Below are positions 1 to 29,494 of a stretch of 29,494 nt of DNA, piece after piece. Location of the stretch: IMG/VR virus record IMGVR_UViG_3300014922_000089; one strand, 5' to 3'. The position numbers were made by a program, and so were the translations under genes. The notes beneath the pieces are model-generated. The model was not told where the DNA came from and searched no databases. It was given only the letters and a program-made list of their open reading frames with translations. The DNA is from a virus (lineage: Duplodnaviria > Heunggongvirae > Uroviricota > Caudoviricetes). Every line of letters starts with the position of its first letter. Positions within the stretch are counted from its first letter, which is position 1.

Positions 1-66
1 ATGATCATGCCATTATTATATTTAAACACTAGAGAGTGTCGTTGGTATTTAATGGGGGAAGGTGAG

Positions 67-384
67 ATGAAAAAGATAGCTGCTATATCATTAACTAGTA
101 TTTTTCTTATATCTGGTTGTGCTGTGCATAATGATGAGACAAGTATCGGTAAATTTGGTCTTGCATATAAAAGTAATATTCAGCGTAAACTCGATAACCA
201 ATACTACACCGAAGCCGAAGCTTCTTTAGCCAGGGGTAGAATATCTGGTGCAGAAAATATAGTAAAAAATGATGCAACTCATTTCTGTGTTACTCAGGGC
301 AAAAAAATGCAAATAGTTGAGCTGAAGACAGAAGGTGTAGGATTACATGGTGTCGCTCGTCTGACATTCAAATGTGGAGAGTGA
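67..384 (+). CDS. yegR: Small lipoprotein, YegR-like (105 aa), host flank
   Basis: ATG at 67 preceded by SD-like GGTGAG. N-terminus MKKIAAISLTSIFLISGC has a signal peptide plus lipobox (LISGC). Lies outside the att repeat. The yegR name is from recall of the K-12 yegQ-ogrK-yegR neighbourhood and is not verified. Confidence 0.55.
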   Translation: MKKIAAISLTSIFLISGCAVHNDETSIGKFGLAYKSNIQRKLDNQYYTEAEASLARGRISGAENIVKNDATHFCVTQGKKMQIVELKTEGVGLHGVARLTFKCGE

Positions 385-543
385 GAATATTTTTTGGTAA
401 GCGTCAAATATGCGCGTTCTGGCTGTGCGTAGCCGGAACCTGTGGGAGCACGATGCCGATAAGTGAAAGGCATCGTGCTATGAAGGAGGATTCTATCGAT
501 GTGGTCAATGGAAGACGGTTACCAGAGATAGGGCTTATGCATA

Positions 544-571
544 AAAAAATAAGCCCGTGTAAGGGAGATTA
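544..571. repeat. attL core (direct repeat AAAAAATAAGCCCGTGTAAGGGAGATTA)
   Basis: Exact 28-nt copy also at 27962-27989. Matches the P2 att core as recalled. Sits just downstream of the int 3' end. Confidence 0.8.
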
Positions 572-648
572 GGGTGTCACCAGTAGGGGCTTTCAACGGT
601 ACAATGCGGGTTTGAGCGGCATAAATTACCACTGAAAGCCCTTAAACG

Positions 649-1662
649 TTACTCTACTGTGGACACTGTGTGGACACACTCGACCTCAGTACCACCTCTT
701 AGCGGATTAAGAGAAATGGCGTCCTGAAGGTACTCTGGCGCAAAATGAGCGTAAACCATAGTTTGCTCAATCCGCGTGTGACCTAGTATCCGTTGTAGCG
801 TGATAATACTTCCTCCATTAATCATGAAATGAGTGGCAAAGCTGTGCCTTAGTGCATGTGTAGCTTGCCCCATTGGCAAATCCGGTTTTATTGCTTTCAT
901 TGTTCGTCTGAAGCGAGGGTAATCAGCATCAGGGAATAAAAAACCTCGTTTGTTATCCGCGATCATTTTGGCAACAGCCTCTGAGATCGGGACGGTGCGT
1001 GGTTTGTTTGTTTTCGTTTTAACAAACGTGACGCGGTTATGGATGATATTTTCTGCTTTCAAACGAGCTGCTTCTCCCCAACGTGCTCCAGTACTCAGGC
1101 AAAGAATCGCAATCTTTTTGTTGTCGCCGTCAAGAGCAGCAAGCAGTAAGGCAATTTCTTCCTGCGTGAGATAGCCTGTGTCTGGTTTTTCCTCCTTAAG
1201 CCTTTTTGTCCCTCTGATAGGGTGCTCACCAAAGAATAACTCCGCTTCAATCAGGGCTGTAAACATGCCGCTAATACATGTTAAATCACGATTGATACTC
1301 GAAGGTTTAATACCCTGACTTCTTCGGGTGGCGCAGTACTGGCTGATAAGCGATTTCGTAATTTGAAATGCGCATGGGTCATTCGTTATTTTTGTGAAGA
1401 TTTCAATTTTTCCAAGATTAGATTTCCCATGCTCTTCGTGTTTACCCTTTAAATCCCACCAGATCTGTGTCAGCTCCGACAGACGTCGCTTGTCTGTTGG
1501 TTTTGATAGCCATTCTTTATTGTGGTGGTTGTACAACGTGTATTTCGCGAAAGCGACAGCTTCGCTTTTCTTATCAAACTTCCTACGGATGCGTTTTCCA
1601 TTACGTCCAGTAGGGCGGATGTCCACTTCATATCGACCATCATCGAGTTTTTTGATTGCCAT
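649..1662 (-). CDS. int: Tyrosine integrase (P2 Int-like, 337 aa)
   Basis: 337 aa, the same length as P2 Int. C-terminal catalytic region shows HxxR (HALRHSFATHF) and a ...LGH...VYAH tyrosine motif. Adjacent to attL. Confidence 0.93.
   Translation of the reverse strand: MAIKKLDDGRYEVDIRPTGRNGKRIRRKFDKKSEAVAFAKYTLYNHHNKEWLSKPTDKRRLSELTQIWWDLKGKHEEHGKSNLGKIEIFTKITNDPCAFQITKSLISQYCATRRSQGIKPSSINRDLTCISGMFTALIEAELFFGEHPIRGTKRLKEEKPDTGYLTQEEIALLLAALDGDNKKIAILCLSTGARWGEAARLKAENIIHNRVTFVKTKTNKPRTVPISEAVAKMIADNKRGFLFPDADYPRFRRTMKAIKPDLPMGQATHALRHSFATHFMINGGSIITLQRILGHTRIEQTMVYAHFAPEYLQDAISLNPLRGGTEVECVHTVSTVE
660..680. promoter_or_regulatory. Tandem TGTGGACAC repeats (candidate Int arm-type binding sites, P' arm)
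   Basis: TGTGGACAC-TG-TGTGGACAC direct repeat inside the int 3' end, close to the att core. A similar TGTGGnC pair occurs in the P arm at 27903-27921. Confidence 0.4.
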
Positions 1663-1777
1663 CAGAAAACCCTCCGAGTGGTGTGTTTTTTTGCGACTAC
1701 TAATCGCTTTTTTCGTGGTGGCTGAAATTTAGCCACCAATAGTAGGCACTTGTGATGAATATATTCACGATGAATTG

Positions 1778-2077
1778 TTAACCAGTCTTTTGACCGGAGT
1801 GGGGCGACGTTGTTTCGTTTTGCCCAAAGTGTGCGAGAGCGGGCGCAATTTGCCCGGACTCAGGAGCGATCTGATTGGTCATGAACCATAAAGTGTATTT
1901 GGTGAATTGTGGGGTCTGCAGGATGTTCATCATGACATCTGTTGGAGGTGTTGAACGACCACTTTCATAGTAACTCAGCGTGCCATACGGAACCCCTGTT
2001 AAATCAGCAAGTTGTTGTCTGCTCAAATACTCTGATTTTCGCATTAAGACTATCTTCTCGCTTATCGTGTTTGACAT
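1778..2077 (-). CDS. C: Immunity repressor C (99 aa, HTH)
   Basis: 99 aa, as P2 C. HTH-like segment LSRQQLADLTGVPYGTLSYYESG. Divergent from cox. Confidence 0.85.
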   Translation of the reverse strand: MSNTISEKIVLMRKSEYLSRQQLADLTGVPYGTLSYYESGRSTPPTDVMMNILQTPQFTKYTLWFMTNQIAPESGQIAPALAHFGQNETTSPHSGQKTG

Positions 2078-2191
2078 GGTGTTTAGATCTCAATAGTATT
2101 TAGTTTAGATGTAGATTGTTTAGTGCTTGGATGTGGGCACTAAAAGGCATTATAAGACATTAAACGCAATTCATGAGGGCTAGAGGACGAC
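2078..2191. promoter_or_regulatory. C/cox divergent promoter-operator switch region (Pc/Pe) with direct repeats
   Basis: GTTTAGAT occurs at 2086-2093 and 2109-2116 (23 bp apart), with further TTTAG repeats to 2133. Lies between the divergent C and cox starts. Confidence 0.5.
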
Positions 2192-2467
2192 ATGAGCAAG
2201 CAAGTAACACTCATGACTGATGCGATTCCTTATCAGGAGTTCGCAAAACTAATAGGAAAATCGACAGGAGCGGTTCGTCGGATGATCGATAAAGGAAAGC
2301 TGCCTGTAATTGATATGACCGATCCACAATCAGCTTCAGGTCGTGCAGGTGAATATTGGGTATACCTTCCGGCATGGAATAACGGACTAAAACTGGCTTA
2401 TGAAAGCCGCCCTAAAGAGATTCGTGACGGCTGGTTGATGTGGTTAGGTCTCGGTGAACCACGTTAA
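2192..2467 (+). CDS. cox: Cox (excisionase / early-promoter regulator, 91 aa)
   Basis: 91 aa, as P2 Cox. First gene of the rightward early operon, opposite C. Confidence 0.8.
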   Translation: MSKQVTLMTDAIPYQEFAKLIGKSTGAVRRMIDKGKLPVIDMTDPQSASGRAGEYWVYLPAWNNGLKLAYESRPKEIRDGWLMWLGLGEPR

Positions 2468-2477
2468 GGAGAACCGT

Positions 2478-2648
2478 ATGAATGAGCCTCGTTGTATTGC
2501 TCAGTTACTGCGTAACGAAAGCTCCAGGGCGATTGACTTCACCATCACCCACGGTAAGGGGCGTAAGGGAATCATTATCCGCACCAAAAAACAGAGTCCG
2601 TTAAAAAAGGCTCTGACCTTTCTGAAAAGCCGGAGGGTATGGAAATGA
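2478..2648 (+). CDS. Small early protein (P2 orf78 position), 56 aa
   Basis: ATG at 2478 with upstream AAGGAG SD. Position between cox and B. Confidence 0.5.
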   Translation: MNEPRCIAQLLRNESSRAIDFTITHGKGRKGIIIRTKKQSPLKKALTFLKSRRVWK

Positions 2649-3145
2649 CAGTGATGACGCTCAATCTCGTTGAAAAACAGCCAGCAGCTATGCGCCGGAT
2701 AATTGGCAAGCATCTTGCCGTCCCTCGCTGGCAGGATACATGTGATTATTATAATCAGATGATGGAGCGCGAACGGCTAACGGTTTGCTTTCATGCACAG
2801 TTAAAACAGCGTCACGCAACGATGCGTTTTGAAGAAATGAACGACGTCGAACGTGAACGACTGGTTTGTGCAATTGATGAATTGCGTGGCGCATTCTCAA
2901 AACGCCGTCAGGTTGGTGCAAGTGAGTATGCATATATTAGTTTTTTAACAGTCAGTCAGCGTCGCACTTTATTTATGCACGCACGACTGACTGAAAAAGA
3001 ATTCAACCAGCCATACTGGCGAATTAATGAAGAATCATGTTACTGGCGTGATGCTTTGTTCCGTGCATTACGTGAATTATTCAGCCTGTTTGAGTATGCA
3101 CCGACAATTCTGACGTCGGTAAAACCAGAGCAATATCTGCATTAA
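2645..3145 (+). CDS. B: Replication protein B (166 aa)
   Basis: 166 aa from the ATG at 2645, matching P2 B length and position. Confidence 0.7.
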   Translation: MTVMTLNLVEKQPAAMRRIIGKHLAVPRWQDTCDYYNQMMERERLTVCFHAQLKQRHATMRFEEMNDVERERLVCAIDELRGAFSKRRQVGASEYAYISFLTVSQRRTLFMHARLTEKEFNQPYWRINEESCYWRDALFRALRELFSLFEYAPTILTSVKPEQYLH

Positions 3146-3208
3146 ATAATTAACCAGAGTTTTTAACGCACTTAATCGTGCGGGGCTTCTTTTTGCCTGG
3201 AGAAAGTC

Positions 3209-3433
3209 ATGCATACAGTTTCTGAAAATCAGTGCGGTATATACGCATTACTGCTGCAACAGGCCAGAACCGAAGCACAGGCCGACGCTGCGACGCGCTT
3301 TTCTTCTCATCTTGACGCCATGATTCTCCACATCACAAAGGCGGAGTTATCCCGCGTGGAGATAGTCGAGCTGCTCAGTCAGGAGTCGGAAAAATTTCAC
3401 AATATCGGATTGTCTCGCGGGGAGGTGCTTTGA
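3209..3433 (+). CDS. Hypothetical early protein (P2 orf80 position), 74 aa
   Basis: Position and size. Stop overlaps the next start (ATGA at 3430). Confidence 0.5.
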
Positions 3434-3735
3434 TGTCCTGTTCTCGTTCAATTGTATTACTGAATAACGCCTTAAAAATCGCCGTTATGGAAAATGGCGA
3501 TTTGTCTCTTATTCAACTTGGTCTTGATAAAGAAAAGCGCGACATAACTGAATCTGTTATCGCGATTTATCAGAGCGAATTAAACCTCCTGTCTGATGTG
3601 ATCAATTTACTTGTGAAACGCGCTGTATTTCACAAGCAAATTTCCTCAGTGGATGAACTGACAAAATTAACGACAGAACTCGCCAGCTATTGCGCTGATG
3701 AATTTAAGAAACTGAACGACAAAAGGAACTGGTAA
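3430..3735 (+). CDS. Hypothetical early protein (P2 orf81 position), 101 aa
   Basis: Translationally coupled to its neighbours (overlapping stop/start). Confidence 0.5.
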
Positions 3736-3959
3736 TGCCGGACAACGTAGATTTCATTCAGGAACAACAGGCTGAATTACTGGAGCGCCAGATTAACGCG
3801 GCAAGGGTAAAACATTGCTGTGCTTCTGCGCTGGTTTGCGAAGAGTGTGATGCGCCAATACCTGCTGCCCGTCGTGCGGCTTATCCGTCAGCCACGCGTT
3901 GTGTTTCCTGCCAGTCAGTCTTTGAAGCAAAAAACAAGCATTACCGGAGAATGGCATGA
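3735..3959 (+). CDS. TraR/DksA-type C4 zinc-finger protein (P2 orf82 position), 74 aa
   Basis: CxxC...CxxC arrangement (CEECD ... CVSCQ) characteristic of the DksA/TraR zinc finger. Confidence 0.6.
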   Translation: MPDNVDFIQEQQAELLERQINAARVKHCCASALVCEECDAPIPAARRAAYPSATRCVSCQSVFEAKNKHYRRMA

Positions 3960-4231
3960 GTATTCGTATCGAAATTGGCGAACGTTATGTCGTTACCAGT
4001 GACAGCTTTCAGTTTATTCTCCACGAGAAAAAGAGAGCGGAAAGCGGTAAAAACGCCGGTCAGGAATGGCTGTCGGTGGTTGGTTATTACCCGAAATTAA
4101 GCCAGCTCGTTTCCGGCCTGATGCATCACGATATTCTGACCGGAAGCGCAAAGTCTTTTGCTGATTTAAACGCGCAGGTTGAGCAACTCAGCAAGCGTTG
4201 TTCAGAGGCTTTTGGCTCATATGGCCGTTAA
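3956..4231 (+). CDS. Hypothetical early protein (P2 orf83 position), 91 aa
   Basis: Position and size. 3' end overlaps the A start. Confidence 0.5.
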   Translation: MSIRIEIGERYVVTSDSFQFILHEKKRAESGKNAGQEWLSVVGYYPKLSQLVSGLMHHDILTGSAKSFADLNAQVEQLSKRCSEAFGSYGR

Positions 4232-6497
4232 AGCCTCCGGGCGTTTTGTCCCTCCGTCAGCATTTGCCGCAGGCACCGGTAAGGCGTTTACCGGTGCTTA
4301 TGCATGGAACGCGCCACGCGAGGCTGTCGGGCGCGAAAGACCCCTTACACGTGACGAGATGCGTCAGGTGCAAGGTGTTTTATCCACGATTAACCGCCTG
4401 CCTTACTTTTTGCGCTCGCTGTTTACTTCACGCTATGACTACATCCGGCGCAATAAAAGCCCGGTACACGGGTTTTATTTCCTCACATCCACTTTTCAGC
4501 GTCGTTTATGGCCGCGCATTGAGCGTGTGAATCAGCGCCATGAAATGAACACCGACGCGTCGTTGCTGTTTCTGGCAGAGCGTGACCATTATGCGCGTCT
4601 GCCGGGGATGAATGACAAGGAGCTGAAAAAGTTTGCCGCCCGTATCTCATCGCAGCTTTTCATGATGTATGAGGAACTCTGCGATGCCTGGGTGGATGCG
4701 CATGGCGAAAAAGAATCGCTGTTTACGGATGAGGCGCAGGCGCATCTGTATGGTCATGTTGCTGGCGCTGCACGTGCTTTCAATATTTCCCCGCTTTACT
4801 GGAAAAAATACCGTAAAGGGCAGATGACCACGAGGCAGGCATATTCTGCCATTGCCCGCCTGTTTAACGATGAGTGGTGGACTCATCAGCTTAAAGGCCA
4901 GCGTATGCGCTGGCATGAGGCGTTACTGATTGCTGTCGGGGAGGTCAATAAAGACCGTTCTCCTTATGCCAGTAAACATGCCATTCGTGATGTGCGTGCG
5001 CGCCGCCAGGCAAATCTGGAATTTCTTAAATCGTGTGACCTTGAAAACAAGGAAACCGGCGAGCGCATCGACCTTATCAGTAAGGTGATGGGCAGTATTT
5101 CTAATCCAGAAATTCGCCGGATGGAGCTGATGAACACCATCGCCGGTATTGAGCGTTACGCCGCCGCAGAGGGTGATGGGGGGATGTTTATCACGCTGAC
5201 CGCGCCGTCAAAGTATCACCCGACACGTCAGGTCGGAAAAGGCGAAAGTAAAACCGTTCAGCTTAATCACGGCTGGAACGATGAGGCATTTAATCCAAAG
5301 GATGCGCAGCGTTATCTCTGCCGCATCTGGAGCCTGATGCGCACGGCATTCAAGGATAATGATTTACAGGTCTACGGTTTGCGAGTCGTCGAGCCACACC
5401 ACGACGGAACGCCGCACTGGCATATGATGCTTTTTTGTAATCCACGCCAGCGTAACCAGATTATCGAAATCATGCGTCGCTATGCGCTCAAAGAGGATGG
5501 CGACGAAAGAGGAGCCGCGCGAAACCGTTTTCAGGCAAAACACCTTAACCGGGGCGGTGCTGCGGGATATATCGCGAAATACATTTCAAAAAATATCGAC
5601 GGCTATGCACTGGATGGTCAGCTCGATAACGATACCGGCAGACCGCTGAAAGATACTGCGGCGGCTGTTACCGCATGGGCGTCAACGTGGCGCATCCCGC
5701 AATTTAAAACGGTTGGCCTGCCGACAATGGGAGCTTACCGTGAGCTACGTAAATTGCCTCGCGGCGTCAGCATTGCTGATGAATTTGACGAACGCGTGGA
5801 GGCTGCACGCGCCGCCGCAGACAGTGGCGATTTTGCGCTGTATATCAGCGCGCAGGGCGGGGCAAATGTCCCGCGCGATTGTCAGACTGTCAGGGTCGCC
5901 CGTAGCCCGTCGGATGACGTTAACGAGTACGAGGAAGAAGTCGAGAGAGTGGTCGGCATTTACGCGCCGCATCTCGGCGCGCGTCATATTCATATCACCA
6001 GAACCACGGACTGGCGCATTGTTCCGAAAGTTCCGGTCGTTGAGCCTTTGACTTTAAAAAGCGGCATCGCCGCGCCTCGGAGTCCTGTCAATAACTGTGG
6101 AAAGCTCACCGGTGGTGATACTTCGTTACCGGCTCCCACACCTTCTGAGCACGCCGCAGCAGTGCTTAATCTGGTTGATGACGGTGTTATCGAATGGAAT
6201 GACCCGGAGGTCGTGAGGGCGCTCAGGGGCACATTAAAACACGACCGGAGAACGCCAAACCGTCAGCAAAGAAACGGAAGCCCGTTAAAACCGCATGAAA
6301 TTGCACCATCGGCCAGACTGACCCGGTCGGAACGATTGCAAATTACCCGTATCCGCGTTGATCTCGCTCAGAACGGTATCAGGCCGCAACGATGGGAGCT
6401 TGAGGCGCTGGCGCGTGGCGCGACCGTAAATTATGACGGGAAACCTTTCACTTATCAGGTCGCTGATGATTGGCCGGGATTTTTGTTACCCATTTGA
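4221..6497 (+). CDS. A: Replication initiation protein A (rolling-circle HUH endonuclease)
   Basis: Starts MAVKASGRFVPP at the ATG at 4221 (the track starts earlier at TTG). HUH-like motif HHDGTPHWHMMLF and paired active-site tyrosines in GYIAKYISKN. About 758 aa. Confidence 0.9.
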   Translation: MAVKASGRFVPPSAFAAGTGKAFTGAYAWNAPREAVGRERPLTRDEMRQVQGVLSTINRLPYFLRSLFTSRYDYIRRNKSPVHGFYFLTSTFQRRLWPRIERVNQRHEMNTDASLLFLAERDHYARLPGMNDKELKKFAARISSQLFMMYEELCDAWVDAHGEKESLFTDEAQAHLYGHVAGAARAFNISPLYWKKYRKGQMTTRQAYSAIARLFNDEWWTHQLKGQRMRWHEALLIAVGEVNKDRSPYASKHAIRDVRARRQANLEFLKSCDLENKETGERIDLISKVMGSISNPEIRRMELMNTIAGIERYAAAEGDGGMFITLTAPSKYHPTRQVGKGESKTVQLNHGWNDEAFNPKDAQRYLCRIWSLMRTAFKDNDLQVYGLRVVEPHHDGTPHWHMMLFCNPRQRNQIIEIMRRYALKEDGDERGAARNRFQAKHLNRGGAAGYIAKYISKNIDGYALDGQLDNDTGRPLKDTAAAVTAWASTWRIPQFKTVGLPTMGAYRELRKLPRGVSIADEFDERVEAARAAADSGDFALYISAQGGANVPRDCQTVRVARSPSDDVNEYEEEVERVVGIYAPHLGARHIHITRTTDWRIVPKVPVVEPLTLKSGIAAPRSPVNNCGKLTGGDTSLPAPTPSEHAAAVLNLVDDGVIEWNDPEVVRALRGTLKHDRRTPNRQQRNGSPLKPHEIAPSARLTRSERLQITRIRVDLAQNGIRPQRWELEALARGATVNYDGKPFTYQVADDWPGFLLPI

Positions 6498-6757
6498 GTA
6501 AAAACACAACGTGATTTGATATGGCATTGAATGGCTTATGCGGAGCAGTTATGGGGCAGCAGAAGGTCAATAGCATGCTGAATTAGAAGGCTAAATGCTA
6601 TTGAGTGACTAGCATGTCGGTAAGGACAGCCGTTTGATCCTGGTCATAAAAGGCCATCCATTTAGTCTAATAAAATCATTGCGGGTAACCTTATGTCGAC
6701 GCATAATTCGTCTTGAGCGAAGTCTTGTCAGTCTTTCATCGTATTGATGATGGGCGC

Positions 6758-6787
6758 AAAAAAACCACCCTGGCAGGTGGTTTTTTT
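6758..6787. terminator. Bidirectional rho-independent terminator
   Basis: AAAAAAACCACC-CTGGCA-GGTGGTTTTTTT: a GC stem flanked by an A-run and a T-run, so it works on both strands. Downstream of A (+) and of the small minus-strand ORF. Confidence 0.6.
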
Positions 6788-6799
6788 GTTTGAAGCATA

Positions 6800-6913
6800 T
6801 TAAAGCATAATGCTGACATTGATATTACTGACGTTTACTGACAAACCACTCGGACTACCGTTTGGATAGCCAAAGAGGGCCAGAACGAGAATGCAGTAAT
6901 AGCATTTCTTCAT
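6800..6913 (-). CDS. Small hydrophobic protein (37 aa), hypothetical
   Basis: ATG at 6913 preceded by a perfect AGGAGG SD at the correct spacing. Product MKKCYYCILVLALFGYPNG... Terminator immediately downstream. The longer 88-aa track ORF has no RBS. Confidence 0.35.
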   Translation of the reverse strand: MKKCYYCILVLALFGYPNGSPSGLSVNVSNINVSIML

Positions 6914-7391
6914 ATTGCCTCCTGTAAGTAGAGGGCAACTTCCACCGGTATATGCGCTTCTTAGGTGGAATGACTTTTGAGCGAAGTCTTGCCCTGAAAT
7001 AATGCTCTGTTTAAACGCAAAGTGATTTGGCATATCACCGAACAGAGAGCCGGAAAAACACAACATATAGTATGTCGTTGTTTCTAGACATACATTCTAT
7101 GTTGTGTAACAAGGGCTTTGCATTAAACATGTTTGAGATTTTATTGATGTAGCTCAAAGTAAAAAACAGAGACTACGGATGATAAGGTCTTGAAAGCAAT
7201 GTAAATTTTTTAAAGTTGCCAATTGCTTAAAAATGTACAGTTGCGGTATGGCGTACTTAAAAAGCTATGCATGCAACAAGTGAATGTTTTTGCATGCGTT
7301 GGGGATGTCCGTTCAGGCTGCGTGCGGTCAGGACTGGTGCGGATCCATAGTATCTATGCAACTGCATTAAAACCGCCCCGTGAAACGGGCG

Positions 7392-7410
7392 GGCGAGGCG
7401 GGGAAAGCAC
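7392..7410. other. cos site (19-nt cohesive-end sequence GGCGAGGCGGGGAAAGCAC)
   Basis: Exact match to the P2 cohesive-end sequence as recalled. Correct side and orientation relative to Q. Confidence 0.5.
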
Positions 7411-7424
7411 TGCGCGCAAAATGT

Positions 7425-7570
7425 TCTTGAAATATTTGTGACATAAGCTAAGACACAAAATGATTGAAGGGCAGAGCAAATCCTACAGTCCTATGCTATT
7501 GTCTCATGTAATGTAGATAAGTTGAAAATTATCTTAAAATATAAGAGTAAAGACATTAAAAGGATTGGTT
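7425..7570 (+). promoter_or_regulatory. AT-rich putative promoter / 5' UTR of the cargo gene
   Basis: Abrupt shift to AT-rich sequence right after cos. TTGAAA and TATAAG-like hexamers present. AAAGGA SD 8 nt upstream of the ATG at 7571. No confident -35/-10 pair resolved. Confidence 0.3.
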
Positions 7571-8896
7571 ATGAATAATAACTCTAAGTTATTAAGCTCT
7601 ATCTCGGTTGAATCTGATTTCGAGAACCTTATAAAACTATATGCAAATGAGTTATTTGGTGGTGAAACATATCTGATCGGTGGTCCTTGGGATAATGGAA
7701 AGGATTTGGTAATAAAAAAGGGGAATAGAGAGTTAAAGCAAGCTGTACAAATATCTATTCAAGAGAAAAATATTGAAAGTAAGATTGCTCAAGATATTAA
7801 AAAAGTGGCGAAATTGGTTGATGATCATTATTACCCGCCTGTATTATATTTTTTTTGGAGTCATTCAATATCTGAGCATTTATTGGATAAGATAAGAACA
7901 AATGCTCTTAAGGAAGATTTGATTAGATTGGAGTTTTATGATGCCAAACGAATCTCTCAAGATATTACAGATAAATACCCAGGGTTATTGAATTACTTAA
8001 TAAAAGATATACATAAGATAAGTTCTAATACTGAAGATGCAATTAACTTGCAACAAAGAGCATTTTATGAATATTTATTGTTAAGCAAAGATAGTGCTAA
8101 TTTAAAAAATGAAATAATAAAAGCTAGTATTATGTCTAATTTATATGATGGCGGGAAGTCTGCTGATGATATTCTAGAGAATCTAAAAGGTGTTAGTCTT
8201 ACAAAACGTAGTTTACAGGGTAGACTGCAAAACCTAATTCATCAAAATAAAATTAGATTGAATGATGGTATATATAGCCTGTCACCAGAGGAAATTAAAA
8301 AACTTGAGAATATAAATCTCCGTGAAATTGTTAGAAAAGAAGAGTTGTTATCAGTAATAAATAATGAGTTGCCCAGAAATACAAGTAAGAATCTGGCTGT
8401 TCAAGTTGTTGATTTAATAATAAAGGCTTATGAAGAATCAATAAATGTCCAATTAACAGAAAGTAAATTTGAGCCTCCAAAATTACAGATATTCAAAACT
8501 ATAGTACATAATTTAAAGGTGTTGATACGGCAGGAATATGATTTGGATGATGAGTCTTCGGATGCTTTAGCAAAAAAGCTAATGGAGTTGGCTGGTCAAA
8601 ATGACTATTTATCCGAGCATTGCTCTGCTAAATTATGTGTGAATCTGTTAAGTGATCGGAAATTAGAGAAATATATTGAAAATAAAAATTTTTATATCTA
8701 TTTTGATGCGCCTGTTCTTATTCCATATTTGATAACTCTTATGTTTGGAGATTTTGAGCTTTTTGATAAGTCGATTAAAAATATAAATTTACTGAGAGAG
8801 TGCATAAATCCCCTCAAAAATAAACATCTGAGAGTTTCTAATGAACATTTTGAAGAAACTGCAAGGCACTACTCTGAAGCTGAAAAATTAAGTTAG
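7571..8896 (+). CDS. Cargo protein, N-terminal segment (441 aa); possible Mrr-like PD-(D/E)xK nuclease motif
   Basis: ATG at 7571 with SD. AT-rich with K/N/I-rich codon usage, foreign to the phage backbone. Motif GGPWDNGKDLVI...IQEK resembles Mrr-type GGxxDxGxD...QxK. Ends at an in-frame TAG (8894-8896). Confidence 0.7.
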   Translation: MNNNSKLLSSISVESDFENLIKLYANELFGGETYLIGGPWDNGKDLVIKKGNRELKQAVQISIQEKNIESKIAQDIKKVAKLVDDHYYPPVLYFFWSHSISEHLLDKIRTNALKEDLIRLEFYDAKRISQDITDKYPGLLNYLIKDIHKISSNTEDAINLQQRAFYEYLLLSKDSANLKNEIIKASIMSNLYDGGKSADDILENLKGVSLTKRSLQGRLQNLIHQNKIRLNDGIYSLSPEEIKKLENINLREIVRKEELLSVINNELPRNTSKNLAVQVVDLIIKAYEESINVQLTESKFEPPKLQIFKTIVHNLKVLIRQEYDLDDESSDALAKKLMELAGQNDYLSEHCSAKLCVNLLSDRKLEKYIENKNFYIYFDAPVLIPYLITLMFGDFELFDKSIKNINLLRECINPLKNKHLRVSNEHFEETARHYSEAEKLS

Positions 8897-8959
8897 TTTG
8901 TAACTGAAGATTTAATTAGTCAACTTGGTGAGTCGAAAAATGTATACTTTAATGTTTAT

Positions 8960-9832
8960 ATGCGGTGGAAAAACAAACAGCCTAAACGTACAGACTTTTA
9001 CGATTTTACTTATGCTTTTCTAGGGTTGGATAAAGATGATATTTATGCGGGATATAAGCATGACACATTTGCGCAATGCATTCATAATTTACTAGCGTCA
9101 GCAAATATTGTTGTAATTGATAATAAAGACTCGGTGTCACAAGACTTTGTATTTAAAATAAAGCAAAAACTTAAAAGGGATTTGAATTCTTCACGTCCCG
9201 TTCGAGCCATAGAAAATGATGTTATATGTGCTGCAACTTTGAGTGATGAAACCCTACATCTTGATTCCAATGGTTACTTCAGTACTCCCATGCTAATAAC
9301 ACTTGATAGATCTCAATATCTATTGAGAAGCATAGTAAGAAATGAAAGGAGACATGCTGAATGGTTGGTTTATACCCCTCAAAGAGCAATTGAACGTCTT
9401 TCCTTGGTGGGTTTAAAAATATCATCGGAATCGTTAAAGGATGGTGTTTTAGCAACCATATCAGAAGAATATTTCTTTAAAGAAAGTTCCAGTAGTTTGA
9501 TTGATACTTTGGCTATTATCATTGGAGATAATCAAGCAAGGCAAGGAGATGTTATTAGGCTTGCATCGCTTTTAAAAAGAAAGGTCAATGAGGAATCTAT
9601 TGAGAATTCAGAAATTGATATTGAACACTATAATAACATTAGTTATGTGCTTCTTTTCATTCATCGTGAATTTAAATCTGAATTTTCAAATATAATAAAA
9701 ATTTTTGCTGAGGATAGTAGGCGAGATAAACTGGTTGAAGTTTTGTTATCCACTATTCAAGGAGTTTTTGATGAGAGTAAAAAGGAAATCTTGCGCTCAA
9801 ATATAGGACGGTTGTTGGCTGAAATGGGATGA
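8960..9832 (+). CDS. Cargo protein, C-terminal segment (290 aa); same frame as 7571-8896, no own SD
   Basis: Same reading frame as the upstream ORF. The 63 nt between them are open in that frame. No SD upstream of the ATG at 8960. Probably a continuation of one gene interrupted by an amber codon. Confidence 0.55.
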   Translation: MRWKNKQPKRTDFYDFTYAFLGLDKDDIYAGYKHDTFAQCIHNLLASANIVVIDNKDSVSQDFVFKIKQKLKRDLNSSRPVRAIENDVICAATLSDETLHLDSNGYFSTPMLITLDRSQYLLRSIVRNERRHAEWLVYTPQRAIERLSLVGLKISSESLKDGVLATISEEYFFKESSSSLIDTLAIIIGDNQARQGDVIRLASLLKRKVNEESIENSEIDIEHYNNISYVLLFIHREFKSEFSNIIKIFAEDSRRDKLVEVLLSTIQGVFDESKKEILRSNIGRLLAEMG

Positions 9833-9847
9833 TTTCTTGGTAATTGA

Positions 9848-9884
9848 ACGGCACTATGGTCGTTGCTTATAGTGCCGTTTTAAG
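9848..9884 (+). terminator. Rho-independent terminator after the cargo gene
   Basis: Perfect 10-bp stem ACGGCACTAT / ATAGTGCCGT with an 11-nt loop, followed by TTTTAA. Confidence 0.55.
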
Positions 9885-9923
9885 GTGTCGTGCCATTATG
9901 AATGGCATATCCGAGTTTATATA

Positions 9924-10958
9924 TTAGGTATCGCAAGTATCTAGTGAGTAGTTTTTAAAGTGGATGACCTCCTGACCGAGCCAGCCGTTTATTTCCCGAA
10001 TTCTGTCCTGTAGCGGGATAAGCTCATTGCGGACAAAGACCTTTGCCACTTTCTCAATATCGCCCAGCGACCCGACGTTCTCCGGCTTGCCGCCCATCAA
10101 CTGAAAAGGGATGCGGTGCGCGTCCAGCAGGTCAGCGGCGCTGGCTTTTTTGATATTAAAAAAATCGTCCTTCGTCGCCACTTCACTGAGCGGGATAATT
10201 TTAATGCCGTCGGCTTTCCCCTGCGGGGCATAGAGAAACAGGTTTTTAAAGTTGTTGCGGCCTTTCGACTTCACCATGTTTTCGCGGAGCACTTCGATAT
10301 CGTTGCGATCCTGCACGGCATCAGTGACGTACATGATGTATCCGGCATGTGCGCCGTTTTCGTAATACTTGCGGCGGAACAGCGTGGCCGACTCATTCAG
10401 CCAGGCAGAGTTAAGGGCGCTGAGATATTCCGGCAGGCCGTACAGCTCCTGATTAATATCCGGCTCCAGCAGGTGAAATACGGAGCCGGGCGCGAAAGGT
10501 GTCGGCTCGTTGAAGGACGGCACCCACCAGTAAACATCCTCCTCCACGCCACGGCGGGTATATTTTGCCGGTGAGGTTTCCAGTCTGATGATCTTACCGG
10601 TGGTGCTGTAACGCTTTTCCAGAAACGCATTACCGAACACCAGAAAATCCAGCACAAAGCGGCTGAAATCCTGTTGTGAAAGCCACGGATGCGGGATAAA
10701 TGTCGAGGCCAGAATATTACGTTTGACGTAAATCGGTGAGCTGTGATGCACGGCAGCACGCAGGCTTTTTGCCAGACCGGTAAAGCTGACCGGTGGCTCA
10801 TACCATCTGCCGTTACTGATGCACTCGACGTAATCCAGAATGTCACGGCGGTCGAGTACCGGCACCGGCTCACCAAAGGTGAATGCCTCCATTTTCGGGG
10901 CGCTGGCGGTCATTTTTTTTGCCGCAGGTTGCGGTGTTTTCCCTTTTTTCTTGCTCAT
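9924..10958 (-). CDS. Q: Portal protein Q (344 aa)
   Basis: 344 aa, as P2 Q. Leftward operon with P. Confidence 0.9.
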   Translation of the reverse strand: MSKKKGKTPQPAAKKMTASAPKMEAFTFGEPVPVLDRRDILDYVECISNGRWYEPPVSFTGLAKSLRAAVHHSSPIYVKRNILASTFIPHPWLSQQDFSRFVLDFLVFGNAFLEKRYSTTGKIIRLETSPAKYTRRGVEEDVYWWVPSFNEPTPFAPGSVFHLLEPDINQELYGLPEYLSALNSAWLNESATLFRRKYYENGAHAGYIMYVTDAVQDRNDIEVLRENMVKSKGRNNFKNLFLYAPQGKADGIKIIPLSEVATKDDFFNIKKASAADLLDAHRIPFQLMGGKPENVGSLGDIEKVAKVFVRNELIPLQDRIREINGWLGQEVIHFKNYSLDTCDT

Positions 10959-12730
10959 CAGTAAAACTCCAGAATGGTGGATGTCAGCGGGGTGCTGATA
11001 CCGGCGGTGAGTGGCTCATTTAACAGGGCGTGCATGGTCGCCCAGGCGAGGTCGGCGTGGCTGGCTTCCTCGCTGCGGCTGGCCTCATAGGTGGCGCTGC
11101 GTCCGCTGCTGGTCATGGTCTTGCGGATAGCCATAAACGAGCTGGTGATGTCGGTGGCGCTGACGTCATATTCCAGACAGCCACGGCGGATAACGTCTTT
11201 GGCCTTGAGCACCATTGCGGTTTTCATTTCCGGCGTGTAGCGGATATCGCGCGCGGCGGGATAGAACGAGCGCACGAGCTGGAACACGCCGACACCGAGG
11301 CCGGTGGCATCAATACCGATGTATTCGACGTTGTATTTTTCGGTGAGTTTGCGGATGGATTCCGCCTGGGTGGCAAAGTCCATGCCTTTCCACTGGTGAC
11401 GCTCAAGTATTCTGAATTTGCCACCGGCCACCACCGGCGGTGCCAGCACCACGCATCCGGCGCTGTCGCCACGGTGTGACGGGTCGTAACCAATCCATAC
11501 CGGGCGGGAGCCGAACGGATTGGCGGCAAACGGCGCATAGTCTTCCCATTCTTCCAGCGTGTCGACCATGCAGCGTTGCAGCTCCTCGAACGGGAACACC
11601 GACGCCTTGTCGTCAACAAATTCACACATGAACAGGTTTTTAAAATCGTCGGCGCTGTTTTCGCGTTTAAGCTGCTCAATGTCGAACAGCGTGCAGCCAC
11701 CTTTCAGGGCGTCCTCAATGGTGACAATCTGCCGCCACTGGCCGTCCGCACAGAGAAGACCTCCGGCAAGTGCGTTATGACTGACGTCGATTTCCACGCG
11801 TTCGGCGGCGCTGGCGCGTCCCCGGTTGAACAGTTCACCCGACCAGAACGGGTAGGCGTCGTGCGCCAGCGTGGACGGGGTGGAGAAATAGGTCGAGCGC
11901 AGGTGACTCTGTGAGGCCATACCTGATGCCACCTTACGCAGTACCTGAAAATTCGGGATCCAGAAAATCTCATCGACGTACAGGTCGCCGTTATGGCTCT
12001 GCGCGGTGTTGGAGTTGGTGCCGAGAAAAATCAGTTTTGCGCCGTTATTGCCCAGGACAATCGGGTCACCGGTCAGGTCAACGTCAACCAGACGGGCAAA
12101 GGCGATGATGTATTCGCGGAACACATACGCCTGCGTTTTACTGGCCGACAGAAAAATCTGGTTATGACCGGTTTTCAGGGCGCGCAGCAGCGCCTCGCGG
12201 GAAAAATAAAACGTCGCGCCAATCTGGCGGGATTTCAGGATATCGCGGATGCGGTGCTCAAGCCCGGCGCGATACCAGTGCAACTGATAGTCGAAAGACT
12301 GCTCAAAGAAAATCTGCTCCAGCTTTTCGATGGCCTCGTCGCTGAAAAAATTTTTTTTCGGTTTGCGCCGCCCGCCTTTGTTGCGGTTAGCGACGTTCGG
12401 ATTAAGGTCTGCCTCGTTGCCGGTCTGGCTGTAACGATTTACCCGTGCCAGTCGTTCAATCTGGCGTCCCAGCAGGTCAATTTCCTTGAAGTCACCGCCG
12501 GTTTTCTGCGGTTTGATGATGAGCTGGGTCAGCCGCGCTTCCAGGCTCATTTCGACACGGCTGATGGGGGCAACGTTGTCCCAGCCGTCGCGCTGTTTCC
12601 AGCTCTGCACCGTCGGGCGTTTCATCTGCAACATGGCGGCAATCTGCGGCACGGAAAACCCCTGCCAGTACAGCAGCGCCGCCTGACGACGCGGGTCGTG
12701 TAAAAGAGTGGTGTCTGTGGTGATGGTCAT
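10958..12730 (-). CDS. P: Terminase large (ATPase) subunit P (590 aa)
   Basis: Starts MTITTDTTLLHDPRRQAALLYWQGF at the ATG at 12730 (the track starts 10 codons earlier). 590 aa, as P2 P. Confidence 0.9.
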   Translation of the reverse strand: MTITTDTTLLHDPRRQAALLYWQGFSVPQIAAMLQMKRPTVQSWKQRDGWDNVAPISRVEMSLEARLTQLIIKPQKTGGDFKEIDLLGRQIERLARVNRYSQTGNEADLNPNVANRNKGGRRKPKKNFFSDEAIEKLEQIFFEQSFDYQLHWYRAGLEHRIRDILKSRQIGATFYFSREALLRALKTGHNQIFLSASKTQAYVFREYIIAFARLVDVDLTGDPIVLGNNGAKLIFLGTNSNTAQSHNGDLYVDEIFWIPNFQVLRKVASGMASQSHLRSTYFSTPSTLAHDAYPFWSGELFNRGRASAAERVEIDVSHNALAGGLLCADGQWRQIVTIEDALKGGCTLFDIEQLKRENSADDFKNLFMCEFVDDKASVFPFEELQRCMVDTLEEWEDYAPFAANPFGSRPVWIGYDPSHRGDSAGCVVLAPPVVAGGKFRILERHQWKGMDFATQAESIRKLTEKYNVEYIGIDATGLGVGVFQLVRSFYPAARDIRYTPEMKTAMVLKAKDVIRRGCLEYDVSATDITSSFMAIRKTMTSSGRSATYEASRSEEASHADLAWATMHALLNEPLTAGISTPLTSTILEFY

Positions 12731-12903
12731 GAATACCTCGCCGTGATGAATACACGGCAAGGCTACTGAGTCGCGCCCCGCGATTCGCTAAGGTGCTGTT
12801 GTGTCAGTGATAAGCCATCCGGGACTGATGGCGGAGGATGCGCATCGTCGGGAAACTGATGCCGACATGTGACTCCTCTAATCACTATTCAGGACTCCTG
12901 ACA

Positions 12904-13758
12904 ATGGCAAAAAAAGTCTCAAAATTCTTTCGTATCGGCGTTGAGGGTGACACCTGTGACGGGCGTGTCATCAGTGCGCAGGATATTCAGGAAATGGCCG
13001 AAACCTTTGACCCGCGTGTCTACGGTTGCCGCATTAACCTGGAGCATCTGCGCGGCATCCTGCCTGACGGTATTTTTAAACGTTATGGCGATGTGGCCGA
13101 ACTGAAGGCCGAAAAGATTGATGACGATTCGGCGCTGAAAGGCAAATGGGCGCTGTTTGCGAAAATCACCCCGACCGATGACCTTATCGCGATGAACAAG
13201 GCCGCGCAGAAGGTCTACACCTCAATGGAAATTCAGCCGAACTTTGCCAACACCGGCAAATGTTATCTGGTGGGGCTGGCCGTCACCGATGACCCGGCAA
13301 GCCTCGGCACGGAATACCTGGAATTCTGCCGCACGGCAAAACACAACCCCCTGAACCGCTTCAAATTAAGCCCTGAAAACCTGATTTCAGTGGCAACGCC
13401 CGTTGAGCTGGAATTTGAAGACCTGCCTGAAACCGTGTTCACCGCCCTGACCGAAAAGGTGAAATCCATTTTTGGCCGCAAACAGGCCAGCGATGACGCT
13501 CGTCTGAATGACGTGCATGAAGCGGTGACCGCTGTCGCTGAGCATGTGCAGGAAAAACTGAGCGCCACTGAGCAGCGCCTTGCTGAGATGGAAACCGCCT
13601 TTTCCGCACTTAAGCAGGATGTGACTGACAGGGCGGATGAAACCAGTCAGGCATTCACCCGCCTGAAAAACAGTCTCGACCACACCGAAAGTCTGACCCA
13701 GCAGCGCCGCAGCAAAGCCACCGGCGGTGGCGGTGACGCCCTGATGACGAACTGCTGA
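12904..13758 (+). CDS. O: Capsid scaffolding protein O (284 aa)
   Basis: ATG at 12904 (MAKKVSKFF) with SD. 284 aa, as P2 O. Divergent from P. Confidence 0.85.
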   Translation: MAKKVSKFFRIGVEGDTCDGRVISAQDIQEMAETFDPRVYGCRINLEHLRGILPDGIFKRYGDVAELKAEKIDDDSALKGKWALFAKITPTDDLIAMNKAAQKVYTSMEIQPNFANTGKCYLVGLAVTDDPASLGTEYLEFCRTAKHNPLNRFKLSPENLISVATPVELEFEDLPETVFTALTEKVKSIFGRKQASDDARLNDVHEAVTAVAEHVQEKLSATEQRLAEMETAFSALKQDVTDRADETSQAFTRLKNSLDHTESLTQQRRSKATGGGGDALMTNC

Positions 13759-13816
13759 CCGGCGTCAGTCAGTCCGGGAAAACCTTCACGATTAACCCTT
13801 AATTTCAGGAAAAACT

Positions 13817-14890
13817 ATGCGCCAGGAAACCCGCTTTAAATTTAATGCCTACCTGTCCCGTGTTGCCGAACTGAACGGCATCGACGCCGGTGATGTGTCG
13901 AAAAAATTCACCGTTGAACCGTCGGTCACCCAGACCCTGATGAACACCATGCAGGAGTCCTCTGACTTTCTGACCCGCATCAACATTGTGCCGGTCAGCG
14001 AAATGAAAGGGGAAAAAATTGGTATTGGTGTCACCGGCTCCATCGCCAGCACCACCGACACCGCCGGTGGCACCGAGCGTCAGCCGAAGGACTTCTCGAA
14101 GCTGGCGTCAAACAAGTACGAATGCGACCAGATTAACTTCGATTTTTATATCCGCTACAAAACGCTGGACCTGTGGGCGCGTTATCAGGATTTCCAGCTC
14201 CGTGTCCGTAACGCCATTATCAAACGCCAGTCCCTTGATTTAATCATGGCCGGTTTTAACGGCGTGAGGCGTGCCGAAACCTCTGACCGCAGCAGCAATC
14301 CGATGTTGCAGGATGTGGCGGTCGGCTGGCTGCAGAAATACCGCAATGAAGCCCCGGCGCGCGTGATGAGCAAGGTCACTGACGAGGAAGGCCGCACCAC
14401 CTCTGAGGTTATCCGCGTGGGTAAGGGCGGTGATTATGCCAGCCTTGATGCACTGGTGATGGATGCGACCAACAACCTGATTGAACCGTGGTATCAGGAA
14501 GACCCTGACCTTGTGGTGATTGTGGGACGTCAGCTACTGGCGGACAAGTATTTTCCCATCGTCAACAAGGAGCAGGACAACAGCGAAATGCTGGCCGCTG
14601 ACGTCATCATCAGCCAGAAACGCATCGGCAACCTGCCAGCGGTACGCGTCCCGTACTTCCCGGCGGATGCGATGCTCATCACGAAGCTGGAAAACCTGTC
14701 CATCTACTACATGGATGACAGCCATCGCCGCGTGATTGAGGAAAACCCGAAACTCGACCGCGTGGAGAACTACGAGTCAATGAACATTGATTACGTGGTG
14801 GAGGACTACGCCGCCGGTTGTCTGGTGGAAAAAATTAAAGTCGGTGATTTCTCCACACCGGCTAAGGCGACCGCAGAGCCGGGAGCGTAA
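13817..14890 (+). CDS. N: Major capsid protein N (357 aa)
   Basis: 357 aa, as P2 N. Follows the scaffold gene. Confidence 0.9.
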   Translation: MRQETRFKFNAYLSRVAELNGIDAGDVSKKFTVEPSVTQTLMNTMQESSDFLTRINIVPVSEMKGEKIGIGVTGSIASTTDTAGGTERQPKDFSKLASNKYECDQINFDFYIRYKTLDLWARYQDFQLRVRNAIIKRQSLDLIMAGFNGVRRAETSDRSSNPMLQDVAVGWLQKYRNEAPARVMSKVTDEEGRTTSEVIRVGKGGDYASLDALVMDATNNLIEPWYQEDPDLVVIVGRQLLADKYFPIVNKEQDNSEMLAADVIISQKRIGNLPAVRVPYFPADAMLITKLENLSIYYMDDSHRRVIEENPKLDRVENYESMNIDYVVEDYAAGCLVEKIKVGDFSTPAKATAEPGA

Positions 14891-14893
14891 CCG

Positions 14894-15637
14894 ATGACGA
14901 GTCCCGCACAGCGCCACATGATGCGGGTCTCGGCAGCGATGACCGCGCAGCGGGAAGCCGCCCCGCTGCGACATGCAACTGTCTATGAGCAGATGCTGGT
15001 TAAGCTCGCCGCAGACCAGCGCACACTGAAAGCGATTTACTCAAAAGAGCTGAAGGCCGCGAAAAAACGCGAACTGCTGCCGTTCTGGTTGCCGTGGGTG
15101 AACGGCGTGCTGGAGCTGGGCAAAGGTGCACAGGATGACATTCTGATGACGGTCATGCTGTGGCGTCTGGATACCGGCGATATTGCCGGTGCGCTGGAGA
15201 TTGCCCGTTATGCCCTGAAGTACGGTCTGACCATGCCGGGTAAACACCGCCGTACCCCGCCGTACATGTTCACCGAGGAGGTGGCGCTTGCGGCCATGCG
15301 CGCTCACGCTGCCGGTGAGTCTGTGGATACCCGCCTGCTGACGGAGACCCTTGAACTGACCGCCACGGCTGACATGCCTGATGAAGTGCGCGCAAAGCTG
15401 CACAAAATCACCGGTCTGTTTCTGCGTGACGGTGGTGATGCCGCCGGTGCGCTGGCTCACCTGCAACGTGCGACACAGCTCGACTGTCAGGCAGGCGTCA
15501 AAAAAGAGATTGAACGACTGGAGCGGGAGCTGAAACCGAAGCCGGAGCCGCAGCCCAAAGCGGTCACCCGCGCCCCGCGTAAGACCCGGAGCGTGACACC
15601 GGCAAAACGTGGACGCCCGAAAAAGAAAGCCAGTTAA
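14894..15637 (+). CDS. M: Terminase small / endonuclease subunit M (247 aa)
   Basis: 247 aa, as P2 M. Basic C-terminal tail. Confidence 0.85.
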   Translation: MTSPAQRHMMRVSAAMTAQREAAPLRHATVYEQMLVKLAADQRTLKAIYSKELKAAKKRELLPFWLPWVNGVLELGKGAQDDILMTVMLWRLDTGDIAGALEIARYALKYGLTMPGKHRRTPPYMFTEEVALAAMRAHAAGESVDTRLLTETLELTATADMPDEVRAKLHKITGLFLRDGGDAAGALAHLQRATQLDCQAGVKKEIERLERELKPKPEPQPKAVTRAPRKTRSVTPAKRGRPKKKAS

Positions 15638-15668
15638 CAACCGAACGCGCCCCGCGCCAGGGCGGCAC

Positions 15669-15708
15669 GCCGGTGCAGTGACGGTGAATCACCTGACACT
15701 GCACCGGC
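15669..15708. repeat. Perfect 12-bp inverted repeat (GCCGGTGCAGTG ... CACTGCACCGGC), 16-nt loop
   Basis: In the M-L intergenic region. No immediate T-run follows. Confidence 0.5.
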
Positions 15709-15737
15709 GTCCACCGCCCGACTTTTCAGAGGTAGTC

Positions 15738-16247
15738 ATGATGACGCTGATTATTCCGCGAAAGGAGGCTCCCGTGTCCGGTGAGGGTACGGTGGTTATC
15801 CCGCAACCGGCAGGCGACGAGCCGGTGATTAAAAACACGTTCTTTTTTCCCGATATTGACCCGAAGCGCGTCCGGGAACGTATGCGCCTTGAGCAGACCG
15901 TCGCCCCCGCCCGTCTGCGTGAGGCCATCAAGTCAGGCATGGCTGAAACGAATGCGGAGCTGTACGAGTACCGCGAACAGAAAATTGCCGCCGGTTTTAC
16001 GCGTCTGGCGGACGTCCCGGCGGACGACATCGACGGTGAAAGCATCAAAGTTTTTTACTACGAGCGCGCCGTGTGTGCGATGGCGACCGCGTCGCTTTAT
16101 GAGCGTTATCGCGGTGTGGATGCCAGTGCGAAAGGCGACAAGAAGGCTGACAGCATTGACAGCACCATTGATGAGCTGTGGCGGGATATGCGCTGGGCGG
16201 TGGCGCGCATCCAGGACAAGCCGCGCTGCATCGTGAGTCAAATCTGA
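15738..16247 (+). CDS. L: Head completion protein L (169 aa)
   Basis: ATG at 15738 (MMTLIIPRK). 169 aa, as P2 L. Confidence 0.8.
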   Translation: MMTLIIPRKEAPVSGEGTVVIPQPAGDEPVIKNTFFFPDIDPKRVRERMRLEQTVAPARLREAIKSGMAETNAELYEYREQKIAAGFTRLADVPADDIDGESIKVFYYERAVCAMATASLYERYRGVDASAKGDKKADSIDSTIDELWRDMRWAVARIQDKPRCIVSQI

Positions 16248-16450
16248 TGAAGACCTTTGCGCTACAGGGCGACACGCTCGACGCCATTTGTGTCCGGTAT
16301 TACGGGCGCACTGAGGGCGTGGTCGAAGCCGTACTCGCCGCAAATCCGGGACTGGCTGAACTGGGCGCGGTGCTGCCGCACGGCACCGCCGTCGAACTGC
16401 CCGACGTTCAGACCGCGCCCGTGGCTGAAACTGTCAATCTTTGGGAGTAA
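16247..16450 (+). CDS. X: Tail protein X (67 aa)
   Basis: MKTFALQGDTLDAICVRYYGR... 67 aa. Overlapping stop/start with L. Confidence 0.8.
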   Translation: MKTFALQGDTLDAICVRYYGRTEGVVEAVLAANPGLAELGAVLPHGTAVELPDVQTAPVAETVNLWE

Positions 16451-16453
16451 CGC

Positions 16454-16735
16454 ATGACAGCAGAAGAAAAAAGCGTCCTGTCGCTTTTCATGATTGGAGT
16501 GCTGATTGTTGTCGGCAAGGTGCTTGCCGGTGGTGAACCCATCACCCCGCGTCTGTTTATCGGGCGCATGTTGCTCGGTGGTTTTGTCTCGATGGTTGCC
16601 GGTGTTGTTCTGGTGCAGTTTCCTGACCTGTCATTGCCTGCGGTGTGCGGCATCGGCTCCATGCTGGGTATCGCCGGTTATCAGGTGATTGAGATTGCCA
16701 TTCAGCGCCGTTTTAAGGGCAGGGGGAAACCGTAA
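16454..16735 (+). CDS. Y: Holin Y (93 aa)
   Basis: 93 aa with multiple hydrophobic transmembrane segments and a charged C-terminus. Precedes the endolysin. Confidence 0.85.
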   Translation: MTAEEKSVLSLFMIGVLIVVGKVLAGGEPITPRLFIGRMLLGGFVSMVAGVVLVQFPDLSLPAVCGIGSMLGIAGYQVIEIAIQRRFKGRGKP

Positions 16736-17232
16736 TGCCGGTAATTAACACGCATCAGAATATCGCGGCCTTTCTCGACATGCTGGCCGTGTCCGAAGGG
16801 ACGGCGAACCATCCGCTGACGAAAAACCGGGGCTATGACGTGATAGTCACCGGAGTGGACGGAAAGCCGGAAATTTTCACCGACTACAGTGACCACCCGT
16901 TCGCGCATGGCCGACCGGCGAAGGTGTTTAACCGTCGCGGTGAAAAATCCACGGCTTCCGGTCGCTATCAGCAGCTTTACCTGTTCTGGCCGCATTACCG
17001 CAAACAGCTTGCCCTGCCGGATTTCAGTCCGTTGTCACAGGACAGACTTGCCATTCAGTTGATCCGCGAACGCGGTGCACTGGATGACATCCGGGCGGGA
17101 CGCATTGAGCGCGCCATTTCACGCTGTCGCAATATCTGGGCGTCCCTGCCGGGTGCCGGTTACGGTCAGCGTGAGCATTCACTGGAAAAACTGGTCACCG
17201 TCTGGCGTACCGCCGGCGGCGTACCGGCTTAA
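16735..17232 (+). CDS. K: Endolysin K (165 aa)
   Basis: 165 aa, as P2 K. Position in the lysis cassette. Confidence 0.85.
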   Translation: MPVINTHQNIAAFLDMLAVSEGTANHPLTKNRGYDVIVTGVDGKPEIFTDYSDHPFAHGRPAKVFNRRGEKSTASGRYQQLYLFWPHYRKQLALPDFSPLSQDRLAIQLIRERGALDDIRAGRIERAISRCRNIWASLPGAGYGQREHSLEKLVTVWRTAGGVPA

Positions 17233-17246
17233 ACGGAGTAAACACC

Positions 17247-17672
17247 ATGAAGAAATTATCCCTTTCACTGATGCTGAACGTGTCGCTGGCGCTGATGCTG
17301 GTACTGTCCCTGATTTACCCGCAGAGCGTGGCCGTCAGTTTTGTCGCTGCCTGGGCGATTCTGGCGACGGTTATCTGTGTGGTTGCCGGTGGTGTCGGCG
17401 TGTATGCCACTGAGTATGTACTGGAACGCTACGGGCGGGAGCTGCCGCCGGAATCGCTGGCCGTGAAGATTGTCGCGTCGCTGTTTTTGCAGCCGGTGCC
17501 GTGGCGCAGACGGGCGGCGGCTCTGGTGGTGATGGTGGCGACGTTTATCTCGCTGGTCGCTGCCGGGTGGATTTTTACTGCGCTGATTTACCTCGTGGCG
17601 TCGGTGTTTTTCCGGCTGATACGTAAAGCCTGTCGTCAGCGTCTTGAGGGGCGGGAATTATGTCAAAGCTGA
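17247..17672 (+). CDS. lysA: LysA (membrane protein, lysis timing), 141 aa
   Basis: 141 aa, strongly hydrophobic. Confidence 0.75.
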   Translation: MKKLSLSLMLNVSLALMLVLSLIYPQSVAVSFVAAWAILATVICVVAGGVGVYATEYVLERYGRELPPESLAVKIVASLFLQPVPWRRRAAALVVMVATFISLVAAGWIFTALIYLVASVFFRLIRKACRQRLEGRELCQS

Positions 17673-18085
17673 TGATTGTGCTGGTCGTGTTGTTATCGCT
17701 GGCGGTGACCGGTCTGTTTCTGGTGAAACACAAAAATGCCAGCCTGCGCGCCTCGCTGGACAGGGCGAATAACGTCGCCAGTGAACAGCAGACGACCATC
17801 ACCATGCTGAAAAATCAGCTTCATGTTGCCATCACCAGGGCAGACAAAAACGAGCTGGCGCAGGTGGCACTGCGTCAGGAACTGGAGAACGCCGCGAAGC
17901 GTGAAGCACAGCGCGAGAAAACCATCACGAGGTTACTTAATGAAAACGAAGATTTTCGCCGCTGGTATGGTGCTGACCTGCCTGATGCTGTGCGCCGGTT
18001 GCACCAGCGCCCCGCCTGCACCGACGCCAGTGATTGTCGCCAACGCCTGCCCGAAAGTGAGCCTTTGCCCGATGCCGGGCAGTGA
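17660..18085 (+). CDS. lysB: LysB (Rz-like inner-membrane spanin), 141 aa
   Basis: N-terminal transmembrane helix followed by a coiled-coil region. 141 aa. Confidence 0.75.
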   Translation: MSKLMIVLVVLLSLAVTGLFLVKHKNASLRASLDRANNVASEQQTTITMLKNQLHVAITRADKNELAQVALRQELENAAKREAQREKTITRLLNENEDFRRWYGADLPDAVRRLHQRPACTDASDCRQRLPESEPLPDAGQ

Positions 18086-18230
18086 CCCGCAGACGAACGG
18101 CGATTTAAGTGCCGATATCCGGCAGCTTGAGAACGCGCTGGCACGCTGTGCCAGCCAGGTAAAAATGATTAAACACTGTCAGGATGAAAACGATGCTCAA
18201 ACCCGACAGCCTGCGCAGGGCGCTGACTGA
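17940..18230 (+). CDS. lysC: LysC (Rz1-like outer-membrane lipoprotein spanin), 96 aa, embedded out of frame in lysB
   Basis: MKTKIFAAGMVLTCLMLCAGC: signal peptide plus lipobox. Proline-rich. Overlaps the lysB 3' end in another frame. Confidence 0.7.
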   Translation: MKTKIFAAGMVLTCLMLCAGCTSAPPAPTPVIVANACPKVSLCPMPGSDPQTNGDLSADIRQLENALARCASQVKMIKHCQDENDAQTRQPAQGAD

Positions 18231-18414
18231 TGCCGTCACGGTGCTGAAAACCAGTCCCGAGATGCTGCGGATATTCGTGGATACTGGATGTGCAAAGGCT
18301 CCTGGTCATATGCAAATAACAAAATCATTACGGATACCGGATGTGGTGATATCCACCTGGCTGGTTGTGTCGTCGAGGTCATGGGAACAAAATCTGCAAT
18401 CACCATCCGAGTGA
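18193..18414 (+). pseudogene. R: Truncated tail completion gene R (only about 32 N-terminal codons R-like, then junk)
   Basis: MLKPDSLRRALTDAVTVLKTSPEMLRIFVDTG matches the gpR N-terminus as recalled. The frame then runs into unrelated sequence. S, V, W, J and I are absent. Confidence 0.5.
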
Positions 18415-19394
18415 CAACGCCGACAACATCAAGTGGTGGCGGTACAACCAGCGCGCAATTCACTTACATTAATCATGGGGACGGCTACTCCCCCGGCTGG
18501 CGTCGTGACTGGAATCGTCAGGGCGACGCAATGACCGGAACGATTAATCAGGACGGCGGAAGCCAGAATACCTATATGTCTACGGCCTTATGTTCAGGCA
18601 CCAGAGGCGGCAAAAAATATCTCAGAAAGTTTCGTGGTGGAGAAGGAGACACTATCTGGCATGAAACAGTACAGGGCGGGGTTGTTCGCTGGGCGACTGG
18701 TAATACTGATGCTCAGGAAGAATTATCACTCAGCTCCGCTTATGGTCTCCGTTCAAGAGGTGAGATTACATCAAGCAGTGCTAATGGTCTGCGCATTGCT
18801 TATGGCAATTATGGATTCTTTATCAGGAATGATGGCAGCAGCACTTATTTTATGTTGACTAAATCAGGTGACAGATTAGGCACTTATAATAATTTAAGAC
18901 CACTGATTATAAATGATGCCACGGGTGCTGTATCAATGGGGCATGGCCTGAGTGTTACTGGTGATATTGTCTCAAGTACCAAAGTACGTGCCGGTAGCGG
19001 GAAAAAATTCACGGTCAGCAGCAGTAATACATCCACGAAGGAAGCCGCATTCAATTTGTGGGGAAACTCAAGTCGTCCGGTGGTGGCTGAATTAGGTGAT
19101 GATGCAGGCTGGCATTTTTACAGTCAGAGAAATACAGATAACAGCATCACTTTTGCTGTTAACGGTCAGGTATCACCATCTAACTATAGTAATTTTGATT
19201 CCCGTTATGTACGCGATATCCGGCTTGGGACTCGAGTTGTCCAGACCATGCAGAAAGGGGTGATGTATGAGAAAGCAGGGCACGTAATTACCGGGCTTGG
19301 TATTGTCGGTGAAGTCGATGGTGATGATCCCGCAGTATTCAGACCAATACAAAAATACATCAATGGCACATGGTATAACGTCGCACAGGTGTAA
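18288..19394 (+). pseudogene. H: 3' fragment of tail fibre gene H (C-terminal about 368 codons), no N-terminal region
   Basis: Gly/Ser/Thr-rich fibre-like sequence ending immediately before G. P2 H is 669 aa, so the 5' half is missing. Confidence 0.6.
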
Positions 19395-19397
19395 TTT

Positions 19398-19925
19398 ATG
19401 CAGCATTTAAAAAATATTACTGCGGGTAATCCAAAAACTGTTGCCCAATATCAACTGACAAAAAATTTTGATGTTATCTGGTTATGGTCCGAAGAGGGAA
19501 AAAACTGGTATGAGGAAGTAAGTAATTTTCAGGAAGACACGATAAAGATTGTTTACGACGAGAATAATATAATTGTCGGCATCACCAGAGATGCTTCAAC
19601 GCTCAACCCTGAAGGTTTTAGCGTTGTCGAGGTTCCTGATATTACCGCCAACCGACGTGCTGATGACTCAGGTAAATGGATGTTTAAGGATGGTGCCGTG
19701 ATTAAGAGGATTTATACGGCAGACGAACAGCAACAACAGGCAGAATCACAAAAGGCCGCGTTACTTTCCGAAGCGGAAAGCGTTATTCAGCCACTGGAGC
19801 GCGCTGTCAGGCTGAACATGGCAACAGATGAGGAGCGTAGCCGACTGGAAGCATGGGAACGCTACAGTGTTCTGGTCAGCCGTGTGGATCCTGCAAATCC
19901 TGAATGGCCGGAAATGCCGCAATAA
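19398..19925 (+). CDS. G: Tail fibre assembly chaperone G (175 aa)
   Basis: 175 aa, as P2 G. Immediately downstream of the H fragment. Confidence 0.8.
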
Positions 19926-20076
19926 GTTGTATGAGCTGACATATCTATAGCACAGAGTAAAGCCTAATCTGACAGTCCGCTCTGTGCAAGGAGCGGACAT
20001 TACCTAACACATTGGTAACCTTCACAGATTTACGCGTTCTACATAGTTAGCATTGTATCTGATGAGTTATCATGTT

Positions 20077-20856
20077 TTAAAATATCCAACTGATAAATCC
20101 ACCTGAATACTTTTCACTAATTTTGATTGCATAAAGATCATGAAGAGTTATAAATAAATCATTATCTTCTTTGAAAATTAACTCCTCATATTCTGCCATT
20201 ATCAAATTATGCTGTGTTGTTAGTTTAGATATGTTATCTATTTCACTGGCAAGCATGGATTTGTTTACATTGGTGTGTGGATCCATGGCAATATATTTCC
20301 GCATCAATGGAATTAGTTGATCAGGGTCTATATTTTTTGCATTTTCCTTTGCTTTTTTTTGTCTTTCTGAATAGATGGAGTTAATTGTGTCAGTGTGTTT
20401 TTTCGCCAGTCTCTTAAACTCTGGATATGAACCAGTAACTAATGCAAGCTCTTCGTACTTAAGGAATAAATCGATATTGCATTTTTTTACCGTCATTTCA
20501 AGATCTTCAACTCTTTTTTTTAACTCTTCATTTGTTTTAATAAGAGACATCGGGAGAACTTCATAATGTTGTCCTAATTCTGAATCAGGGCTCATTGCCA
20601 TATGTACTATTTCATTATACATGAGCTGATAAGAAGCAGATAACTCTCCATACTTTAGAAATAGTTCATTATGTGAAGATGAACAAGAACTTTGTAATTT
20701 CATCATTGGCCTAAAGTAATCCTTTATAAACTCCTCCTGAAGATCTTGGTCTTTTTTGTAGCTCTCTAGGATTCCAGCAAAAAGAAATGACCCTAAAGAT
20801 ATAGAGATTATGGATATTAGCAATTGACTAAGGAATGATTGTGTTTCATTACTCAT
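20077..20856 (-). CDS. AT-rich cargo protein, 259 aa, N-terminal transmembrane helix (Z/fun-position gene)
   Basis: ATG at 20856 with AAGGA SD. One predicted transmembrane helix (LSQLLISIISISLGSFLFAGIL), then a helical soluble region. Opposite strand to the late genes. AT-rich. Confidence 0.65.
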   Translation of the reverse strand: MSNETQSFLSQLLISIISISLGSFLFAGILESYKKDQDLQEEFIKDYFRPMMKLQSSCSSSHNELFLKYGELSASYQLMYNEIVHMAMSPDSELGQHYEVLPMSLIKTNEELKKRVEDLEMTVKKCNIDLFLKYEELALVTGSYPEFKRLAKKHTDTINSIYSERQKKAKENAKNIDPDQLIPLMRKYIAMDPHTNVNKSMLASEIDNISKLTTQHNLIMAEYEELIFKEDNDLFITLHDLYAIKISEKYSGGFISWIF

Positions 20857-21133
20857 AAAACATCCTTAAAAAATAACACGAAAAGTGACTCCTGACAGGG
20901 AAGAAACGACAGGTCGGAAACAAACTTAACTGATGAGTTAGCCGTAGTCCAGAACCTTGTTTGAACACTTAGTGTGACTGTTTGCATCTCAGGAATTTGT
21001 GCCAATAACATTTGAATCCTTATAATTTATTTAAATCAAATTTAGTTACTCGCTCAAAGCAGGCTGTCAGATTTGATAGCATTTGGGCTATGTAAATTGT
21101 CAGGCGGAAAATGAGTGAGTACAAATCAGGACA

Positions 21134-21160
21134 GGCGGGCGAATTGCCCGCCTTTTCTTT
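21134..21160 (+). terminator. Terminator-like hairpin (GGCGGGC-GAATT-GCCCGCC + TTTTCTTT) upstream of FI
   Basis: Perfect 7-bp GC stem followed by a T-rich run on the + strand. Confidence 0.45.
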
Positions 21161-21256
21161 ATCTGTTGTTTCATCCACTGACCAGCCAGGTCAAATAGCG
21201 TCTCATGCTCTGCACAACAGAAAATAGTTGCACCCATTAACCACGGAGTTAAACGG

Positions 21257-22447
21257 ATGAGTGACTATCATCACGGCGTGCAGGTGCTGGAGATTAACGA
21301 CGGCACCCGCGTCATTTCCACCGTATCCACAGCCATTGTCGGCATGGTCTGCACGGCCAGCGATGCGGATGCGGAAACCTTCCCCATCAATAAACCGGTG
21401 CTGATTACCAATGTGCAGAGCGCAATTGCAAAGGCTGGTAAAAAAGGCACGCTGGCGGCATCGTTGCAGGCCATCGCCGACCAGTCAAAACCGGTCACCG
21501 TTGTCGTGCGTGTGGAAGACGGCACCGGCGACGACGAGGAAACGAAACTCGCGCAGACCGTTTCCAATATCATCGGCACCACCGACGAAAACGGTCAGTA
21601 CACCGGACTGAAAGCCCTGCTGGCGGCGGAGTCGGTAACCGGTGTTAAACCGCGTATTCTCGGCGTGCCGGGACTGGACACCAAAGAGGTGGCTGTTGCA
21701 CTGGCATCAGTCTGTCAGAAGCTGCGCGCTTTCGGGTATATCAGCGCATGGGGCTGTAAAACCATTTCCGAGGTGAAAGCCTACCGTCAGAATTTCAGCC
21801 AGCGTGAGCTGATGGTCATCTGGCCGGATTTCCTCGCATGGGATACGGTTGCCAGTACCACCGCCACCGCGTATGCCACCGCCCGTGCGCTGGGTCTGCG
21901 TGCCAGAATCGACCAGGAGCAGGGCTGGCATAAAACGCTGTCCAACGTCGGGGTGAACGGTGTTACCGGCATCAGCGCATCTGTATTCTGGGATTTGCAG
22001 GAGTCCGGCACCGATGCTGACCTGCTGAATGAGTCAGGCGTCACAACGCTGATTCGCCGTGACGGTTTCCGCTTCTGGGGTAACCGTACCTGCTCTGATG
22101 ACCCGCTGTTCCTCTTTGAAAACTACACCCGCACCGCGCAGGTGCTGGCCGATACGATGGCTGAGGCGCACATGTGGGCGGTGGACAAGCCCATCACCGC
22201 AACGCTGATTCGCGACATCGTTGACGGCATCAATGCCAAATTCCGTGAGCTGAAAACAAACGGCTATATCGTGGATGCGACCTGCTGGTTCAGCGAAGAA
22301 TCCAACGATGCGGAAACCCTCAAGGCCGGAAAACTGTATATCGACTACGACTATACCCCGGTGCCTCCTCTCGAAAACCTGACCCTGCGCCAGCGTATTA
22401 CCGATAAATACCTGGCAAATCTGGTCACCTCGGTTAACAGCAATTAA
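21257..22447 (+). CDS. FI: Tail sheath protein FI (396 aa)
   Basis: 396 aa, as P2 FI. Confidence 0.9.
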   Translation: MSDYHHGVQVLEINDGTRVISTVSTAIVGMVCTASDADAETFPINKPVLITNVQSAIAKAGKKGTLAASLQAIADQSKPVTVVVRVEDGTGDDEETKLAQTVSNIIGTTDENGQYTGLKALLAAESVTGVKPRILGVPGLDTKEVAVALASVCQKLRAFGYISAWGCKTISEVKAYRQNFSQRELMVIWPDFLAWDTVASTTATAYATARALGLRARIDQEQGWHKTLSNVGVNGVTGISASVFWDLQESGTDADLLNESGVTTLIRRDGFRFWGNRTCSDDPLFLFENYTRTAQVLADTMAEAHMWAVDKPITATLIRDIVDGINAKFRELKTNGYIVDATCWFSEESNDAETLKAGKLYIDYDYTPVPPLENLTLRQRITDKYLANLVTSVNSN

Positions 22448-22459
22448 GGAGCCTGACCG

Positions 22460-22978
22460 ATGGCAATGCCGCGCAAACTCAAGTTAATGAACGTCTTTCT
22501 GAACGGCTACAGCTATCAGGGCGTTGCAAAGTCCGTCACGCTGCCAAAACTGACCCGTAAACTCGAAAACTATCGCGGTGCGGGGATGAACGGAAGCGCA
22601 CCGGTAGACCTCGGCCTTGATGACGATGCGCTGTCAATGGAGTGGTCGCTCGGGGGCTTCCCGGATTCGGTTATCTGGGAGCTTTACGCCGCAACCGGTG
22701 TGGATGCCGTGCCGATTCGTTTTGCCGGTTCTTACCAGCGTGACGATACCGGCGAAACGGTGGCCGTCGAGGTGGTCATGCGTGGACGTCAGAAAGAAAT
22801 CGACACCGGTGAGGGTAAACAGGGAGAAGACACCGAGTCGAAAATCTCCGTGGTCTGCACCTATTTCCGGCTGACGATGGACGGTAAGGAGCTGGTCGAA
22901 ATTGATACCATCAACATGATTGAGAAGGTGAACGGCGTCGACCGGCTGGAGCAACACCGCCGCAATATCGGCCTGTGA
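22460..22978 (+). CDS. FII: Tail tube protein FII (172 aa)
   Basis: 172 aa, as P2 FII. Confidence 0.9.
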   Translation: MAMPRKLKLMNVFLNGYSYQGVAKSVTLPKLTRKLENYRGAGMNGSAPVDLGLDDDALSMEWSLGGFPDSVIWELYAATGVDAVPIRFAGSYQRDDTGETVAVEVVMRGRQKEIDTGEGKQGEDTESKISVVCTYFRLTMDGKELVEIDTINMIEKVNGVDRLEQHRRNIGL

Positions 22979-23034
22979 TTTTCATCCGGTCAGCCTGGCT
23001 GACCGGTTAACCCCGATTCATAAGTGAGAAAACC

Positions 23035-23310
23035 ATGAACAAAGAAAATGTGATTACCCTGGACAATCCGGTCAAGCGTGGTGAGCAGGTCATCGAACAG
23101 GTCACGCTGATGAAACCCAGTGCCGGGACGCTGCGCGGTGTCAGTCTGGCTGCGGTCGCGAACTCTGAAGTCGATGCACTGATTAAGGTGCTGCCGCGCA
23201 TGACGGCACCGATGCTGACCGAGCAGGAAGTCGCCGCGCTGGAACTGCCTGACCTTGTGGCGCTGGCCGGTAAGGTGGTCGGTTTTTTGTCGCCGAACTC
23301 GGTGCAGTGA
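23035..23310 (+). CDS. E: Tail assembly chaperone E (91 aa); E+E' extension by -1 frameshift to about 23460
   Basis: 91 aa. Slippery GGTTTTTTG near the 3' end. The -1 frame stays open to just before the T start. Confidence 0.75.
   Translation: MNKENVITLDNPVKRGEQVIEQVTLMKPSAGTLRGVSLAAVANSEVDALIKVLPRMTAPMLTEQEVAALELPDLVALAGKVVGFLSPNSVQ
23281..23289 (+). promoter_or_regulatory. Programmed -1 ribosomal frameshift slippery site (G GTT TTT TG) for E+E'
   Basis: Heptanucleotide T-run at the end of E. The -1 frame encodes ...VAEFPKNLSVDDLMADVAVIFHWPPSELYPMSLTELITWREKALRRSGNTNE. Confidence 0.6.
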
Positions 23311-23454
23311 CGTTCCCGAAAAATCTCTCGGTCGATGACCTGATGGCGGATGTGGCAGTGATATTTCACTGGCCGCCATCAGAACTGTATCCCATGAGTC
23401 TGACCGAACTCATCACATGGCGCGAAAAGGCGCTCCGGCGAAGCGGAAACACGA

Positions 23455-25902
23455 ATGAGTAACAATGTAAAATTACAGGTATTGCTCAGGGCTGTTGACC
23501 AGGCATCCCGCCCGTTTAAATCCATCCGCACAGCGAGCAAATCGCTGTCGGGGGATATCCGGGAAACACAAAAATCACTGCGCGAGCTGAACGGTCAGGC
23601 ATCCCGTATTGAGGGATTTCGCAAGACCAGTGCACAGCTCGCCGTGACTGGTCATGCACTTGAAAAGGCACGGCAGGAGGCCGAAGCCCTTGCCACGCAG
23701 TTTAAAAATACCGAACGTCCGACCCGTGCTCAGGCGAAAGTGCTGGAATCCGCAAAGCGTGCGGCGGAGGACTTACAGGCGAAATATAACCGCCTGACAG
23801 ATTCCGTTAAACGCCAGCAGCGGGAACTGGCCGCTGTGGGAATTAATACCCGCAATCTTGCACATGATGAGCAGGGACTGAAAAACCGTATCAGTGAAAC
23901 CACCGCACAGCTTAACCGGCAGCGTGACGCGCTGGCGCGTGTCAGTGCGCAACAGGCAAAACTTAATGCAGTAAAACAGCGTTATCAGGCCGGAAAGGAA
24001 CTGGCCGGAAATATGGCCTCAGTGGGCGCTGCCGGTGTGGGGATTGCTGCTGCGGGAACGATGGCCGGAGTTAAGTTGCTGATGCCCGGTTATGAGTTTG
24101 CGCAGAAAAACTCAGAATTGCAGGCCGTGCTCGGTGTGGCAAAAGACTCCGCCGAAATGACCGCACTCCGCAAGCAGGCGCGCCAGCTCGGCGACAACAC
24201 CGCCGCCTCAGCGGATGATGCGGCTGGTGCGCAGATTATCATTGCGAAAGCGGGTGGAGATGCTGCGGCTATTCAGGCGGCAACGCCGGTCACACTGAAT
24301 ATGGCACTGGCGAATCAGCGGTCGATGGAAGAAAACGCGCAACTGTTGCTGGGGACTAAGGCATCCTTTCAACTGTCAAATGATGATGTCAGCCATGTGG
24401 GCGACGTGTTGTCGGCAACGATGAATAAGTCGGCGGCTGATTTTCAGGGACTCAGTGATGCACTGACTTACCTCGGTCCGGTTGCTAGGACGGCAGGTGT
24501 AAGTCTTGAACAGGCAGCGGCCATGACAGGTGTGCTGCATGACAATAACATCAGGGGGTCAATGGCGGGGACGGGGAGCAGTGCCGTTGTCACCCGATTA
24601 CAGGCACCGACTGGAAAAGCATGGGATGCACTCAAAGAGCTTGGCGTTAAAACCTCGGACAAAAAGGGAAATATGCGTCCGTTGTTCACCATTCTGAAAG
24701 AGATTCAGGCCAGCTTTGATAAACACAAGCTGGGAACGTCTCAGAAGGGGGAATACCTTAAAACCATTTTTGGTGAGGAAGCCCTGAAATCAGCGAACGT
24801 TTTACTGGCAGCGGCAGCAAGCGGAAAACTGGATAAGCTGACCGCCACGCTGAAAGCCTCGGACGGTAAAACGGAAGAGCTGGTTAAAATCATGCAGGAT
24901 AACCTCGGCGGTGACTTTAAGGAGTTTCAGTCTGCTTATGAGGCGGTGGGGACTGACCTGTTTGACCAGCAGGAAGGCGCACTGCGTAATCTCACACAGA
25001 CGGCCACAAAGTATGTGTTAAAACTCGATGGCTGGATCCAGAAAAACAAATCACTGGCGTCAACCATCGGCCTCATTGCCGGTGGCGCACTGGCGCTGAC
25101 TGCTGTCATCGGTGCCATTGGCCTCGTAGCCTGGCCGGTTATCACTGGCATCAATGCCATTATCGCGGCAGCAGGCGCAATGGGGGCAATCTTCACGACG
25201 GTTGGCAGTGCTGTTATGACCGCCATCGGGGCGATTAGCTGGCCGGTTGTGGCCGTGGTGGCCGCCATTGTCGCCGGGGCGTTGCTTATCCGTAAATACT
25301 GGGAGCCTGTCAGCGCATTCTTTGGCGGTGTGATGGAAGGGCTGAAAGCGGCATTTGCGCCGGTGGGGGAACTGTTCACGCCACTTAAGCCGGTGTTTGA
25401 CTGGCTGGGCGAAAAGTTACAGGCCGCGTGGCAGTGGTTTAAAAACCTGATTGCCCCGGTCAAAGCCACCCAGGACACCCTGAACCGTTGCCGTGATACT
25501 GGCGTCATGTTCGGGCAGGCACTGGCTGACGCGCTGATGCTGCCGCTTAATGCGTTCAACAAACTGCGCAGCGGAATTGACTGGGTACTGGAAAAACTCG
25601 GTGTTATCAACAAAGAGTCAGACACACTTGACCAGACCGCCGCCAGAACTCAAGCCGCCACGTATGGCAGCGGTGGTTATATTCCGGCGACCAGCTCTTA
25701 TGCAGGCTATCAGGCTTATCAGCCGGTTACGGCACCGGCTGGCCGCTCTTATGTGGACCAGAGTAAAAACGAATATCACATCAGCCTGACGGGTGGTACT
25801 GCGCCGGGGACACAGCTTGACCGCCAGTTACAGGATGCACTCGAAAAATACGAGCGGGATAAACGTGCGCGCGCCCGTGCCAGCATGATGCATGACGGTT
25901 AA
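23455..25902 (+). CDS. T: Tail tape measure protein T (815 aa)
   Basis: 815 aa, as P2 T. Coiled-coil N-terminus and Ala/Gly-rich hydrophobic central region. Confidence 0.9.
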   Translation: MSNNVKLQVLLRAVDQASRPFKSIRTASKSLSGDIRETQKSLRELNGQASRIEGFRKTSAQLAVTGHALEKARQEAEALATQFKNTERPTRAQAKVLESAKRAAEDLQAKYNRLTDSVKRQQRELAAVGINTRNLAHDEQGLKNRISETTAQLNRQRDALARVSAQQAKLNAVKQRYQAGKELAGNMASVGAAGVGIAAAGTMAGVKLLMPGYEFAQKNSELQAVLGVAKDSAEMTALRKQARQLGDNTAASADDAAGAQIIIAKAGGDAAAIQAATPVTLNMALANQRSMEENAQLLLGTKASFQLSNDDVSHVGDVLSATMNKSAADFQGLSDALTYLGPVARTAGVSLEQAAAMTGVLHDNNIRGSMAGTGSSAVVTRLQAPTGKAWDALKELGVKTSDKKGNMRPLFTILKEIQASFDKHKLGTSQKGEYLKTIFGEEALKSANVLLAAAASGKLDKLTATLKASDGKTEELVKIMQDNLGGDFKEFQSAYEAVGTDLFDQQEGALRNLTQTATKYVLKLDGWIQKNKSLASTIGLIAGGALALTAVIGAIGLVAWPVITGINAIIAAAGAMGAIFTTVGSAVMTAIGAISWPVVAVVAAIVAGALLIRKYWEPVSAFFGGVMEGLKAAFAPVGELFTPLKPVFDWLGEKLQAAWQWFKNLIAPVKATQDTLNRCRDTGVMFGQALADALMLPLNAFNKLRSGIDWVLEKLGVINKESDTLDQTAARTQAATYGSGGYIPATSSYAGYQAYQPVTAPAGRSYVDQSKNEYHISLTGGTAPGTQLDRQLQDALEKYERDKRARARASMMHDG

Positions 25903-25916
25903 GGAGGTGACGAAAA

Positions 25917-26396
25917 ATGATGCTCGCGTTAGGTATGTTTGTTTTTATGCGCCAGACGCTGCCACACCAGACCATGCAGCGTGAATCAGATTATCGCTGG
26001 CCGTCAAATTCCCGTATCGGTAAACGGGATGCCTACCAGTTTCTCGGTGTGGGTGAGGAAAACATCACGCTTGCCGGTGTGCTTTATCCCGAACTGACCG
26101 GCGGCAAGCTGACGATGACCACGCTCAGGCTGATGGCAGAGGAAGGCCGGGCGTGGCCGTTGCTGGATGGCACCGGCATGATTTACGGCATGTATGTCAT
26201 CAGCAAGGTGAGTGAAACAGGGAGTATTTTCTTTGCAGACGGCACACCCCGAAAAATTGATTTTACGCTGTCGCTCACCCGTGTTGATGAATCACTGGCC
26301 GCGCTTTATGGCGATATCGGTAAACAGGCGGAATCGCTCATCGGTAAGGCTGGCAGTATGGCGGCTAAATTCACGGGTATGACGGGGGCGGAATAA
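25917..26396 (+). CDS. U: Tail protein U (159 aa)
   Basis: 159 aa, as P2 U. Confidence 0.85.
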   Translation: MMLALGMFVFMRQTLPHQTMQRESDYRWPSNSRIGKRDAYQFLGVGEENITLAGVLYPELTGGKLTMTTLRLMAEEGRAWPLLDGTGMIYGMYVISKVSETGSIFFADGTPRKIDFTLSLTRVDESLAALYGDIGKQAESLIGKAGSMAAKFTGMTGAE

Positions 26397-27559
26397 TGCT
26401 GGATGCGCGGACATTTTATGCAGGCAGTACGCTGACGCCGGATTACATGCTGATGCTCGACAGCAGGGATATTACCGGCAATATCAGCGACCGTCTGATG
26501 AGCATGACCCTGACGGATAACCGGGGCTTTGAGGCTGACCAGCTTGATATTGAACTGAACGATGCCGACGGGCAGGTCGGGCTGCCGGTTCGTGGCGCTG
26601 TCCTGACGGTGTATATCGGCTGGAAAGGTTTTGCCCTGGTATGCAAAGGGAAATTTACCGTTGATGAGGTTGAACACCGGGGCGCGCCGGATGTGGTCAC
26701 CATCCGCGCCCGGAGTGCAGATTTTCGCGGGACGCTCAATTCCCGCCGTGAAGGCTCCTGGCATGACACCACGCTCGGTGCGATTGTTGAGGCGATAGCC
26801 TCCCGTAACAGGCTGGAAGCCAGTGTCGCTCCGTCACTGGCCGGAATTAAAATCCCGCACATCGACCAGTCGCAGGAGTCTGATGCAAAATTCCTGACCC
26901 GCCTTGCTGAACGCAACGGCGGTGAGGTGTCGGTAAAAATGGGAAAACTGTTGTTTCTCAAAGCGGGGCAGGGGGTGACGGCCAGCGGTAAAAAAGTCCC
27001 GCAGGTCACCATAACCCGCAGCGACGGCGACCGCCATCATTTTGCGATTGCTGACCGTGGAGCCTATACCGGCGTAACGGCAAAGTGGTTACACACCAAA
27101 GACCCGAAGCCGCAAAAGCAGAAGGTAAAACTGAAACGCAAAAAGAAAGAGAAACACCTGCGCGCACTGGAGCACCCGAAAGCGAAACCAGTCACGCAGA
27201 AGAAAGCGCCAAAAGTACCGGAAGCGCGCGAAGGTGAATACATGGCCGGTGAGGCTGACAACGTTTTTGCACTGACCACGGTATATGCCACGAAAGCACA
27301 GGCCATGCGCGCCGCTCAGGCGAAGTGGGATAAACAGCAACGGGGTGTGGCGGAGTTCTCCATCAGCCTGGCTACCGGTCGGGCAGATATTTACACGGAA
27401 ACACCGGTTAAAGTGTCAGGCTTTAAGCGCGTCATAGACGAGCAGGACTGGACAATCACTAAGGTGACACATTTTCTGAGTAATAGCGGCTTCACGACGT
27501 CCTTAGAGCTTGAGGTCAGGCTTTCTGATGTGGAGTACGAAACAGAAGATGATGAGTGA
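26396..27559 (+). CDS. D: Tail protein D (387 aa)
   Basis: 387 aa, as P2 D. Confidence 0.85.
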   Translation: MLDARTFYAGSTLTPDYMLMLDSRDITGNISDRLMSMTLTDNRGFEADQLDIELNDADGQVGLPVRGAVLTVYIGWKGFALVCKGKFTVDEVEHRGAPDVVTIRARSADFRGTLNSRREGSWHDTTLGAIVEAIASRNRLEASVAPSLAGIKIPHIDQSQESDAKFLTRLAERNGGEVSVKMGKLLFLKAGQGVTASGKKVPQVTITRSDGDRHHFAIADRGAYTGVTAKWLHTKDPKPQKQKVKLKRKKKEKHLRALEHPKAKPVTQKKAPKVPEAREGEYMAGEADNVFALTTVYATKAQAMRAAQAKWDKQQRGVAEFSISLATGRADIYTETPVKVSGFKRVIDEQDWTITKVTHFLSNSGFTTSLELEVRLSDVEYETEDDE

Positions 27560-27640
27560 TGTTTTTATTTTATCTATTTGTTTTATAAGGATAAATTAAC
27601 TAGAATGGCACCATCAACAAAACCGGAAGAGGTGCTCGCG

Positions 27641-27859
27641 ATGTTTCATTGTCCTTTATGCCAGCATGCCGCACATGCGCGTACAAGCCGCTATATCACT
27701 GACACGACAAAAGAGCGTTATCACCAGTGTCAGAACGTGAATTGCAGCGCCACGTTCATCACTTATGAGTCGGTACAGCGATACATCGTGAAACCGGGAG
27801 AAGTCCACGCCGTAAGGCCGCACCCGTTGCCGTCAGGGCAGCAAATTATGTGGATGTAA
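27641..27859 (+). CDS. ogr: Late gene activator Ogr (72 aa, C4 zinc finger)
   Basis: MFHCPLCQHAAHARTSRYITDTTKERYHQCQNVNCSATF: the Ogr/Delta zinc-finger pattern. 72 aa from the ATG at 27641. Last gene before attR. Confidence 0.85.
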   Translation: MFHCPLCQHAAHARTSRYITDTTKERYHQCQNVNCSATFITYESVQRYIVKPGEVHAVRPHPLPSGQQIMWM

Positions 27860-27872
27860 TTACAAACAGAAA

Positions 27873-27897
27873 GCCCCTCAGTCGAGGGGCTTTTTTT
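27873..27897 (+). terminator. Rho-independent terminator after ogr
   Basis: GCCCCTC-AGTC-GAGGGGC followed by TTTTTTT. Confidence 0.75.
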
Positions 27898-27961
27898 GTC
27901 GATGTGGTCAATGTGTGGACGTGACCAGAAATAAATCCTTTTATTTCATTGTATTACGCGT

Positions 27962-27989
27962 AAAAAATAAGCCCGTGTAAGGGAGATTA
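27962..27989. repeat. attR core (direct repeat of 544-571)
   Basis: Exact 28-nt copy of the attL core. Confidence 0.8.
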
Positions 27990-28132
27990 CACAGGCTAAG
28001 GAGGTGGTTCCTGGTACAGCTAGCATTTTATGGGTTATGTTTTTCAGCGAAACGGATGATAACCTTAATAAATGCAGCTGTATGTGATCGGTTTCTAAGA
28101 ATTTTCCATCCGGGAAAAATAATCGAAATTAA

Positions 28133-29494
28133 TCACTTACCGTGGGGATTACGCGTGGTTTCCCCGGAGAAATTACGCATCAGCAGCGCGTAATTGAGCT
28201 CAAGATCCTGCGGGACCGGGAGCCACACAGTATAACCATCGCCTGGTGCTATCGGCATAGCTTCGCCTTTGGCGTTTTCCATGTGCTCAAGGGTAAAATT
28301 AATGTTGCCTTGCGGCGTCATCAGCTCAAGGCTGTCGCCAACGGAGAATTTATTTTTCACCGCTACCGCCGCGAGGTCCCCCTTGCGCTCACCGGTAAAC
28401 TCACCAACAAACTGCTGGCGGTCAGAAACTGAATAACCGTATTCGTAGTTCTGATAATCGTCGTGAGTATGACGACGCAGGAAACCTTCGGTATAGCCAC
28501 GATGCGCCAGACCTTCCAGAGTTTCCAGCAGGCTGGTATCGAACGGTTTTCCCGCAGCGGCGTCATCGATAGCTTTGCGGTAAACCTGTGCGGTGCGTGC
28601 ACAATAGTAGAAAGATTTGGTACGACCTTCGATTTTCAGCGAATGCACGCCCATTTTGGTCAGGCGTTCTACATGGGCGATGGCGCGCAGATCTTTCGAG
28701 TTCATGATGTAAGTGCCGTGCTCATCTTCAAACGCGGTCATATACTCGCCCGGACGCTGGGCCTCTTCGATCATAAACACTTTGTCGGTTGGTGCGCCGA
28801 TACCCAGCGTCGGCTCAACATTTTGCACCGGAATCGGCTCGTACTTGTGTACGATGTTGCCAACATCATCTTCTTTCCCTTCCTGGACGTTGTACTCCCA
28901 GCGGCAGGCGTTGGTGCAGGTGCCCTGGTTCGGGTCGCGCTTGTTGATATAGCCAGAGAGCAGGCAGCGACCGGAGTAGGCCATGCACAGCGCGCCGTGA
29001 ACGAAGATCTCGATCTCCATATCCGGCACCTGATTGCGGATCTCTTCAATCTCTTCCAGCGACAGCTCGCGAGAGAGGATCACGCGGGTCAGGCCCATTT
29101 GCTGCCAGAATTTCACCGTCGCCCAGTTCACGGCGTTAGCCTGCACCGAAAGGTGGATCGGCATTTCAGGGAAGTGCTCACGCACCAGCATAATCAGCCC
29201 TGGATCGGACATAATCAGCGCATCCGGCCCCATTTCCACCACCGGTTTCAGGTCACGGATAAAGGTTTTCAGCTTGGCGTTGTGCGGTGCAATGTTGACC
29301 ACGACATAAAACTTTTTCCCCAGCGCGTGGGCTTCATTGATGCCGAGCTGAAGATTTTCGTGGTTGAATTCGTTGTTGCGCACACGCAGGGAATAACGCG
29401 GCTGGCCCGCATAAACAGCATCTGCGCCATAAGCGAAAGCGTAACGCATATTTTTCAGCGTTCCCGCCGGGGAAAGGAGTTCCGGTTTAAACAT
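28133..29494 (-). CDS. yegQ: Peptidase U32-family protein YegQ/TrhP (453 aa), host flank
   Basis: Full-length 453 aa starting MFKPELLSPAGTLKNMRYAFAYGADAVYAGQPRY, with the start codon at the window edge. Outside the att repeat. Confidence 0.85.
   Translation of the reverse strand: MFKPELLSPAGTLKNMRYAFAYGADAVYAGQPRYSLRVRNNEFNHENLQLGINEAHALGKKFYVVVNIAPHNAKLKTFIRDLKPVVEMGPDALIMSDPGLIMLVREHFPEMPIHLSVQANAVNWATVKFWQQMGLTRVILSRELSLEEIEEIRNQVPDMEIEIFVHGALCMAYSGRCLLSGYINKRDPNQGTCTNACRWEYNVQEGKEDDVGNIVHKYEPIPVQNVEPTLGIGAPTDKVFMIEEAQRPGEYMTAFEDEHGTYIMNSKDLRAIAHVERLTKMGVHSLKIEGRTKSFYYCARTAQVYRKAIDDAAAGKPFDTSLLETLEGLAHRGYTEGFLRRHTHDDYQNYEYGYSVSDRQQFVGEFTGERKGDLAAVAVKNKFSVGDSLELMTPQGNINFTLEHMENAKGEAMPIAPGDGYTVWLPVPQDLELNYALLMRNFSGETTRNPHGK

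What the first reader, a model, noticed from the sequence alone, without database searches (positions are those of the whole stretch)
497..511. 15-nt phage-arm motif (TCGATGTGGTCAATG) also present on the bacterial side of attL
The same 15-mer lies 33 nt left of the attL core (bacterial side) and 50 nt left of the attR core (phage P arm, 27899-27913), where it overlaps TGTGGnC repeats resembling Int arm-type sites. Its presence on the host side suggests the integration site already carried a relic of an earlier P2-like phage arm, or that attB shares extended homology with attP. A 10-bp perfect inverted repeat (GCACGATGCC ... GGCATCGTGC, 449-479) sits just upstream.
Basis: seen in the sequence. 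Interest (0 to 1): 0.45.

Follow-up and report, generated by a model that had tools for sequence, protein, structure and literature searches.

The report
Fossil P2 phage arm beside cyaR
The 15-base phage motif on the bacterial side of this P2-type prophage is real: it is the decayed scar of a much older P2-like prophage that nearly all E. coli carry next to the small-RNA gene cyaR, an ordinary though tidy piece of genome archaeology.

Summary
TCGATGTGGTCAATG lies at 496-510 and 27899-27913, and similarity extends to 496-530 (0/2000 shuffles). The window is a P2-type prophage (572-27961) inserted at the 3' end of the sRNA gene cyaR (27965-28050, minus strand). The 28-nt att core is the 3' half of the CyaR terminator plus its U-tract, and it is conserved across Enterobacteriaceae. 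The 15-mer contains one Int arm-type repeat (TGTGGTCA), as found in P arms of P2-family phages from several genera. It is not specific to this lysogen: empty sites carry it, and its 30-mer is near-exact in 5223/5426 E. coli genomes. In 80 other Enterobacteriaceae yegS usually sits about 80 nt from the core, with no yegR and no motif. E. coli instead has an AT-rich insert of about 800 bp exactly at the core edge: a decayed core plus P' arm (fossil attL, outside the window), yegR, an 11-bp hairpin, then a decayed P arm next to the intact core. The relic is probably inert: its second repeat is mutated, the IHF block is gone, and about 700 genomes carry a prophage beside it. Low-to-moderate interest; a new example of a known kind.

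The parts
1..66 (+). Right-hand part of the AT-rich leader of the E. coli-specific insert, upstream of yegR. The fossil attL lies about 130-250 nt before the window start.
   Evidence: Window 1 = L001 2501. The insert spans L001 ~2243-3042, GC 38.9% against 50-54% for yegS and trhP. The fossil attL is at L001 2249-2370.
67..384 (+). yegR, a small lipoprotein gene and the only surviving ORF of the insert (possible former phage cargo)
   Evidence: Annotated yegR in E. coli genomes. Absent from all 80 trhP loci of other Enterobacteriaceae. Homologues at 47-78% identity lie in unrelated contexts. Nucleotide homology to them is confined to the CDS.
447..479 (.). 11-bp perfect inverted repeat with an 11-nt loop; a stable hairpin with no U-tract and unknown role
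   Evidence: arms 447-457 / 469-479. (-21.3 and -19.3 kcal/mol, z -6 and -7). No terminator-like call. Allelic differences seen within the hairpin fall in the loop.
491..530 (+). Fossil P arm of an ancient P2-like attR. It holds the 15-mer (496-510), an intact arm-type repeat TGTGGTCA (500-507), and a mutated second repeat (about 511-517, GAAGAC in place of TGTGGAC).
   Evidence: Arm-site consensus tgTGGaCa from PMC3448106. Present in the empty site L001. The 30-mer 490-519 is near-exact in 5223/5426 genomes.
531..543 (+). Remainder of the bacterial-side arm. It is 15 nt shorter than the phage arm, and the A/T-rich IHF-type block is missing. GGGCTTAT (531-538) is complementary to ATAAGCCC in the core.
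   Evidence: I2
544..571 (+). attL core of the resident prophage, a copy of the last 25 nt of cyaR plus 3 more bases of its T-tract
   Evidence: D11, 100% identical to 27962-27989
572..690 (+). P' arm of the resident prophage, with two TGTGGACA repeats (658-665 and 669-676) overlapping the 3' end of int
   Evidence: Sequence read; consensus from PMC3448106
649..1662 (-). P2-type tyrosine integrase gene
   Evidence: Pfam Int_N 1.3e-24 and Phage_integrase 8.9e-22
27644..27859 (+). ogr (late-gene activator), the last gene of the prophage
   Evidence: Pfam Ogr_Delta 1.1e-21
27870..27897 (+). ogr terminator hairpin plus T-run, immediately before the P arm
   Evidence: Sequence read. The same layout is seen in other P2-family phages.
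27899..27961 (+). Functional P arm of the resident prophage: the 15-mer (27899-27913), arm repeats TGTGGTCA (27903-27910) and TGTGGACG (27914-27921), and an A/T-rich IHF-type block
27962..27989 (+). attR core, which is the true 3' end of cyaR
27965..28050 (-). cyaR (RyeE) sRNA gene. The 3' arm of its terminator stem, the loop and the U-tract make up the att core.
   Evidence: Rfam RF00112, 100.7 bits, E 3.9e-21, full length. Terminator fold -15.9 kcal/mol. Co-varying stem across 77 species.
28133..29494 (-). trhP (yegQ), the conserved chromosomal gene upstream of cyaR

Best explanation
The bacterial-side 15-mer is the best-preserved piece of the P arm of a fossil attR. In most Enterobacteriaceae the chromosome reads trhP, cyaR (whose terminator is the att core), about 80 nt, then yegS. 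In the lineage leading to E. coli, an element with a P2-type attP integrated by Int-mediated recombination at the 3' end of cyaR. Deletions then reduced it to about 800 bp of AT-rich DNA. What remains is a decayed core plus P' arm next to yegS (fossil attL), the orphan lipoprotein gene yegR, a hairpin, and a decayed P arm abutting the right-hand core (fossil attR). That right-hand core stayed perfect because it is the working CyaR terminator. The relic itself most likely does nothing now. It keeps one arm-type repeat (TGTGGTCA), but the second repeat is mutated, the IHF-type block is gone, and the spacing to the core is 15 nt short. Shown here: the motif's presence in empty sites, its phage origin, the insertion boundaries, the fossil attL, and the identity of the core with cyaR. 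Inferred: that the element was a full prophage, that yegR was its cargo, and that the relic is inert.
For: (1) The motif is real and the similarity extends beyond it (alignment score 38 vs 14.8 +/- 2.2, 0/2000 shuffles).
(2) It is part of attB. The empty site L001 has the 15-mer and the full core. 5403/5426 E. coli genomes carry at least 80% of window 1-575. The 30-mer 490-519 is near-exact in 5223 genomes.
(3) The direction is phage to host. P arms of P2-family phages and prophages in Escherichia, Yersinia, Klebsiella, Citrobacter, Scandinavium and Trabulsiella share the layout terminator, (G)TCGATGTGGnC, 11 bp, TGTGGAC, A/T block, core, even where the core differs. The published arm-site consensus is tgTGGaCa (PMC3448106).
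(4) Outgroups: 77/80 trhP loci have the core at a fixed distance from trhP, usually about 80 nt from yegS, and none has yegR. Escherichia sp. E1V33 has yegS directly beside the core.
(5) The E. coli ancestral arm (87% identical to E1V33) ends at ...GAAAGTCG-GAGGaTAAAAAG, exactly where E1V33 enters the core. The insert has 38.9% GC against 50-54% for its flanks.
(6) From that junction the E. coli sequence aligns collinearly with core plus P' arm, starting at core base 1. No dinucleotide shuffle out of 1000 matched it under two scoring schemes. In an nhmmer search of 0.76 Mb it was the only hit apart from E. albertii. Identity is 73/124.
(7) Such remnants recur at this site: K-12 D'-ogrK (PMC3032704 Table 2); E. 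albertii cdtABC bounded by a clear attL (E 3e-14) and a truncated P arm; E. bugandensis with a terminator plus GTCGAT stump.
(8) The core is the cyaR 3' end (Rfam 100.7 bits).
(9) The relic does not block integration: about 702 genomes have the relic-core-P' junction.
Against: No phage gene fragment is detectable in the insert by blastn or tblastx against P2-type right ends or against the phage collection. YegR has no homologue in sequenced phages except in records that include host flank. The fossil attL is weak: it is not significant under stringent +2/-3 scoring (173/1000 shuffles), and its nhmmer E-value is about 1 database-wide. Its support rests on its predicted position and collinearity. 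A perfect 15-17-nt run inside an otherwise heavily decayed arm is somewhat more than uniform decay predicts (roughly P 0.01-0.1, depending on the assumed age). The outgroup set has only two non-coli Escherichia lineages; E. fergusonii, E. marmotae and E. ruysiae were not examined.
Confidence: 0.8

Rival explanations
1. The relic has been kept, or co-opted, as a working accessory Int arm-type site on the bacterial side. Int's N-terminal domain would bind TGTGGTCA at 500-507 and so modulate capture of attB, or the balance between excision and integration at this preferred site.
For: The repeat matches the arm consensus at 7/8 positions and is identical to the first P-arm repeat of the resident phage. 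The 30-mer around it is near-exact in 96% of E. coli genomes, while the adjacent 30-33-mers match in only 30-37%. A perfect 15-17-nt run contrasts with about 59% identity in the fossil attL.
Against: P2-type arm sites occur as paired direct repeats. Here the partner is mutated, the IHF-type block is missing, and the spacing to the core is 15 nt shorter. With about 11 polymorphic sites in 159 nt, one given 30-nt block free of polymorphism has P of about 0.1, so there is no statistical evidence of constraint (my calculation). A host has no obvious benefit from keeping a phage Int site. Many other species use the same core without any such motif.
Confidence: 0.08
2. The integrated element was never a full P2-like prophage. 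It was a small element carrying a P2-type attP (a satellite, mini-island or cassette) that was mobilised in trans by a P2-type integrase and carried yegR.
For: Only att-like ends and one non-phage ORF survive, and no phage gene remnant is detectable. yegR homologues are found in IS-rich islands and other non-phage contexts.
Against: All comparable cases at this very site are cut-down P2-type prophages: K-12 D'-ogrK, the E. albertii cdt island, and full prophages in five or more genera. 800 bp of old AT-rich DNA would not be expected to retain recognisable gene fragments. No such mini-element is known for P2-type integrases (my knowledge).
Confidence: 0.08
3. The direction is reversed: an ancestor of these phages picked up the bacterial arm by aberrant excision, so the P arm copies host DNA.
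For: Aberrant excision from this orientation would place bacterial left-flank DNA where the P arm sits. The 15-mer lies on the matching side of the core in both copies.
Against: The same repeats occur in P arms of P2-family phages that use other cores and other hosts, and also in the P' arm. Hosts lacking the insert lack the motif. No free phage carries the rest of the bacterial arm; the only 'phage' records that do are prophage extractions with host flank.
Confidence: 0.02
4. The match is a chance coincidence, or a strain-specific duplication or assembly artefact.
For: The exact match is short (15 nt).
Against: 0/100 and 0/2000 shuffles reach it. Strand and side relative to the core are the same in both copies. 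It is present in thousands of independent assemblies, including empty sites.
Confidence: 0.01

Closest known systems
E. coli K-12 cryptic P2 remnant (D'/yegZ-ogrK-attR) at the cyaR / yegR-yegQ site
   Same: It is at the same locus, uses the same core, and arose by the same process: a P2-type prophage cut down by a deletion whose left end lies in the attL core, leaving a P arm next to an intact core (L002; 'cyaR RNA ... ogr-D'' in PMC3032704 Table 2). About 356 genomes carry this junction.
   Different: The K-12 remnant is young. D' and ogrK are intact enough to annotate, and the P arm has both repeats and the A/T block. It also sits to the right of the older relic, so K-12 carries both. The relic studied here is species-wide, about 800 bp, and has no recognisable phage gene and only one intact repeat.
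P2 attP P arm (Int arm-type direct repeats tgTGGaCa plus an IHF-type site)
   Same: The sequence is the same for 15-17 nt, including one repeat. Strand, side of the core and upstream hairpin position also match.
   Different: The second repeat is mutated, the A/T-rich block is absent, the arm is 15 nt closer to the core, and the upstream hairpin is unrelated in sequence and lacks a T-run.
E. albertii cdtABC island at the cyaR site
   Same: It is a prophage remnant bounded by attL (core plus P' arm) and a truncated P arm plus core, retaining a non-phage cargo operon. cdt is known cargo of P2-like prophages (PMC6823313).
   Different: It is much fresher (its P' arm is near-identical to modern phages), it keeps the core-proximal half of the P arm rather than the distal repeat, and it is 3.4 kb long with a toxin operon.
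Integration of temperate elements into the 3' ends of tRNA, tmRNA and sRNA genes (ssrA, the sdsR/ryeB locus), which leaves att scars
   Same: The phage carries a copy of the RNA gene's 3' end so that the gene is rebuilt on integration. Repeated use of the site leaves degraded elements downstream (sdsR locus remark in PMC3333887).
   Different: Here the target is the CyaR terminator, and the scar includes a recognisable recombinase arm-type site rather than only a core repeat.

Membership tests
P2-type Int arm-type binding site | Match to the consensus tgTGGaCa | tested here: met
   TGTGGTCA at 500-507 matches 7/8 positions and is identical to the first P-arm repeat at 27903-27910 (consensus from PMC3448106).
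P2-type Int arm-type binding site | At least two direct repeats side by side (11-bp register) | tested here: not met
   The partner position reads GAAGACG in place of TGTGGAC, with 2 substitutions and a 1-nt deletion.
P2-type Int arm-type binding site | A/T-rich IHF-type block between the arm repeats and the core, at phage spacing | tested here: not met
   The block AAATAAATCCTTTTATTTCA, conserved in phage arms, is absent. The arm is 15 nt shorter.
P2-type Int arm-type binding site | Bound by the Int N-terminal domain | not testable with these tools
   Needs a gel-shift or footprint assay.
Prophage remnant (cryptic prophage scar) | Absent from sister lineages that keep the uninterrupted site | tested here: met
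   Escherichia sp. E1V33 and most of the 80 Enterobacteriaceae have yegS about 80 nt from the core; none has yegR.
Prophage remnant (cryptic prophage scar) | Bounded by att-derived repeats (attL and attR) | tested here: met
   On the right, a decayed P arm plus a perfect core. On the left, a decayed core plus P' arm starting at core base 1. The left side is weak: 59% identity, significant only with permissive scoring or given its predicted position.
Prophage remnant (cryptic prophage scar) | Atypical base composition | tested here: met
   38.9% GC against 49.7% (yegS), 54% (trhP) and 50.2% (the resident prophage).
Prophage remnant (cryptic prophage scar) | Recognisable phage gene fragments | tested here: not met
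   No blastn or tblastx similarity to P2-type ends or to 50,697 phage records beyond the arm block.
P2 attB at the cyaR 3' end | Core identical to attP and overlapping the CyaR terminator | tested here: met
   28/28 identity. RF00112 at 27965-28050, 100.7 bits. cyaR is listed as a P2 insertion site in PMC3032704.

The most novel reading that the evidence does not exclude
The single intact arm-type repeat on the bacterial side is not dead. It would still recruit the N-terminal domain of P2-type integrases and make this attB a 'semi-complex' site, which could contribute to the strong preference of P2-type phages for the cyaR site in E. coli or alter excision from attL. Its near-invariance across E. 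coli would then reflect constraint, or repeated phage-driven selection, rather than chance.
Probability: 0.08. Interest if true: 0.55.

Novelty: new member of a known kind. Interest (0 to 1): 0.3.

Why it matters
This result explains a puzzling repeat without invoking new biology, and it tidies up a classic locus in three ways. First, the preferred P2 attachment site of E. coli is the terminator of the sRNA CyaR. Second, the DNA between that terminator and yegS, including the orphan gene yegR, looks like the last 800 bp of a much older P2-like prophage. Third, the site has been used again and again, so K-12 carries two nested remnants. That gives yegR a likely origin as acquired DNA, possibly phage cargo, and shows that recombinase arm sites can survive as recognisable scars. 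It also provides natural attB variants (no relic, one repeat, a full P arm as in K-12) for testing how arm sites beside attB affect P2 integration. For annotation pipelines it is a caution: att-flanking repeats longer than the core do not always mark the boundary of the current prophage.

Tried and rejected
1. The idea that the perfect 28-nt core is itself a fossil left by an old phage. Rejected: the core is the CyaR terminator, conserved with compensatory changes in 77/80 Enterobacteriaceae.
2. A free phage carrying the bacterial arm, as aberrant excision would produce. The only 'phage' records with it (vB_EcoM-720R8 and 'Phage TP') are a prophage extraction with gatR-yegS-yegR flank and the K-12 remnant.
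3. yegR as demonstrable P2 cargo. There is no YegR in phage records apart from those two, and the divergent homologues lie in non-phage contexts. This remains an inference.
4. Phage gene fragments in the insert. None found by blastn, tblastx or a BLAST search of the phage collection.
5. A known RNA family or terminator in 1-800. Rfam found nothing at E <= 1, and there was no terminator-like call. The role of the 447-479 hairpin stays unknown.
6. Purifying selection on the 15-mer. The block is the least variable part of the arm, but the test has no power (P about 0.1), so no claim is made.
7. Primary literature on P2 att sites (Barreiro & Haggard-Ljungquist 1992; De Lay & Gottesman 2009) is not in the held library. 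I therefore could not check whether the arm-like block in attB was noted there.
8. The local Pfam copy gave no hit for YegR, although the precomputed annotation lists PF27694 (YegR).

Full report
**1. What is in the window**

The window holds a P2-type (Peduovirus) prophage, 572-27961. A tyrosine integrase gene lies at its left end (649-1662, minus strand; Pfam Int_N and Phage_integrase). ogr lies at its right end (27644-27859; Ogr_Delta).

The prophage is bounded by a perfect 28-nt direct repeat, AAAAAATAAGCCCGTGTAAGGGAGATTA, at 544-571 and 27962-27989. The chromosomal flanks are yegR (67-384) on the left and trhP/yegQ (28133-29494, minus strand) on the right.

**2. The observation**

- TCGATGTGGTCAATG occurs exactly twice, on the same strand, at 496-510 and 27899-27913. 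The finding's left coordinate is off by one. No shuffle out of 100 gave two matches even with two mismatches allowed.
The stretch 491-530 against 27894-27933 is 40 nt at 75%.
- With the core excluded, the best local alignment of the whole yegR-to-core spacer against the phage arm covers 496-530: TCGATGTGGTCAATG-GAAGACGGTTACCAGAGATA against TCGATGTGGTCAATGTGTGGAC-GTGACCAGAAATA. It scores 38, against 14.8 +/- 2.2 for shuffles (0/2000).
- The bacterial-side arm is 15 nt shorter between this block and the core.
- The inverted repeat is real but is 11 bp, at 447-457 / 469-479. It is very stable on both strands and has no U-tract.

**3. The motif is a phage recombination signal**

P arms of P2-family phages and prophages share one layout: ogr-type terminator, (G)TCGATGTGGnC, a second TGTGGAC 11 bp later, an A/T-rich block (AAATAAATCCTTTTATTTCA) and then the core. 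This holds in P2-type coliphages, L-413C, a Klebsiella Reipivirus and a Yersinia Firavirus. It also holds in prophages of Citrobacter youngae, Scandinavium and Trabulsiella. The layout persists even where the core differs.

The published arm-site consensus for P2-type integrases is tgTGGaCa, present as direct repeats on both sides of the core (PMC3448106). The P' arm in this window has two such repeats, at 658-665 and 669-676. The 15-mer therefore contains the first P-arm repeat (TGTGGTCA) plus its conserved flanks.

**4. The bacterial-side copy is part of attB, not a product of this lysogeny**

An unoccupied site (strain 27992, L001: yegR, spacer, core, trhP) carries the 15-mer and the complete core. 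Of 5426 complete E. coli genomes, 5403 carry at least 80% of window 1-575. The 30-mer 490-519 is near-exact in 5223 of them.

K-12-type strains carry the same arm. In them it is followed by 18 nt of core fused to D', then ogrK, a complete P arm and a full core (L002). K-12 therefore already has two copies of the motif.

The only 'phage' records containing the bacterial arm are a prophage extraction with host flank and the K-12 remnant filed as 'Phage TP'.

**5. What the core is**

Rfam places cyaR (RF00112, 100.7 bits, full length) at 27965-28050 on the minus strand. The att core is the 3' arm of the CyaR terminator stem, its loop, three bases of the 5' arm, and the U-tract.

Across 80 trhP loci from Enterobacteriaceae, a core-like 28-mer (0-4 mismatches) lies at a fixed distance from trhP in 77. 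Its stem shows compensatory changes between species: CCCGTG/CACGGG, CCTGCG/CGCAGG and CCCGCG/CGCGGG. The core is therefore old, functional host sequence that the phage copies, as happens with tRNA and tmRNA targets.

cyaR is already listed as a P2-type insertion site (PMC3032704, Table 2: 'cyaR RNA: Wphi2 (P2) / ogr-D' / P2*B').

**6. The arm lies in an E. coli-specific insert placed exactly at the core**

- In most of the 80 loci the yegS start codon lies about 80 nt left of the core, and none contains yegR (tblastn).
- Escherichia sp. E1V33 reads ...GATGAAAGTCGTGAGGC | AAAAAATAAGCC.... E. coli keeps the same ancestral arm (87% identity) up to ...GATGAAAGTCG-GAGGaTAAAAAG and then diverges.
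- About 800 bp follow before the true core (L001 ~2243-3042). This DNA has 38.9% GC, against 50-54% for the flanking genes. It contains yegR, the hairpin and the arm-like block.
- YegR homologues are almost confined to Escherichia and Shigella. The few divergent ones (47-78% identity) lie in unrelated neighbourhoods. Nucleotide homology to them stops at the ends of the coding region.

**7. A fossil attL at the other end**

From the left junction, the E. coli sequence aligns collinearly with the phage core plus P' arm, beginning at core base 1 (L001 2249-2370 against window 544-658).

- No dinucleotide shuffle out of 1000 reached the score under +1/-1 or +5/-4 scoring. Under +2/-3 scoring the alignment is not significant, at 173/1000.
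- I ran nhmmer with core plus P' arm against 0.76 Mb: the E. coli yegS-yegR regions plus all 80 loci with their true cores masked. It returned only E. albertii (E 3e-14) and the predicted E. coli junction. That junction scored E about 1 database-wide, or roughly 5e-4 for the 324-nt region predicted in advance.
- In a three-way alignment, E. coli matches the phage at 73/124 positions and E. albertii at 92/127.
- No sequenced phage is closer.
- This fossil attL lies about 130-250 nt before the window start.

**8. The process recurs at this site**

- K-12 has the D'-ogrK remnant. About 356 genomes share its junction.
- E. albertii has cdtABC between a clear attL and a truncated P arm that keeps the second repeat and the A/T block but not the 15-mer. 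cdt is known cargo of P2-like prophages (PMC6823313).
- Enterobacter bugandensis keeps an ogr-type terminator plus GTCGAT and then breaks off.
- Several other genera have full P arms, meaning prophages or remnants, at the same core.

**9. Mechanism**

The best-supported history has four steps.

- An element with a P2-type attP integrated at the cyaR 3' end in the lineage leading to E. coli.
- Deletion and decay reduced it to an attL scar, yegR, a hairpin and an attR scar.
- The right-hand core stayed intact because it is the CyaR terminator.
- Modern P2-type phages keep integrating there. About 702 genomes have the relic-core-P' junction seen in this window, and about 4146 cover the empty-type junction, a count that includes some joined K-12-type loci.

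The relic is probably inert. Only one of the paired repeats is intact, the A/T block is missing and the spacing has changed. This last step is inference and was not tested.

**10. Rivals**

- **Functional accessory arm site.** This is not excluded. The 30-mer around the repeat is the least variable part of the arm (96% of genomes, against 30-37% for its neighbours). A perfect 15-17-nt run also stands out against about 59% identity in the fossil attL. However, with about 11 polymorphic sites in 159 nt, one given invariant 30-nt block has P of about 0.1. In addition, conservation of this repeat among phage lineages can explain the identity if the source phage differed elsewhere.
- **Phage captured host DNA.** This reverse direction is contradicted by the distribution of the repeats.
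- **Chance or artefact.** Both are excluded.
- **A small Int-mobilised element rather than a full prophage.** This cannot be excluded, because no phage gene remains.

**11. Novelty and score**

The cyaR att site, the K-12 remnant and P2 arm sites are all known. I did not find the species-wide older scar around yegR, with its arm-type repeat, in the literature I could search. The key primary papers were not available.

This is a new example of a known kind, a prophage scar at a reused RNA-gene att site. Interest is low to moderate (0.3).

Noticed in passing
window 27965-28050 (-): cyaR (RyeE) sRNA gene, Rfam 100.7 bits. The 28-nt att core is the 3' half of its terminator plus the U-tract, so integration rebuilds cyaR at attR and leaves a 25-nt cyaR 3' fragment at attL (544-571).
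   Followed up: yes
L015 (E. albertii NBRC 107761), locus 5360-9000: A cdtA/cdtB/cdtC operon lies between yegS and cyaR. It is bounded by a clear attL (core plus P' arm, nhmmer E 3e-14) and a truncated P arm lacking the first repeat, so it is a P2-type prophage remnant that kept its toxin cargo.
   Followed up: partly
L013 (record titled Enterobacter hormaechei B17-3): TrhP's best-aligned segment is 100% identical to the window's protein, and the core (0 mismatches) and the 20 nt to its right match E. coli exactly. The DNA left of the core and yegS (74% identity) are Enterobacter-type. This could be recombination at the att/cyaR site or an assembly or labelling problem.
   Followed up: no
window 531-538 / 549-556: An 8-bp inverted repeat GGGCTTAT / ATAAGCCC links the bacterial arm to the core. 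On the cyaR strand it could pair the terminator's 3' arm with downstream sequence (-10.4 kcal/mol, z -2.7). It may be chance (an 8-mer in a short region).
   Followed up: partly
L002 3040-3065 (K-12-type locus): The left junction of the K-12 D'-ogrK remnant lies inside the attL core after 18 nt (…AAGCCCGTGTA|GCAGAGTTCTCC…). The D gene has GTGTGGCGGAGTTCTCC at the matching point (window ~27345), so the deletion used GTGT(A/G)G microhomology, or a secondary Int site.
   Followed up: partly
L100 (E. coli FDAARGOS_1077) 2560-2620: A natural in-frame-breaking deletion of most of yegR between short direct repeats (GGTTGTGCT / GGCTGTGCGT). It leaves the hairpin, the relic and the core intact, so yegR is dispensable in that strain.
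   Followed up: no
L053, L013/L072/L078/L082/L086/L088, L037/L039/L054 (Enterobacter, Kluyvera): Many genera have lineage-specific insertions of 0.3-2.6 kb between yegS and the cyaR terminator, some ending in coding sequence right at the core. E. bugandensis keeps an ogr-type terminator plus GTCGAT stump. The cyaR 3' end is a family-wide insertion hotspot.
   Followed up: partly
window 7565-8896 (+), 8960-9832 (+), 20077-20856 (-), 6800-7066 (-): ORFs of 443, 290, 259 and 88 aa in the resident prophage, two of them (7565-9832) between the gpA-sized ORF (4179-6497) and the 344-aa ORF at 9924-10958, have no Pfam-A or PADLOC hit. They lie where P2-family phages usually carry morons or defence genes.
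   Followed up: partly
window 447-479: The stable 11-bp hairpin downstream of yegR has no U-tract on either strand and no Rfam match. Allelic differences seen inside it fall in the loop. Its role is unknown (yegR mRNA 3' end, a processing site, or a leftover of the old element).
   Followed up: partly

What the first reader, a model, noticed from the sequence alone, without database searches (positions are those of the whole stretch)
6757..6913. Small 37-codon hydrophobic ORF with a perfect AGGAGG SD and bidirectional terminator in the former tin/old region
The region where P2 carries orf91, tin and old is reduced to about 0.9 kb. Within it, on the minus strand, an ATG at 6913 is preceded by AGGAGG at ideal spacing and opens a 37-codon ORF (MKKCYYCILVLALFGYPNGSPSGLSVNVSNINVSIML). 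It ends at 6800, immediately before a strong bidirectional terminator (6758-6787). The compact layout (SD, short hydrophobic ORF, terminator) resembles small membrane toxins of type I toxin-antitoxin loci or small regulatory membrane proteins. No promoter could be assigned confidently.
Basis: seen in the sequence. Interest (0 to 1): 0.5.

Follow-up and report, generated by a model that had tools for sequence, protein, structure and literature searches.

The report
Unannotated toxin–antisense RNA cassette in P2 prophage

Summary
The ORF (6800-6913, minus), an AGGAGG Shine-Dalgarno (SD) sequence (6918-6923, 4-nt spacer) and a perfect 13-bp bidirectional terminator (6757-6788) are all present.

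On its own the ORF would be unremarkable. Comparison shows it belongs to a ~530-bp cassette (about 6679-7212). The cassette occurs in 152 of 5,426 complete E. coli genomes, always ~265 nt after P2 gpA. It is also on more than 400 mostly Klebsiella IncF plasmids, on Salmonella, Citrobacter and Leclercia plasmids, and on one contig carrying a protelomerase gene.

- **Coding:** the ORF stays 37-39 codons long and dN/dS is 0.1-0.35.
- **Partner RNA:** a convergent ~75-nt sRNA gene (conserved TTGCGG-17-CATAAT promoter, ~6714-6790) shares the terminator.
- **Pairing:** the sRNA's first 17 nt are complementary to the ORF's 5'UTR at 6977-6993. Four of the 17 pairs change on both sides across homologues, with G·U intermediates.
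- **Structure:** both RNAs have covarying hairpins.

There is no Rfam, Pfam or NCBIfam match and no literature hit. The layout copies par of pAD1 (Fst/RNA II). The peptide resembles TimP in composition, but homology is not demonstrable.

Toxicity, expression and biological role (maintenance of the mobile element or abortive infection) remain untested.

The parts
6679..6707 (+). Promoter of the predicted antitoxin sRNA: -35 TTGCGG (6679-6684), 17-nt spacer, -10 CATAAT (6702-6707).
   Evidence: Both hexamers and the 17-nt spacing are kept in 12 of 13 representative modules, while the spacer sequence diverges. In the 13th (L019) the sRNA gene lies 0.9 kb away and has a similar promoter of its own.
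6714..6790 (+). Predicted ~75-nt antitoxin sRNA. It has a single-stranded 5' seed (6713-6729), hairpin 1 (6731-6755) and a terminator hairpin (6757-6788).
   Evidence: The fold has z = -3.8. In the consensus structure the seed is unpaired and hairpin 1 has 4 pairs changed on both sides. The transcription start is inferred from the -10 position and was not measured.
6713..6729 (+). sRNA seed, one copy of the direct repeat TTGAGCGAAGTCTTG(TC).
   Evidence: It is an exact 15-nt direct repeat of 6977-6991 (D2). These are the only two sites in the 29.5-kb window within 3 mismatches, against 0.08 expected by chance.
6757..6788 (.). Shared bidirectional intrinsic terminator. Its loop reads CUGGCA in the sRNA and UGCCAG in the mRNA.
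   Evidence: Perfect 13-nt arms (I1). The stem and loop are identical in all 13 representatives, including modules that are otherwise strongly diverged.
6800..6913 (-). 37-codon ORF plus stop codon: the predicted toxin.
   Evidence: It is 37-39 aa long in all homologues. dN/dS is 0.1-0.35, with Fisher p between 4e-7 and 3e-2 for five pairs. Variability by codon position is 57/27/76.
6918..6923 (-). Shine-Dalgarno sequence AGGAGG, 4 nt before the ATG.
   Evidence: A GGAGG-like SD is present in most homologues. It is weaker in L021 and L077 (GGAGA) and in L019 (GGAC).
6931..6938 (-). Segment P (UUGCCCUC). It can pair either with the SD or with the 5' half of the sRNA target.
   Evidence: Duplex predictions give T:P at -11.4 kcal/mol and P:SD at -10.8 kcal/mol. 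A T:P helix of 6-7 bp is predicted in all 13 representatives, with a G-C to A-U change in L099. This is inference.
6940..6970 (-). Stem-loop SL-B of the 5'UTR (UUCCACC...GGUGGAA).
   Evidence: Predicted by alifold and confirmed by pair counts, with 4 pairs changed on both sides. The window has CCACC/GGUGG where related phages have CCGCC/GGCGG.
6977..6993 (-). sRNA target site in the toxin 5'UTR (GGCAAGACUUCGCUCAA), 64-80 nt upstream of the ATG. Its 5' part (6989-6995, segment T) also pairs with segment P.
   Evidence: 17-bp intermolecular helix: 95.4% of cells paired, 4 pairs changed on both sides, 0 of 500 shuffles reach the covariation score, and slid controls pair in 24-46% of cells.
7005..7047 (-). 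Stem-loop SL-A of the 5'UTR, with an invariant apical UGCCA (7028-7032).
   Evidence: 13 pairs, 7 of them changed on both sides. The loop bases are invariant columns. They are complementary to the sRNA terminator loop CUGGCA.
7054..7085 (-). 5'-terminal hairpin of the predicted toxin mRNA.
   Evidence: Seen in the window fold. In the module alignment I read inverted repeats of different sequence at the same place in several homologues, for example L004, L021, L077 and L053. These were read by eye and not folded or counted.
7094..7122 (-). Candidate toxin promoter: -10 TAGAAT (7094-7099) and a weak -35 TGCAAA (7117-7122). The start would be near 7087, giving a 5'UTR of ~174 nt and an mRNA of ~330 nt.
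   Evidence: It is the only sigma-70-like site on this strand that sits at the same alignment position in all 13 representatives. It matches only 8 of 12 consensus bases and was not flagged by the consensus scan.
7123..7212 (.). Conserved block upstream of the toxin promoter. Function unknown.
   Evidence: Kept in both phage and plasmid versions. It contains a GCATCAA-N17-TTGATGC inverted repeat and the motifs TACAGAYGG and AATGTAAAT. A weak outward promoter on the plus strand is possible.

Best explanation
The ORF is the toxin gene of a previously undescribed type I toxin-antitoxin cassette of about 530 bp (about 6679-7212).

**Two convergent transcripts share one terminator.** A ~330-nt mRNA on the minus strand starts near 7087. 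It has a structured ~174-nt leader and encodes a 37-aa peptide with a basic N-terminus, an 11-13-residue hydrophobic segment and an uncharged Asn/Ser-rich tail. A ~75-nt sRNA on the plus strand starts near 6714. Both end at the bidirectional terminator at 6757-6788.

**How the sRNA acts.** The two RNAs are read in opposite directions across a DNA direct repeat. As a result the first 17 nt of the sRNA pair with the leader at 6977-6993, far upstream of the ribosome-binding site, and repress toxin synthesis.

**Inferred step 1.** The 5' half of the target site (T) normally pairs with segment P, just upstream of the SD. When the sRNA occupies T, P is released and sequesters the SD. Blocking of a ribosome standby site, or RNase III cleavage of the duplex, would give the same outcome.

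**Inferred step 2.** The complementary terminator loops, and the identical UGCCA loop of SL-A, may provide a first kissing contact, as in par of pAD1.

**Inferred step 3.** When the element is lost, or transcription is shut off, the sRNA would decay faster than the mRNA. The peptide would then be made and damage the inner membrane. That would stabilise the prophage or plasmid, or abort a phage infection.

**Shown:** the ORF is under purifying selection, the sRNA-leader complementarity co-varies, the RNA structures co-vary, and the cassette is modular and mobile.
**Inferred:** transcription start sites, toxicity, the repression mechanism and the biological role.
For: **Distribution.**
- The cassette is in 152 of 5,426 complete E. 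coli genomes, and RefSeq annotates nothing under any listed match.
- In P2-like prophages the terminator always sits ~265 nt after the gpA stop. The distance to cos varies from ~620 to ~3,290 bp.
- It is also on about 400 Klebsiella IncF plasmids at ~73% identity.
- A far more diverged version is on Salmonella, Citrobacter and Leclercia plasmids.
- It lies at the end of the F-type tra region in L019 and L021, and next to a protelomerase gene in L053.

**Coding.** The ORF is 37-39 aa in every version. dN/dS is 0.1-0.35 at pS 0.2-0.7, with Fisher p between 4e-7 and 3e-2.

**sRNA gene.** The -35, the -10 and their spacing are conserved while the spacer diverges. Hairpin 1 has compensatory changes.

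**Pairing.**
- The 17-bp helix is paired in 95.4% of cells, and four pairs change on both sides. 0 of 500 shuffles reach the covariation score.
- The seed UGAGCGAAGUCUUGCCA becomes UGAGCAAAGCCUUACCA, and the target changes with it.
- At the four interior varying pairs, every one-sided difference between the two copies gives a G·U pair and never A·C. That is expected for RNA pairing and not for a DNA repeat. Mismatches occur only at the two ends of the helix.
- In L019 the sRNA gene lies 0.9 kb from the toxin gene and still matches it over 16 nt.

**Leader structure.** 26 pairs, 92.3% of cells paired, 13 pairs changed on both sides (0 of 500 shuffles), and slid controls at or below 0.10 against 0.319. 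The window mRNA folds with z = -4.4.

**T:P helix.** Predicted in all 13 representatives, with compensatory changes. In L053 the T and SD sequences are the same (GGUGGCAA).

**Layout.** It matches the par_pAD1 organisation as described in PMC7472228.
Against: - There are no expression data. Both transcription starts are inferred from promoter-like hexamers.
- The mRNA promoter matches only 8 of 12 consensus bases and was missed by the consensus scan.
- Toxicity is untested.
- The hydrophobic stretch is short. The best 19-residue hydropathy is 1.1-1.9, against 2.2-2.5 for TisB, Fst and Hok. A benign small membrane protein is therefore possible.
- Three of the four compensatory positions are linked in one clade (L004, L021, L077, L019), so there are few independent events.
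- Equilibrium folding with the target site blocked did not lower the predicted SD accessibility. It was about 0.1-0.3 in both states. The anti-anti-SD switch therefore rests only on duplex energies and a few covariations.
- The kissing-loop idea rests on invariant sequence, which gives no covariation test.
- The AlphaFold model of the peptide has low confidence (pLDDT 60).
Confidence: 0.7

Rival explanations
1. This is an sRNA-controlled small membrane protein that is not a toxin. It could be a modulator of a host membrane protein, a superinfection-exclusion factor or a lysis or entry regulator carried by mobile elements. The sRNA would tune its level rather than act as an antidote.
For: - The hydrophobic segment is short and signal-peptide-like, and the tail is polar and uncharged. 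That differs from the classic pore-forming type I toxins.
- There is no homology to any toxin family.
- Many small membrane proteins of enterobacteria are regulators rather than toxins (my background knowledge).
Against: - Tight, multi-layer post-transcriptional control is typical of genes whose product is harmful. Here that means a dedicated sRNA with 17-bp pairing and a structured leader that keeps the SD mostly paired.
- The cassette sits where addiction or defence modules sit: the end of the tra region, the P2 hotspot, and next to Abi genes.
- TimP, the compositionally closest protein, is toxic (PMC7667032).
Confidence: 0.2
2. The conserved sequences act at the DNA level. The direct repeat would be a pair of protein-binding or recombination sites, and the ORF would be incidental.
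For: - Two identical 15-nt direct repeats could be binding sites.
- Gene conversion could keep two copies alike.
- An unexplained conserved block lies at 7123-7212.
Against: - The ORF shows codon-position-specific conservation and low dN/dS.
- At the interior varying pairs, differences between the two repeat copies are only those that give G·U in RNA.
- Copy 1 sits exactly at the predicted +1 of a conserved promoter and is followed by a covarying hairpin and a terminator.
- The leader has 13 pairs with compensatory changes.
Confidence: 0.04
3. This is a chance ORF or a decayed remnant left after deletion of tin and old.
For: - ORFs of this size are common by chance.
- PGAP annotates nothing here.
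- Only 3 unnamed proteins match it among 5.8 billion.
Against: - The same cassette, with the same boundaries, occurs in unrelated mobile elements.
- The ORF length is kept even where synonymous sites are close to saturation.
Confidence: 0.02

Closest known systems
par of Enterococcus faecalis plasmid pAD1 (Fst toxin / RNA II antitoxin) and its Firmicute relatives
   Same: The genetic layout matches the description in PMC7472228:
- convergent promoters;
- one shared bidirectional intrinsic terminator, which gives complementary 3' hairpins;
- a DNA direct repeat read in opposite directions, which gives a second region of complementarity at the 5' end of the antitoxin;
- intramolecular structure that sequesters the SD;
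- a small toxin, carried on a mobile element.
   Different: - There is one repeat, not two (DRa and DRb).
- The repeat in the mRNA lies 64-80 nt upstream of the start codon rather than over the initiation region, so repression must be indirect.
- The peptide lacks the Fst/Ldr hallmarks (PXXXG motif and charged C-terminal tail).
- By my reading of the loop sequences, a YUNR motif (CUGG) is in the sRNA terminator loop and not in the mRNA loop.
- The hosts are Enterobacteria.
timP/TimR (RyfA locus) of Salmonella and E. coli
   Same: - The peptide is 38-41 aa with a signal-sequence-like N-terminus and an Asn/Ser-rich uncharged tail.
- The N-terminal motif is similar: M-basic-x-x-C-x-C-I.
- The sRNA 5' end pairs with the 5'UTR far upstream of a structurally sequestered SD.
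- Control involves alternative leader conformations (PMC7667032, PMC11228461, PMC13000454).
   Different: - Homology cannot be shown. hhalign probability is 6% over 10 residues. No NCBIfam family matches at all, although NCBI names TimP in genome annotation. Rfam RyfA does not hit even at E <= 10.
- The sRNA gene is convergent and downstream, sharing a terminator, rather than divergent and upstream.
- The cassette is on mobile elements, not at the chromosomal sseA-sseB locus where timP lies.
tisB/istR-1 and zorO/orzO (sRNA binding at a standby site)
   Same: The antitoxin is a trans-acting sRNA of limited complementarity (about 17-20 nt). It binds a long structured 5'UTR well upstream of a sequestered ribosome-binding site (my background knowledge; PMC3919570 abstract).
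   Different: - The toxin sequence is unrelated (no Pfam hit).
- The OrzO-P Rfam model scores 21 bits against a 60-bit threshold, on the wrong strand and driven by the terminator.
- The gene arrangement differs.
- No LexA box was seen. The nearest candidate, in the Kluyvera homologue L020, has CTG-N9-CAG rather than CTG-N10-CAG by my count.
- There is no evidence for 5' processing.
hok/sok and srnB/pnd of F-type plasmids
   Same: These are plasmid-borne type I cassettes of about 0.5 kb that kill cells after the plasmid is lost. hok/sok has also been reported to exclude T4 (my background knowledge). Type I cassettes of this family occur on F-type plasmids, as this one does.
   Different: There is no Hok_Gef Pfam match. 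The antisense RNA is not cis-overlapping at the 5' end, and no mok-like leader ORF is conserved.

Membership tests
Type I toxin-antitoxin system (generic) | A small protein of fewer than 60 aa with a hydrophobic or membrane segment | tested here: met
   37-39 aa. The best 11-residue hydropathy is 2.5-3.2 near the N-terminus in all family members.
Type I toxin-antitoxin system (generic) | An RNA antitoxin gene nearby that is complementary to the toxin mRNA | tested here: met
   17-nt complementarity with 4 co-varying pairs. The sRNA promoter and terminator are conserved. Expression was not measured.
Type I toxin-antitoxin system (generic) | The protein is toxic when made without the RNA | not testable with these tools
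   This needs inducible expression with and without the sRNA.
Type I toxin-antitoxin system (generic) | A stable mRNA and a labile antitoxin RNA | not testable with these tools
   This needs rifampicin chase experiments. The window fold predicts a 5'-terminal hairpin and extensive structure in the mRNA, which would favour stability.
par_pAD1 / Fst-RNA II | Convergent promoters and a shared bidirectional terminator | tested here: met
   The promoters are predicted, not mapped.
par_pAD1 / Fst-RNA II | DNA direct repeats transcribed in opposite directions that provide complementarity | tested here: met
   One 15-17-nt repeat. par has two.
par_pAD1 / Fst-RNA II | The complementarity covers the toxin's translation initiation region | tested here: not met
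   The target at 6977-6993 lies 64-80 nt upstream of the ATG at 6913.
par_pAD1 / Fst-RNA II | A toxin of the Fst/Ldr family (PXXXG motif, charged C-terminal tail) | tested here: not met
   There are 0-1 charged residues in the last 12, against 8 in Fst. No such motif appears in alignment A4.
timPR (TimP / RyfA / TimR) | The protein is homologous to TimP | tested here: inconclusive
   The N-terminal M-x-x-x-C-x-C-I motif and the composition are similar. However, hhalign probability is 6% and no NCBIfam family matches.
timPR (TimP / RyfA / TimR) | The mRNA matches Rfam RyfA (RF00126) | tested here: not met
   No RyfA hit at E <= 10 over 6690-7110.
timPR (TimP / RyfA / TimR) | A divergently transcribed upstream sRNA | tested here: not met
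   Here the sRNA gene is downstream and convergent. In K-12, timR is upstream and divergent.
hok/sok, tisB, zorO, dinQ, shoB, ldr, ibs | Sequence membership of the toxin or the antitoxin RNA | tested here: not met
   No Pfam or NCBIfam hit at E <= 10. Rfam gives only sub-threshold matches driven by the terminator.

The most novel reading that the evidence does not exclude
The cassette is the entire cargo of the P2 tin/old defence hotspot in this prophage. It would act as a minimal (~0.5-kb) abortive-infection system with no protein antitoxin. Shut-off of host transcription by an infecting phage would deplete the labile sRNA. The stable leader would then refold from SD-sequestered to SD-open through the T:P anti-anti-SD helix, and the membrane peptide would kill the cell before the phage completes its cycle. 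In this reading, recognition uses two sites, a terminator-loop or SL-A-loop kissing contact plus the 5' seed. That would be a Gram-negative counterpart of the par_pAD1 mechanism that arose independently, with a TimP-like rather than Fst-like effector.
Probability: 0.2. Interest if true: 0.75.

Novelty: new member of a known kind. Interest (0 to 1): 0.6.

Why it matters
- A recent survey of thousands of P2-like phages found no genome in which both main defence hotspots lacked genes (PMC13586616). In this window the tin/old slot has no annotated gene, yet it holds a conserved, selected two-gene RNA/peptide cassette that gene callers miss.
- The same cassette is on several hundred clinically relevant Klebsiella IncF plasmids. 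There it may contribute to plasmid persistence.
- It adds a family to the short list of enterobacterial type I systems. It combines the par_pAD1 layout, so far described in Firmicutes, with a TimP-like peptide and regulation at a distance.
- Natural compensatory variants are already available as a guide for mutagenesis.

Tried and rejected
- **Database searches.** Rfam at permissive thresholds gave only terminator-driven sub-threshold hits (RNAI, Phe_leader, OrzO-P). Pfam and NCBIfam gave nothing for the 37-aa or the 88-aa ORF.
- **Protein database.** Only 3 unnamed relatives were found, two of them read-through or frameshift variants.
- **TimP homology.** Not demonstrable.
- **The 88-aa extended ORF from ATG 7066.** Not conserved. 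No conserved upstream ORF either.
- **Terminator as a search handle in genomes.** Most hits were ~2.5-kb contigs, many from unrelated phyla, that I take to be ColE1-like small plasmids or contaminants. Only 3 new modules came from it.
- **Other promoters for the mRNA.** TAAAAT at 7138-7143 and TTTACA at 7203-7208 were rejected, because no partner hexamer or positional conservation was found.
- **LexA box.** The only candidate has CTG-N9-CAG spacing (in L020), by my reading.
- **Similarity of 6498-6700 to the right half of the module.** Not above shuffled controls: score 40 against 30.7 +/- 6.0.
- **Thermodynamic test of the proposed switch.** Blocking the target site did not change predicted SD accessibility. 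The switch is therefore kept only as a hypothesis.
- **Automatic ungapped scoring of the T:P helix.** It picked wrong partners. I rely on duplexfold instead.
- **AlphaFold on the single sequence.** pLDDT 60, not informative.
- **Literature.** Searches by sequence strings and by topic found no description of this cassette.
Full report
**1. The observation**

The window is a P2-like prophage. gpA occupies 4179-6497 on the plus strand. The 19-nt P2 cos sequence, as I recall it, reads at 7392-7410, and one linear phage record ends at window position 7391. The slot where P2 carries orf91, tin and old is therefore only ~0.9 kb.

On the minus strand an ATG at 6913 opens a 37-codon ORF (MKKCYYCILVLALFGYPNGSPSGLSVNVSNINVSIML) that ends with TAA at 6802-6800. 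AGGAGG lies at 6923-6918, 4 nt before the ATG. A perfect 13-nt inverted repeat with flanking A and T runs lies at 6757-6788.

Three points need qualifying:
- The 4-nt spacer is short rather than ideal.
- Only the N-terminal third of the peptide is strongly hydrophobic.
- An ORF of this size is not unusual by chance, since 52 ORFs of at least 25 aa lie in 5 kb.

**2. The ORF is part of a mobile cassette**

The region 6498-7420 is present at full length in 148 E. coli genomes. The core (6670-7130) is present in 152 of 5,426 genomes. RefSeq annotates nothing under any listed match. Three phage records carry it at 86-88% identity, followed by different cargo genes.

In every P2-type locus collected, the terminator lies ~265 nt after the gpA stop. 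The distance from the terminator to cos ranges from ~620 to ~3,290 bp. The cassette therefore occurs alone, as it does here, or together with further cargo.

The same ~430-bp core is on about 400 plasmids at ~73% identity. Nearly all are Klebsiella, and most are conjugative IncF. A much more diverged version came to light only through the 100% identical terminator. It lies on Salmonella, Citrobacter and Leclercia plasmids.

The contexts were as follows:
- the end of the F-type tra region, after traI and a dsbA-like gene (L019, L021);
- next to a protelomerase gene, which suggests an N15-like phage-plasmid (L053);
- next to Abi-family genes (L005, L077);
- near ThiF/MPN-family genes and a dinQ-like toxin (L003).

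From scans of genomes, viral contigs and metagenomes I kept 13 representative types.

**3. The ORF is coding**

All 13 representatives keep an ORF of 37-39 codons with the stop at the same place. This holds even where synonymous sites are close to saturation (pS up to 0.9).

For moderately diverged pairs dN/dS is 0.1-0.35. The excess of synonymous change is significant in each of five pairs tested (Fisher p between 4e-7 and 3e-2). Variability by codon position is 57/27/76.

The upstream in-frame extension seen in this window is not conserved, and there is no conserved upstream ORF.

**4. The partner: a convergent sRNA gene**

An exact 15-nt direct repeat, TTGAGCGAAGTCTTG, lies at 6713-6727 and 6977-6991. 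Nothing else in the 29.5-kb window comes within 3 mismatches, against 0.08 expected by chance.

The first copy sits just downstream of a promoter, TTGCGG-17 nt-CATAAT (6679-6707). Its hexamers and spacing are kept in 12 of 13 representatives while the spacer diverges. The copy is followed by a hairpin and then the terminator.

The resulting ~75-nt RNA folds well (z = -3.8). Its consensus structure has a free 5' end. Hairpin 1 has four pairs changed on both sides, and the terminator is invariant.

Read on the opposite strand, the second copy lies in the ORF's 5'UTR. The first 17 nt of the sRNA are therefore complementary to 6977-6993.

Across 14 distinct seed/target combinations:
- 95.4% of cells are paired.
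- Four pairs change on both sides: G-C to A-U, U-A to C-G, G-C to A-U and C-G to U-A.
- 0 of 500 shuffles reach the covariation score.
- Slid controls pair in only 24-46% of cells.

At these four interior pairs, every one-sided difference between the two DNA copies gives a G·U pair in RNA and never A·C. Mismatches occur only at the two ends of the helix. This argues for RNA pairing rather than a DNA-level repeat.

In an Enterobacter metagenome-assembled genome (L019), the sRNA gene has been separated from the toxin gene by ~0.9 kb, with a duplicated terminator. It still matches over 16 nt. This fits action in trans.

One caveat applies. Three of the four compensatory positions are linked within one clade, so independent events are few.

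**5. The toxin mRNA**

Only one sigma-70-like site on the minus strand sits at the same alignment position in all 13 representatives. It has a -10 of TA(G/A)AAT (window 7094-7099) and a weak -35 (TGCAAA, 7117-7122). This would put the start near 7087, the 5'UTR at ~174 nt and the mRNA at ~330 nt. The match is only 8 of 12, so it is a prediction.

The window mRNA folds with z = -4.4.

The consensus structure of the leader has 26 pairs. 92.3% of cells are paired and 13 pairs change on both sides (0 of 500 shuffles). The covariation score is 0.319, against at most 0.10 for slid controls. The elements, 5' to 3', are:
- a 5'-terminal hairpin;
- SL-A (7005-7047), whose stems co-vary but whose apical UGCCA is invariant;
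- the largely unpaired target site;
- SL-B (6940-6970);
- a small hairpin involving the SD.

**6. How repression could work (inferred)**

The target lies 64-80 nt upstream of the ATG, so the sRNA cannot mask the ribosome-binding site directly.

Duplex predictions show that the 5' part of the target (T, 6989-6995) can pair with segment P (6931-6938) just upstream of the SD. This holds in all 13 representatives, at -10.4 to -13.4 kcal/mol. There are compensatory changes: GGUGAC:GUCACC in L099, and U-G to U-A in L021. P can alternatively pair with the SD, and in L053 the T and SD sequences are identical.

This suggests a three-way competition. The sRNA takes T, P is freed, and P closes the SD. 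The logic resembles what has been reported for timP (PMC11228461, PMC13000454).

Equilibrium folding did not confirm the idea. The SD is predicted mostly paired whether or not the target is blocked. Standby-site occlusion or RNase III cleavage remain equally possible.

Separately, the sRNA terminator loop (CUGGCA) is complementary to two sequences: the mRNA's own terminator loop, and the invariant SL-A loop. In par of pAD1, complex formation starts at exactly such complementary terminator loops (PMC7472228). Here that idea rests on conservation alone.

**7. Comparison with known systems**

No Rfam, Pfam or NCBIfam family matches. Only three unnamed proteins among 5.8 billion resemble the peptide. 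Full-text searches by sequence string and by topic found no description of the cassette.

*par_pAD1.* The layout is that of par_pAD1: convergent promoters, a shared bidirectional terminator, a direct repeat that gives 5' complementarity, and a sequestered SD. The differences are that the repeat is single, it lies far from the initiation region, and the peptide lacks the Fst/Ldr hallmarks.

*TimP.* The peptide is closest to TimP in composition and in an N-terminal M-basic-x-x-C-x-C-I motif. Homology is not demonstrable (hhalign probability 6%), the RyfA model does not hit, and the gene order differs.

I therefore file it as a new family within the known kind 'type I toxin-antitoxin'. It is not a member of any named family.

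**8. Role**

The cassette sits in positions typical of addiction or defence modules. In this prophage it is the only content of the tin/old hotspot. The variable part of that slot is about 6498-7256, of which 6679-7212 is the cassette.

Post-segregational stabilisation of the carrier element and abortive infection on transcription shut-off are both plausible. Neither was testable here.

**9. Verdict**

My confidence is about 0.9 that the ORF is a real gene, about 0.85 that the sRNA-leader pairing is real, about 0.7 that the pair is a toxin-antitoxin system, and about 0.4 for the specific switch mechanism.

Noticed in passing
window 7565-9832 (+): Two AT-rich ORFs (443 aa at 7565-8896 and 290 aa at 8960-9832) lie between cos and the first long minus-strand ORF (9924-10958), which I take from P2 gene order to be gpQ. 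Neither has a Pfam or PADLOC match. They are a candidate for an uncharacterised cargo or defence system in the second P2 variable region.
   Followed up: partly
window 7123-7212: A conserved block upstream of the toxin promoter is kept in both phage and plasmid versions. It has a GCATCAA-N17-TTGATGC inverted repeat and the motifs TACAGAYGG and AATGTAAAT. It could be a regulator binding site or a weak outward promoter on the plus strand (-10 TAAATT). It is unexplained.
   Followed up: partly
L008-L043 (genome-contig hits): The terminator core AAACCACCCTGGCAGGTGGTTT also occurs on many contigs of ~2.5 kb in assemblies from unrelated phyla (Streptomyces, Micromonospora, Clostridium and others). 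These are probably a ColE1-like small plasmid or a contaminant. I think that would also account for the weak Rfam RNAI match at 6703-6789, but I did not check it.
   Followed up: no
L019 4540-4660 and 5549-5960: In an Enterobacter metagenome-assembled genome, the sRNA gene and the toxin gene are separated by a ~0.9-kb insertion with a duplicated terminator. Seed and target still match over 16 nt.
   Followed up: yes
L096 3414 and 6334: One metagenome contig carries two different versions of the cassette 2.9 kb apart. Their peptides are MNRVCLC... and MNRWCLC..., and their seeds differ slightly. This raises the question of cross-talk or specificity between paralogous sRNAs.
   Followed up: no
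L003 5399-5536: The Klebsiella-type plasmid pJ53-KPC_Vir carries an annotated dinQ-like type I toxin gene ~1 kb from the cassette. ThiF-family, MPN-family and 3'-5' exonuclease genes lie ~2 kb away and may be a CBASS-like defence system.
   Followed up: no
P0002, P0003: Two database relatives of the peptide are variants. One is a 68-aa read-through that has lost its stop codon, and the other is a 71-aa frameshift after residue 16. They may be inactivated toxin alleles.
   Followed up: no
window 6498-6678: The ~180 bp between the gpA stop and the cassette are conserved among P2-type carriers but absent from the plasmid versions. They contain a perfect 10-nt inverted repeat (6567-6576 / 6595-6604) and a 15-nt imperfect one. 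Function unknown.
   Followed up: no

What the first reader, a model, noticed from the sequence alone, without database searches (positions are those of the whole stretch)
7425..9890. AT-rich cargo island between cos and portal gene Q: candidate undescribed defence/accessory gene of about 750 codons
P2 has only a short non-coding stretch between cos and the Q stop. Here about 2.4 kb of strongly AT-rich DNA is inserted, with its own SD (7558-7562), a long ORF and its own terminator (9848-9884). Codon usage (K/N/I/L-rich) contrasts with the GC-rich phage backbone, indicating horizontal acquisition. P2-family prophages are known to carry variable anti-phage cargo around the A/cos/Q junction (P2 itself carries tin and old there). 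The product does not resemble Tin or Old: there is no Walker A motif. The N-terminal region has a GGPWDNGKDLVI...(19 aa)...IQEK pattern that resembles the Mrr-type PD-(D/E)xK nuclease signature (GGxGDGGIDG...QxK). I consider that assignment tentative. The rest of the protein is predicted helical with no motif I recognise.
Basis: partly seen in the sequence, partly recalled or inferred. Interest (0 to 1): 0.85.

Follow-up and report, generated by a model that had tools for sequence, protein, structure and literature searches.

The report
Broken candidate phage-defence nuclease gene
An AT-rich insert beside the packaging site of a decayed P2-like E. coli prophage carries a nonsense-inactivated copy of an unnamed 753-residue gene with two nuclease-type domains and a DNA-binding domain, which is probably, though not demonstrably, a new single-gene anti-phage defence protein.

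Summary
Window 7418-9935 is a 2.5-kb island of about 30% GC that replaces the roughly 170 bp lying between cos (7392-7410) and the portal gene Q in other P2-like phages. It holds one 753-codon frame (7571-9832), broken by an in-frame TAG at 8894-8896.

An intact allele has CAG at that codon. It is annotated in E. coli 1218KP and its product occurs on 215 contigs. The two alleles differ by 8 synonymous changes plus the nonsense change, so this copy is a recently inactivated pseudogene.

- an N-terminal Mrr-like PD-(D/E)xK nuclease fold;
- a winged helix;
- a PIN domain whose D-E-D-D catalytic residues are invariant or nearly so across 111 diverse relatives;
- an unassigned helical C-terminal region.

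The family has about 500 clusters, is scattered across several phyla, always occurs as a solitary gene, and is often found in prophage hotspots and genomic islands. In some relatives the N-terminal nuclease is replaced by a DUF4062 domain (a TIR-like NADase) or by a possible HEPN domain. This swapping is typical of immune effectors.

Best reading: a new single-gene anti-phage nuclease architecture, dead in this window. Defence activity is inferred, not shown.

The parts
7392..7410 (.). P2 cos cohesive-end sequence, the left boundary of the cargo slot
   Evidence: Exact match to GGCGAGGCGGGGAAAGCAC. The same motif is present in L001, and a 3-mismatch version lies upstream of the Rahnella homologue.
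7418..9935 (+). AT-rich cargo island that replaces about 174 bp of the cos-Q spacer found in cargo-free P2-like phages
   Evidence: BLASTN breakpoints against KC618326. GC is 0.26-0.36 here, against more than 0.5 in the flanks.
7560..7564 (+). Shine-Dalgarno-like AAGGA, 6 nt before the ATG
   Evidence: Read directly from the sequence.
7571..8896 (+). 5' part of the gene (codons 1-441 plus the premature TAG)
   Evidence: The 441-aa product is recorded on 8 contigs.
7571..8020 (+). N-terminal Mrr-like PD-(D/E)xK nuclease-fold domain (aa 1-150). Conserved residues: G38, D41, G43, D45, Q60, S/T62, K71, D75, K78, D124.
8102..8284 (+). Winged helix-turn-helix domain (about aa 178-238)
8285..8665 (+). 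Helical linker or bundle (aa 239-365), fold unassigned
   Evidence: Secondary structure of the model, pLDDT about 75-87. No specific fold match.
8666..9424 (+). PIN nuclease domain with a helical insert (aa 366-618). Catalytic codons: D379 at 8705-8707, E429 at 8855-8857, D550 at 9218-9220, D579 at 9305-9307.
8894..8896 (+). Premature TAG (codon 442). The intact allele has CAG (Gln). It cuts the PIN domain between E429 and D550.
8897..9832 (+). 3' part of the same frame (codons 443-753 plus TGA). ORF finders call it as a separate 290-aa ORF starting at 8960.
   Evidence: The 290-aa product is annotated in E. coli as WP_257251279.1 and seen on 14 contigs.
9425..9829 (+). C-terminal helical domain (aa 619-753), fold unassigned
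9846..9880 (+). Stem-loop after the stop codon, followed by TTTT. A possible weak intrinsic terminator lying between the convergent cargo gene and Q.
   Evidence: Fold energy -22.3 kcal/mol, z = -3.1. Not called by the consensus terminator scan.
9924..10958 (-). Portal gene Q, the right boundary of the slot
   Evidence: ORF. Annotated as 'phage portal protein' in L001.

Best explanation
The island carries one gene of an unnamed family of solitary proteins of about 750-780 residues. These are most likely single-gene anti-phage immune nucleases carried as cargo by prophages and genomic islands.

Shown here: the protein has four parts. They are an N-terminal Mrr-like PD-(D/E)xK nuclease domain, a winged helix, a PIN domain that keeps the D-E-D-D catalytic tetrad, and a helical C-terminal region.

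Inferred model: the conserved part of the protein (winged helix, helical linker, PIN domain, helical tail) holds the protein inactive and senses infection, through a phage nucleic acid or a phage protein. Once activated, the PIN domain cleaves RNA or structured nucleic acid, and the swappable N-terminal effector acts as well. That effector is a DNase-type domain here, and an NADase-type or possible HEPN RNase-type domain in some relatives. The outcome would be destruction of phage nucleic acid or abortive infection of the host cell.

In this window the gene is dead. A C-to-T change makes codon 442 a TAG. The resulting product lacks two of the four PIN catalytic residues and the whole C-terminal region.
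For: Location:
- The island sits in the P2 gpA-cos-Q hotspot, where many validated defence systems reside (PMC9122126). In PMC13586616, 19% of P2-like elements have only unknown genes at their main defence locus; randomly chosen unknown genes from the equivalent P4 loci conferred protection in 6 of 8 tests.
- Divergent alleles occupy the same slot in other P2-like prophages: Rahnella at 71% identity and IMG/VR locus L040 at 64% identity, next to a KAP NTPase gene.
- Other copies lie at prophage ends, next to integrases, DndB or HEPN-family genes, on a conjugative plasmid, or alone in the chromosome. None has a conserved partner gene.
- The distribution is patchy across Proteobacteria, Bacteroidota, Verrucomicrobia, Cloacimonadota and Clostridia.

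Architecture:
- The AF2 models are confident: pLDDT 81 for the full length and 83.7 (pTM 0.81) for residues 362-753.
- The PIN catalytic residues are invariant or nearly so in 111 sequences that share about 20% identity.

Effector swapping:
- Relatives P0131 and P0147 keep the conserved part of the protein (E 6e-67 and 7e-59 to the family profile) but have a different N-terminus. P0131's N-terminus matches PADLOC defence candidate PDC-S60 at E 1e-47, and both give weak DUF4062 hits. DUF4062 is a TIR-like NADase used by the Swarozyc defence system (bioRxiv 10.64898/2026.05.01.722283).
- Seven other relatives carry a helical N-terminal domain with an invariant RNxxH motif.
- The partner proteins of short prokaryotic Argonautes show the same nuclease/NADase alternation, and one of their nuclease options is SMEK (PMC10810196). 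SMEK_N is weakly hit by 11 of 40 N-terminal domains in this family.

Selection and inactivation:
- The window allele differs from the intact allele by 8 synonymous, 0 missense and 1 nonsense change.
- The intact product is seen on 215 contigs, the truncated products on 8 and 14.
Against: - No experiment exists. No member of the family has a tested phenotype in the literature searched.
- No curated defence model matches the conserved part of the protein. DefenseFinder and HHpred could not be run.
- The N-terminal domain lacks the canonical lysine of (D/E/Q)xK. Its Pfam Mrr_cat score is below threshold (13.3 bits against a cut-off of 21).
- PIN Pfam models match only two relatives, both below threshold.
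- The HEPN assignment of the third N-terminal variant is weak: 1 of 7 sequences, E 0.0033.
- Some copies sit among housekeeping genes with no visible mobile element.
- The sensing step, the trigger and the substrates are pure inference.
- The copy in this window is inactivated and its prophage is defective, so nothing can be claimed for this strain.
Confidence: 0.55

Rival explanations
1. It is a Type IV (modification-dependent) restriction enzyme. The winged helix reads modified phage DNA, and the Mrr-like domain cuts it, as in Mrr, MspJI or AspBHI.
For: - Weak Mrr_cat hits occur in 24 of 40 members.
- A winged helix lies adjacent to the nuclease domain.
- Restriction-type cargo occurs in the same hotspot, for example a methylase plus HNH gene in the Pantoea prophage.
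Against: - The QxK lysine is replaced by S/T in the whole family.
- The most conserved part of the protein is the PIN domain, not the Mrr-like domain.
- Relatives replace the Mrr-like domain with an NADase-type domain while keeping the rest. That makes no sense if DNA cutting by the Mrr-like domain were the core activity.
- The domain order is reversed relative to Mrr.
Confidence: 0.12
2. It is a fused toxin-antitoxin-like addiction or stress module. An autoinhibited VapC-like PIN RNase would stabilise the mobile element that carries it, with no role against phages.
For: - The closest structural relatives of the PIN domain are VapC toxins and FitB.
- The gene is solitary and travels on mobile elements.
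- TA-type genes (YafO, RadC, YdaT) lie nearby in some loci.
Against: - There is no VapB-like partner gene in any context examined.
- At 750 residues with an extra nuclease domain and swappable NADase or possible HEPN heads, it looks like an immune effector set.
- The P2 hotspot is enriched for defence cargo (PMC9122126).
- Addiction and defence are not mutually exclusive.
Confidence: 0.1
3. It is a phage accessory gene with some other function, such as host takeover, anti-defence, or DNA or RNA processing for the phage's own life cycle.
For: - It sits next to cos and the packaging genes.
- It is found on predicted viral contigs.
- Function is unknown in every database.
Against: - It is absent from all 50,697 sequenced phage records and from all but one of 5,426 complete E. 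coli genomes, although 2,079 of them match the cos-proximal P2 sequence. The phage therefore does not need it.
- Homologues also sit outside phages, alone in chromosomes or on a plasmid.
- In other P2-like phages the same slot holds Fic, a retron or a methylase plus HNH gene.
Confidence: 0.12
4. The central alpha/beta domain is a degenerate DnaB/RecA-like ATPase domain, not a PIN domain.
For: The family profile for residues 366-625 hits the SPP1 G40P DnaB-like helicase at E 4e-6 (profile 39-206 against G40P 240-403). It also hits Geobacillus DnaB weakly, at E 0.15-0.29.
Against: - There is no Walker A motif.
- The four conserved acidic residues fall where a PIN domain has them: after strand 1, in the helix after strand 2, at a helix start after strand 3, and in a T-x-D after strand 4.
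- Only one helicase out of the many DnaB structures in the PDB scores significantly.
Confidence: 0.03

Closest known systems
VapC/FitB-type PIN-domain ribonucleases (PIN superfamily)
   Same: - The D-E-D-D acidic tetrad and the T-x-D motif are conserved across the family. The tetrad defines active PIN RNases (Senissar 2017, as cited in PMC12065111).
   Different: - The PIN domain is embedded in a 753-residue multidomain protein.
- It carries a helical insert of about 65 residues between the second helix and strand 3.
- There is no VapB antitoxin gene.
- No Pfam PIN model reaches threshold.
Mrr-like PD-(D/E)xK nucleases (Pfam Mrr_cat; AspBHI, AF1548), and the SMEK and DUF4365 effector nucleases of short prokaryotic Argonaute systems
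   Same: - It has the G-x-x-D-x-G-x-D ... Q signature.
- Weak Mrr_cat and SMEK_N profile hits occur in many members.
- As in pAgo partner proteins, the nuclease domain sits at the N-terminus and alternates with an NADase domain in relatives (PMC10810196).
   Different: - The catalytic lysine position holds S/T, and an invariant K71 sits on the following helix.
- All profile scores are below the curated cut-offs.
- There is no APAZ domain and no Argonaute partner.
Cargo of the P2 gpA-cos-Q hotspot (Old, Tin, and the systems tested by Rousset et al. 2022)
   Same: Same genomic slot, the same AT-rich horizontally acquired character, and the same single-gene or small-operon format (PMC9122126).
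   Different: - There is no sequence or domain relationship to Old (ATPase plus TOPRIM) or Tin.
- No PADLOC model matches.
- Here the cargo lies on the Q side of cos.
Fused toxin-antitoxin sensors such as CapRel(SJ46). The comparison is of logic only and is made from my own knowledge.
   Same: A single polypeptide in which a toxin-type enzymatic domain is presumably held inactive by its own flanking domains until a phage trigger binds. It is prophage-encoded.
   Different: The enzyme is different (a PIN nuclease, not a RelA/SpoT-type pyrophosphokinase). Autoinhibition and the trigger are entirely hypothetical here.
DUF4062 (TIR-like NADase) defence proteins: Swarozyc and PADLOC candidate PDC-S60
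   Same: Relatives of the window protein carry this domain at the position of the Mrr-like domain. Swarozyc also pairs it with an HTH/winged-helix sensor region.
   Different: The window protein itself has no DUF4062 domain. Swarozyc has no PIN domain according to the text searched (0 occurrences of 'PIN').

Membership tests
PIN domain superfamily | Three-layer alpha/beta/alpha PIN fold | tested here: met
   [not shown]
PIN domain superfamily | Four conserved acidic residues (D-E-D-D) at the canonical positions | tested here: met
   D379 is present in 110 of 111 sequences. E429, D550 and D579 are present in all 111. T577 (T/S) precedes D579. Their placement relative to the strands comes from the model's secondary structure.
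PIN domain superfamily | Match to a curated PIN profile above its threshold | tested here: not met
   Only PIN_12 (PF16289) matches, below threshold, in two relatives: E 0.0055 at 17.5 bits against a cut-off of 32, and E 6.7e-4. The window protein has no hit.
PIN domain superfamily | Metal-dependent nuclease activity | not testable with these tools
   Requires biochemistry.
VapBC toxin-antitoxin systems | Adjacent cognate antitoxin gene (VapB) | tested here: not met
   No conserved small upstream gene appears in any of about 15 contexts.
Mrr-like PD-(D/E)xK nucleases (Pfam Mrr_cat) | Restriction-endonuclease-like alpha-beta-beta-beta-alpha-beta core | tested here: met
   [not shown]
Mrr-like PD-(D/E)xK nucleases (Pfam Mrr_cat) | Catalytic D ... 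(D/E/Q)-x-K motif | tested here: inconclusive
   D41, D45 and Q60 are invariant in the 40-sequence N-terminal-domain alignment, but the lysine position holds S/T62. K71 is invariant on the next helix and might substitute for it.
Mrr-like PD-(D/E)xK nucleases (Pfam Mrr_cat) | Profile match above the gathering score | tested here: not met
   The window protein scores 13.3 bits against a cut-off of 21 (E 0.094). Of 40 relatives, 24 match weakly, the best at E 0.0018.
Type IV restriction enzyme Mrr | N-terminal Mrr_N winged helix followed by a C-terminal Mrr_cat domain, and nothing else | tested here: not met
   The order is reversed (nuclease first, then winged helix). About 500 further residues, including a PIN domain, follow.
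P2 Old / Tin and other catalogued defence systems (PADLOC-DB 2.0) | Match to any model of a known or candidate defence protein | tested here: not met
   No PADLOC families match at E up to 1 for the window protein, and none at E up to 0.01 for relatives P0057 and P0187. Only the swapped N-terminus of P0131 matches PDC-S60.
Short pAgo nuclease-APAZ effectors (SMEK / DUF4365) | APAZ domain and an adjacent short Argonaute gene | tested here: not met
   No APAZ or Argonaute Pfam hit is found in the protein or its neighbours. The resemblance is limited to weak SMEK_N hits.
DnaB/RecA-like ATPases | RecA fold with Walker A and Walker B motifs | tested here: not met
   [not shown]
Anti-phage defence system (functional class) | Protects cells from phage when expressed | not testable with these tools
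   Only contextual evidence is available: hotspot location, carriage on mobile elements, effector swapping.

The most novel reading that the evidence does not exclude
The family is a new class of NTPase-independent modular immune protein. In this reading, a conserved part made of a winged helix, a helical linker, a catalytically active PIN domain and a helical tail senses infection. It may do so by binding or cutting a phage-specific nucleic-acid structure. It then drives interchangeable N-terminal effectors: an Mrr-like DNase, a DUF4062 NADase or a possible HEPN-like RNase. This would be comparable in logic to the effector swapping of Avs, NLR-like and short-pAgo systems, but built on a PIN core.
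Probability: 0.3. Interest if true: 0.75.

Novelty: new variant of a known kind. Interest (0 to 1): 0.55.

Why it matters
If the intact allele protects against phage, it would add a defence architecture that none of the libraries used here recognises (PADLOC-DB 2.0, Pfam, NCBIfam, PHROGs). The architecture is a PIN-centred single protein with swappable nuclease or NADase heads, spread over several bacterial phyla.

It would also give a tractable E. coli entry point. The intact allele and the natural nonsense allele differ by one codon plus synonymous sites, so they form a ready-made isogenic pair.

The window also shows a rare case of a pseudogenised cargo gene in a P2 hotspot. A recent survey reports that such loci are usually swapped rather than left to decay (PMC13586616).

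Tried and rejected
Searches that found nothing useful:
- Single-sequence searches of Pfam, PADLOC, NCBIfam, PHROGs and PDB sequences.
- Foldseek against the PDB with the full model: nothing at E <= 0.001.
- The AFDB50 fold library was unavailable.
- A profile search of the 5.8-billion-protein set with the broad alignment returned only the same 46 proteins.
- tblastn against 50,697 phage records found nothing. Against plasmids it found only one hit, on a Raoultella conjugative plasmid.
- A genome scan with the broad alignment failed for lack of conserved stretches. The narrower alignment worked.
- Literature searches for the accession and for the domain combination found no description.

Ideas considered and rejected:
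- 'IQEK' as the Mrr QxK motif. Rejected because E65 and K66 are not conserved, whereas Q60-x-S/T62 is.
- The sigma-70 promoter scan gave fewer hits than the shuffled controls and no convincing promoter upstream of 7571. I make no promoter claim.
- The HEPN assignment for the third N-terminal variant is kept only as tentative.
Full report
**1. Observation**

The region is as described. GC falls to 0.26-0.36 between about 7400 and 9900, against 0.51-0.62 in the neighbouring phage genes. The exact P2 cos sequence is at 7392-7410. The portal gene Q is at 9924-10958 on the minus strand and the terminase gene P lies beyond it.

I compared the window with a P2-like phage that has nothing in this slot (KC618326). 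Homology ends at 7417 and resumes at 9936. In that phage about 170 bp separate cos from the Q stop codon. The window therefore has 2,518 bp of foreign DNA in place of a short spacer.

The island holds one reading frame, 7571-9832, of 753 codons. It is preceded by AAGGA at 7560-7564 and followed by a stable hairpin at 9846-9880 (z = -3.1) with only a short T run. The frame is interrupted by an in-frame TAG at 8894-8896.

**2. The copy in the window is a recent pseudogene of a real gene**

Only one of 5,426 complete E. coli genomes carries the island, although 2,079 of them match the adjacent cos-proximal P2 sequence. That genome is strain 1218KP. It annotates an uninterrupted 753-residue 'hypothetical protein', WP_053286240.1, in a differently decayed P2-like prophage at the same chromosomal site, between yegR and trhP.

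- At codon 442 the intact allele has CAG where the window has TAG.
- The other eight differences in the coding sequence are all synonymous. This argues for purifying selection until very recently.
- In the 15-billion-protein collection the intact product is on 215 contigs. The two fragments encoded by the window are on 8 and 14 contigs, all E. coli.
- The truncated product ends between the second and third catalytic residues of the PIN domain.
- The window's prophage is itself defective. After gene S (which ends at 18085) comes only the C-terminal part of a tail-fibre gene, and the baseplate genes are missing.

**3. What the protein is**

Sequence libraries give nothing above threshold: Pfam, PADLOC-DB 2.0, NCBIfam, PHROGs and PDB sequences.

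The protein has 46 close homologue clusters, all annotated as hypothetical. An exhaustive profile search finds 502 representative clusters at 50% identity, most of them 750-780 residues long and matching end to end. Members come from Gamma- and Betaproteobacteria, many Bacteroidota, Verrucomicrobia, Cloacimonadota and a Clostridia MAG.

The helical stretches at 239-365 and 619-753 match nothing specific.

**4. Conservation**

I aligned 111 family members that share only about 20% identity. The invariant columns are E429, N457, D550, D579 and P603. D379 is present in 110 of 111 sequences and T577 is T or S in all.

D379, E429, D550 and D579 fall where the PIN catalytic D-E-D-D tetrad falls: after strand 1, in the helix after strand 2, at a helix start after strand 3, and in a T-x-D after strand 4. 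The tetrad is defined as cited in PMC12065111. The PIN domain is therefore very probably catalytic and is the best-conserved part of the family.

In the N-terminal domain G38, D41, G43, D45, Q60 and K71 are invariant among 40 sequences.
- This matches the 'G-x-x-D-G-G-x-D ...
- The position of the Mrr lysine is S or T.
- Member-by-member Pfam scans give weak Mrr_cat hits in 24 of 40 sequences and weak SMEK_N hits in 11 of 40.
- SMEK is one of the nuclease effector domains fused to APAZ in short prokaryotic Argonaute systems (PMC10810196).

**5. An unexplained sequence hit**

**6. Context**

The gene is always solitary. It occupies the same gpA-cos-Q slot in a Rahnella P2-like prophage (71% identity; a cos-like site lies 310 bp upstream). 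It does so again in an IMG/VR P2-like element (64% identity, beside a KAP NTPase gene).

Elsewhere it lies:
- at the repressor end of a 186-like prophage in Pantoea;
- at the end of a Klebsiella prophage;
- next to integrases and DndB in Vibrio islands;
- in a Pseudomonas island with resolvases and an integrase;
- beside a truncated integrase and a HEPN_LA2681 gene;
- beside an AAA_15 ATPase and a Ymh-family gene in Sphingobacterium;
- on a conjugative Raoultella plasmid;
- inside a polysaccharide biosynthesis locus;
- alone between housekeeping genes.

The gpA-cos-Q locus is an established defence hotspot (PMC9122126). A 2026 survey reports that 19% of P2-like elements have only unknown genes at their main defence locus. 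In that study, randomly chosen unknown genes from the equivalent P4 loci conferred protection in 6 of 8 tests, and defence pseudogenes were rare (PMC13586616). Other P2-like phages carry Fic, a retron or DUF3850 in this slot.

**7. Effector swapping**

Nine of the best 150 relatives match the family profile only from about position 150 onward. They have a different N-terminal domain of about 200 residues.
- In P0131 this domain matches the N-terminus of PADLOC defence candidate PDC-S60 at E 1e-47, and in both P0131 and P0147 it weakly matches DUF4062. DUF4062 was recently shown to be a TIR-like NADase used in the Swarozyc defence system (bioRxiv 10.64898/2026.05.01.722283).
- In seven others it is a helical domain with an invariant Y..RNxxH motif. 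This is reminiscent of HEPN RNases, but only one weak HEPN_Apea hit supports it.

A nuclease head that alternates with an NADase head on a constant body is the pattern seen in short-pAgo partner proteins and other immune proteins.

**8. Mechanism**

Shown:
- the domain architecture;
- conservation of the catalytic residues;
- mobile, solitary and patchy distribution;
- the hotspot location;
- N-terminal domain swapping;
- inactivation of the gene in this window.

Inferred:
- The protein is a self-contained immune nuclease.
- The conserved body (winged helix, helical linker, PIN domain, helical tail) keeps it inactive and senses a phage nucleic acid or protein.
- Activation releases PIN-mediated cleavage of RNA or structured nucleic acid together with the N-terminal effector, giving direct restriction or abortive infection.

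I put the defence role at about 0.55. The specific sensing and activation scheme is well below that.

Rivals are a Type IV restriction enzyme, a fused TA-like addiction module, and a non-defence phage accessory gene. They are listed with their tests in the rival explanations.

**9. Comparison with known families, and novelty**

At the fold level the protein contains a PIN domain and an Mrr-like nuclease domain. It fails the curated profile thresholds of both. It lacks the Mrr lysine and has no VapB partner. It matches no catalogued defence system.

I found no description of this architecture in the papers searched. Those libraries are incomplete, and DefenseFinder could not be run.

I rate it a new variant of a known kind: a single-gene nuclease-based defence candidate in a known hotspot. 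It is of moderate interest and easy to test, because intact and nonsense alleles exist in nature.

Noticed in passing
window 19930-21250 (ORF 20077-20856, minus strand): A second AT-rich cargo segment (GC about 0.30-0.35) lies between the tail-fibre assembly gene and FI. This is the P2 Z/fun hotspot. It encodes a 259-residue protein with a hydrophobic N-terminal segment and no Pfam or PADLOC match, which makes it another unassigned candidate accessory or defence gene.
   Followed up: partly
window 18085-19394: The prophage looks defective. After gene S (which ends at 18085) the next ORF (18288-19394, 368 aa) is only the C-terminal part of a tail-fibre protein (Gp34_trimer domain). The baseplate genes V, W, J and I are missing. 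The related prophage in E. coli 1218KP is decayed in a different way: gpA and the terminase gene are truncated and the head genes are missing.
   Followed up: partly
[not shown]
   Followed up: yes
window 6498-7391: About 900 bp between the end of gpA and cos has intermediate GC (about 0.36-0.44) and no ORF longer than 88 codons. Part of it is 89% identical to Peduovirus P2 records. This is where P2 carries tin and old, so the A side of cos is essentially empty here while the Q side is filled.
   Followed up: no
L010 10001-12271 (Enterobacter cloacae complex): A 54%-identical homologue sits alone between baeR and the trhP (peptidase U32) gene, with no prophage genes around it. In E. coli, trhP and baeR flank the right end of the prophage. 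This could be a remnant left after prophage loss, or an independent insertion.
   Followed up: no
L044 7965-10270 (IMG/VR UViG_2737471854_000004): A homologue at 43% identity in a lambdoid-type prophage appears split into ORFs of 491 and 181 residues. It may be a second, independent pseudogenisation. It lies next to a truncated integrase and a HEPN_LA2681 gene.
   Followed up: no
L012 10001-12442 (metagenome contig, Bacteroidota-like): The DUF4062-headed relative P0131 is inserted in the middle of a polysaccharide (capsule or O-antigen type) biosynthesis gene cluster, on the same strand as its neighbours.
   Followed up: no
window 8894-8896: The premature stop is an amber codon derived from a Gln codon. 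A supE-type (glnV) amber suppressor would insert Gln and restore the wild-type residue. Whether the host strain carries one cannot be seen from this window.
   Followed up: no

What the first reader, a model, noticed from the sequence alone, without database searches (positions are those of the whole stretch)
8894..8959. Single in-frame TAG splits the cargo reading frame; downstream segment has no RBS
ORF 7571-8896 and ORF 8960-9832 are in the same frame. The 63 nt between the TAG and the next ATG contain no further stop in that frame (FVTEDLISQLGESKNVYFNVY), and no Shine-Dalgarno precedes the ATG at 8960. The simplest reading is one gene of about 753 aa inactivated by an amber nonsense mutation, or a sequencing/assembly error. 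Alternatives are two genes expressed by reinitiation, or amber suppression in a suppressor host. A nonsense-inactivated defence gene inside a defective prophage would suggest selection against a costly or toxic function.
Basis: seen in the sequence. Interest (0 to 1): 0.6.

Follow-up and report, generated by a model that had tools for sequence, protein, structure and literature searches.

The report
Amber-stopped predicted phage-defence gene in prophage
One C-to-T change (CAG to TAG) cuts a 753-residue predicted anti-phage nuclease gene, carried by a crippled P2-like prophage of E. coli, through the middle of its PIN-like nuclease domain; this is an ordinary, recent loss-of-function allele, not a new coding arrangement.

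Summary
ATG 7571 to TGA 9832 is one 753-codon frame with a single stop, TAG 8894-8896. The other two frames carry 66 and 119 stops.

Intact E. coli alleles are otherwise identical in protein and read CAG (Gln442) at that codon. About 500 homologue clusters are overwhelmingly single chains of 750-830 aa.

It is not a read error. The same TAG sits in at least 12 contigs from several sequencing runs. The intact protein is on record in several hundred assemblies.

All 13 other variable sites among eight alleles are synonymous, so the gene was under purifying selection and the lesion is recent.

The gene sits in the P2 gpA-portal defence hotspot. Two published tables list it as an uncharacterised or predicted defence gene; it has never been tested. 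The prophage lacks 5.9 kb of tail genes. Selected loss and neutral decay cannot be told apart.

The parts
7450..9850 (+). AT-rich cargo island (about 28-35% GC) between P2-type replication gene A and portal gene Q. This is the P2 'gpA-Q' variable hotspot.
   Evidence: GC 0.28-0.36 inside against 0.50-0.59 in the flanks; other E. coli P2-like prophages carry SIR2, HNH, AAA ATPase, HEPN or reverse-transcriptase genes at this position; flanks are Phage_GPA and Phage_portal.
7560..7564 (+). Shine-Dalgarno (AAGGA) of the cargo gene, 6 nt before ATG 7571.
   Evidence: Read directly from the sequence. The RefSeq start of the intact orthologue corresponds to 7571.
7571..8893 (+). Codons 1-441 of the gene, the only part expected to be translated. 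It contains the Mrr-like domain, the winged helix, the helical linker and the first half of the PIN-like domain (beta1-D379 through helix E429/H433).
   Evidence: The exact 441-aa product is on record on 8-12 contigs.
7571..7975 (+). Residues 1-135: Mrr-cat-like PD-(D/E)xK nuclease fold (G38, D41, G43, D45, Q60, K71, D75, K78 invariant among close relatives).
8153..8290 (+). Residues about 195-240: winged-helix (wHTH) domain.
8666..9436 (+). Residues 366-622: PIN-like nuclease domain with a helical insertion (about residues 445-510). The acidic residues D379, E429, D550 and D579 are invariant across relatives of 15-38% identity.
8894..8896 (+). Amber codon TAG (codon 442). T at 8894 replaces the C of CAG (Gln) found in all intact alleles.
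8897..8959 (+). Codons 443-463, in frame but with no start codon, so in neither product. They contain family-invariant F443, G453, K456, N457 and N461 (motif LGESKNVYFN).
8960..9832 (+). Codons 464-753 plus TGA: the downstream 290-aa ORF. It has no Shine-Dalgarno and carries the second half of the PIN-like domain (D550, D579) and the C-terminal helical domain. Probably not translated.
   Evidence: Gene callers annotate it as a separate 'hypothetical protein' (WP_257251279.1).
9846..9880 (+). Hairpin between the convergent cargo and portal genes, followed by a short T run. Likely terminator.
   Evidence: -18.5 kcal/mol, z = -3.57 against shuffles. The consensus scan missed it.
4221..6497 (+). 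P2-type replication endonuclease gene A (left border of the hotspot).
   Evidence: a 758-aa Phage_GPA gene in the identical locus L002, converted to window coordinates.
9924..10958 (-). Portal gene Q (right border of the hotspot).

Best explanation
The two ORFs are the halves of one gene, the E. coli allele of WP_053286240 (753 aa). A single C>T transition at 8894 turned Gln442 (CAG) into an amber stop.

Shown:
- The mutation is real and heritable in one E. coli lineage.
- It is recent.
- The ancestral gene was under purifying selection.

The intact protein is a solitary, mobile-element-borne protein. It has an N-terminal Mrr-like PD-(D/E)xK nuclease fold, a winged helix, a helical linker, a PIN-like nuclease domain with a helical insertion, and a C-terminal helical domain.

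The stop falls inside the PIN-like domain, after beta1-D379 and the E429 helix and before D550 and D579. The expected product is therefore a 441-residue fragment with half a PIN domain.

The downstream 290-codon ORF has no ribosome-binding site. Even if it were made, it would lack the invariant LGESKNVYFN segment. The allele is therefore a loss-of-function pseudogene in a prophage that has also lost its tail genes.

Inferred, not shown: the intact protein is an auto-inhibited anti-phage nuclease. On this reading the conserved wHTH, PIN and helical core senses or binds nucleic acid, and the exchangeable N-terminal module (Mrr-like here, DUF4062/TIR-like in distant relatives) acts as an effector.
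For: Single frame, single stop:
- 1 stop in frame 0 against 66 and 119 in the other frames; shuffles never gave fewer than 41.

Orthologous sense codon:
- Seven intact E. coli alleles read CAG at the site, and their protein is identical to the window's at every other residue.

The family is single-chain:
- 46 close hits are mostly 752-762 aa.
- Residue 442 is a sense residue in all 31 aligned sequences.
- 499 clusters match at E<=1e-3, and most of the best 150 are 750-830 aa.
- Of the short hits, the two checked were one contig-end fragment and one broken ORF on a contig labelled 2x.

Not a read error:
- TAG is present in L002, L003, L004, L006 and L008, from samples ERZ1741985, ERR526045, ERR526046 and SRR35867418. 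In all, 12 contigs carry the exact 441-aa product.

Recent lesion, previously constrained gene:
- 13 synonymous, 0 missense and 1 nonsense variable sites among the window and seven intact alleles.

Domain structure:
- D379, E429, D550 and D579 are invariant across 62 sequences of 15-37% identity. In the 102-sequence set (15-38%), E429, D550 and D579 are invariant and D379 is nearly so.

Gap and downstream start:
- The gap holds the invariant residues F443, G453, K456, N457 and N461.
- No Shine-Dalgarno before ATG 8960.

Defence context:
- The gpA-portal hotspot carries known defence genes in other strains.
- WP_053286240 is listed as a one-gene 'hypothetical' P2 hotspot locus in Rousset et al. 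2022, Table S5A (PMC9122126).
- It is listed as a 'predicted novel defense gene', mean log-odds 13.06, in DefensePredictor Table S10 (PMC13092281).
- Vibrio and Pantoea homologues are solitary genes beside integrases, transposases or a prophage edge.
- The N-terminal module is exchanged for DUF4062 in P0144 and P0160.
Against: - No expression data exist. Low-level UAG readthrough, or an amber suppressor elsewhere in the genome, cannot be excluded from a 29-kb window (none lies in the window).
- The PIN and Mrr assignments rest on predicted structures plus conserved residues.
- Pfam PIN models do not reach threshold: one weak PIN_12 hit among 62 members.
- The canonical (D/E)xK lysine of the Mrr-like domain is not at the expected position.
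- No anti-phage activity has been tested for any member. PADLOC, NCBIfam and PHROGs give nothing.
- The samples carrying the TAG may be one clone sequenced several times. That rules out a read error but says little about how widespread the allele is.
Confidence: 0.85

Rival explanations
1. Sequencing or assembly error: the true sequence is CAG and the gene is intact.
For: It is a single-base difference from the common allele. One other assembly of this gene (L007) carries nine single-base indels that could be technical errors.
Against: The identical TAG occurs in at least 12 contigs from several independent runs and assemblies. These include ERZ1741985, ERR526045, ERR526046 and SRR35867418, each 100% identical to the window over 2.5-3.4 kb. 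The window haplotype also has six private synonymous differences from all the intact alleles examined, so it is a distinct lineage and not a miscalled copy of the common allele.
Confidence: 0.02
2. The full-length protein is still made, through amber suppression or readthrough. A glnV/supE-type suppressor tRNA (anticodon CUA) would insert Gln and restore exactly the wild-type protein.
For: The codon is CAG>TAG, so a Gln-inserting suppressor would give a perfect revertant protein (inference from established suppressor genetics). All 13 other variable sites, including the six downstream of the stop, are synonymous.
Against: There is no tRNA gene in the window. Amber suppressors are rare in natural E. 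coli isolates (general knowledge), and basal UAG readthrough is very low. Three of the six downstream synonymous sites vary only among intact alleles, and the window's three differences (8995, 9052, 9301) could predate the mutation, so they carry little weight.
Confidence: 0.04
3. Two functional genes: the 441-aa and 290-aa products are both made, the second by reinitiation, and assemble into a split protein.
For: The ORFs are in frame and only 63 nt apart. The break lies next to the helical insertion in the PIN-like domain, a kind of place where split proteins are sometimes tolerated (inference). Gene callers annotate both ORFs.
Against: There is no Shine-Dalgarno and no start codon in the 63-nt gap. 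The gap removes five family-invariant residues, including N457, which is invariant in 102 distant relatives. No homologue examined shows a stable split at this point. The allele differs from intact ones by one step only.
Confidence: 0.03
4. The truncation is adaptive, not just tolerated. Either loss of a costly or self-toxic nuclease was selected, or the 441-aa Mrr-like plus wHTH fragment has a function of its own (altered activity or dominant-negative).
For: The same gene carries independent lesions in other E. coli lineages. One is an IS1 end abutting codon about 393, seen in 12 contigs. Another is an allele with nine single-base indels. Defence nucleases can carry autoimmunity costs (general knowledge). 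The fragment keeps a complete Mrr-like domain and the wHTH.
Against: The intact protein is on record in several hundred assemblies, against about a dozen each for the amber and IS1 forms. It persists both in complete-looking prophages and in strongly degraded ones. Its 13:0 ratio of synonymous to missense sites shows that it is normally maintained. The amber and IS1 alleles sit in prophages with large deletions, where neutral decay is expected.
Confidence: 0.12

Closest known systems
WP_053286240.1 (E. coli 'hypothetical protein', 753 aa): the intact allele of this gene
   Same: Identical at all 752 other residues. Same prophage, same gpA-portal hotspot, same integration site between yegR and yegQ.
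   Different: The window has TAG instead of CAG at codon 442, plus 7-10 synonymous differences.
VapC-type PIN-domain nucleases (e.g. PDB 1y82, 5sv2 VapC21, 4chg VapC15)
   Different: No Pfam PIN model reaches threshold. There is a helical insertion of about 65 residues. The domain is embedded in a 753-aa multidomain protein. There is no adjacent VapB-type antitoxin.
Mrr-cat / type IV restriction endonuclease-like effector domains (AspBHI, AF1548, and the N-terminal nuclease of Avs4)
   Different: There is no STAND ATPase and no DNA-modification reader domain. The lysine of the (D/E/Q)xK triad is not conserved at the canonical place (Q60-I-S62; K71 is invariant instead), so activity is uncertain.
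DS-3 and DS-5 of DefensePredictor (validated PIN-containing anti-phage systems of E. coli; PMC13092281)
   Same: A PIN-fold nuclease used in defence without a cognate antitoxin. In DS-3 the PIN domain is also interrupted by a large insertion.
   Different: There is no detectable sequence relationship: hhalign probability 0.8% and 0.1%. DS-3 is 340 aa with no Mrr-like or wHTH module. This family has not been tested experimentally.
Cargo of the P2 variable hotspots (old, tin, PARIS, retrons, SIR2 proteins; Rousset et al. 2022, PMC9122126)
   Same: Same locus type: an AT-rich, horizontally exchanged gene between gpA and the portal gene. It is catalogued there as a one-gene locus.
   Different: It was not among the systems cloned and tested there, and it has no hit to any PADLOC model.

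Membership tests
Nonsense-mutated allele (pseudogene) of a single gene | Both ORFs are in one frame, separated by a single stop, with coding-type stop depletion on both sides. | tested here: met
   1 stop against 66 and 119 in the other frames. Shuffles gave a mean of 65.9 and a minimum of 41.
Nonsense-mutated allele (pseudogene) of a single gene | Orthologous alleles carry a sense codon at the site, one mutational step away. | tested here: met
   CAG in L001, L007, L009 and L016-L021.
Nonsense-mutated allele (pseudogene) of a single gene | Homologues are single polypeptides spanning the break. | tested here: met
   The two short hits that were checked turned out to be fragments.
Nonsense-mutated allele (pseudogene) of a single gene | The stop is reproducible in independent sequence data. 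| tested here: met
   At least 12 contigs from several runs.
Nonsense-mutated allele (pseudogene) of a single gene | The full-length product is absent in vivo. | not testable with these tools
   This needs a western blot or proteomics, and a search of the host genome for amber suppressor tRNAs.
PIN-domain nucleases | PIN alpha/beta/alpha fold. | tested here: met
PIN-domain nucleases | Conserved acidic residues (D, E, D, D) that bind the catalytic metal. | tested here: inconclusive
   D379, E429, D550 and D579 are invariant and lie at the expected secondary-structure positions. Their clustering in 3D and their superposition on VapC active-site residues could not be inspected.
PIN-domain nucleases | A match to a curated PIN sequence model above threshold. 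| tested here: not met
   Only P0203 hits PIN_12, at E = 0.0055 and 17.5 bits against a cutoff of 32. Nothing for the query itself.
Mrr-cat / PD-(D/E)xK nucleases | Restriction-endonuclease-like fold. | tested here: met
Mrr-cat / PD-(D/E)xK nucleases | A sequence-profile match to Mrr_cat. | tested here: inconclusive
   Sub-threshold Pfam hits in 7/30 and 10/62 members, best E = 0.0018. A published HH search gives probability 97.1.
Mrr-cat / PD-(D/E)xK nucleases | Catalytic D ... (D/E/Q)-x-K triad. | tested here: inconclusive
   D41, D45 and Q60 are invariant, but the residue two positions after Q60 is Ser. The invariant lysines are K71 and K78.
VapBC-type toxin-antitoxin module | A small adjacent antitoxin gene co-transcribed with the PIN toxin. 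| tested here: not met
   No conserved small neighbour. The upstream ORFs have no family hit and differ between loci.
Described anti-phage defence systems | A match to a model of a known or candidate system. | tested here: not met
   PADLOC-DB v2.0.0: no hit. No relation to DS-3 or DS-5.
Described anti-phage defence systems | Location in a recognised defence hotspot of a mobile element. | tested here: met
   The gpA-portal hotspot of P2-like prophages. Listed in Rousset 2022, Table S5A.
Described anti-phage defence systems | Protection against phage when expressed. | not testable with these tools
   Not among the systems cloned by Rousset et al. or the DS systems of DefensePredictor.

The most novel reading that the evidence does not exclude
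The intact 753-aa protein founds an undescribed single-gene anti-phage system. It would have a conserved wHTH, insertion-bearing PIN-like and helical core, with an exchangeable N-terminal effector (Mrr-like nuclease or DUF4062/TIR-like). On this reading the amber, IS1 and indel alleles in E. coli are repeated, selected losses caused by its cost or autoimmunity. The window allele would then be a natural knockout for testing this.
Probability: 0.12. Interest if true: 0.5.

Novelty: new member of a known kind. Interest (0 to 1): 0.25.

Why it matters
For annotation, the two 'hypothetical proteins' called here (441 aa and 290 aa, the latter already in RefSeq as WP_257251279.1) should be merged and flagged as one pseudogene.

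For biology, the finding is an ordinary loss-of-function allele. It does draw attention to a widespread family (about 500 clusters at 50% identity) that has never been tested. The family has two nuclease-type folds and sits in a classic defence hotspot. The isogenic CAG and TAG alleles give a ready-made positive and negative pair for a defence assay.

Together with the IS1-disrupted and indel-bearing alleles, it offers a small natural data set on how prophage-borne defence genes decay.

Tried and rejected
- **Sequence-profile searches.** Pfam, PADLOC, NCBIfam and PHROGs gave no significant family for the protein or for either half.
- **PDB by sequence.** A profile search gave only a chance-level hit to dehydroquinase.
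- **Phage genome collection.** No match by megablast.
- **Complete E. coli genomes.** Only one of 5,426 carries the gene, so allele frequencies had to come from the draft and metagenome index.
- **Pfam across diverse members.** Scans of 30 and 62 members were run to find PIN at sequence level. Only Mrr_cat recurred, weakly, and PIN appeared once. The PIN assignment therefore rests on structure.
- **Relationship to DS-3 and DS-5.** Tested by hhalign and rejected.
- **Natural split variants.** I asked whether the shorter database hits ending near residues 455-490 are natural splits. The two I checked were a contig-end fragment and a broken ORF on a contig labelled 2x. The others were not checked.
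- **Promoter and terminator scan.** Nothing above shuffle expectation.
- **Suppressor tRNA.** None in the window.
- **Literature.** No paper describes the protein beyond entries in two supplementary tables.

Full report
**1. The observation**

Reading 7400-10000 and translating 7571-9835 confirms the report.
- ATG 7571 opens a frame that runs to TGA 9830-9832, 753 codons in all, with one internal stop: TAG at 8894-8896.
- The 21 codons after it read FVTEDLISQLGESKNVYFNVY.
- The next in-frame ATG/GTG/TTG is ATG 8960.
- The 20 nt before ATG 8960 have no purine-rich element. ATG 7571 has AAGGA 6 nt upstream.
- Frame 0 has 1 stop, against 66 and 119 in the other two frames.
- In 2000 shuffles of this 30%-GC stretch, frame 0 never had fewer than 41 stops.

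Both halves are therefore coding sequence in one frame.

**2. What the stop is**

A megablast against complete E. coli genomes found one hit, strain 1218KP, at 99.6% identity. RefSeq annotates it there as a single 753-aa CDS, WP_053286240.1.

At the stop position that genome reads CAG, Gln. The two genes differ at nine positions: eight are synonymous and the ninth is the C>T at 8894.

Six further intact alleles from draft genomes all read CAG and all encode the identical protein. Across the window and seven intact alleles there are 13 synonymous variable sites, no missense site, and the one nonsense site. The gene is therefore normally under purifying selection. The window's copy has gained no second lesion, so the amber mutation is recent.

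**3. One gene or two in relatives**
- A search of 5.8 billion proteins gave 46 hits, most of 752-762 aa, from Escherichia, Rahnella, Erwinia, Serratia, Klebsiella, Enterobacter, Vibrio, Aeromonas, Pectobacterium, Pantoea, Shewanella and Pseudomonas.
- In a 31-sequence alignment, residue 442 is a sense residue everywhere (Q, E, R, Y, L, T, D, G or S). It lies inside the best-conserved block of the protein, EHFEETxRHxxxAEKLSxFVTxELxxxLGESKNVYFN.
- A profile search of 1.84 billion cluster representatives found 499 clusters at E<=1e-3. Most of the best 150 are 750-830 aa and match end to end.
- I checked two of the shorter hits. One is cut by a contig end. The other is a broken ORF on a contig labelled '2x'.

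**4. Error or real allele**

The exact 441-aa and 290-aa products are on record in the protein collection.

Twelve contigs carry the 441-aa product. They come from samples including ERZ1741985, ERR526045, ERR526046 and SRR35867418. The five of them retrieved as loci all read TAG and are 100% identical to the window over 2.5-3.4 kb. The intact protein is indexed in 444 blocks of the same collection.

The TAG is thus a real but minority allele of one lineage. That lineage also has six private synonymous differences from every intact allele examined.

**5. What the protein is**

Sequence libraries give nothing significant.

- Mrr-type restriction nuclease folds: AspBHI 10.1, AF1548 9.8, Avs4 9.5, LlaBIII 9.1, FokI 8.5.
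- Winged-helix regulators.

In alignments of 62 and 102 relatives that are only 15-38% identical to the query, the invariant or nearly invariant columns include D379 (in an LDT motif), E429, N457, D550, D579 and P603. In the model, D379 follows beta1, E429 lies in the helix after beta2, D550 lies in the helix after beta3, and D579 follows beta4. This is the arrangement of the acidic residues in PIN nucleases (established knowledge of the fold). I could not inspect the 3D clustering directly.

For the N-terminal 135 residues:
- A GGPxDxGxD...Q motif is conserved.
- Pfam Mrr_cat is hit weakly by 7 of 30 and 10 of 62 members.
- A published HH search reports a type IV Mrr hit at 97.1% probability over 18% of the protein.
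- The lysine of the canonical (D/E/Q)xK is not where it should be, so catalytic competence is open.
- In some distant relatives this module is replaced by DUF4062. That kind of effector swapping is typical of defence proteins (inference).

**6. Consequence of the stop**

Residue 442 lies at the end of the helix that carries E429 and H433. Strands beta3 to beta5, D550 and D579 are all downstream.

The 441-aa fragment therefore has a complete Mrr-like domain and winged helix but only half a PIN-like domain.

The 290-codon ORF starts at residue 464. The 21 residues in between hold F443, G453, K456, N457 and N461, which are invariant among close relatives. N457 is invariant in all 102 distant relatives as well.

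With no Shine-Dalgarno and no start codon in the gap, the second ORF is unlikely to be translated. Even if both pieces were made, the invariant segment would be missing. I conclude loss of function. This step is inferred, not measured.

**7. Context**

The window is a P2-like prophage integrated between yegR and yegQ. It runs integrase, C, Cox, B, A, then the cargo, then Q, P, O, N, M, L, the lysis genes and onward.

The cargo is a 2.4-kb island of about 30% GC in 50-59% GC surroundings. It lies between replication gene A and portal gene Q. Related prophages carry SIR2, HNH, AAA-ATPase, HEPN or reverse-transcriptase genes at that position.

Two published tables list the protein:
- Rousset et al. 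2022 list WP_053286240 as a one-gene 'hypothetical' locus of the P2 hotspot (Table S5A) but did not clone it.
- DefensePredictor (Science 2026) lists it among uncharacterised clusters as a 'predicted novel defense gene', with a mean log-odds of 13.06. It is not among the validated DS systems.

It is unrelated in sequence to the validated PIN systems DS-3 and DS-5. Vibrio and Pantoea homologues are solitary genes beside an integrase, a transposase or a prophage edge. A defence role is thus a reasonable but untested inference.

**8. The prophage is defective**

Compared with the complete relative in strain GB089, the window joins position 18282/18283 across a 5,878-bp gap. The gap removes most of R, all of S, V, W, J and I, and the 5' half of tail-fibre gene H. 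The same deletion accompanies the TAG in L006 and L008.

**9. Selected loss or decay**

Other E. coli lineages carry different lesions in the same gene.
- In L009 and 11 similar contigs, the gene is cut at about codon 393 by an IS1 end. This sits in a prophage that has lost everything between the portal and tail-tube genes.
- In L007 the gene has nine single-base indels, which may be technical.

Against selected loss, the intact gene is far commoner. It persists in complete-looking prophages (L016, L018, L020, L021) and in heavily degraded ones (1218KP, L017, L019). L017 has the same large deletion as the IS1 lineage. The data do not separate selection against a costly nuclease from ordinary decay of a dead prophage. 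I lean towards decay or drift.

**10. Verdict**

The feature is a recent amber pseudogene allele of an uncharacterised, probably defensive nuclease gene. It is of low interest as a coding oddity. It is of modest interest as a pointer to an untested family and as a natural null allele.

Noticed in passing
window 18230-18290 (junction at 18282/18283): A 5,878-bp deletion relative to the complete P2-like prophage of E. coli GB089. lysC and the start of gene R are joined directly to the middle of tail-fibre gene H. Most of R, all of S, V, W, J and I, and the 5' half of H are missing. The 368-aa ORF 18288-19394 is only the C-terminal part of the fibre.
   Followed up: yes
L009:1-139 (joins window-equivalent position 8749): In another E. 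coli lineage (12 contigs) the same cargo gene keeps CAG at codon 442, but an IS1 end cuts it off at about codon 393. The surrounding prophage has lost everything between the portal and tail-tube genes.
   Followed up: yes
L007:8405-10964 (window-equivalent 7932-8760): An allele from GCA_024608725.1 keeps CAG but has nine single-base indels and a 3-nt substitution cluster. All lie in an 830-nt stretch of the 5' half and none in the 3' half. It is unclear whether this is real decay or an assembly artefact.
   Followed up: partly
window 20077-20856 (- strand): A 259-aa ORF on the opposite strand between tail-fibre assembly gene G and sheath gene FI. This is the second P2 variable position. Its only match is PHROG 7729 (unknown function), and GB089 carries the same gene as a 'hypothetical protein'.
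   Followed up: partly
window 6498-7450: Nearly 1 kb between gene A and the cargo gene has no convincing gene. There is only an 88-aa ORF (- strand, 6800-7066) and a 72-aa ORF (7223-7441), both without family hits. A GC-rich hairpin followed by T's lies on the - strand at 7392-7373. The region is 85% identical to the corresponding stretch in strain 1218KP and is replaced by other genes (DUF3850/ASCH and others) in some prophages that carry the same cargo.
   Followed up: partly
P0144, P0160 (distant homologues; no window coordinates): Distant members of the family keep the region equivalent to residues about 150-753 but replace the N-terminal Mrr-like module with a DUF4062 domain. P0180 has a weak HD_assoc match. 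This suggests an exchangeable effector on a conserved core.
   Followed up: partly
window 1-384 and 28133-29494: The prophage is flanked by yegR (left end of the window) and a U32 peptidase gene (right end, - strand). All loci carrying this cargo gene use the same integration site.
   Followed up: partly

What the first reader, a model, noticed from the sequence alone, without database searches (positions are those of the whole stretch)
18190..18420. Internal deletion from within R to within H removes the baseplate/tail completion module (S, V, W, J, I)
After lysB/lysC the R-like reading frame matches a tail completion protein for only about 32 codons and then runs into unrelated sequence. The next readable gene is the C-terminal half of tail fibre H, followed directly by G. 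The genes for S, V, W, J, I and the H N-terminus (about 5-6 kb in P2) are missing. The prophage therefore cannot build a baseplate or tail fibres and is almost certainly defective, yet it keeps int, the C/cox switch, replication, head, lysis and both cargo loci. This is a domesticated prophage pattern. The element could still be mobilised or packaged with a helper.
Basis: partly seen in the sequence, partly recalled or inferred. Interest (0 to 1): 0.6.

Follow-up and report, generated by a model that had tools for sequence, protein, structure and literature searches.

The report
Tail-gene deletion in a P2-like prophage
A P2-type virus resident in an E. coli chromosome has lost about 5.9 kb covering its baseplate and tail-completion genes through one clean deletion, so it cannot make infectious particles alone; this is a real but ordinary case of prophage decay.

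Summary
The window holds a P2-like prophage of 27,418 bp between perfect 28-nt att cores (544-571 and 27962-27989), inserted in the 3' end of cyaR between yegR and yegQ. Homology to intact P2-like prophages stops at 18283 in R and resumes at 18282 in H, so the junction is 18283|18284 with 2 nt (TA) of ambiguity. Against the closest intact relative, E. coli GB089, 5,878 bp are missing. The lost interval covers R codons 31-155, S, the S/V cargo slot, the O-operon terminator, the pV promoter, V, W, J, I and H codons 1-394. R' is frameshifted (73 aa, 30 of them native). 'H (18288-19394) is 100% identical to GB089 H residues 397-764. No S, V, W, J or I homologue exists elsewhere in the window, and every other essential P2 gene is full length. 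The identical junction occurs in at least three independent samples, so it is not an assembly artefact. It is absent from 5,426 complete E. coli genomes. Carriers are nearly identical, which points to a recent, lineage-specific illegitimate deletion. "Defective" is supported; "domesticated" is not shown. One cargo gene carries a nonsense codon in this window. Interest is low.

The parts
544..571 (.). attL core (28-nt perfect direct repeat, identical to the P2 attP core)
   Evidence: the P2 alignment begins at P2 24356, the start of the attP core
7363..7417 (+). cos core (55 bp matching P2; 19-nt cohesive-end sequence at 7392-7410)
   Evidence: exact 19-mer GGCGAGGCGGGGAAAGCAC plus flanking homology
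12794..12824 (+). Ogr/activator binding site of the pP/pO late promoters, retained. With the terminator gone, 'H-G now lie inside the pO transcription unit
   Evidence: exact match to P2 3057-3087. The read-through transcription is inferred
17940..18230 (+). lysC (Rz1-like spanin), intact; the last intact gene before the junction
   Evidence: 96 of 96 aa aligned, 96.9% identical to P2 LysC
18193..18414 (+). R' remnant: 30 native codons of tail terminator gpR (18193-18283), then 43 out-of-frame codons read through H DNA
18282..18284 (.). Deletion junction 18283|18284, with the 2-nt TA (18282-18283) shared by both parental sequences
   Evidence: The same 39-mer occurs in L003, L004, L006 and L008
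18282..19394 (+). 'H: C-terminal 370 codons (395-764) of tail fibre H. The first possible start is ATG 18288 (Met397), giving a 368-aa ORF with no R-H fusion
   Evidence: 100% identity to GB089 H 395-764; Gp34_trimer and tail-fibre PHROGs matched at internal or C-terminal profile positions
19398..19925 (+). G, tail fibre assembly chaperone, intact
20077..21011 (-). Cargo at the Z/fun position: 259-aa protein (phrog_7729, unknown function) plus a 52-aa ORF
21257..27559 (+). F operon (FI, FII, E/E', T, U, D), all full length
27962..27989 (.). attR core (second copy of the 28-nt repeat), inside the 3' end of cyaR

Best explanation
A P2-like (Peduovirus) prophage integrated at cyaR/yegQ underwent one illegitimate, RecA-independent-type deletion of about 5.9 kb. 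The two ends share only 2 nt (TA). The deletion joined codon 31 of R to codon 395 of H.

It removed most of R (tail terminator), S (tail completion), the variable S/V cargo slot, the O-operon terminator, the Ogr-dependent pV promoter, V (spike), W, J and I (baseplate wedge), and the baseplate-proximal half of the H fibre.

Shown: the breakpoints, the frames, the absence of the genes, and the intactness of everything else.

Inferred: if derepressed, the element could still excise (int, cox and att are intact), replicate (A, B and the surrounding region are collinear with P2), make and fill heads (Q, P, O, N, M, L and cos) and lyse the cell (Y, K, lysABC). Tail assembly cannot nucleate without a baseplate, so no infectious virions would form. 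'H-G would be transcribed only by read-through from pO. 'H lacks a good ribosome-binding site and lacks its baseplate-attachment domain. The deletion is recent and confined to one prophage lineage. It is ordinary prophage decay, not an evolved design.
For: Breakpoints and 2-nt overlap. Every phage and E. coli hit breaks at the same base.

Missing genes absent from the whole window. All other P2 genes are full length without stops, at 91-100% aa identity to P2.

tO and the pV activator site are absent, and the pO/pP site is retained. No terminator-like site lies on the + strand between lysC and the end of G.

The junction is real. The identical 39-mer is present in an ENA metagenome scaffold, in NCBI GCA_903973615.1 and in Logan ERR526045. 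A 2-nt overlap cannot produce a k-mer mis-join.

Lineage-specific and recent. The exact T variant is on 19 contigs, and both places shown whose upstream DNA reaches the junction (L006, L008) carry the deletion. The T gene is 100% identical over 2,448 nt between the window and L003. No complete E. coli genome (0 of 5,426) holds the junction. It is also absent from the GTDB representatives, IMG/VR and JGI metagenomes.

Normal architecture R-S-(cargo)-V-W-J-I-H-G in all 8 places shown of prophages sharing the same LysB.
Against: No intact direct ancestor was found. The best left-flank identity in complete genomes is 98.4%, so the exact deleted length (with or without an S/V cargo gene) is inferred from GB089.

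The block 18282 to about 20900 is 100% identical to GB089, while the rest of the prophage is 2-3% divergent. The left edge of this identity block coincides with the junction. That leaves open an origin during module exchange instead of a simple in-situ deletion.

The phenotype (tail-less heads, no plaques) has not been tested.
Confidence: 0.88

Rival explanations
1. The junction arose by homology-facilitated illegitimate recombination during tail-fibre module exchange. A donor fragment from a GB089-like phage ('H tip, G and Z/fun cargo) was anchored by homology on the right, near the G-FI intergenic/pF region. It was joined illegitimately on the left inside R, replacing the recipient's R-to-G interval with a shorter piece. 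The end product and the phenotype are the same as in the best explanation; only the origin differs.
For: The 100%-identity block to GB089 starts exactly at the junction (18282) and ends at about 20900-21050. Both flanks are 2-3% divergent, including 7 differences in 18000-18283. P2 homology resumes at 21049, a typical module boundary.
Against: A simple deletion inside an already mosaic ancestor gives the same pattern if the identity block originally extended further left into the deleted interval. Tail-fibre and cargo mosaicism is the norm in P2-like phages. No intermediate genome is available to decide.
Confidence: 0.2
2. Assembly or scaffolding artefact: the R-H join is a mis-assembly between two P2-like prophages, or a collapsed region.
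For: No complete (mostly long-read) E. coli genome contains the junction. P2-like prophages are often present in 2 or more copies per genome (median 2 places for the 2.5-kb R-to-G query).
Against: The same 39-nt junction was assembled independently in an ENA metagenome scaffold (152.8 kb), an NCBI isolate assembly and a Logan run. In all, 19 contigs carry the exact 'H ORF, and RefSeq holds it as WP_282045056.1. Only 2 nt are shared at the join, far below any assembler k-mer.
Confidence: 0.02
3. Selected domestication: the host keeps the disarmed prophage for immunity and defence cargo, and loss of the baseplate module was favoured.
For: att, int, C/cox and the cargo loci are retained. Defective P2-like elements with conserved defence genes are documented (PMC13586616).
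Against: The carriers compared are near-identical, so there has been no time for selection to show. The lysis cassette and all head genes are intact, so the element is not disarmed for killing. The large cargo gene is a nonsense pseudogene in this window. The cargo proteins match no known defence family. P2-type prophages are already non-inducible (PMC2669165), so there is little to gain from loss of tail genes.
Confidence: 0.07
4. Helper-dependent mobile element: the deleted prophage still spreads, making its own DNA-filled heads and borrowing complete tails or baseplate proteins from a co-resident or superinfecting P2-like phage.
For: The cos core, terminase (P, M), portal, capsid, scaffold and head-completion genes, int/cox and both att cores are intact. 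Missing late functions are trans-complementable in principle (inference). A more severely defective P2-like prophage (Sp13) is excised and packaged in O157 Sakai (PMC2669165). About 30% of complete E. coli genomes carry P2-like modules.
Against: C is 100% identical to P2 C, so a homo-immune helper would be repressed. No helper is known in the carrier genomes. The 27.4-kb genome is 82% of P2 length, and its packaging efficiency is unknown. The junction is not in IMG/VR viral contigs.
Confidence: 0.15

Closest known systems
Bacteriophage P2 (Peduovirus P2, NC_001895) and intact P2-like prophages such as that of E. coli GB089 (NZ_CP013663.1)
   Same: Gene order is collinear with 91-100% aa identity for int, C, cox, B, A, Q, P, O, N, M, L, X, Y, K, lysABC, G, FI, FII, E, T, U, D and ogr. 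The att core and cos 19-mer are identical. GB089 uses the same cyaR/yegQ integration site.
   Different: Lacks R codons 31-155, S, the S/V cargo, tO, pV, V, W, J, I and H codons 1-394. Carries different cargo at the A-Q and G-FI hotspots.
Defective P2-like prophages, e.g. Sp13 of E. coli O157 Sakai (PMC2669165) and the 'incomplete, likely defective' P2-like elements with conserved defence genes (PMC13586616)
   Same: A P2-family prophage that has lost morphogenetic genes while keeping integration and regulatory functions and accessory cargo.
   Different: This one has a single clean deletion with every other gene intact, whereas Sp13 lacks most morphogenetic genes. It is a very early stage of decay. 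No evidence of packaging or of stabilised defence function was obtained here.
Helper-dependent elements that borrow only tails (capsid-forming PICIs) and the P4 satellite. Resemblance recalled from my own knowledge, used as a lead only.
   Same: Would need another phage's tail or baseplate components to become infectious, while supplying its own packaging machinery.
   Different: There are no dedicated helper-sensing or subversion genes. It still encodes sheath, tube, tape measure and hub. It derives from a recent deletion, not from an evolved satellite lineage.

Membership tests
P2-like (Peduovirus) prophage | Collinear P2 gene order with high identity across the early, replication, head, lysis and tail-sheath modules | tested here: met
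   three collinear BLASTN blocks at 94-98% identity. 32 of the 42 P2 proteins queried gave a hit: 29 over their whole length or all but the last 1-7 residues, R and H only in part, and Q over 341 of 344 residues.
P2-like (Peduovirus) prophage | P2-type att core duplicated at both ends, and a P2/P4-type cos site | tested here: met
   28-nt perfect repeat, 27,418 bp apart; equals the P2 attP core; exact 19-nt cos within a 55-bp core
Complete (self-sufficient) P2-like prophage | All essential late genes present, including R, S, V, W, J, I and H | tested here: not met
   S, V, W, J and I are absent. R keeps 30 of 155 codons. H keeps codons 395-764 only.
Complete (self-sufficient) P2-like prophage | Late transcription units with Ogr-dependent promoters (pP/pO, pV and pF) | tested here: not met
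   the pO/pP activator site is retained at 12794-12824. The pV activator site and tO terminator are absent. The pF region is collinear with P2 but divergent.
R-type tailocin / domesticated tail cluster | Complete contractile tail with baseplate and fibres, without head and replication genes | tested here: not met
   this is the opposite pattern. Head, packaging and replication genes are kept and the baseplate is lost.
Domesticated (selectively retained) defective prophage | Long-term retention with purifying selection on the kept genes, across diverged hosts | tested here: inconclusive
   19 contigs carry the exact 'H and T proteins, and the T gene is 100% identical between two samples, so there is too little divergence to test selection. 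Cargo nonsense mutation in the window.
Phage satellite (P4-like) | Helper-subversion genes (sid, psu, delta, epsilon) and no capsid genes of its own | tested here: not met
   the whole element apart from its cargo is collinear with P2 and encodes its own capsid, terminase and portal. The cargo ORFs have no family hits.

The most novel reading that the evidence does not exclude
The deletion derivative is not a dead end. It would be a nascent 'hitcher': a P2-derived element that still excises, replicates and packages itself into its own heads, and spreads by borrowing baseplates or tails from hetero-immune P2-like phages. That would be a snapshot of how a tail-dependent satellite can arise from a helper phage in one step. 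A side possibility is that 'H-G, now inside the pO operon, supply a soluble receptor-binding fibre tip or a recombination donor for incoming phages.
Probability: 0.1. Interest if true: 0.45.

Novelty: new member of a known kind. Interest (0 to 1): 0.12.

Why it matters
The main use is for annotation. The 368-aa 'hypothetical protein' (WP_282045056.1) is a tail-fibre remnant, the 73-aa ORF is a frameshifted gpR stub, and the prophage should be scored as defective despite looking nearly complete. It is also a cleanly mapped example of the first step of prophage decay. It would serve as a convenient natural substrate for testing trans-complementation of tail modules among P2-like phages. It does not open a new question.

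Tried and rejected
1. In-frame R-H fusion protein: rejected. The R frame starts codons at 18283 and the H frame at 18282. There is no slippery site.

2. Int-mediated deletion between secondary att-like sites: rejected. The left breakpoint resembles the att core (CGTG..TAA.GGGAG.ATT), but 8% of random 40-nt windows score as well. The right breakpoint is at the median of the distribution.

3. Longer microhomology or a repeat at the junction: none beyond TA. By my own estimate an overlap of 2 nt or more is expected by chance about 16% of the time, so it is not informative about mechanism. No IS element or scar is present at the junction.

4. Search for an intact ancestor. Complete E. coli genomes reach at most 98.4% identity on the left flank. 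Exact-T look-ups returned only deleted copies.

5. Junction scans of the GTDB representative genomes (two patterns), IMG/VR and JGI metagenomes: no hits.

6. Missing genes relocated elsewhere in the window: none found.

7. Cargo proteins against Pfam, PADLOC and PHROGs: nothing except phrog_7729 (unknown function) for the 259-aa protein.

8. Rough frequency check in the 5,426 complete E. coli genomes. The head/lysis segment matches 1,944 places and the V-I segment 1,844 places. At most a few percent of P2-like copies lack the baseplate module, so such losses are uncommon but not exceptional.

Full report
**What the window is.** The window holds a P2-like prophage flanked by host genes: yegR at 67-384 and yegQ at 28133-29494 on the minus strand. 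The element is bounded by a perfect 28-nt direct repeat, AAAAAATAAGCCCGTGTAAGGGAGATTA, at 544-571 and 27962-27989, which are 27,418 bp apart. BLASTN against phage P2 (NC_001895, L005) begins and ends exactly at the annotated attP core, P2 24356-24382. Rfam places the CyaR/RyeE sRNA at 27965-28050 on the minus strand, overlapping attR, so the phage sits in the 3' end of cyaR. E. coli GB089 (NZ_CP013663.1) carries an intact P2-like prophage at the same site.

**Check of the observation.** The window aligns to the GB089 prophage (L001) in two collinear blocks. Window 12161-18283 matches L001 1-6122 at 97.5% identity, and window 18282-29494 matches L001 12001-23212.
- At base level the window reads ...ATTCGTGGATA|CTGGATGTGC....
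- The R parent continues ...GGATA-ACGGGAG, and the H parent reads ...CCGTA-CTGGATG.
- The junction is therefore 18283|18284, with only TA shared, and 5,878 bp of GB089 sequence (L001 6123-12000) are missing.
- All phage hits (173 records) and all E. coli hits break at the same base.

**The two remnant reading frames.** The R start annotated in P2 and GB089 corresponds to window 18193. R' keeps 30 codons plus 1 nt and then reads 43 out-of-frame codons to a stop at 18414. Pfam GpR matches profile positions 1-37 and the PHROG tail-terminator family matches positions 1-35. H in GB089 is 764 aa, and L001 12001 is the first base of codon 395. The first start codon in that frame is ATG 18288 (Met397). 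tblastn gives 100% identity over H 395-764, and G is 100% identical. 'H is therefore a fragment and not a complete unrelated protein. R' and 'H are in different frames, so no fusion protein is made.

**Are the missing genes elsewhere?** No. tblastn with GB089 R, S, V, W, J and I finds nothing else in the window, with best E values of 0.07 or higher. P2 S, orf30, V, W, J and I give no hit at E <= 1e-3. Every other P2 gene aligns without stop codons, over its whole length or all but the last 1-7 residues, at 91-100% aa identity. That set comprises int, C, cox, orf78, B, orf80-83, A, Q, P, O, N, M, L, X, Y, K, lysA, lysB, lysC, G, FI, FII, E, T, U, D and ogr.

**What else went with the deletion.** According to the P2 annotation, the interval also contains the O-operon terminator, the S/V accessory slot and the Ogr-dependent pV activator site and start. 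The S/V slot holds orf30 in P2, an ATP-binding protein in GB089, and other genes or none in other relatives. Neither tO nor the pV site is present in the window, while the pP/pO activator site is retained exactly at 12794-12824. No terminator-like hairpin lies on the + strand between lysC and the end of G. I infer that 'H-G would now be transcribed only by read-through from pO. The sequence before ATG 18288 has at best a weak Shine-Dalgarno-like GGA, so I expect 'H expression to be poor. In any case the fragment lacks the N-terminal half of H, which I take from my own knowledge of P2 to carry the baseplate attachment.

**Is the junction real?** Yes.
- The exact 368-aa 'H ORF is on 19 contigs and is in RefSeq as WP_282045056.1, annotated 'hypothetical protein'.
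- The identical 39-nt junction is present in an ENA metagenome scaffold (L003/L006), in NCBI GCA_903973615.1 (L004) and in Logan run ERR526045 (L008).
- A 2-nt overlap cannot cause a k-mer mis-join.
- The junction is absent from all 5,426 complete E. coli genomes, from the GTDB representative genomes, from IMG/VR and from JGI metagenomes.

**Age and spread.** The T gene is the most variable core gene relative to GB089, with 81-107 differences per 500 nt. It is 100% identical over 2,448 nt between the window and L003. The exact T protein occurs on 19 contigs, and both places shown whose upstream DNA reaches the junction (L006, L008) carry the deletion. No intact ancestor was found; the best left-flank identity among complete genomes is 98.4%. 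In contrast, the window's LysB allele is widespread, and in all eight places shown it is followed by intact R-S-(cargo)-V-W-J-I-H-G. The deletion is a recent, lineage-specific event.

**Mechanism of formation.** There is no repeat, IS element or att-like site at the breakpoints. Similarity of the breakpoints to the Int core is within chance: 8% of random windows score as well as the left breakpoint and 56% score as well as the right one. The simplest reading is illegitimate, microhomology-poor recombination. One caveat applies. The block from 18282 to about 20900 ('H, G and the Z/fun-position cargo) is 100% identical to GB089, whereas the rest of the prophage differs by 2-3%. The junction could therefore be the illegitimate end of a homology-anchored module exchange. 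The product is the same either way.

**Consequences (inferred).** The element keeps both att cores, int and cox, and it keeps A, B and the surrounding region collinear with P2. It also keeps the 55-bp cos core (7363-7417), terminase, portal, capsid and lysis genes. On that basis it should be able to excise, replicate, fill heads and lyse the cell. Contractile-tail assembly starts from the baseplate, so it should yield no infectious particles without a helper. C is 100% identical to the P2 repressor, and P2 is not SOS-inducible (PMC2669165). Mitomycin C is therefore a poor test.

**Comparison with what is known.** Defective P2-like prophages are well documented. Sp13 of O157 Sakai lacks most morphogenetic genes yet is excised and packaged (PMC2669165). 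A 2026 survey describes incomplete P2-like elements whose defence genes stay conserved, and it leaves open whether that reflects domestication (PMC13586616). The A-Q cos-proximal hotspot is also established (PMC9122126). The present case is a very early, single-hit stage of the same process.

'Domestication' is not demonstrated. The carriers compared are almost identical and the lysis genes are intact. In this window the 753-aa cargo gene carries CAG->TAG at 8894-8896, whereas L003 and L004 have CAG. A rough count in complete E. coli genomes gives 1,944 places matching the head/lysis segment and 1,844 matching V-I. Loss of the baseplate module is therefore uncommon but not exceptional.

**Verdict.** The finding is a new instance of a known kind and is of low interest.

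Noticed in passing
window 7571-9832 (+), stop at 8894-8896: The large cargo gene in the A-Q hotspot is 753 aa and uninterrupted in L003/L004, but it carries a CAG->TAG nonsense codon in the window. It has no Pfam, PADLOC or PHROG hit. Only 1 of 5,426 complete E. coli genomes (strain 1218KP, 96% identity) has it.
   Followed up: partly
window 7363-7417 (cos) relative to 7571-9832 and Q at 9924-10958: The cargo gene lies between cos and Q, replacing P2 nt 27-198 including the tQ terminator. In P2 (old/tin) and GB089 (SIR2) the cargo lies on the A side of cos. In the virion DNA this cargo would sit at the extreme left end.
   Followed up: partly
window 20077-21011 (-): The cargo at the Z/fun position is a 259-aa protein (phrog_7729, unknown function; cluster of 176 members, all named members from E. 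coli) plus a 52-aa ORF. Neither matches Pfam or PADLOC.
   Followed up: partly
window 18282 to about 20900: The tail-fibre tip, G and Z/fun cargo block is 100% identical to E. coli GB089, while the rest of the prophage is 2-3% divergent. This indicates a recently exchanged module whose left edge coincides with the deletion junction.
   Followed up: partly
window 27965-28050 (-): The CyaR/RyeE sRNA (Rfam RF00112, 100.7 bits) overlaps the attR core. The prophage is inserted in the 3' end of cyaR, and the att core reconstitutes that end.
   Followed up: no
window 1781-2077 (-) and 2192-2464 (+): The C repressor and Cox are 100% identical in amino-acid sequence to those of P2 itself, so the element should confer P2 immunity and should not be SOS-inducible.
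   Followed up: partly
L001 7042-8286 (-); L010-L017, between S and V: The S/V intergenic slot (orf30 in P2) is a third variable cargo site. It holds a 414-aa ATP-binding protein in GB089, proteins of 357, 347 or 261 aa in other relatives, and nothing in L016. This slot was lost with the deletion.
   Followed up: no

What the first reader, a model, noticed from the sequence alone, without database searches (positions are those of the whole stretch)
20077..20856. Second AT-rich cargo gene at the G/FI (Z/fun) hotspot: 259-aa membrane-anchored protein on the opposite strand
Between the tail fibre assembly gene G and the sheath gene FI sits a single AT-rich gene transcribed against the late operons. 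It encodes a protein of about 30 kDa with one N-terminal transmembrane helix and a helical cytoplasmic region. Position, orientation and size match the P2 Z/fun (orf30) lysogenic-conversion locus, which in P2 excludes phage T5. I cannot confirm sequence identity to P2 Fun from memory; it may be a different allele at the same hotspot. Single membrane-anchored proteins at such hotspots are typical abortive-infection or superinfection-exclusion effectors.
Basis: partly seen in the sequence, partly recalled or inferred. Interest (0 to 1): 0.6.

Follow-up and report, generated by a model that had tools for sequence, protein, structure and literature searches.

The report
Orphan membrane gene in P2 hotspot
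A real but uncharacterised 259-residue membrane protein fills the known Z/fun cargo slot of a P2-like prophage; it is unrelated to P2 Fun, travels as a 1.1-kb single-gene cassette often found beside anti-phage genes, and probably faces the periplasm, so it is a plausible but untested phage-exclusion gene.

Summary
The ORF is real: 20077-20856, minus strand, 259 aa, 30.1 kDa, about 32% GC against about 55% in the flanks, between G and FI of a P2-like prophage. Seventeen intact copies give a median dN/dS of 0.18. It is 99.6% identical to the unnamed 'hypothetical protein' p20 of Yersinia phage L-413C. It is unrelated to P2 Fun(Z), which is 528 aa, not about 259. It is also unrelated to Orf30, a different gene at a different site. 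It has no Pfam, PADLOC, PDB or fold relatives. The family is small: 92 representatives among 1.84 billion proteins. The gene is a stand-alone cassette of about 1.1 kb bounded by palindromic units. It occurs in P2 and lambdoid prophages, an ICE, a plasmid, and chromosomal islands beside R-M, Mrr, Shango, Abi_2 and PDC-S31 genes. The protein has one conserved TM helix and an all-helical domain. My best reading is an envelope-level anti-phage protein: a periplasmic sensor joined to a TM effector. Function and mechanism are inferred, not shown. It is a candidate new family at a known hotspot, of moderate interest.

The parts
20077..20856 (-). CDS of the 259-aa cargo protein. Residues 1-11 form a short N-terminus, about 12-30 a conserved TM helix (G22/S23/G28), 31-50 a highly constrained juxtamembrane segment (E31-x-Y33-K34, P50), and 51-249 a helical bundle with C58 and C126. 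The tail, 250-259, is aromatic and ends W-I-F.
   Evidence: ORF; 99.6% identical to L-413C NP_839869; exact sequence is ANO78562.1 / WP_065275707.1, 'hypothetical protein'; model; conservation and selection.
20863..20867 (-). Shine-Dalgarno AAGGA, 6 nt before the ATG
   Evidence: Read from the sequence. The block TATNTTTTAAGGAG is the only upstream stretch conserved even in distant loci.
20857..21073 (-). Upstream part of the cassette, about 215 nt, conserved with non-P2 loci. It probably holds the cassette's own promoter and a long 5' leader. The by-eye candidate promoter is TTGAGC-17 nt-TTAAAT at 21057-21029 (weak).
   Evidence: blastn homology to Enterobacter, Phytobacter and Superficieibacter loci runs to 21060-21072 at 85-88%. 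The consensus scan found no minus-strand promoter here, so the promoter is inferred. The 52-codon upstream ORF 20853-21011 was rejected because its frame carries stops in homologues. No Rfam match.
21049..21073 (.). FI-proximal arm of the inverted repeat that bounds the cassette. It reads AATCTGACAG CCTGCTTTGAGCGAG inward.
   Evidence: Inverted repeat I1, 25 nt, 80% complementary. The 10-mer AATCTGACAG is paired in every P2 locus with this cargo and in P2-EC67, which carries other cargo. Junction alignment.
19966..19998 (.). G-proximal arm of the inverted repeat (19966-19990), overlapping a perfect 7-bp-stem palindrome, GTCCGCT-N10-AGCGGAC (19975-19998). This is the 3' edge of the cassette. 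It may be an RNA 3' stem-loop, a recombination substrate, or both.
   Evidence: The palindrome occurs once in the window, with 0 expected in 100 shuffles. It occurs once per locus (twice, in tandem, in L051 and L060) and lies 80-125 nt after the stop in both P2 and non-P2 loci, except in L006, where the single copy is about 1.3 kb upstream.
19398..19925 (+). P2 gene G (tail fibre assembly), the left border of the hotspot
   Evidence: tblastn, 93% identity to P2 G.
21133..21153 (+). Terminator-like hairpin of the P2 backbone (9-bp stem, 7 GC pairs, T-run), between the cassette and FI. Plus-strand transcription leaving G would cross the cassette antisense before reaching it.
   Evidence: The same element is present in P2 and P2-EC67.
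21257..22447 (+). P2 gene FI (tail sheath), the right border of the hotspot
   Evidence: tblastn, 98% identity to P2 FI.

Best explanation
The gene is a self-contained, horizontally mobile, single-gene cassette of about 1.1 kb: a leader and probable promoter, the ORF, and a 3' palindrome. A P2-like phage captured it in its Z/fun cargo slot. The product is a bitopic inner-membrane protein with a cytoplasmic N-terminus of about 11 residues and one strongly conserved TM helix. A roughly 225-residue elongated helical bundle, stapled by a C58-C126 disulfide, projects into the periplasm. I propose that it protects the lysogen against incoming phages from the periplasmic face of the inner membrane. 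In this model the variable, membrane-distal part of the bundle recognises a phage component that reaches the periplasm during infection, such as a tail tip, tape measure or ejection protein, or recognises the envelope damage these cause. Recognition drives self-association. The conserved TM and juxtamembrane module (small residues G22/S23/G28, then E31-x-Y-K) is the effector: it either opens a leak in the membrane (holin-like abortive infection) or obstructs the DNA-entry conduit.

Shown: the gene is real and under purifying selection; it is unrelated to Fun and Orf30; the cassette boundaries; its occurrence in several kinds of mobile element and beside defence genes; one TM plus an all-helical fold; the co-conserved Cys pair; and the caspase fusion.

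Inferred: the periplasmic orientation (strong inference), the anti-phage role (guilt by association), the split into sensor and effector, and oligomerisation as the trigger (weakest step).
For: (1) The gene is real and constrained. Median dN/dS is 0.18 over 17 intact CDS. Constraint is strongest at the juxtamembrane segment (pN/pS 0.09) and the TM (0.19), and weakest in helix 5 (0.40-0.47). The entropy profile shows the same pattern.

(2) It stands alone. No neighbour is conserved across 15 loci, and DNA homology to non-P2 loci is limited to window 19975-21070.

(3) It occurs on mobile elements and beside defence genes:
- P2 G/FI slot in L-413C and 11 viral or metagenome loci.
- Lambdoid prophage moron.
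- ICE and Legionella, 9 and 36 bp downstream of an Abi_2 gene.
- Mrr_cat nuclease immediately upstream in Enterobacter and, independently, in P. aeruginosa, where it also lies next to a type I R-M operon.
- Between HsdR and an HNH nuclease in Vibrio.
- Downstream of the Shango helicase SngC, E 5e-284, and 23 bp after PDC-S31.
- Conjugative Burkholderia plasmid.
About 8 of 22 distinct non-P2 contexts have a recognised defence gene within about 3 kb.

(4) Topology:
- C58 (92%) and C126 (90%) are the two most conserved columns in a family with 17% mean column identity. They are the only Cys in the domain in 53 of 59 members.
- The two are lost together in 5 members and singly in 1. Fisher p = 1.2e-6, with at least 4 independent double losses.
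- 15 of 59 members have K/R-rich N-extensions of 20 aa or more without a signal peptide.
- P0120 is Peptidase_C14 (E 2.4e-17) + TM + this domain. It sits after a type I R-M/AAA_13 operon, appears on two independent assemblies, and its C-terminal part is 65% identical to a stand-alone member.
- The N-flank has the more positive net charge in 53 of 59 members; for the window protein it is 0 against -2.

(5) The TM is not a mere anchor. Positions 22, 23 and 28 are small residues in 85-93% of members, and E31, Y33 and K34 are 78-85% conserved. The caspase fusion, which has another effector, lacks the G-S...G motif.

(6) Single-TM pore formers with a large disulfide-containing periplasmic domain do exist, for example the phage T4 holin T (established knowledge, from memory). 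Envelope-level sensing is documented for Kiwa, Zorya and SNIPE (review PMC13434031).

Against: About a third to a half of the non-P2 contexts look like housekeeping loci: LysR/TctC, MFS transporter, GntR, hydrogenase, O-antigen ligase. The Abi_2 pairing is a single sub-lineage (77% and 85% identity), and that member is a borderline hit of the family profile (E 4e-4).

By the plain K/R positive-inside count, the window protein has 0 K/R on the N side and 3 on the C flank, which on its own would favour a cytoplasmic C-domain. I could not read model coordinates, so the proximity of C58 and C126 rests only on helix-hairpin register (58+126 = 184 against 88+100 = 188). The caspase fusion is a single case. 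dN/dS never exceeds 1, so there is no positive evidence of an arms race. The split into sensor and effector, and the trigger, are inferences.
Confidence: 0.4

Rival explanations
1. It is a pure superinfection-exclusion blocker. The periplasmic bundle, or the TM, binds a host inner-membrane component or the incoming phage's tape-measure or ejection proteins, and passively prevents genome entry. There is no triggered toxicity and the cell survives, as described for HK97 gp15-type proteins.
For: It is prophage cargo at a lysogenic-conversion slot. The evidence for a periplasmic orientation is the same as above. The distal surface is variable. A conserved TM could reflect docking onto a conserved host membrane protein.
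Against: The family is spread over Gamma- and Betaproteobacteria and a Nitrospirota MAG, and sits in generic defence islands beside R-M, Shango and Mrr. That is unusual for blockers tailored to one phage's entry route. Grafting the module onto a cytoplasmic caspase makes sense for a sensor but not for a passive plug.
Confidence: 0.22
2. One reading: the helical domain is cytoplasmic (N-out/C-in). The protein is an abortive-infection effector of the Rip1 or RexB type. Its cytoplasmic domain senses a phage protein or complex, and its N-terminal helix then permeabilises the membrane.
For: The window protein has 0 K/R before the TM and 3 in the 15 residues after it. Rip1 sets a precedent for a single prophage protein with an N-terminal pore helix and a C-terminal sensing domain (PMC13434031). 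The operon-like pairing with the cytoplasmic Abi_2 protein in one lineage would be easier to explain.
Against: The co-conserved, co-lost Cys pair, with almost no other Cys in the domain. The 20-49-aa basic N-extensions, and a 268-aa caspase domain N-terminal to the TM with no signal peptide, cannot plausibly be exported. The net-charge difference favours N-in in 53 of 59 members.
Confidence: 0.12
3. It is an orphan immunity or protection protein against periplasm-acting antibacterial toxins (T6SS/Rhs effectors, colicins, bacteriocins), not against phages.
For: In Pectobacterium it lies just downstream of an Rhs-PAAR toxin with an Imm26/DUF4303 orphan-immunity array. In Teredinibacter it lies near DUF4304. 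A membrane-anchored periplasmic protein is a common format for immunity to periplasmic effectors (established knowledge).
Against: No cognate toxin gene is adjacent in any of about 22 contexts, and no neighbour is conserved. The recurrent neighbours are R-M, Mrr, Abi_2, Shango and PDC-S31, and the carriers are prophages. A fusion to a caspase is not expected for an immunity protein.
Confidence: 0.1
4. It is a non-defence lysogenic-conversion or selfish cargo gene, for example an envelope-remodelling, stress or colonisation factor, or a gene with no benefit to the host that hitch-hikes with its flanking palindromes.
For: Many contexts look like housekeeping loci. According to Egorov et al. (bioRxiv 10.1101/2024.10.15.618418), the Z/fun hotspot is 'mixed purpose', and 89.8% of hotspot-encoded protein groups in phages overall are unannotated. 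No defence model matches.
Against: Purifying selection holds across deep divergence, and the ORF remains intact in a tail-defective prophage. It is enriched next to defence genes and on mobile elements. The caspase fusion lies in an R-M island.
Confidence: 0.14

Closest known systems
P2 Fun(Z) (NP_046777), the T5-excluding lysogenic-conversion gene of phage P2
   Same: It occupies the same genomic slot between G and FI, has the same orientation against the late operons, and is AT-rich foreign cargo. The same backbone palindrome and AATCTGACAG motif lie at the slot edge.
   Different: There is no sequence similarity (best BLASTP E 0.42). Fun is 528 aa against 259 aa. Nothing suggests a shared phenotype.
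Yersinia phage L-413C gene L-413Cp20 (NP_839869, 'hypothetical protein')
   Same: It is the same gene: 99.6% aa and 99.1% nt identity, including the flanks, at the same slot.
   Different: No meaningful difference. The gene has been in GenBank without a name or function. According to PMC3448106, L-413C is probably an E. coli phage by origin.
Bitopic prophage superinfection-exclusion proteins with a periplasmic domain (HK97 gp15 type; from memory)
   Same: Both are prophage-encoded single genes, with an inferred N-in/C-out single-pass topology and an expected site of action at the periplasmic face of the inner membrane.
   Different: No detectable homology: tblastn against all phage records finds only L-413C. 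This family is widespread outside prophages, has a conserved TM motif and a Cys pair, and occurs once fused to a caspase. An entry block has not been tested.
Phage T4 holin T (class III holin; from memory)
   Same: Same architecture: a short cytoplasmic N-terminus, one TM, and a large periplasmic domain that contains a disulfide and regulates hole formation.
   Different: It is not homologous. T acts in the phage's own lysis programme, whereas this gene is lysogen cargo. Pore formation here is only a hypothesis.
Rip1, Kiwa, SNIPE and Zorya (membrane-associated anti-phage systems reviewed in PMC13434031)
   Same: Like Rip1, it would combine sensor and effector in a single prophage protein. Like Kiwa and Zorya, it would survey the envelope or the periplasm for phage entry.
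   Different: Rip1 senses cytoplasmic ring proteins. KwaA has four TM helices and a partner, KwaB. SNIPE has a cytoplasmic nuclease. Zorya has four genes. This protein has no cytoplasmic domain and no partner, and it matches no PADLOC model.

Membership tests
P2 Fun(Z) | Sequence homology to P2 Fun(Z) (528 aa) | tested here: not met
   BLASTP best E 0.42 over 14 residues. tblastn of the query finds no P2 record.
P2 Fun(Z) | Location between G and FI, transcribed opposite to the late operons | tested here: met
P2 Fun(Z) | Blocks growth of phage T5 and confers FUdR sensitivity | not testable with these tools
   Needs plaque assays. The phenotype is stated in the annotation of NC_001895.
P2 Orf30 | Sequence homology to Orf30 (261 aa) and location between S and V | tested here: not met
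   BLASTP E 0.095. Orf30 lies at P2 9439-10224, between S and V. That region is deleted in this window.
Known or candidate anti-phage defence families (PADLOC-DB v2.0.0) | A match to any of the 5027 defence-protein HMMs | tested here: not met
   0 families at E <= 10.
Defence-island / MGE-hotspot cargo (guilt by association) | Recurrent co-location with recognised defence genes in unrelated genomes and on mobile elements | tested here: met
   Neighbours found: Mrr_cat twice independently, type I R-M three times, HNH, Abi_2, SngC (Shango), PDC-S31. Carriers found: P2 and lambdoid prophages, an ICE, a plasmid. This holds for about 8 of 22 non-P2 contexts, and I did not compute a background rate.
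Bitopic periplasm-facing superinfection-exclusion proteins | Single TM with N-in/C-out orientation and a periplasmic C-domain | tested here: inconclusive
   Supported by the Cys-pair co-conservation, the N-extensions, the caspase fusion and net charge. The window protein's own K/R count points the other way. No experimental topology exists.
Bitopic periplasm-facing superinfection-exclusion proteins | Expressed in the lysogen and blocks genome entry of a superinfecting phage | not testable with these tools
   Needs expression and DNA-entry assays.
ClyA/XaxB/YaxB alpha-pore-forming toxins | Significant fold similarity to the elongated ClyA-type bundle | tested here: not met
Integron-type gene cassette | attC recombination site and association with an integron integrase | not tested
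   The cassette is bounded by palindromic units, but I made no comparison with attC models. No integron integrase was seen among the annotated neighbours.

The most novel reading that the evidence does not exclude
The family is a new kind of periplasmic immune sensor. A disulfide-stapled helical bundle standing on the inner membrane detects phage tail or ejection components, or the envelope breach itself, before the genome enters. It signals across the membrane by induced self-association. In most members the output is the protein's own conserved TM helix. In at least one lineage the output is a cytoplasmic caspase-like protease. That would make it a modular, single-polypeptide, outside-in phage alarm, portable between prophage hotspots and chromosomal defence islands on a palindrome-bounded 1.1-kb cassette.
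Probability: 0.2. Interest if true: 0.75.

Novelty: new variant of a known kind. Interest (0 to 1): 0.42.

Why it matters
If the gene does exclude phages, it would define a new single-gene defence family that acts in the periplasm. Few anti-phage mechanisms are understood in that compartment. It would also offer a minimal system, one TM plus one domain, for studying outside-in sensing of phage entry. The caspase fusion suggests the domain is a reusable sensor.

In practical terms, the gene is carried by L-413C, a plague-diagnostic phage, and by about 1.5% (13 of 878) of complete E. coli genomes that match the P2-type G/FI flanks. It could therefore affect phage typing and therapy outcomes.

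Separately, the conserved palindromic units at the cassette edges are shared by different cargos in the P2 slot and by chromosomal copies of this cargo. They suggest a concrete substrate for the rapid cargo swapping reported at P2 hotspots (PMC13586616).

If no phenotype is found, this is one more unannotated hotspot gene. According to Egorov et al., 89.8% of hotspot-encoded protein groups in phages are unannotated.

Tried and rejected
- **Identity with P2 Fun(Z) or Orf30:** rejected by direct BLASTP.
- **Domain and family assignment:** Pfam gives only DUF7006 at E 2.7, which is noise. NCBIfam gives a hemerythrin domain at E 0.1, also noise. PADLOC gives nothing. PHROG 7729 matches but has no known function and is built on an N-terminally truncated gene call covering residues 79-259.
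- **A conserved partner gene:** none across 15 loci. The two Mrr_cat neighbours share only the nuclease domain. The Abi_2 pair is a single lineage.
- **A translationally coupled 52-codon upstream ORF (20853-21011):** rejected, because the frame carries stops in L004, L005, L006, L023 and L027.
- **A structured RNA leader:** no Rfam match. I did not pursue covariation, because the leaders are too similar to each other.
- **CxxxH metal site:** H62 is conserved in only 56% of the family, whereas the two Cys are at 90-92%, so a disulfide is the more likely explanation.
- **Other fusions of the domain:** only stand-alone relatives were found.
- **Literature:** searches by accession or PHROG id found nothing. 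Nilsson et al. 2004 (PMID 12949155) and Garcia et al. 2008 are not in the held library.
- **Wider metagenome scans:** scans with the broad alignments failed for lack of conserved stretches.
Full report
**1. The observation**

The product has a mass of 30.09 kDa and a pI of 5.35. GC drops to 0.31-0.34 across 20000-21050, against 0.51-0.60 on either side. tblastn with P2 proteins identifies gene G at 19398-19925 (+) and FI at 21257-22447 (+). It also shows that the whole window is an integrated P2-like prophage running from int to ogr. The ORF is a real gene. Seventeen intact 259-codon copies from independent loci give a median pairwise dN/dS of 0.18, with a range of 0.07-0.47.

**2. What it is not**

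P2 itself (NC_001895) has fun(Z) in this slot, but fun(Z) is 1587 nt, or 528 aa. BLASTP of the window protein gives E 0.42 against Fun and E 0.095 against Orf30, so there is no relationship to either. tblastn against 50,697 phage records finds only Yersinia phage L-413C, at 99.6% identity. There the gene is L-413Cp20, a 'hypothetical protein'. The exact sequence is ANO78562.1 / WP_065275707.1 and is labelled hypothetical everywhere. Of 5,426 complete E. coli genomes, 878 match the P2-type flanks, but only 13 carry the full locus. This is therefore a rare allele at the hotspot.

**3. Family**

There is no Pfam, NCBIfam or PADLOC family. PHROG 7729 matches, but it has no known function and covers only residues 79-259. 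The word-indexed search found 45 clusters, nearly all 259 aa, in Gammaproteobacteria. An exhaustive profile search of 1.84 billion representatives found 92, almost all single-domain proteins of 250-300 aa. Species-level genomes add Bordetella, Pseudomonas, Psychrobacter, a Kangiellaceae MAG and a Nitrospirota MAG.

**4. A mobile single-gene cassette**

- Every copy at 99-100% identity lies between P2 G and FI: L-413C, six IMG/VR loci and five metagenome loci.
- Every copy at 86% identity or below lies outside P2, with no P2 gene within 6-8 kb where the contig allows.
- All-against-all comparison of flanking ORFs in 15 loci finds no conserved neighbour.
- DNA homology between the window and the Enterobacter, Phytobacter and Superficieibacter loci runs from 19975 to about 21070 at 85-88%.

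The unit is therefore about 1.1 kb: the ORF, about 215 nt upstream and about 100 nt downstream.

The edges coincide with a 25-nt inverted repeat at 19966-19990 and 21049-21073. Both arms read AATCTGACAG inward. The exact 10-mer pair is present in all P2 loci that carry this cargo. It also flanks the unrelated ORF1 of P2-EC67, whose GenBank record annotates left and right inverted repeats. Overlapping the G-proximal arm is a perfect palindrome, GTCCGCT-N10-AGCGGAC, at 19975-19998. It occurs once in the window, with 0 expected by chance. It occurs once per locus (twice, in tandem, in L051 and L060) and lies 80-125 nt after the stop in P2 and non-P2 contexts alike. The exception is L006, where the single copy is about 1.3 kb upstream. 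Related units (GTCCGCT...GAGCGA...GAC) lie on the upstream side in non-P2 loci. These shared palindromes are a plausible substrate for cargo exchange, but I did not test that.

**5. Expression signals**

A Shine-Dalgarno sequence, AAGGA, sits 6 nt before the ATG. Its surroundings are the only upstream block conserved in distant loci. The consensus scan found no minus-strand promoter. By eye, TTGAGC-17-TTAAAT at 21057-21029 is a weak candidate. A 52-codon upstream ORF whose stop overlaps the start codon (ATGA) is not conserved as coding sequence and was rejected. There is no Rfam match. A strong terminator-like hairpin on the plus strand (21133-21153) belongs to the P2 backbone and lies beyond the cassette. 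Late transcription leaving G would therefore cross the gene antisense. That last point is an inference.

**6. Genomic company**

Non-P2 contexts with mobile-element or defence links:
- Enterobacter ludwigii: Mrr_cat nuclease immediately upstream, plus a P4 Ash remnant.
- P. aeruginosa: HTH, Mrr_cat, the gene, then a convergent type I R-M operon, with integrase remnants. The two Mrr_cat proteins share only the nuclease domain, so these co-locations are independent.
- Vibrio sagamiensis: between HsdR and an HNH nuclease.
- Metagenome locus L056: downstream of SngC, the Shango helicase (PADLOC E 5e-284).
- Vibrio HI00D65: 23 bp after PDC-S31 (DUF2971), beside a Zot gene.
- Legionella and an ICE: 36 and 9 bp after an Abi_2 gene. 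This is one sub-lineage (77% and 85% identity), and it is only a borderline member of the family profile (E 4e-4).
- Enterobacter bugandensis: a moron in a lambdoid prophage.
- Pectobacterium: after an Rhs/Imm26/DUF4303 array, or next to an integrase.
- Teredinibacter: near IS110, DUF4304 and a HEPN protein.
- Burkholderia: on a conjugative plasmid.

Other contexts look like housekeeping loci: LysR/TctC, MFS transporter, GntR, hydrogenase, Wzy, other transporters. About 8 of 22 distinct non-P2 contexts have a recognised defence gene within about 3 kb. That is suggestive, but I computed no background rate.

**7. The protein**

Each member has exactly one hydrophobic segment. The TM is unusually conserved. 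Positions 22, 23 and 28 are small residues in 85-93% of members, and E31, Y33 and K34 are 78-85% conserved. Selection is tightest on the juxtamembrane segment (pN/pS 0.09) and the TM (0.19). It is loosest on helix 5 (0.40-0.47).

**8. Topology**

Four lines of evidence point the other way.

- **Cysteine pair.** Across 59 diverse members with 17% mean column identity, C58 and C126 are the two best-conserved columns, at 92% and 90%. They are the only cysteines in the domain in 53 members. Both are absent in 5 members and only one is absent in 1. Fisher p = 1.2e-6 (not corrected for phylogeny), and at least four of the double losses are independent. H62 is only 56% conserved, so a CxxxH metal site is unlikely. 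The helix-hairpin register (58+126 = 184 against 88+100 = 188) puts the two residues at a similar height (inference).
- **N-terminal extensions.** Fifteen of 59 members have K/R-rich N-extensions of 20 residues or more with no signal peptide.
- **Caspase fusion.** P0120 is Peptidase_C14 (E 2.4e-17) followed by the TM and this domain. It lies after a type I R-M/AAA_13 operon and appears on two independent assemblies. Its C-terminal part is 65% identical to a stand-alone member. A 268-residue caspase domain without a signal peptide must be cytoplasmic.
- **Net charge.** The N-flank is the more positive in 53 of 59 members. For the window protein the values are 0 and -2.

Against this, a plain K/R count for the window protein alone gives 0 against 3, which favours the opposite orientation. 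I rate N-in/C-out with a periplasmic, disulfide-stapled bundle as likely, at about 0.7, but unproven.

**9. Mechanism**

With only about 11 cytoplasmic residues and no partner gene, the protein must act in the membrane or the periplasm. Three observations suggest that the bundle is a sensor and the TM module is the effector in stand-alone members:
- the conserved TM and juxtamembrane module;
- the more variable distal half of the bundle;
- the domain has been grafted onto a proximity-activated protease, and that fusion has lost the G-S...G TM motif.

I therefore favour an envelope-level anti-phage protein in which periplasmic recognition drives self-association. The TM helices then either leak the membrane or obstruct the entry channel. 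Architectural precedents are the T4 holin T (from memory) and the envelope-sensing systems Kiwa, Zorya and SNIPE, together with the single-protein sensor and pore Rip1 (PMC13434031). None of these is homologous to this protein.

The rivals are:
- a passive entry blocker (0.22);
- a cytoplasmic-domain abortive-infection effector (0.12);
- toxin immunity (0.10);
- a non-defence or selfish cargo gene (0.14).

**10. Novelty and verdict**

The hotspot is well known, and the sequence has been public since the L-413C genome was deposited. What is new is the characterisation:
- an orphan family that is not Fun;
- a palindrome-bounded cassette shared between prophage hotspots and defence islands;
- a probable periplasmic, disulfide-stapled sensor bundle with a conserved TM;
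- a caspase fusion.

Function is untested. This is a candidate new family of a known general kind, of moderate interest (0.42).

Noticed in passing
window 18184-19394 (junction at 18282/18283): The prophage is tail-defective. Similarity to P2 stops 91 nt into gene R. From 18282 the sequence is 100% identical to the intact prophage L017, but resumes in mid-H. About 5.9 kb is missing: the 3' part of R, then S, V, W, J, I and the 5' part of H. This creates a chimeric 368-codon ORF at 18288-19394. The cargo gene is intact all the same. Strain GB089 carries the same cassette with a full-length tail fibre gene.
   Followed up: yes
window 7565-8896 (+, 443 aa) and 8960-9832 (+, 290 aa): The other P2 hotspot, between A and Q (the old/tin position), carries a different AT-rich two-gene cargo, with GC 0.29-0.36. 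Neither protein has a Pfam or PADLOC match. It is a second uncharacterised candidate system in the same prophage.
   Followed up: partly
window 19966-19998 and 21049-21073; L002 (P2-EC67) 83-92 and 1278-1287; L003 (P2) 17455-17464: The Z/fun slot is framed by AATCTGACAG inverted repeats and GTCCGCT-N10-AGCGGAC-type palindromes whatever cargo it holds (fun, EC67 ORF1 or this gene). Chromosomal copies of this cassette carry related units at both ends. This may be the recombination substrate for cargo swapping. I did not compare them with REP or attC models.
   Followed up: partly
L040 6001-7539 (P0120); L041: A 512-aa protein from a metagenome contig fuses a caspase-like Peptidase_C14 domain to the TM and helical domain of this family. 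The best NCBIfam match is 'caspase, EACC1-associated type', below its cut-off. The gene lies directly after an hsdR-hsdS-AAA_13-hsdM operon.
   Followed up: partly
window 20077-20106 (C-terminal residues 250-259): The close family ends in W-x-F-COOH (F259 invariant, W257 at 90% or more in alignment A1). This is an aromatic-x-Phe C-terminus like the outer-membrane-protein tails that activate the periplasmic protease DegS (from memory). The motif is not conserved in distant members. If the tail is periplasmic, a link to envelope-stress signalling is conceivable but speculative.
   Followed up: no
L032 478-1467 and L033 6014-6991: In one divergent sub-lineage (Legionella and an ICE), the homologue forms an apparent two-gene operon with an Abi_2 (AbiD/AbiF-type) gene, with gaps of 36 and 9 bp. 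In the ICE the pair follows an HTH gene and sits next to an HxsD/radical-SAM cluster.
   Followed up: partly
window 28133-29494 (-): The flanking host gene beyond ogr encodes a Peptidase_U32 family protein, which marks the chromosomal side of the prophage's right end.
   Followed up: no
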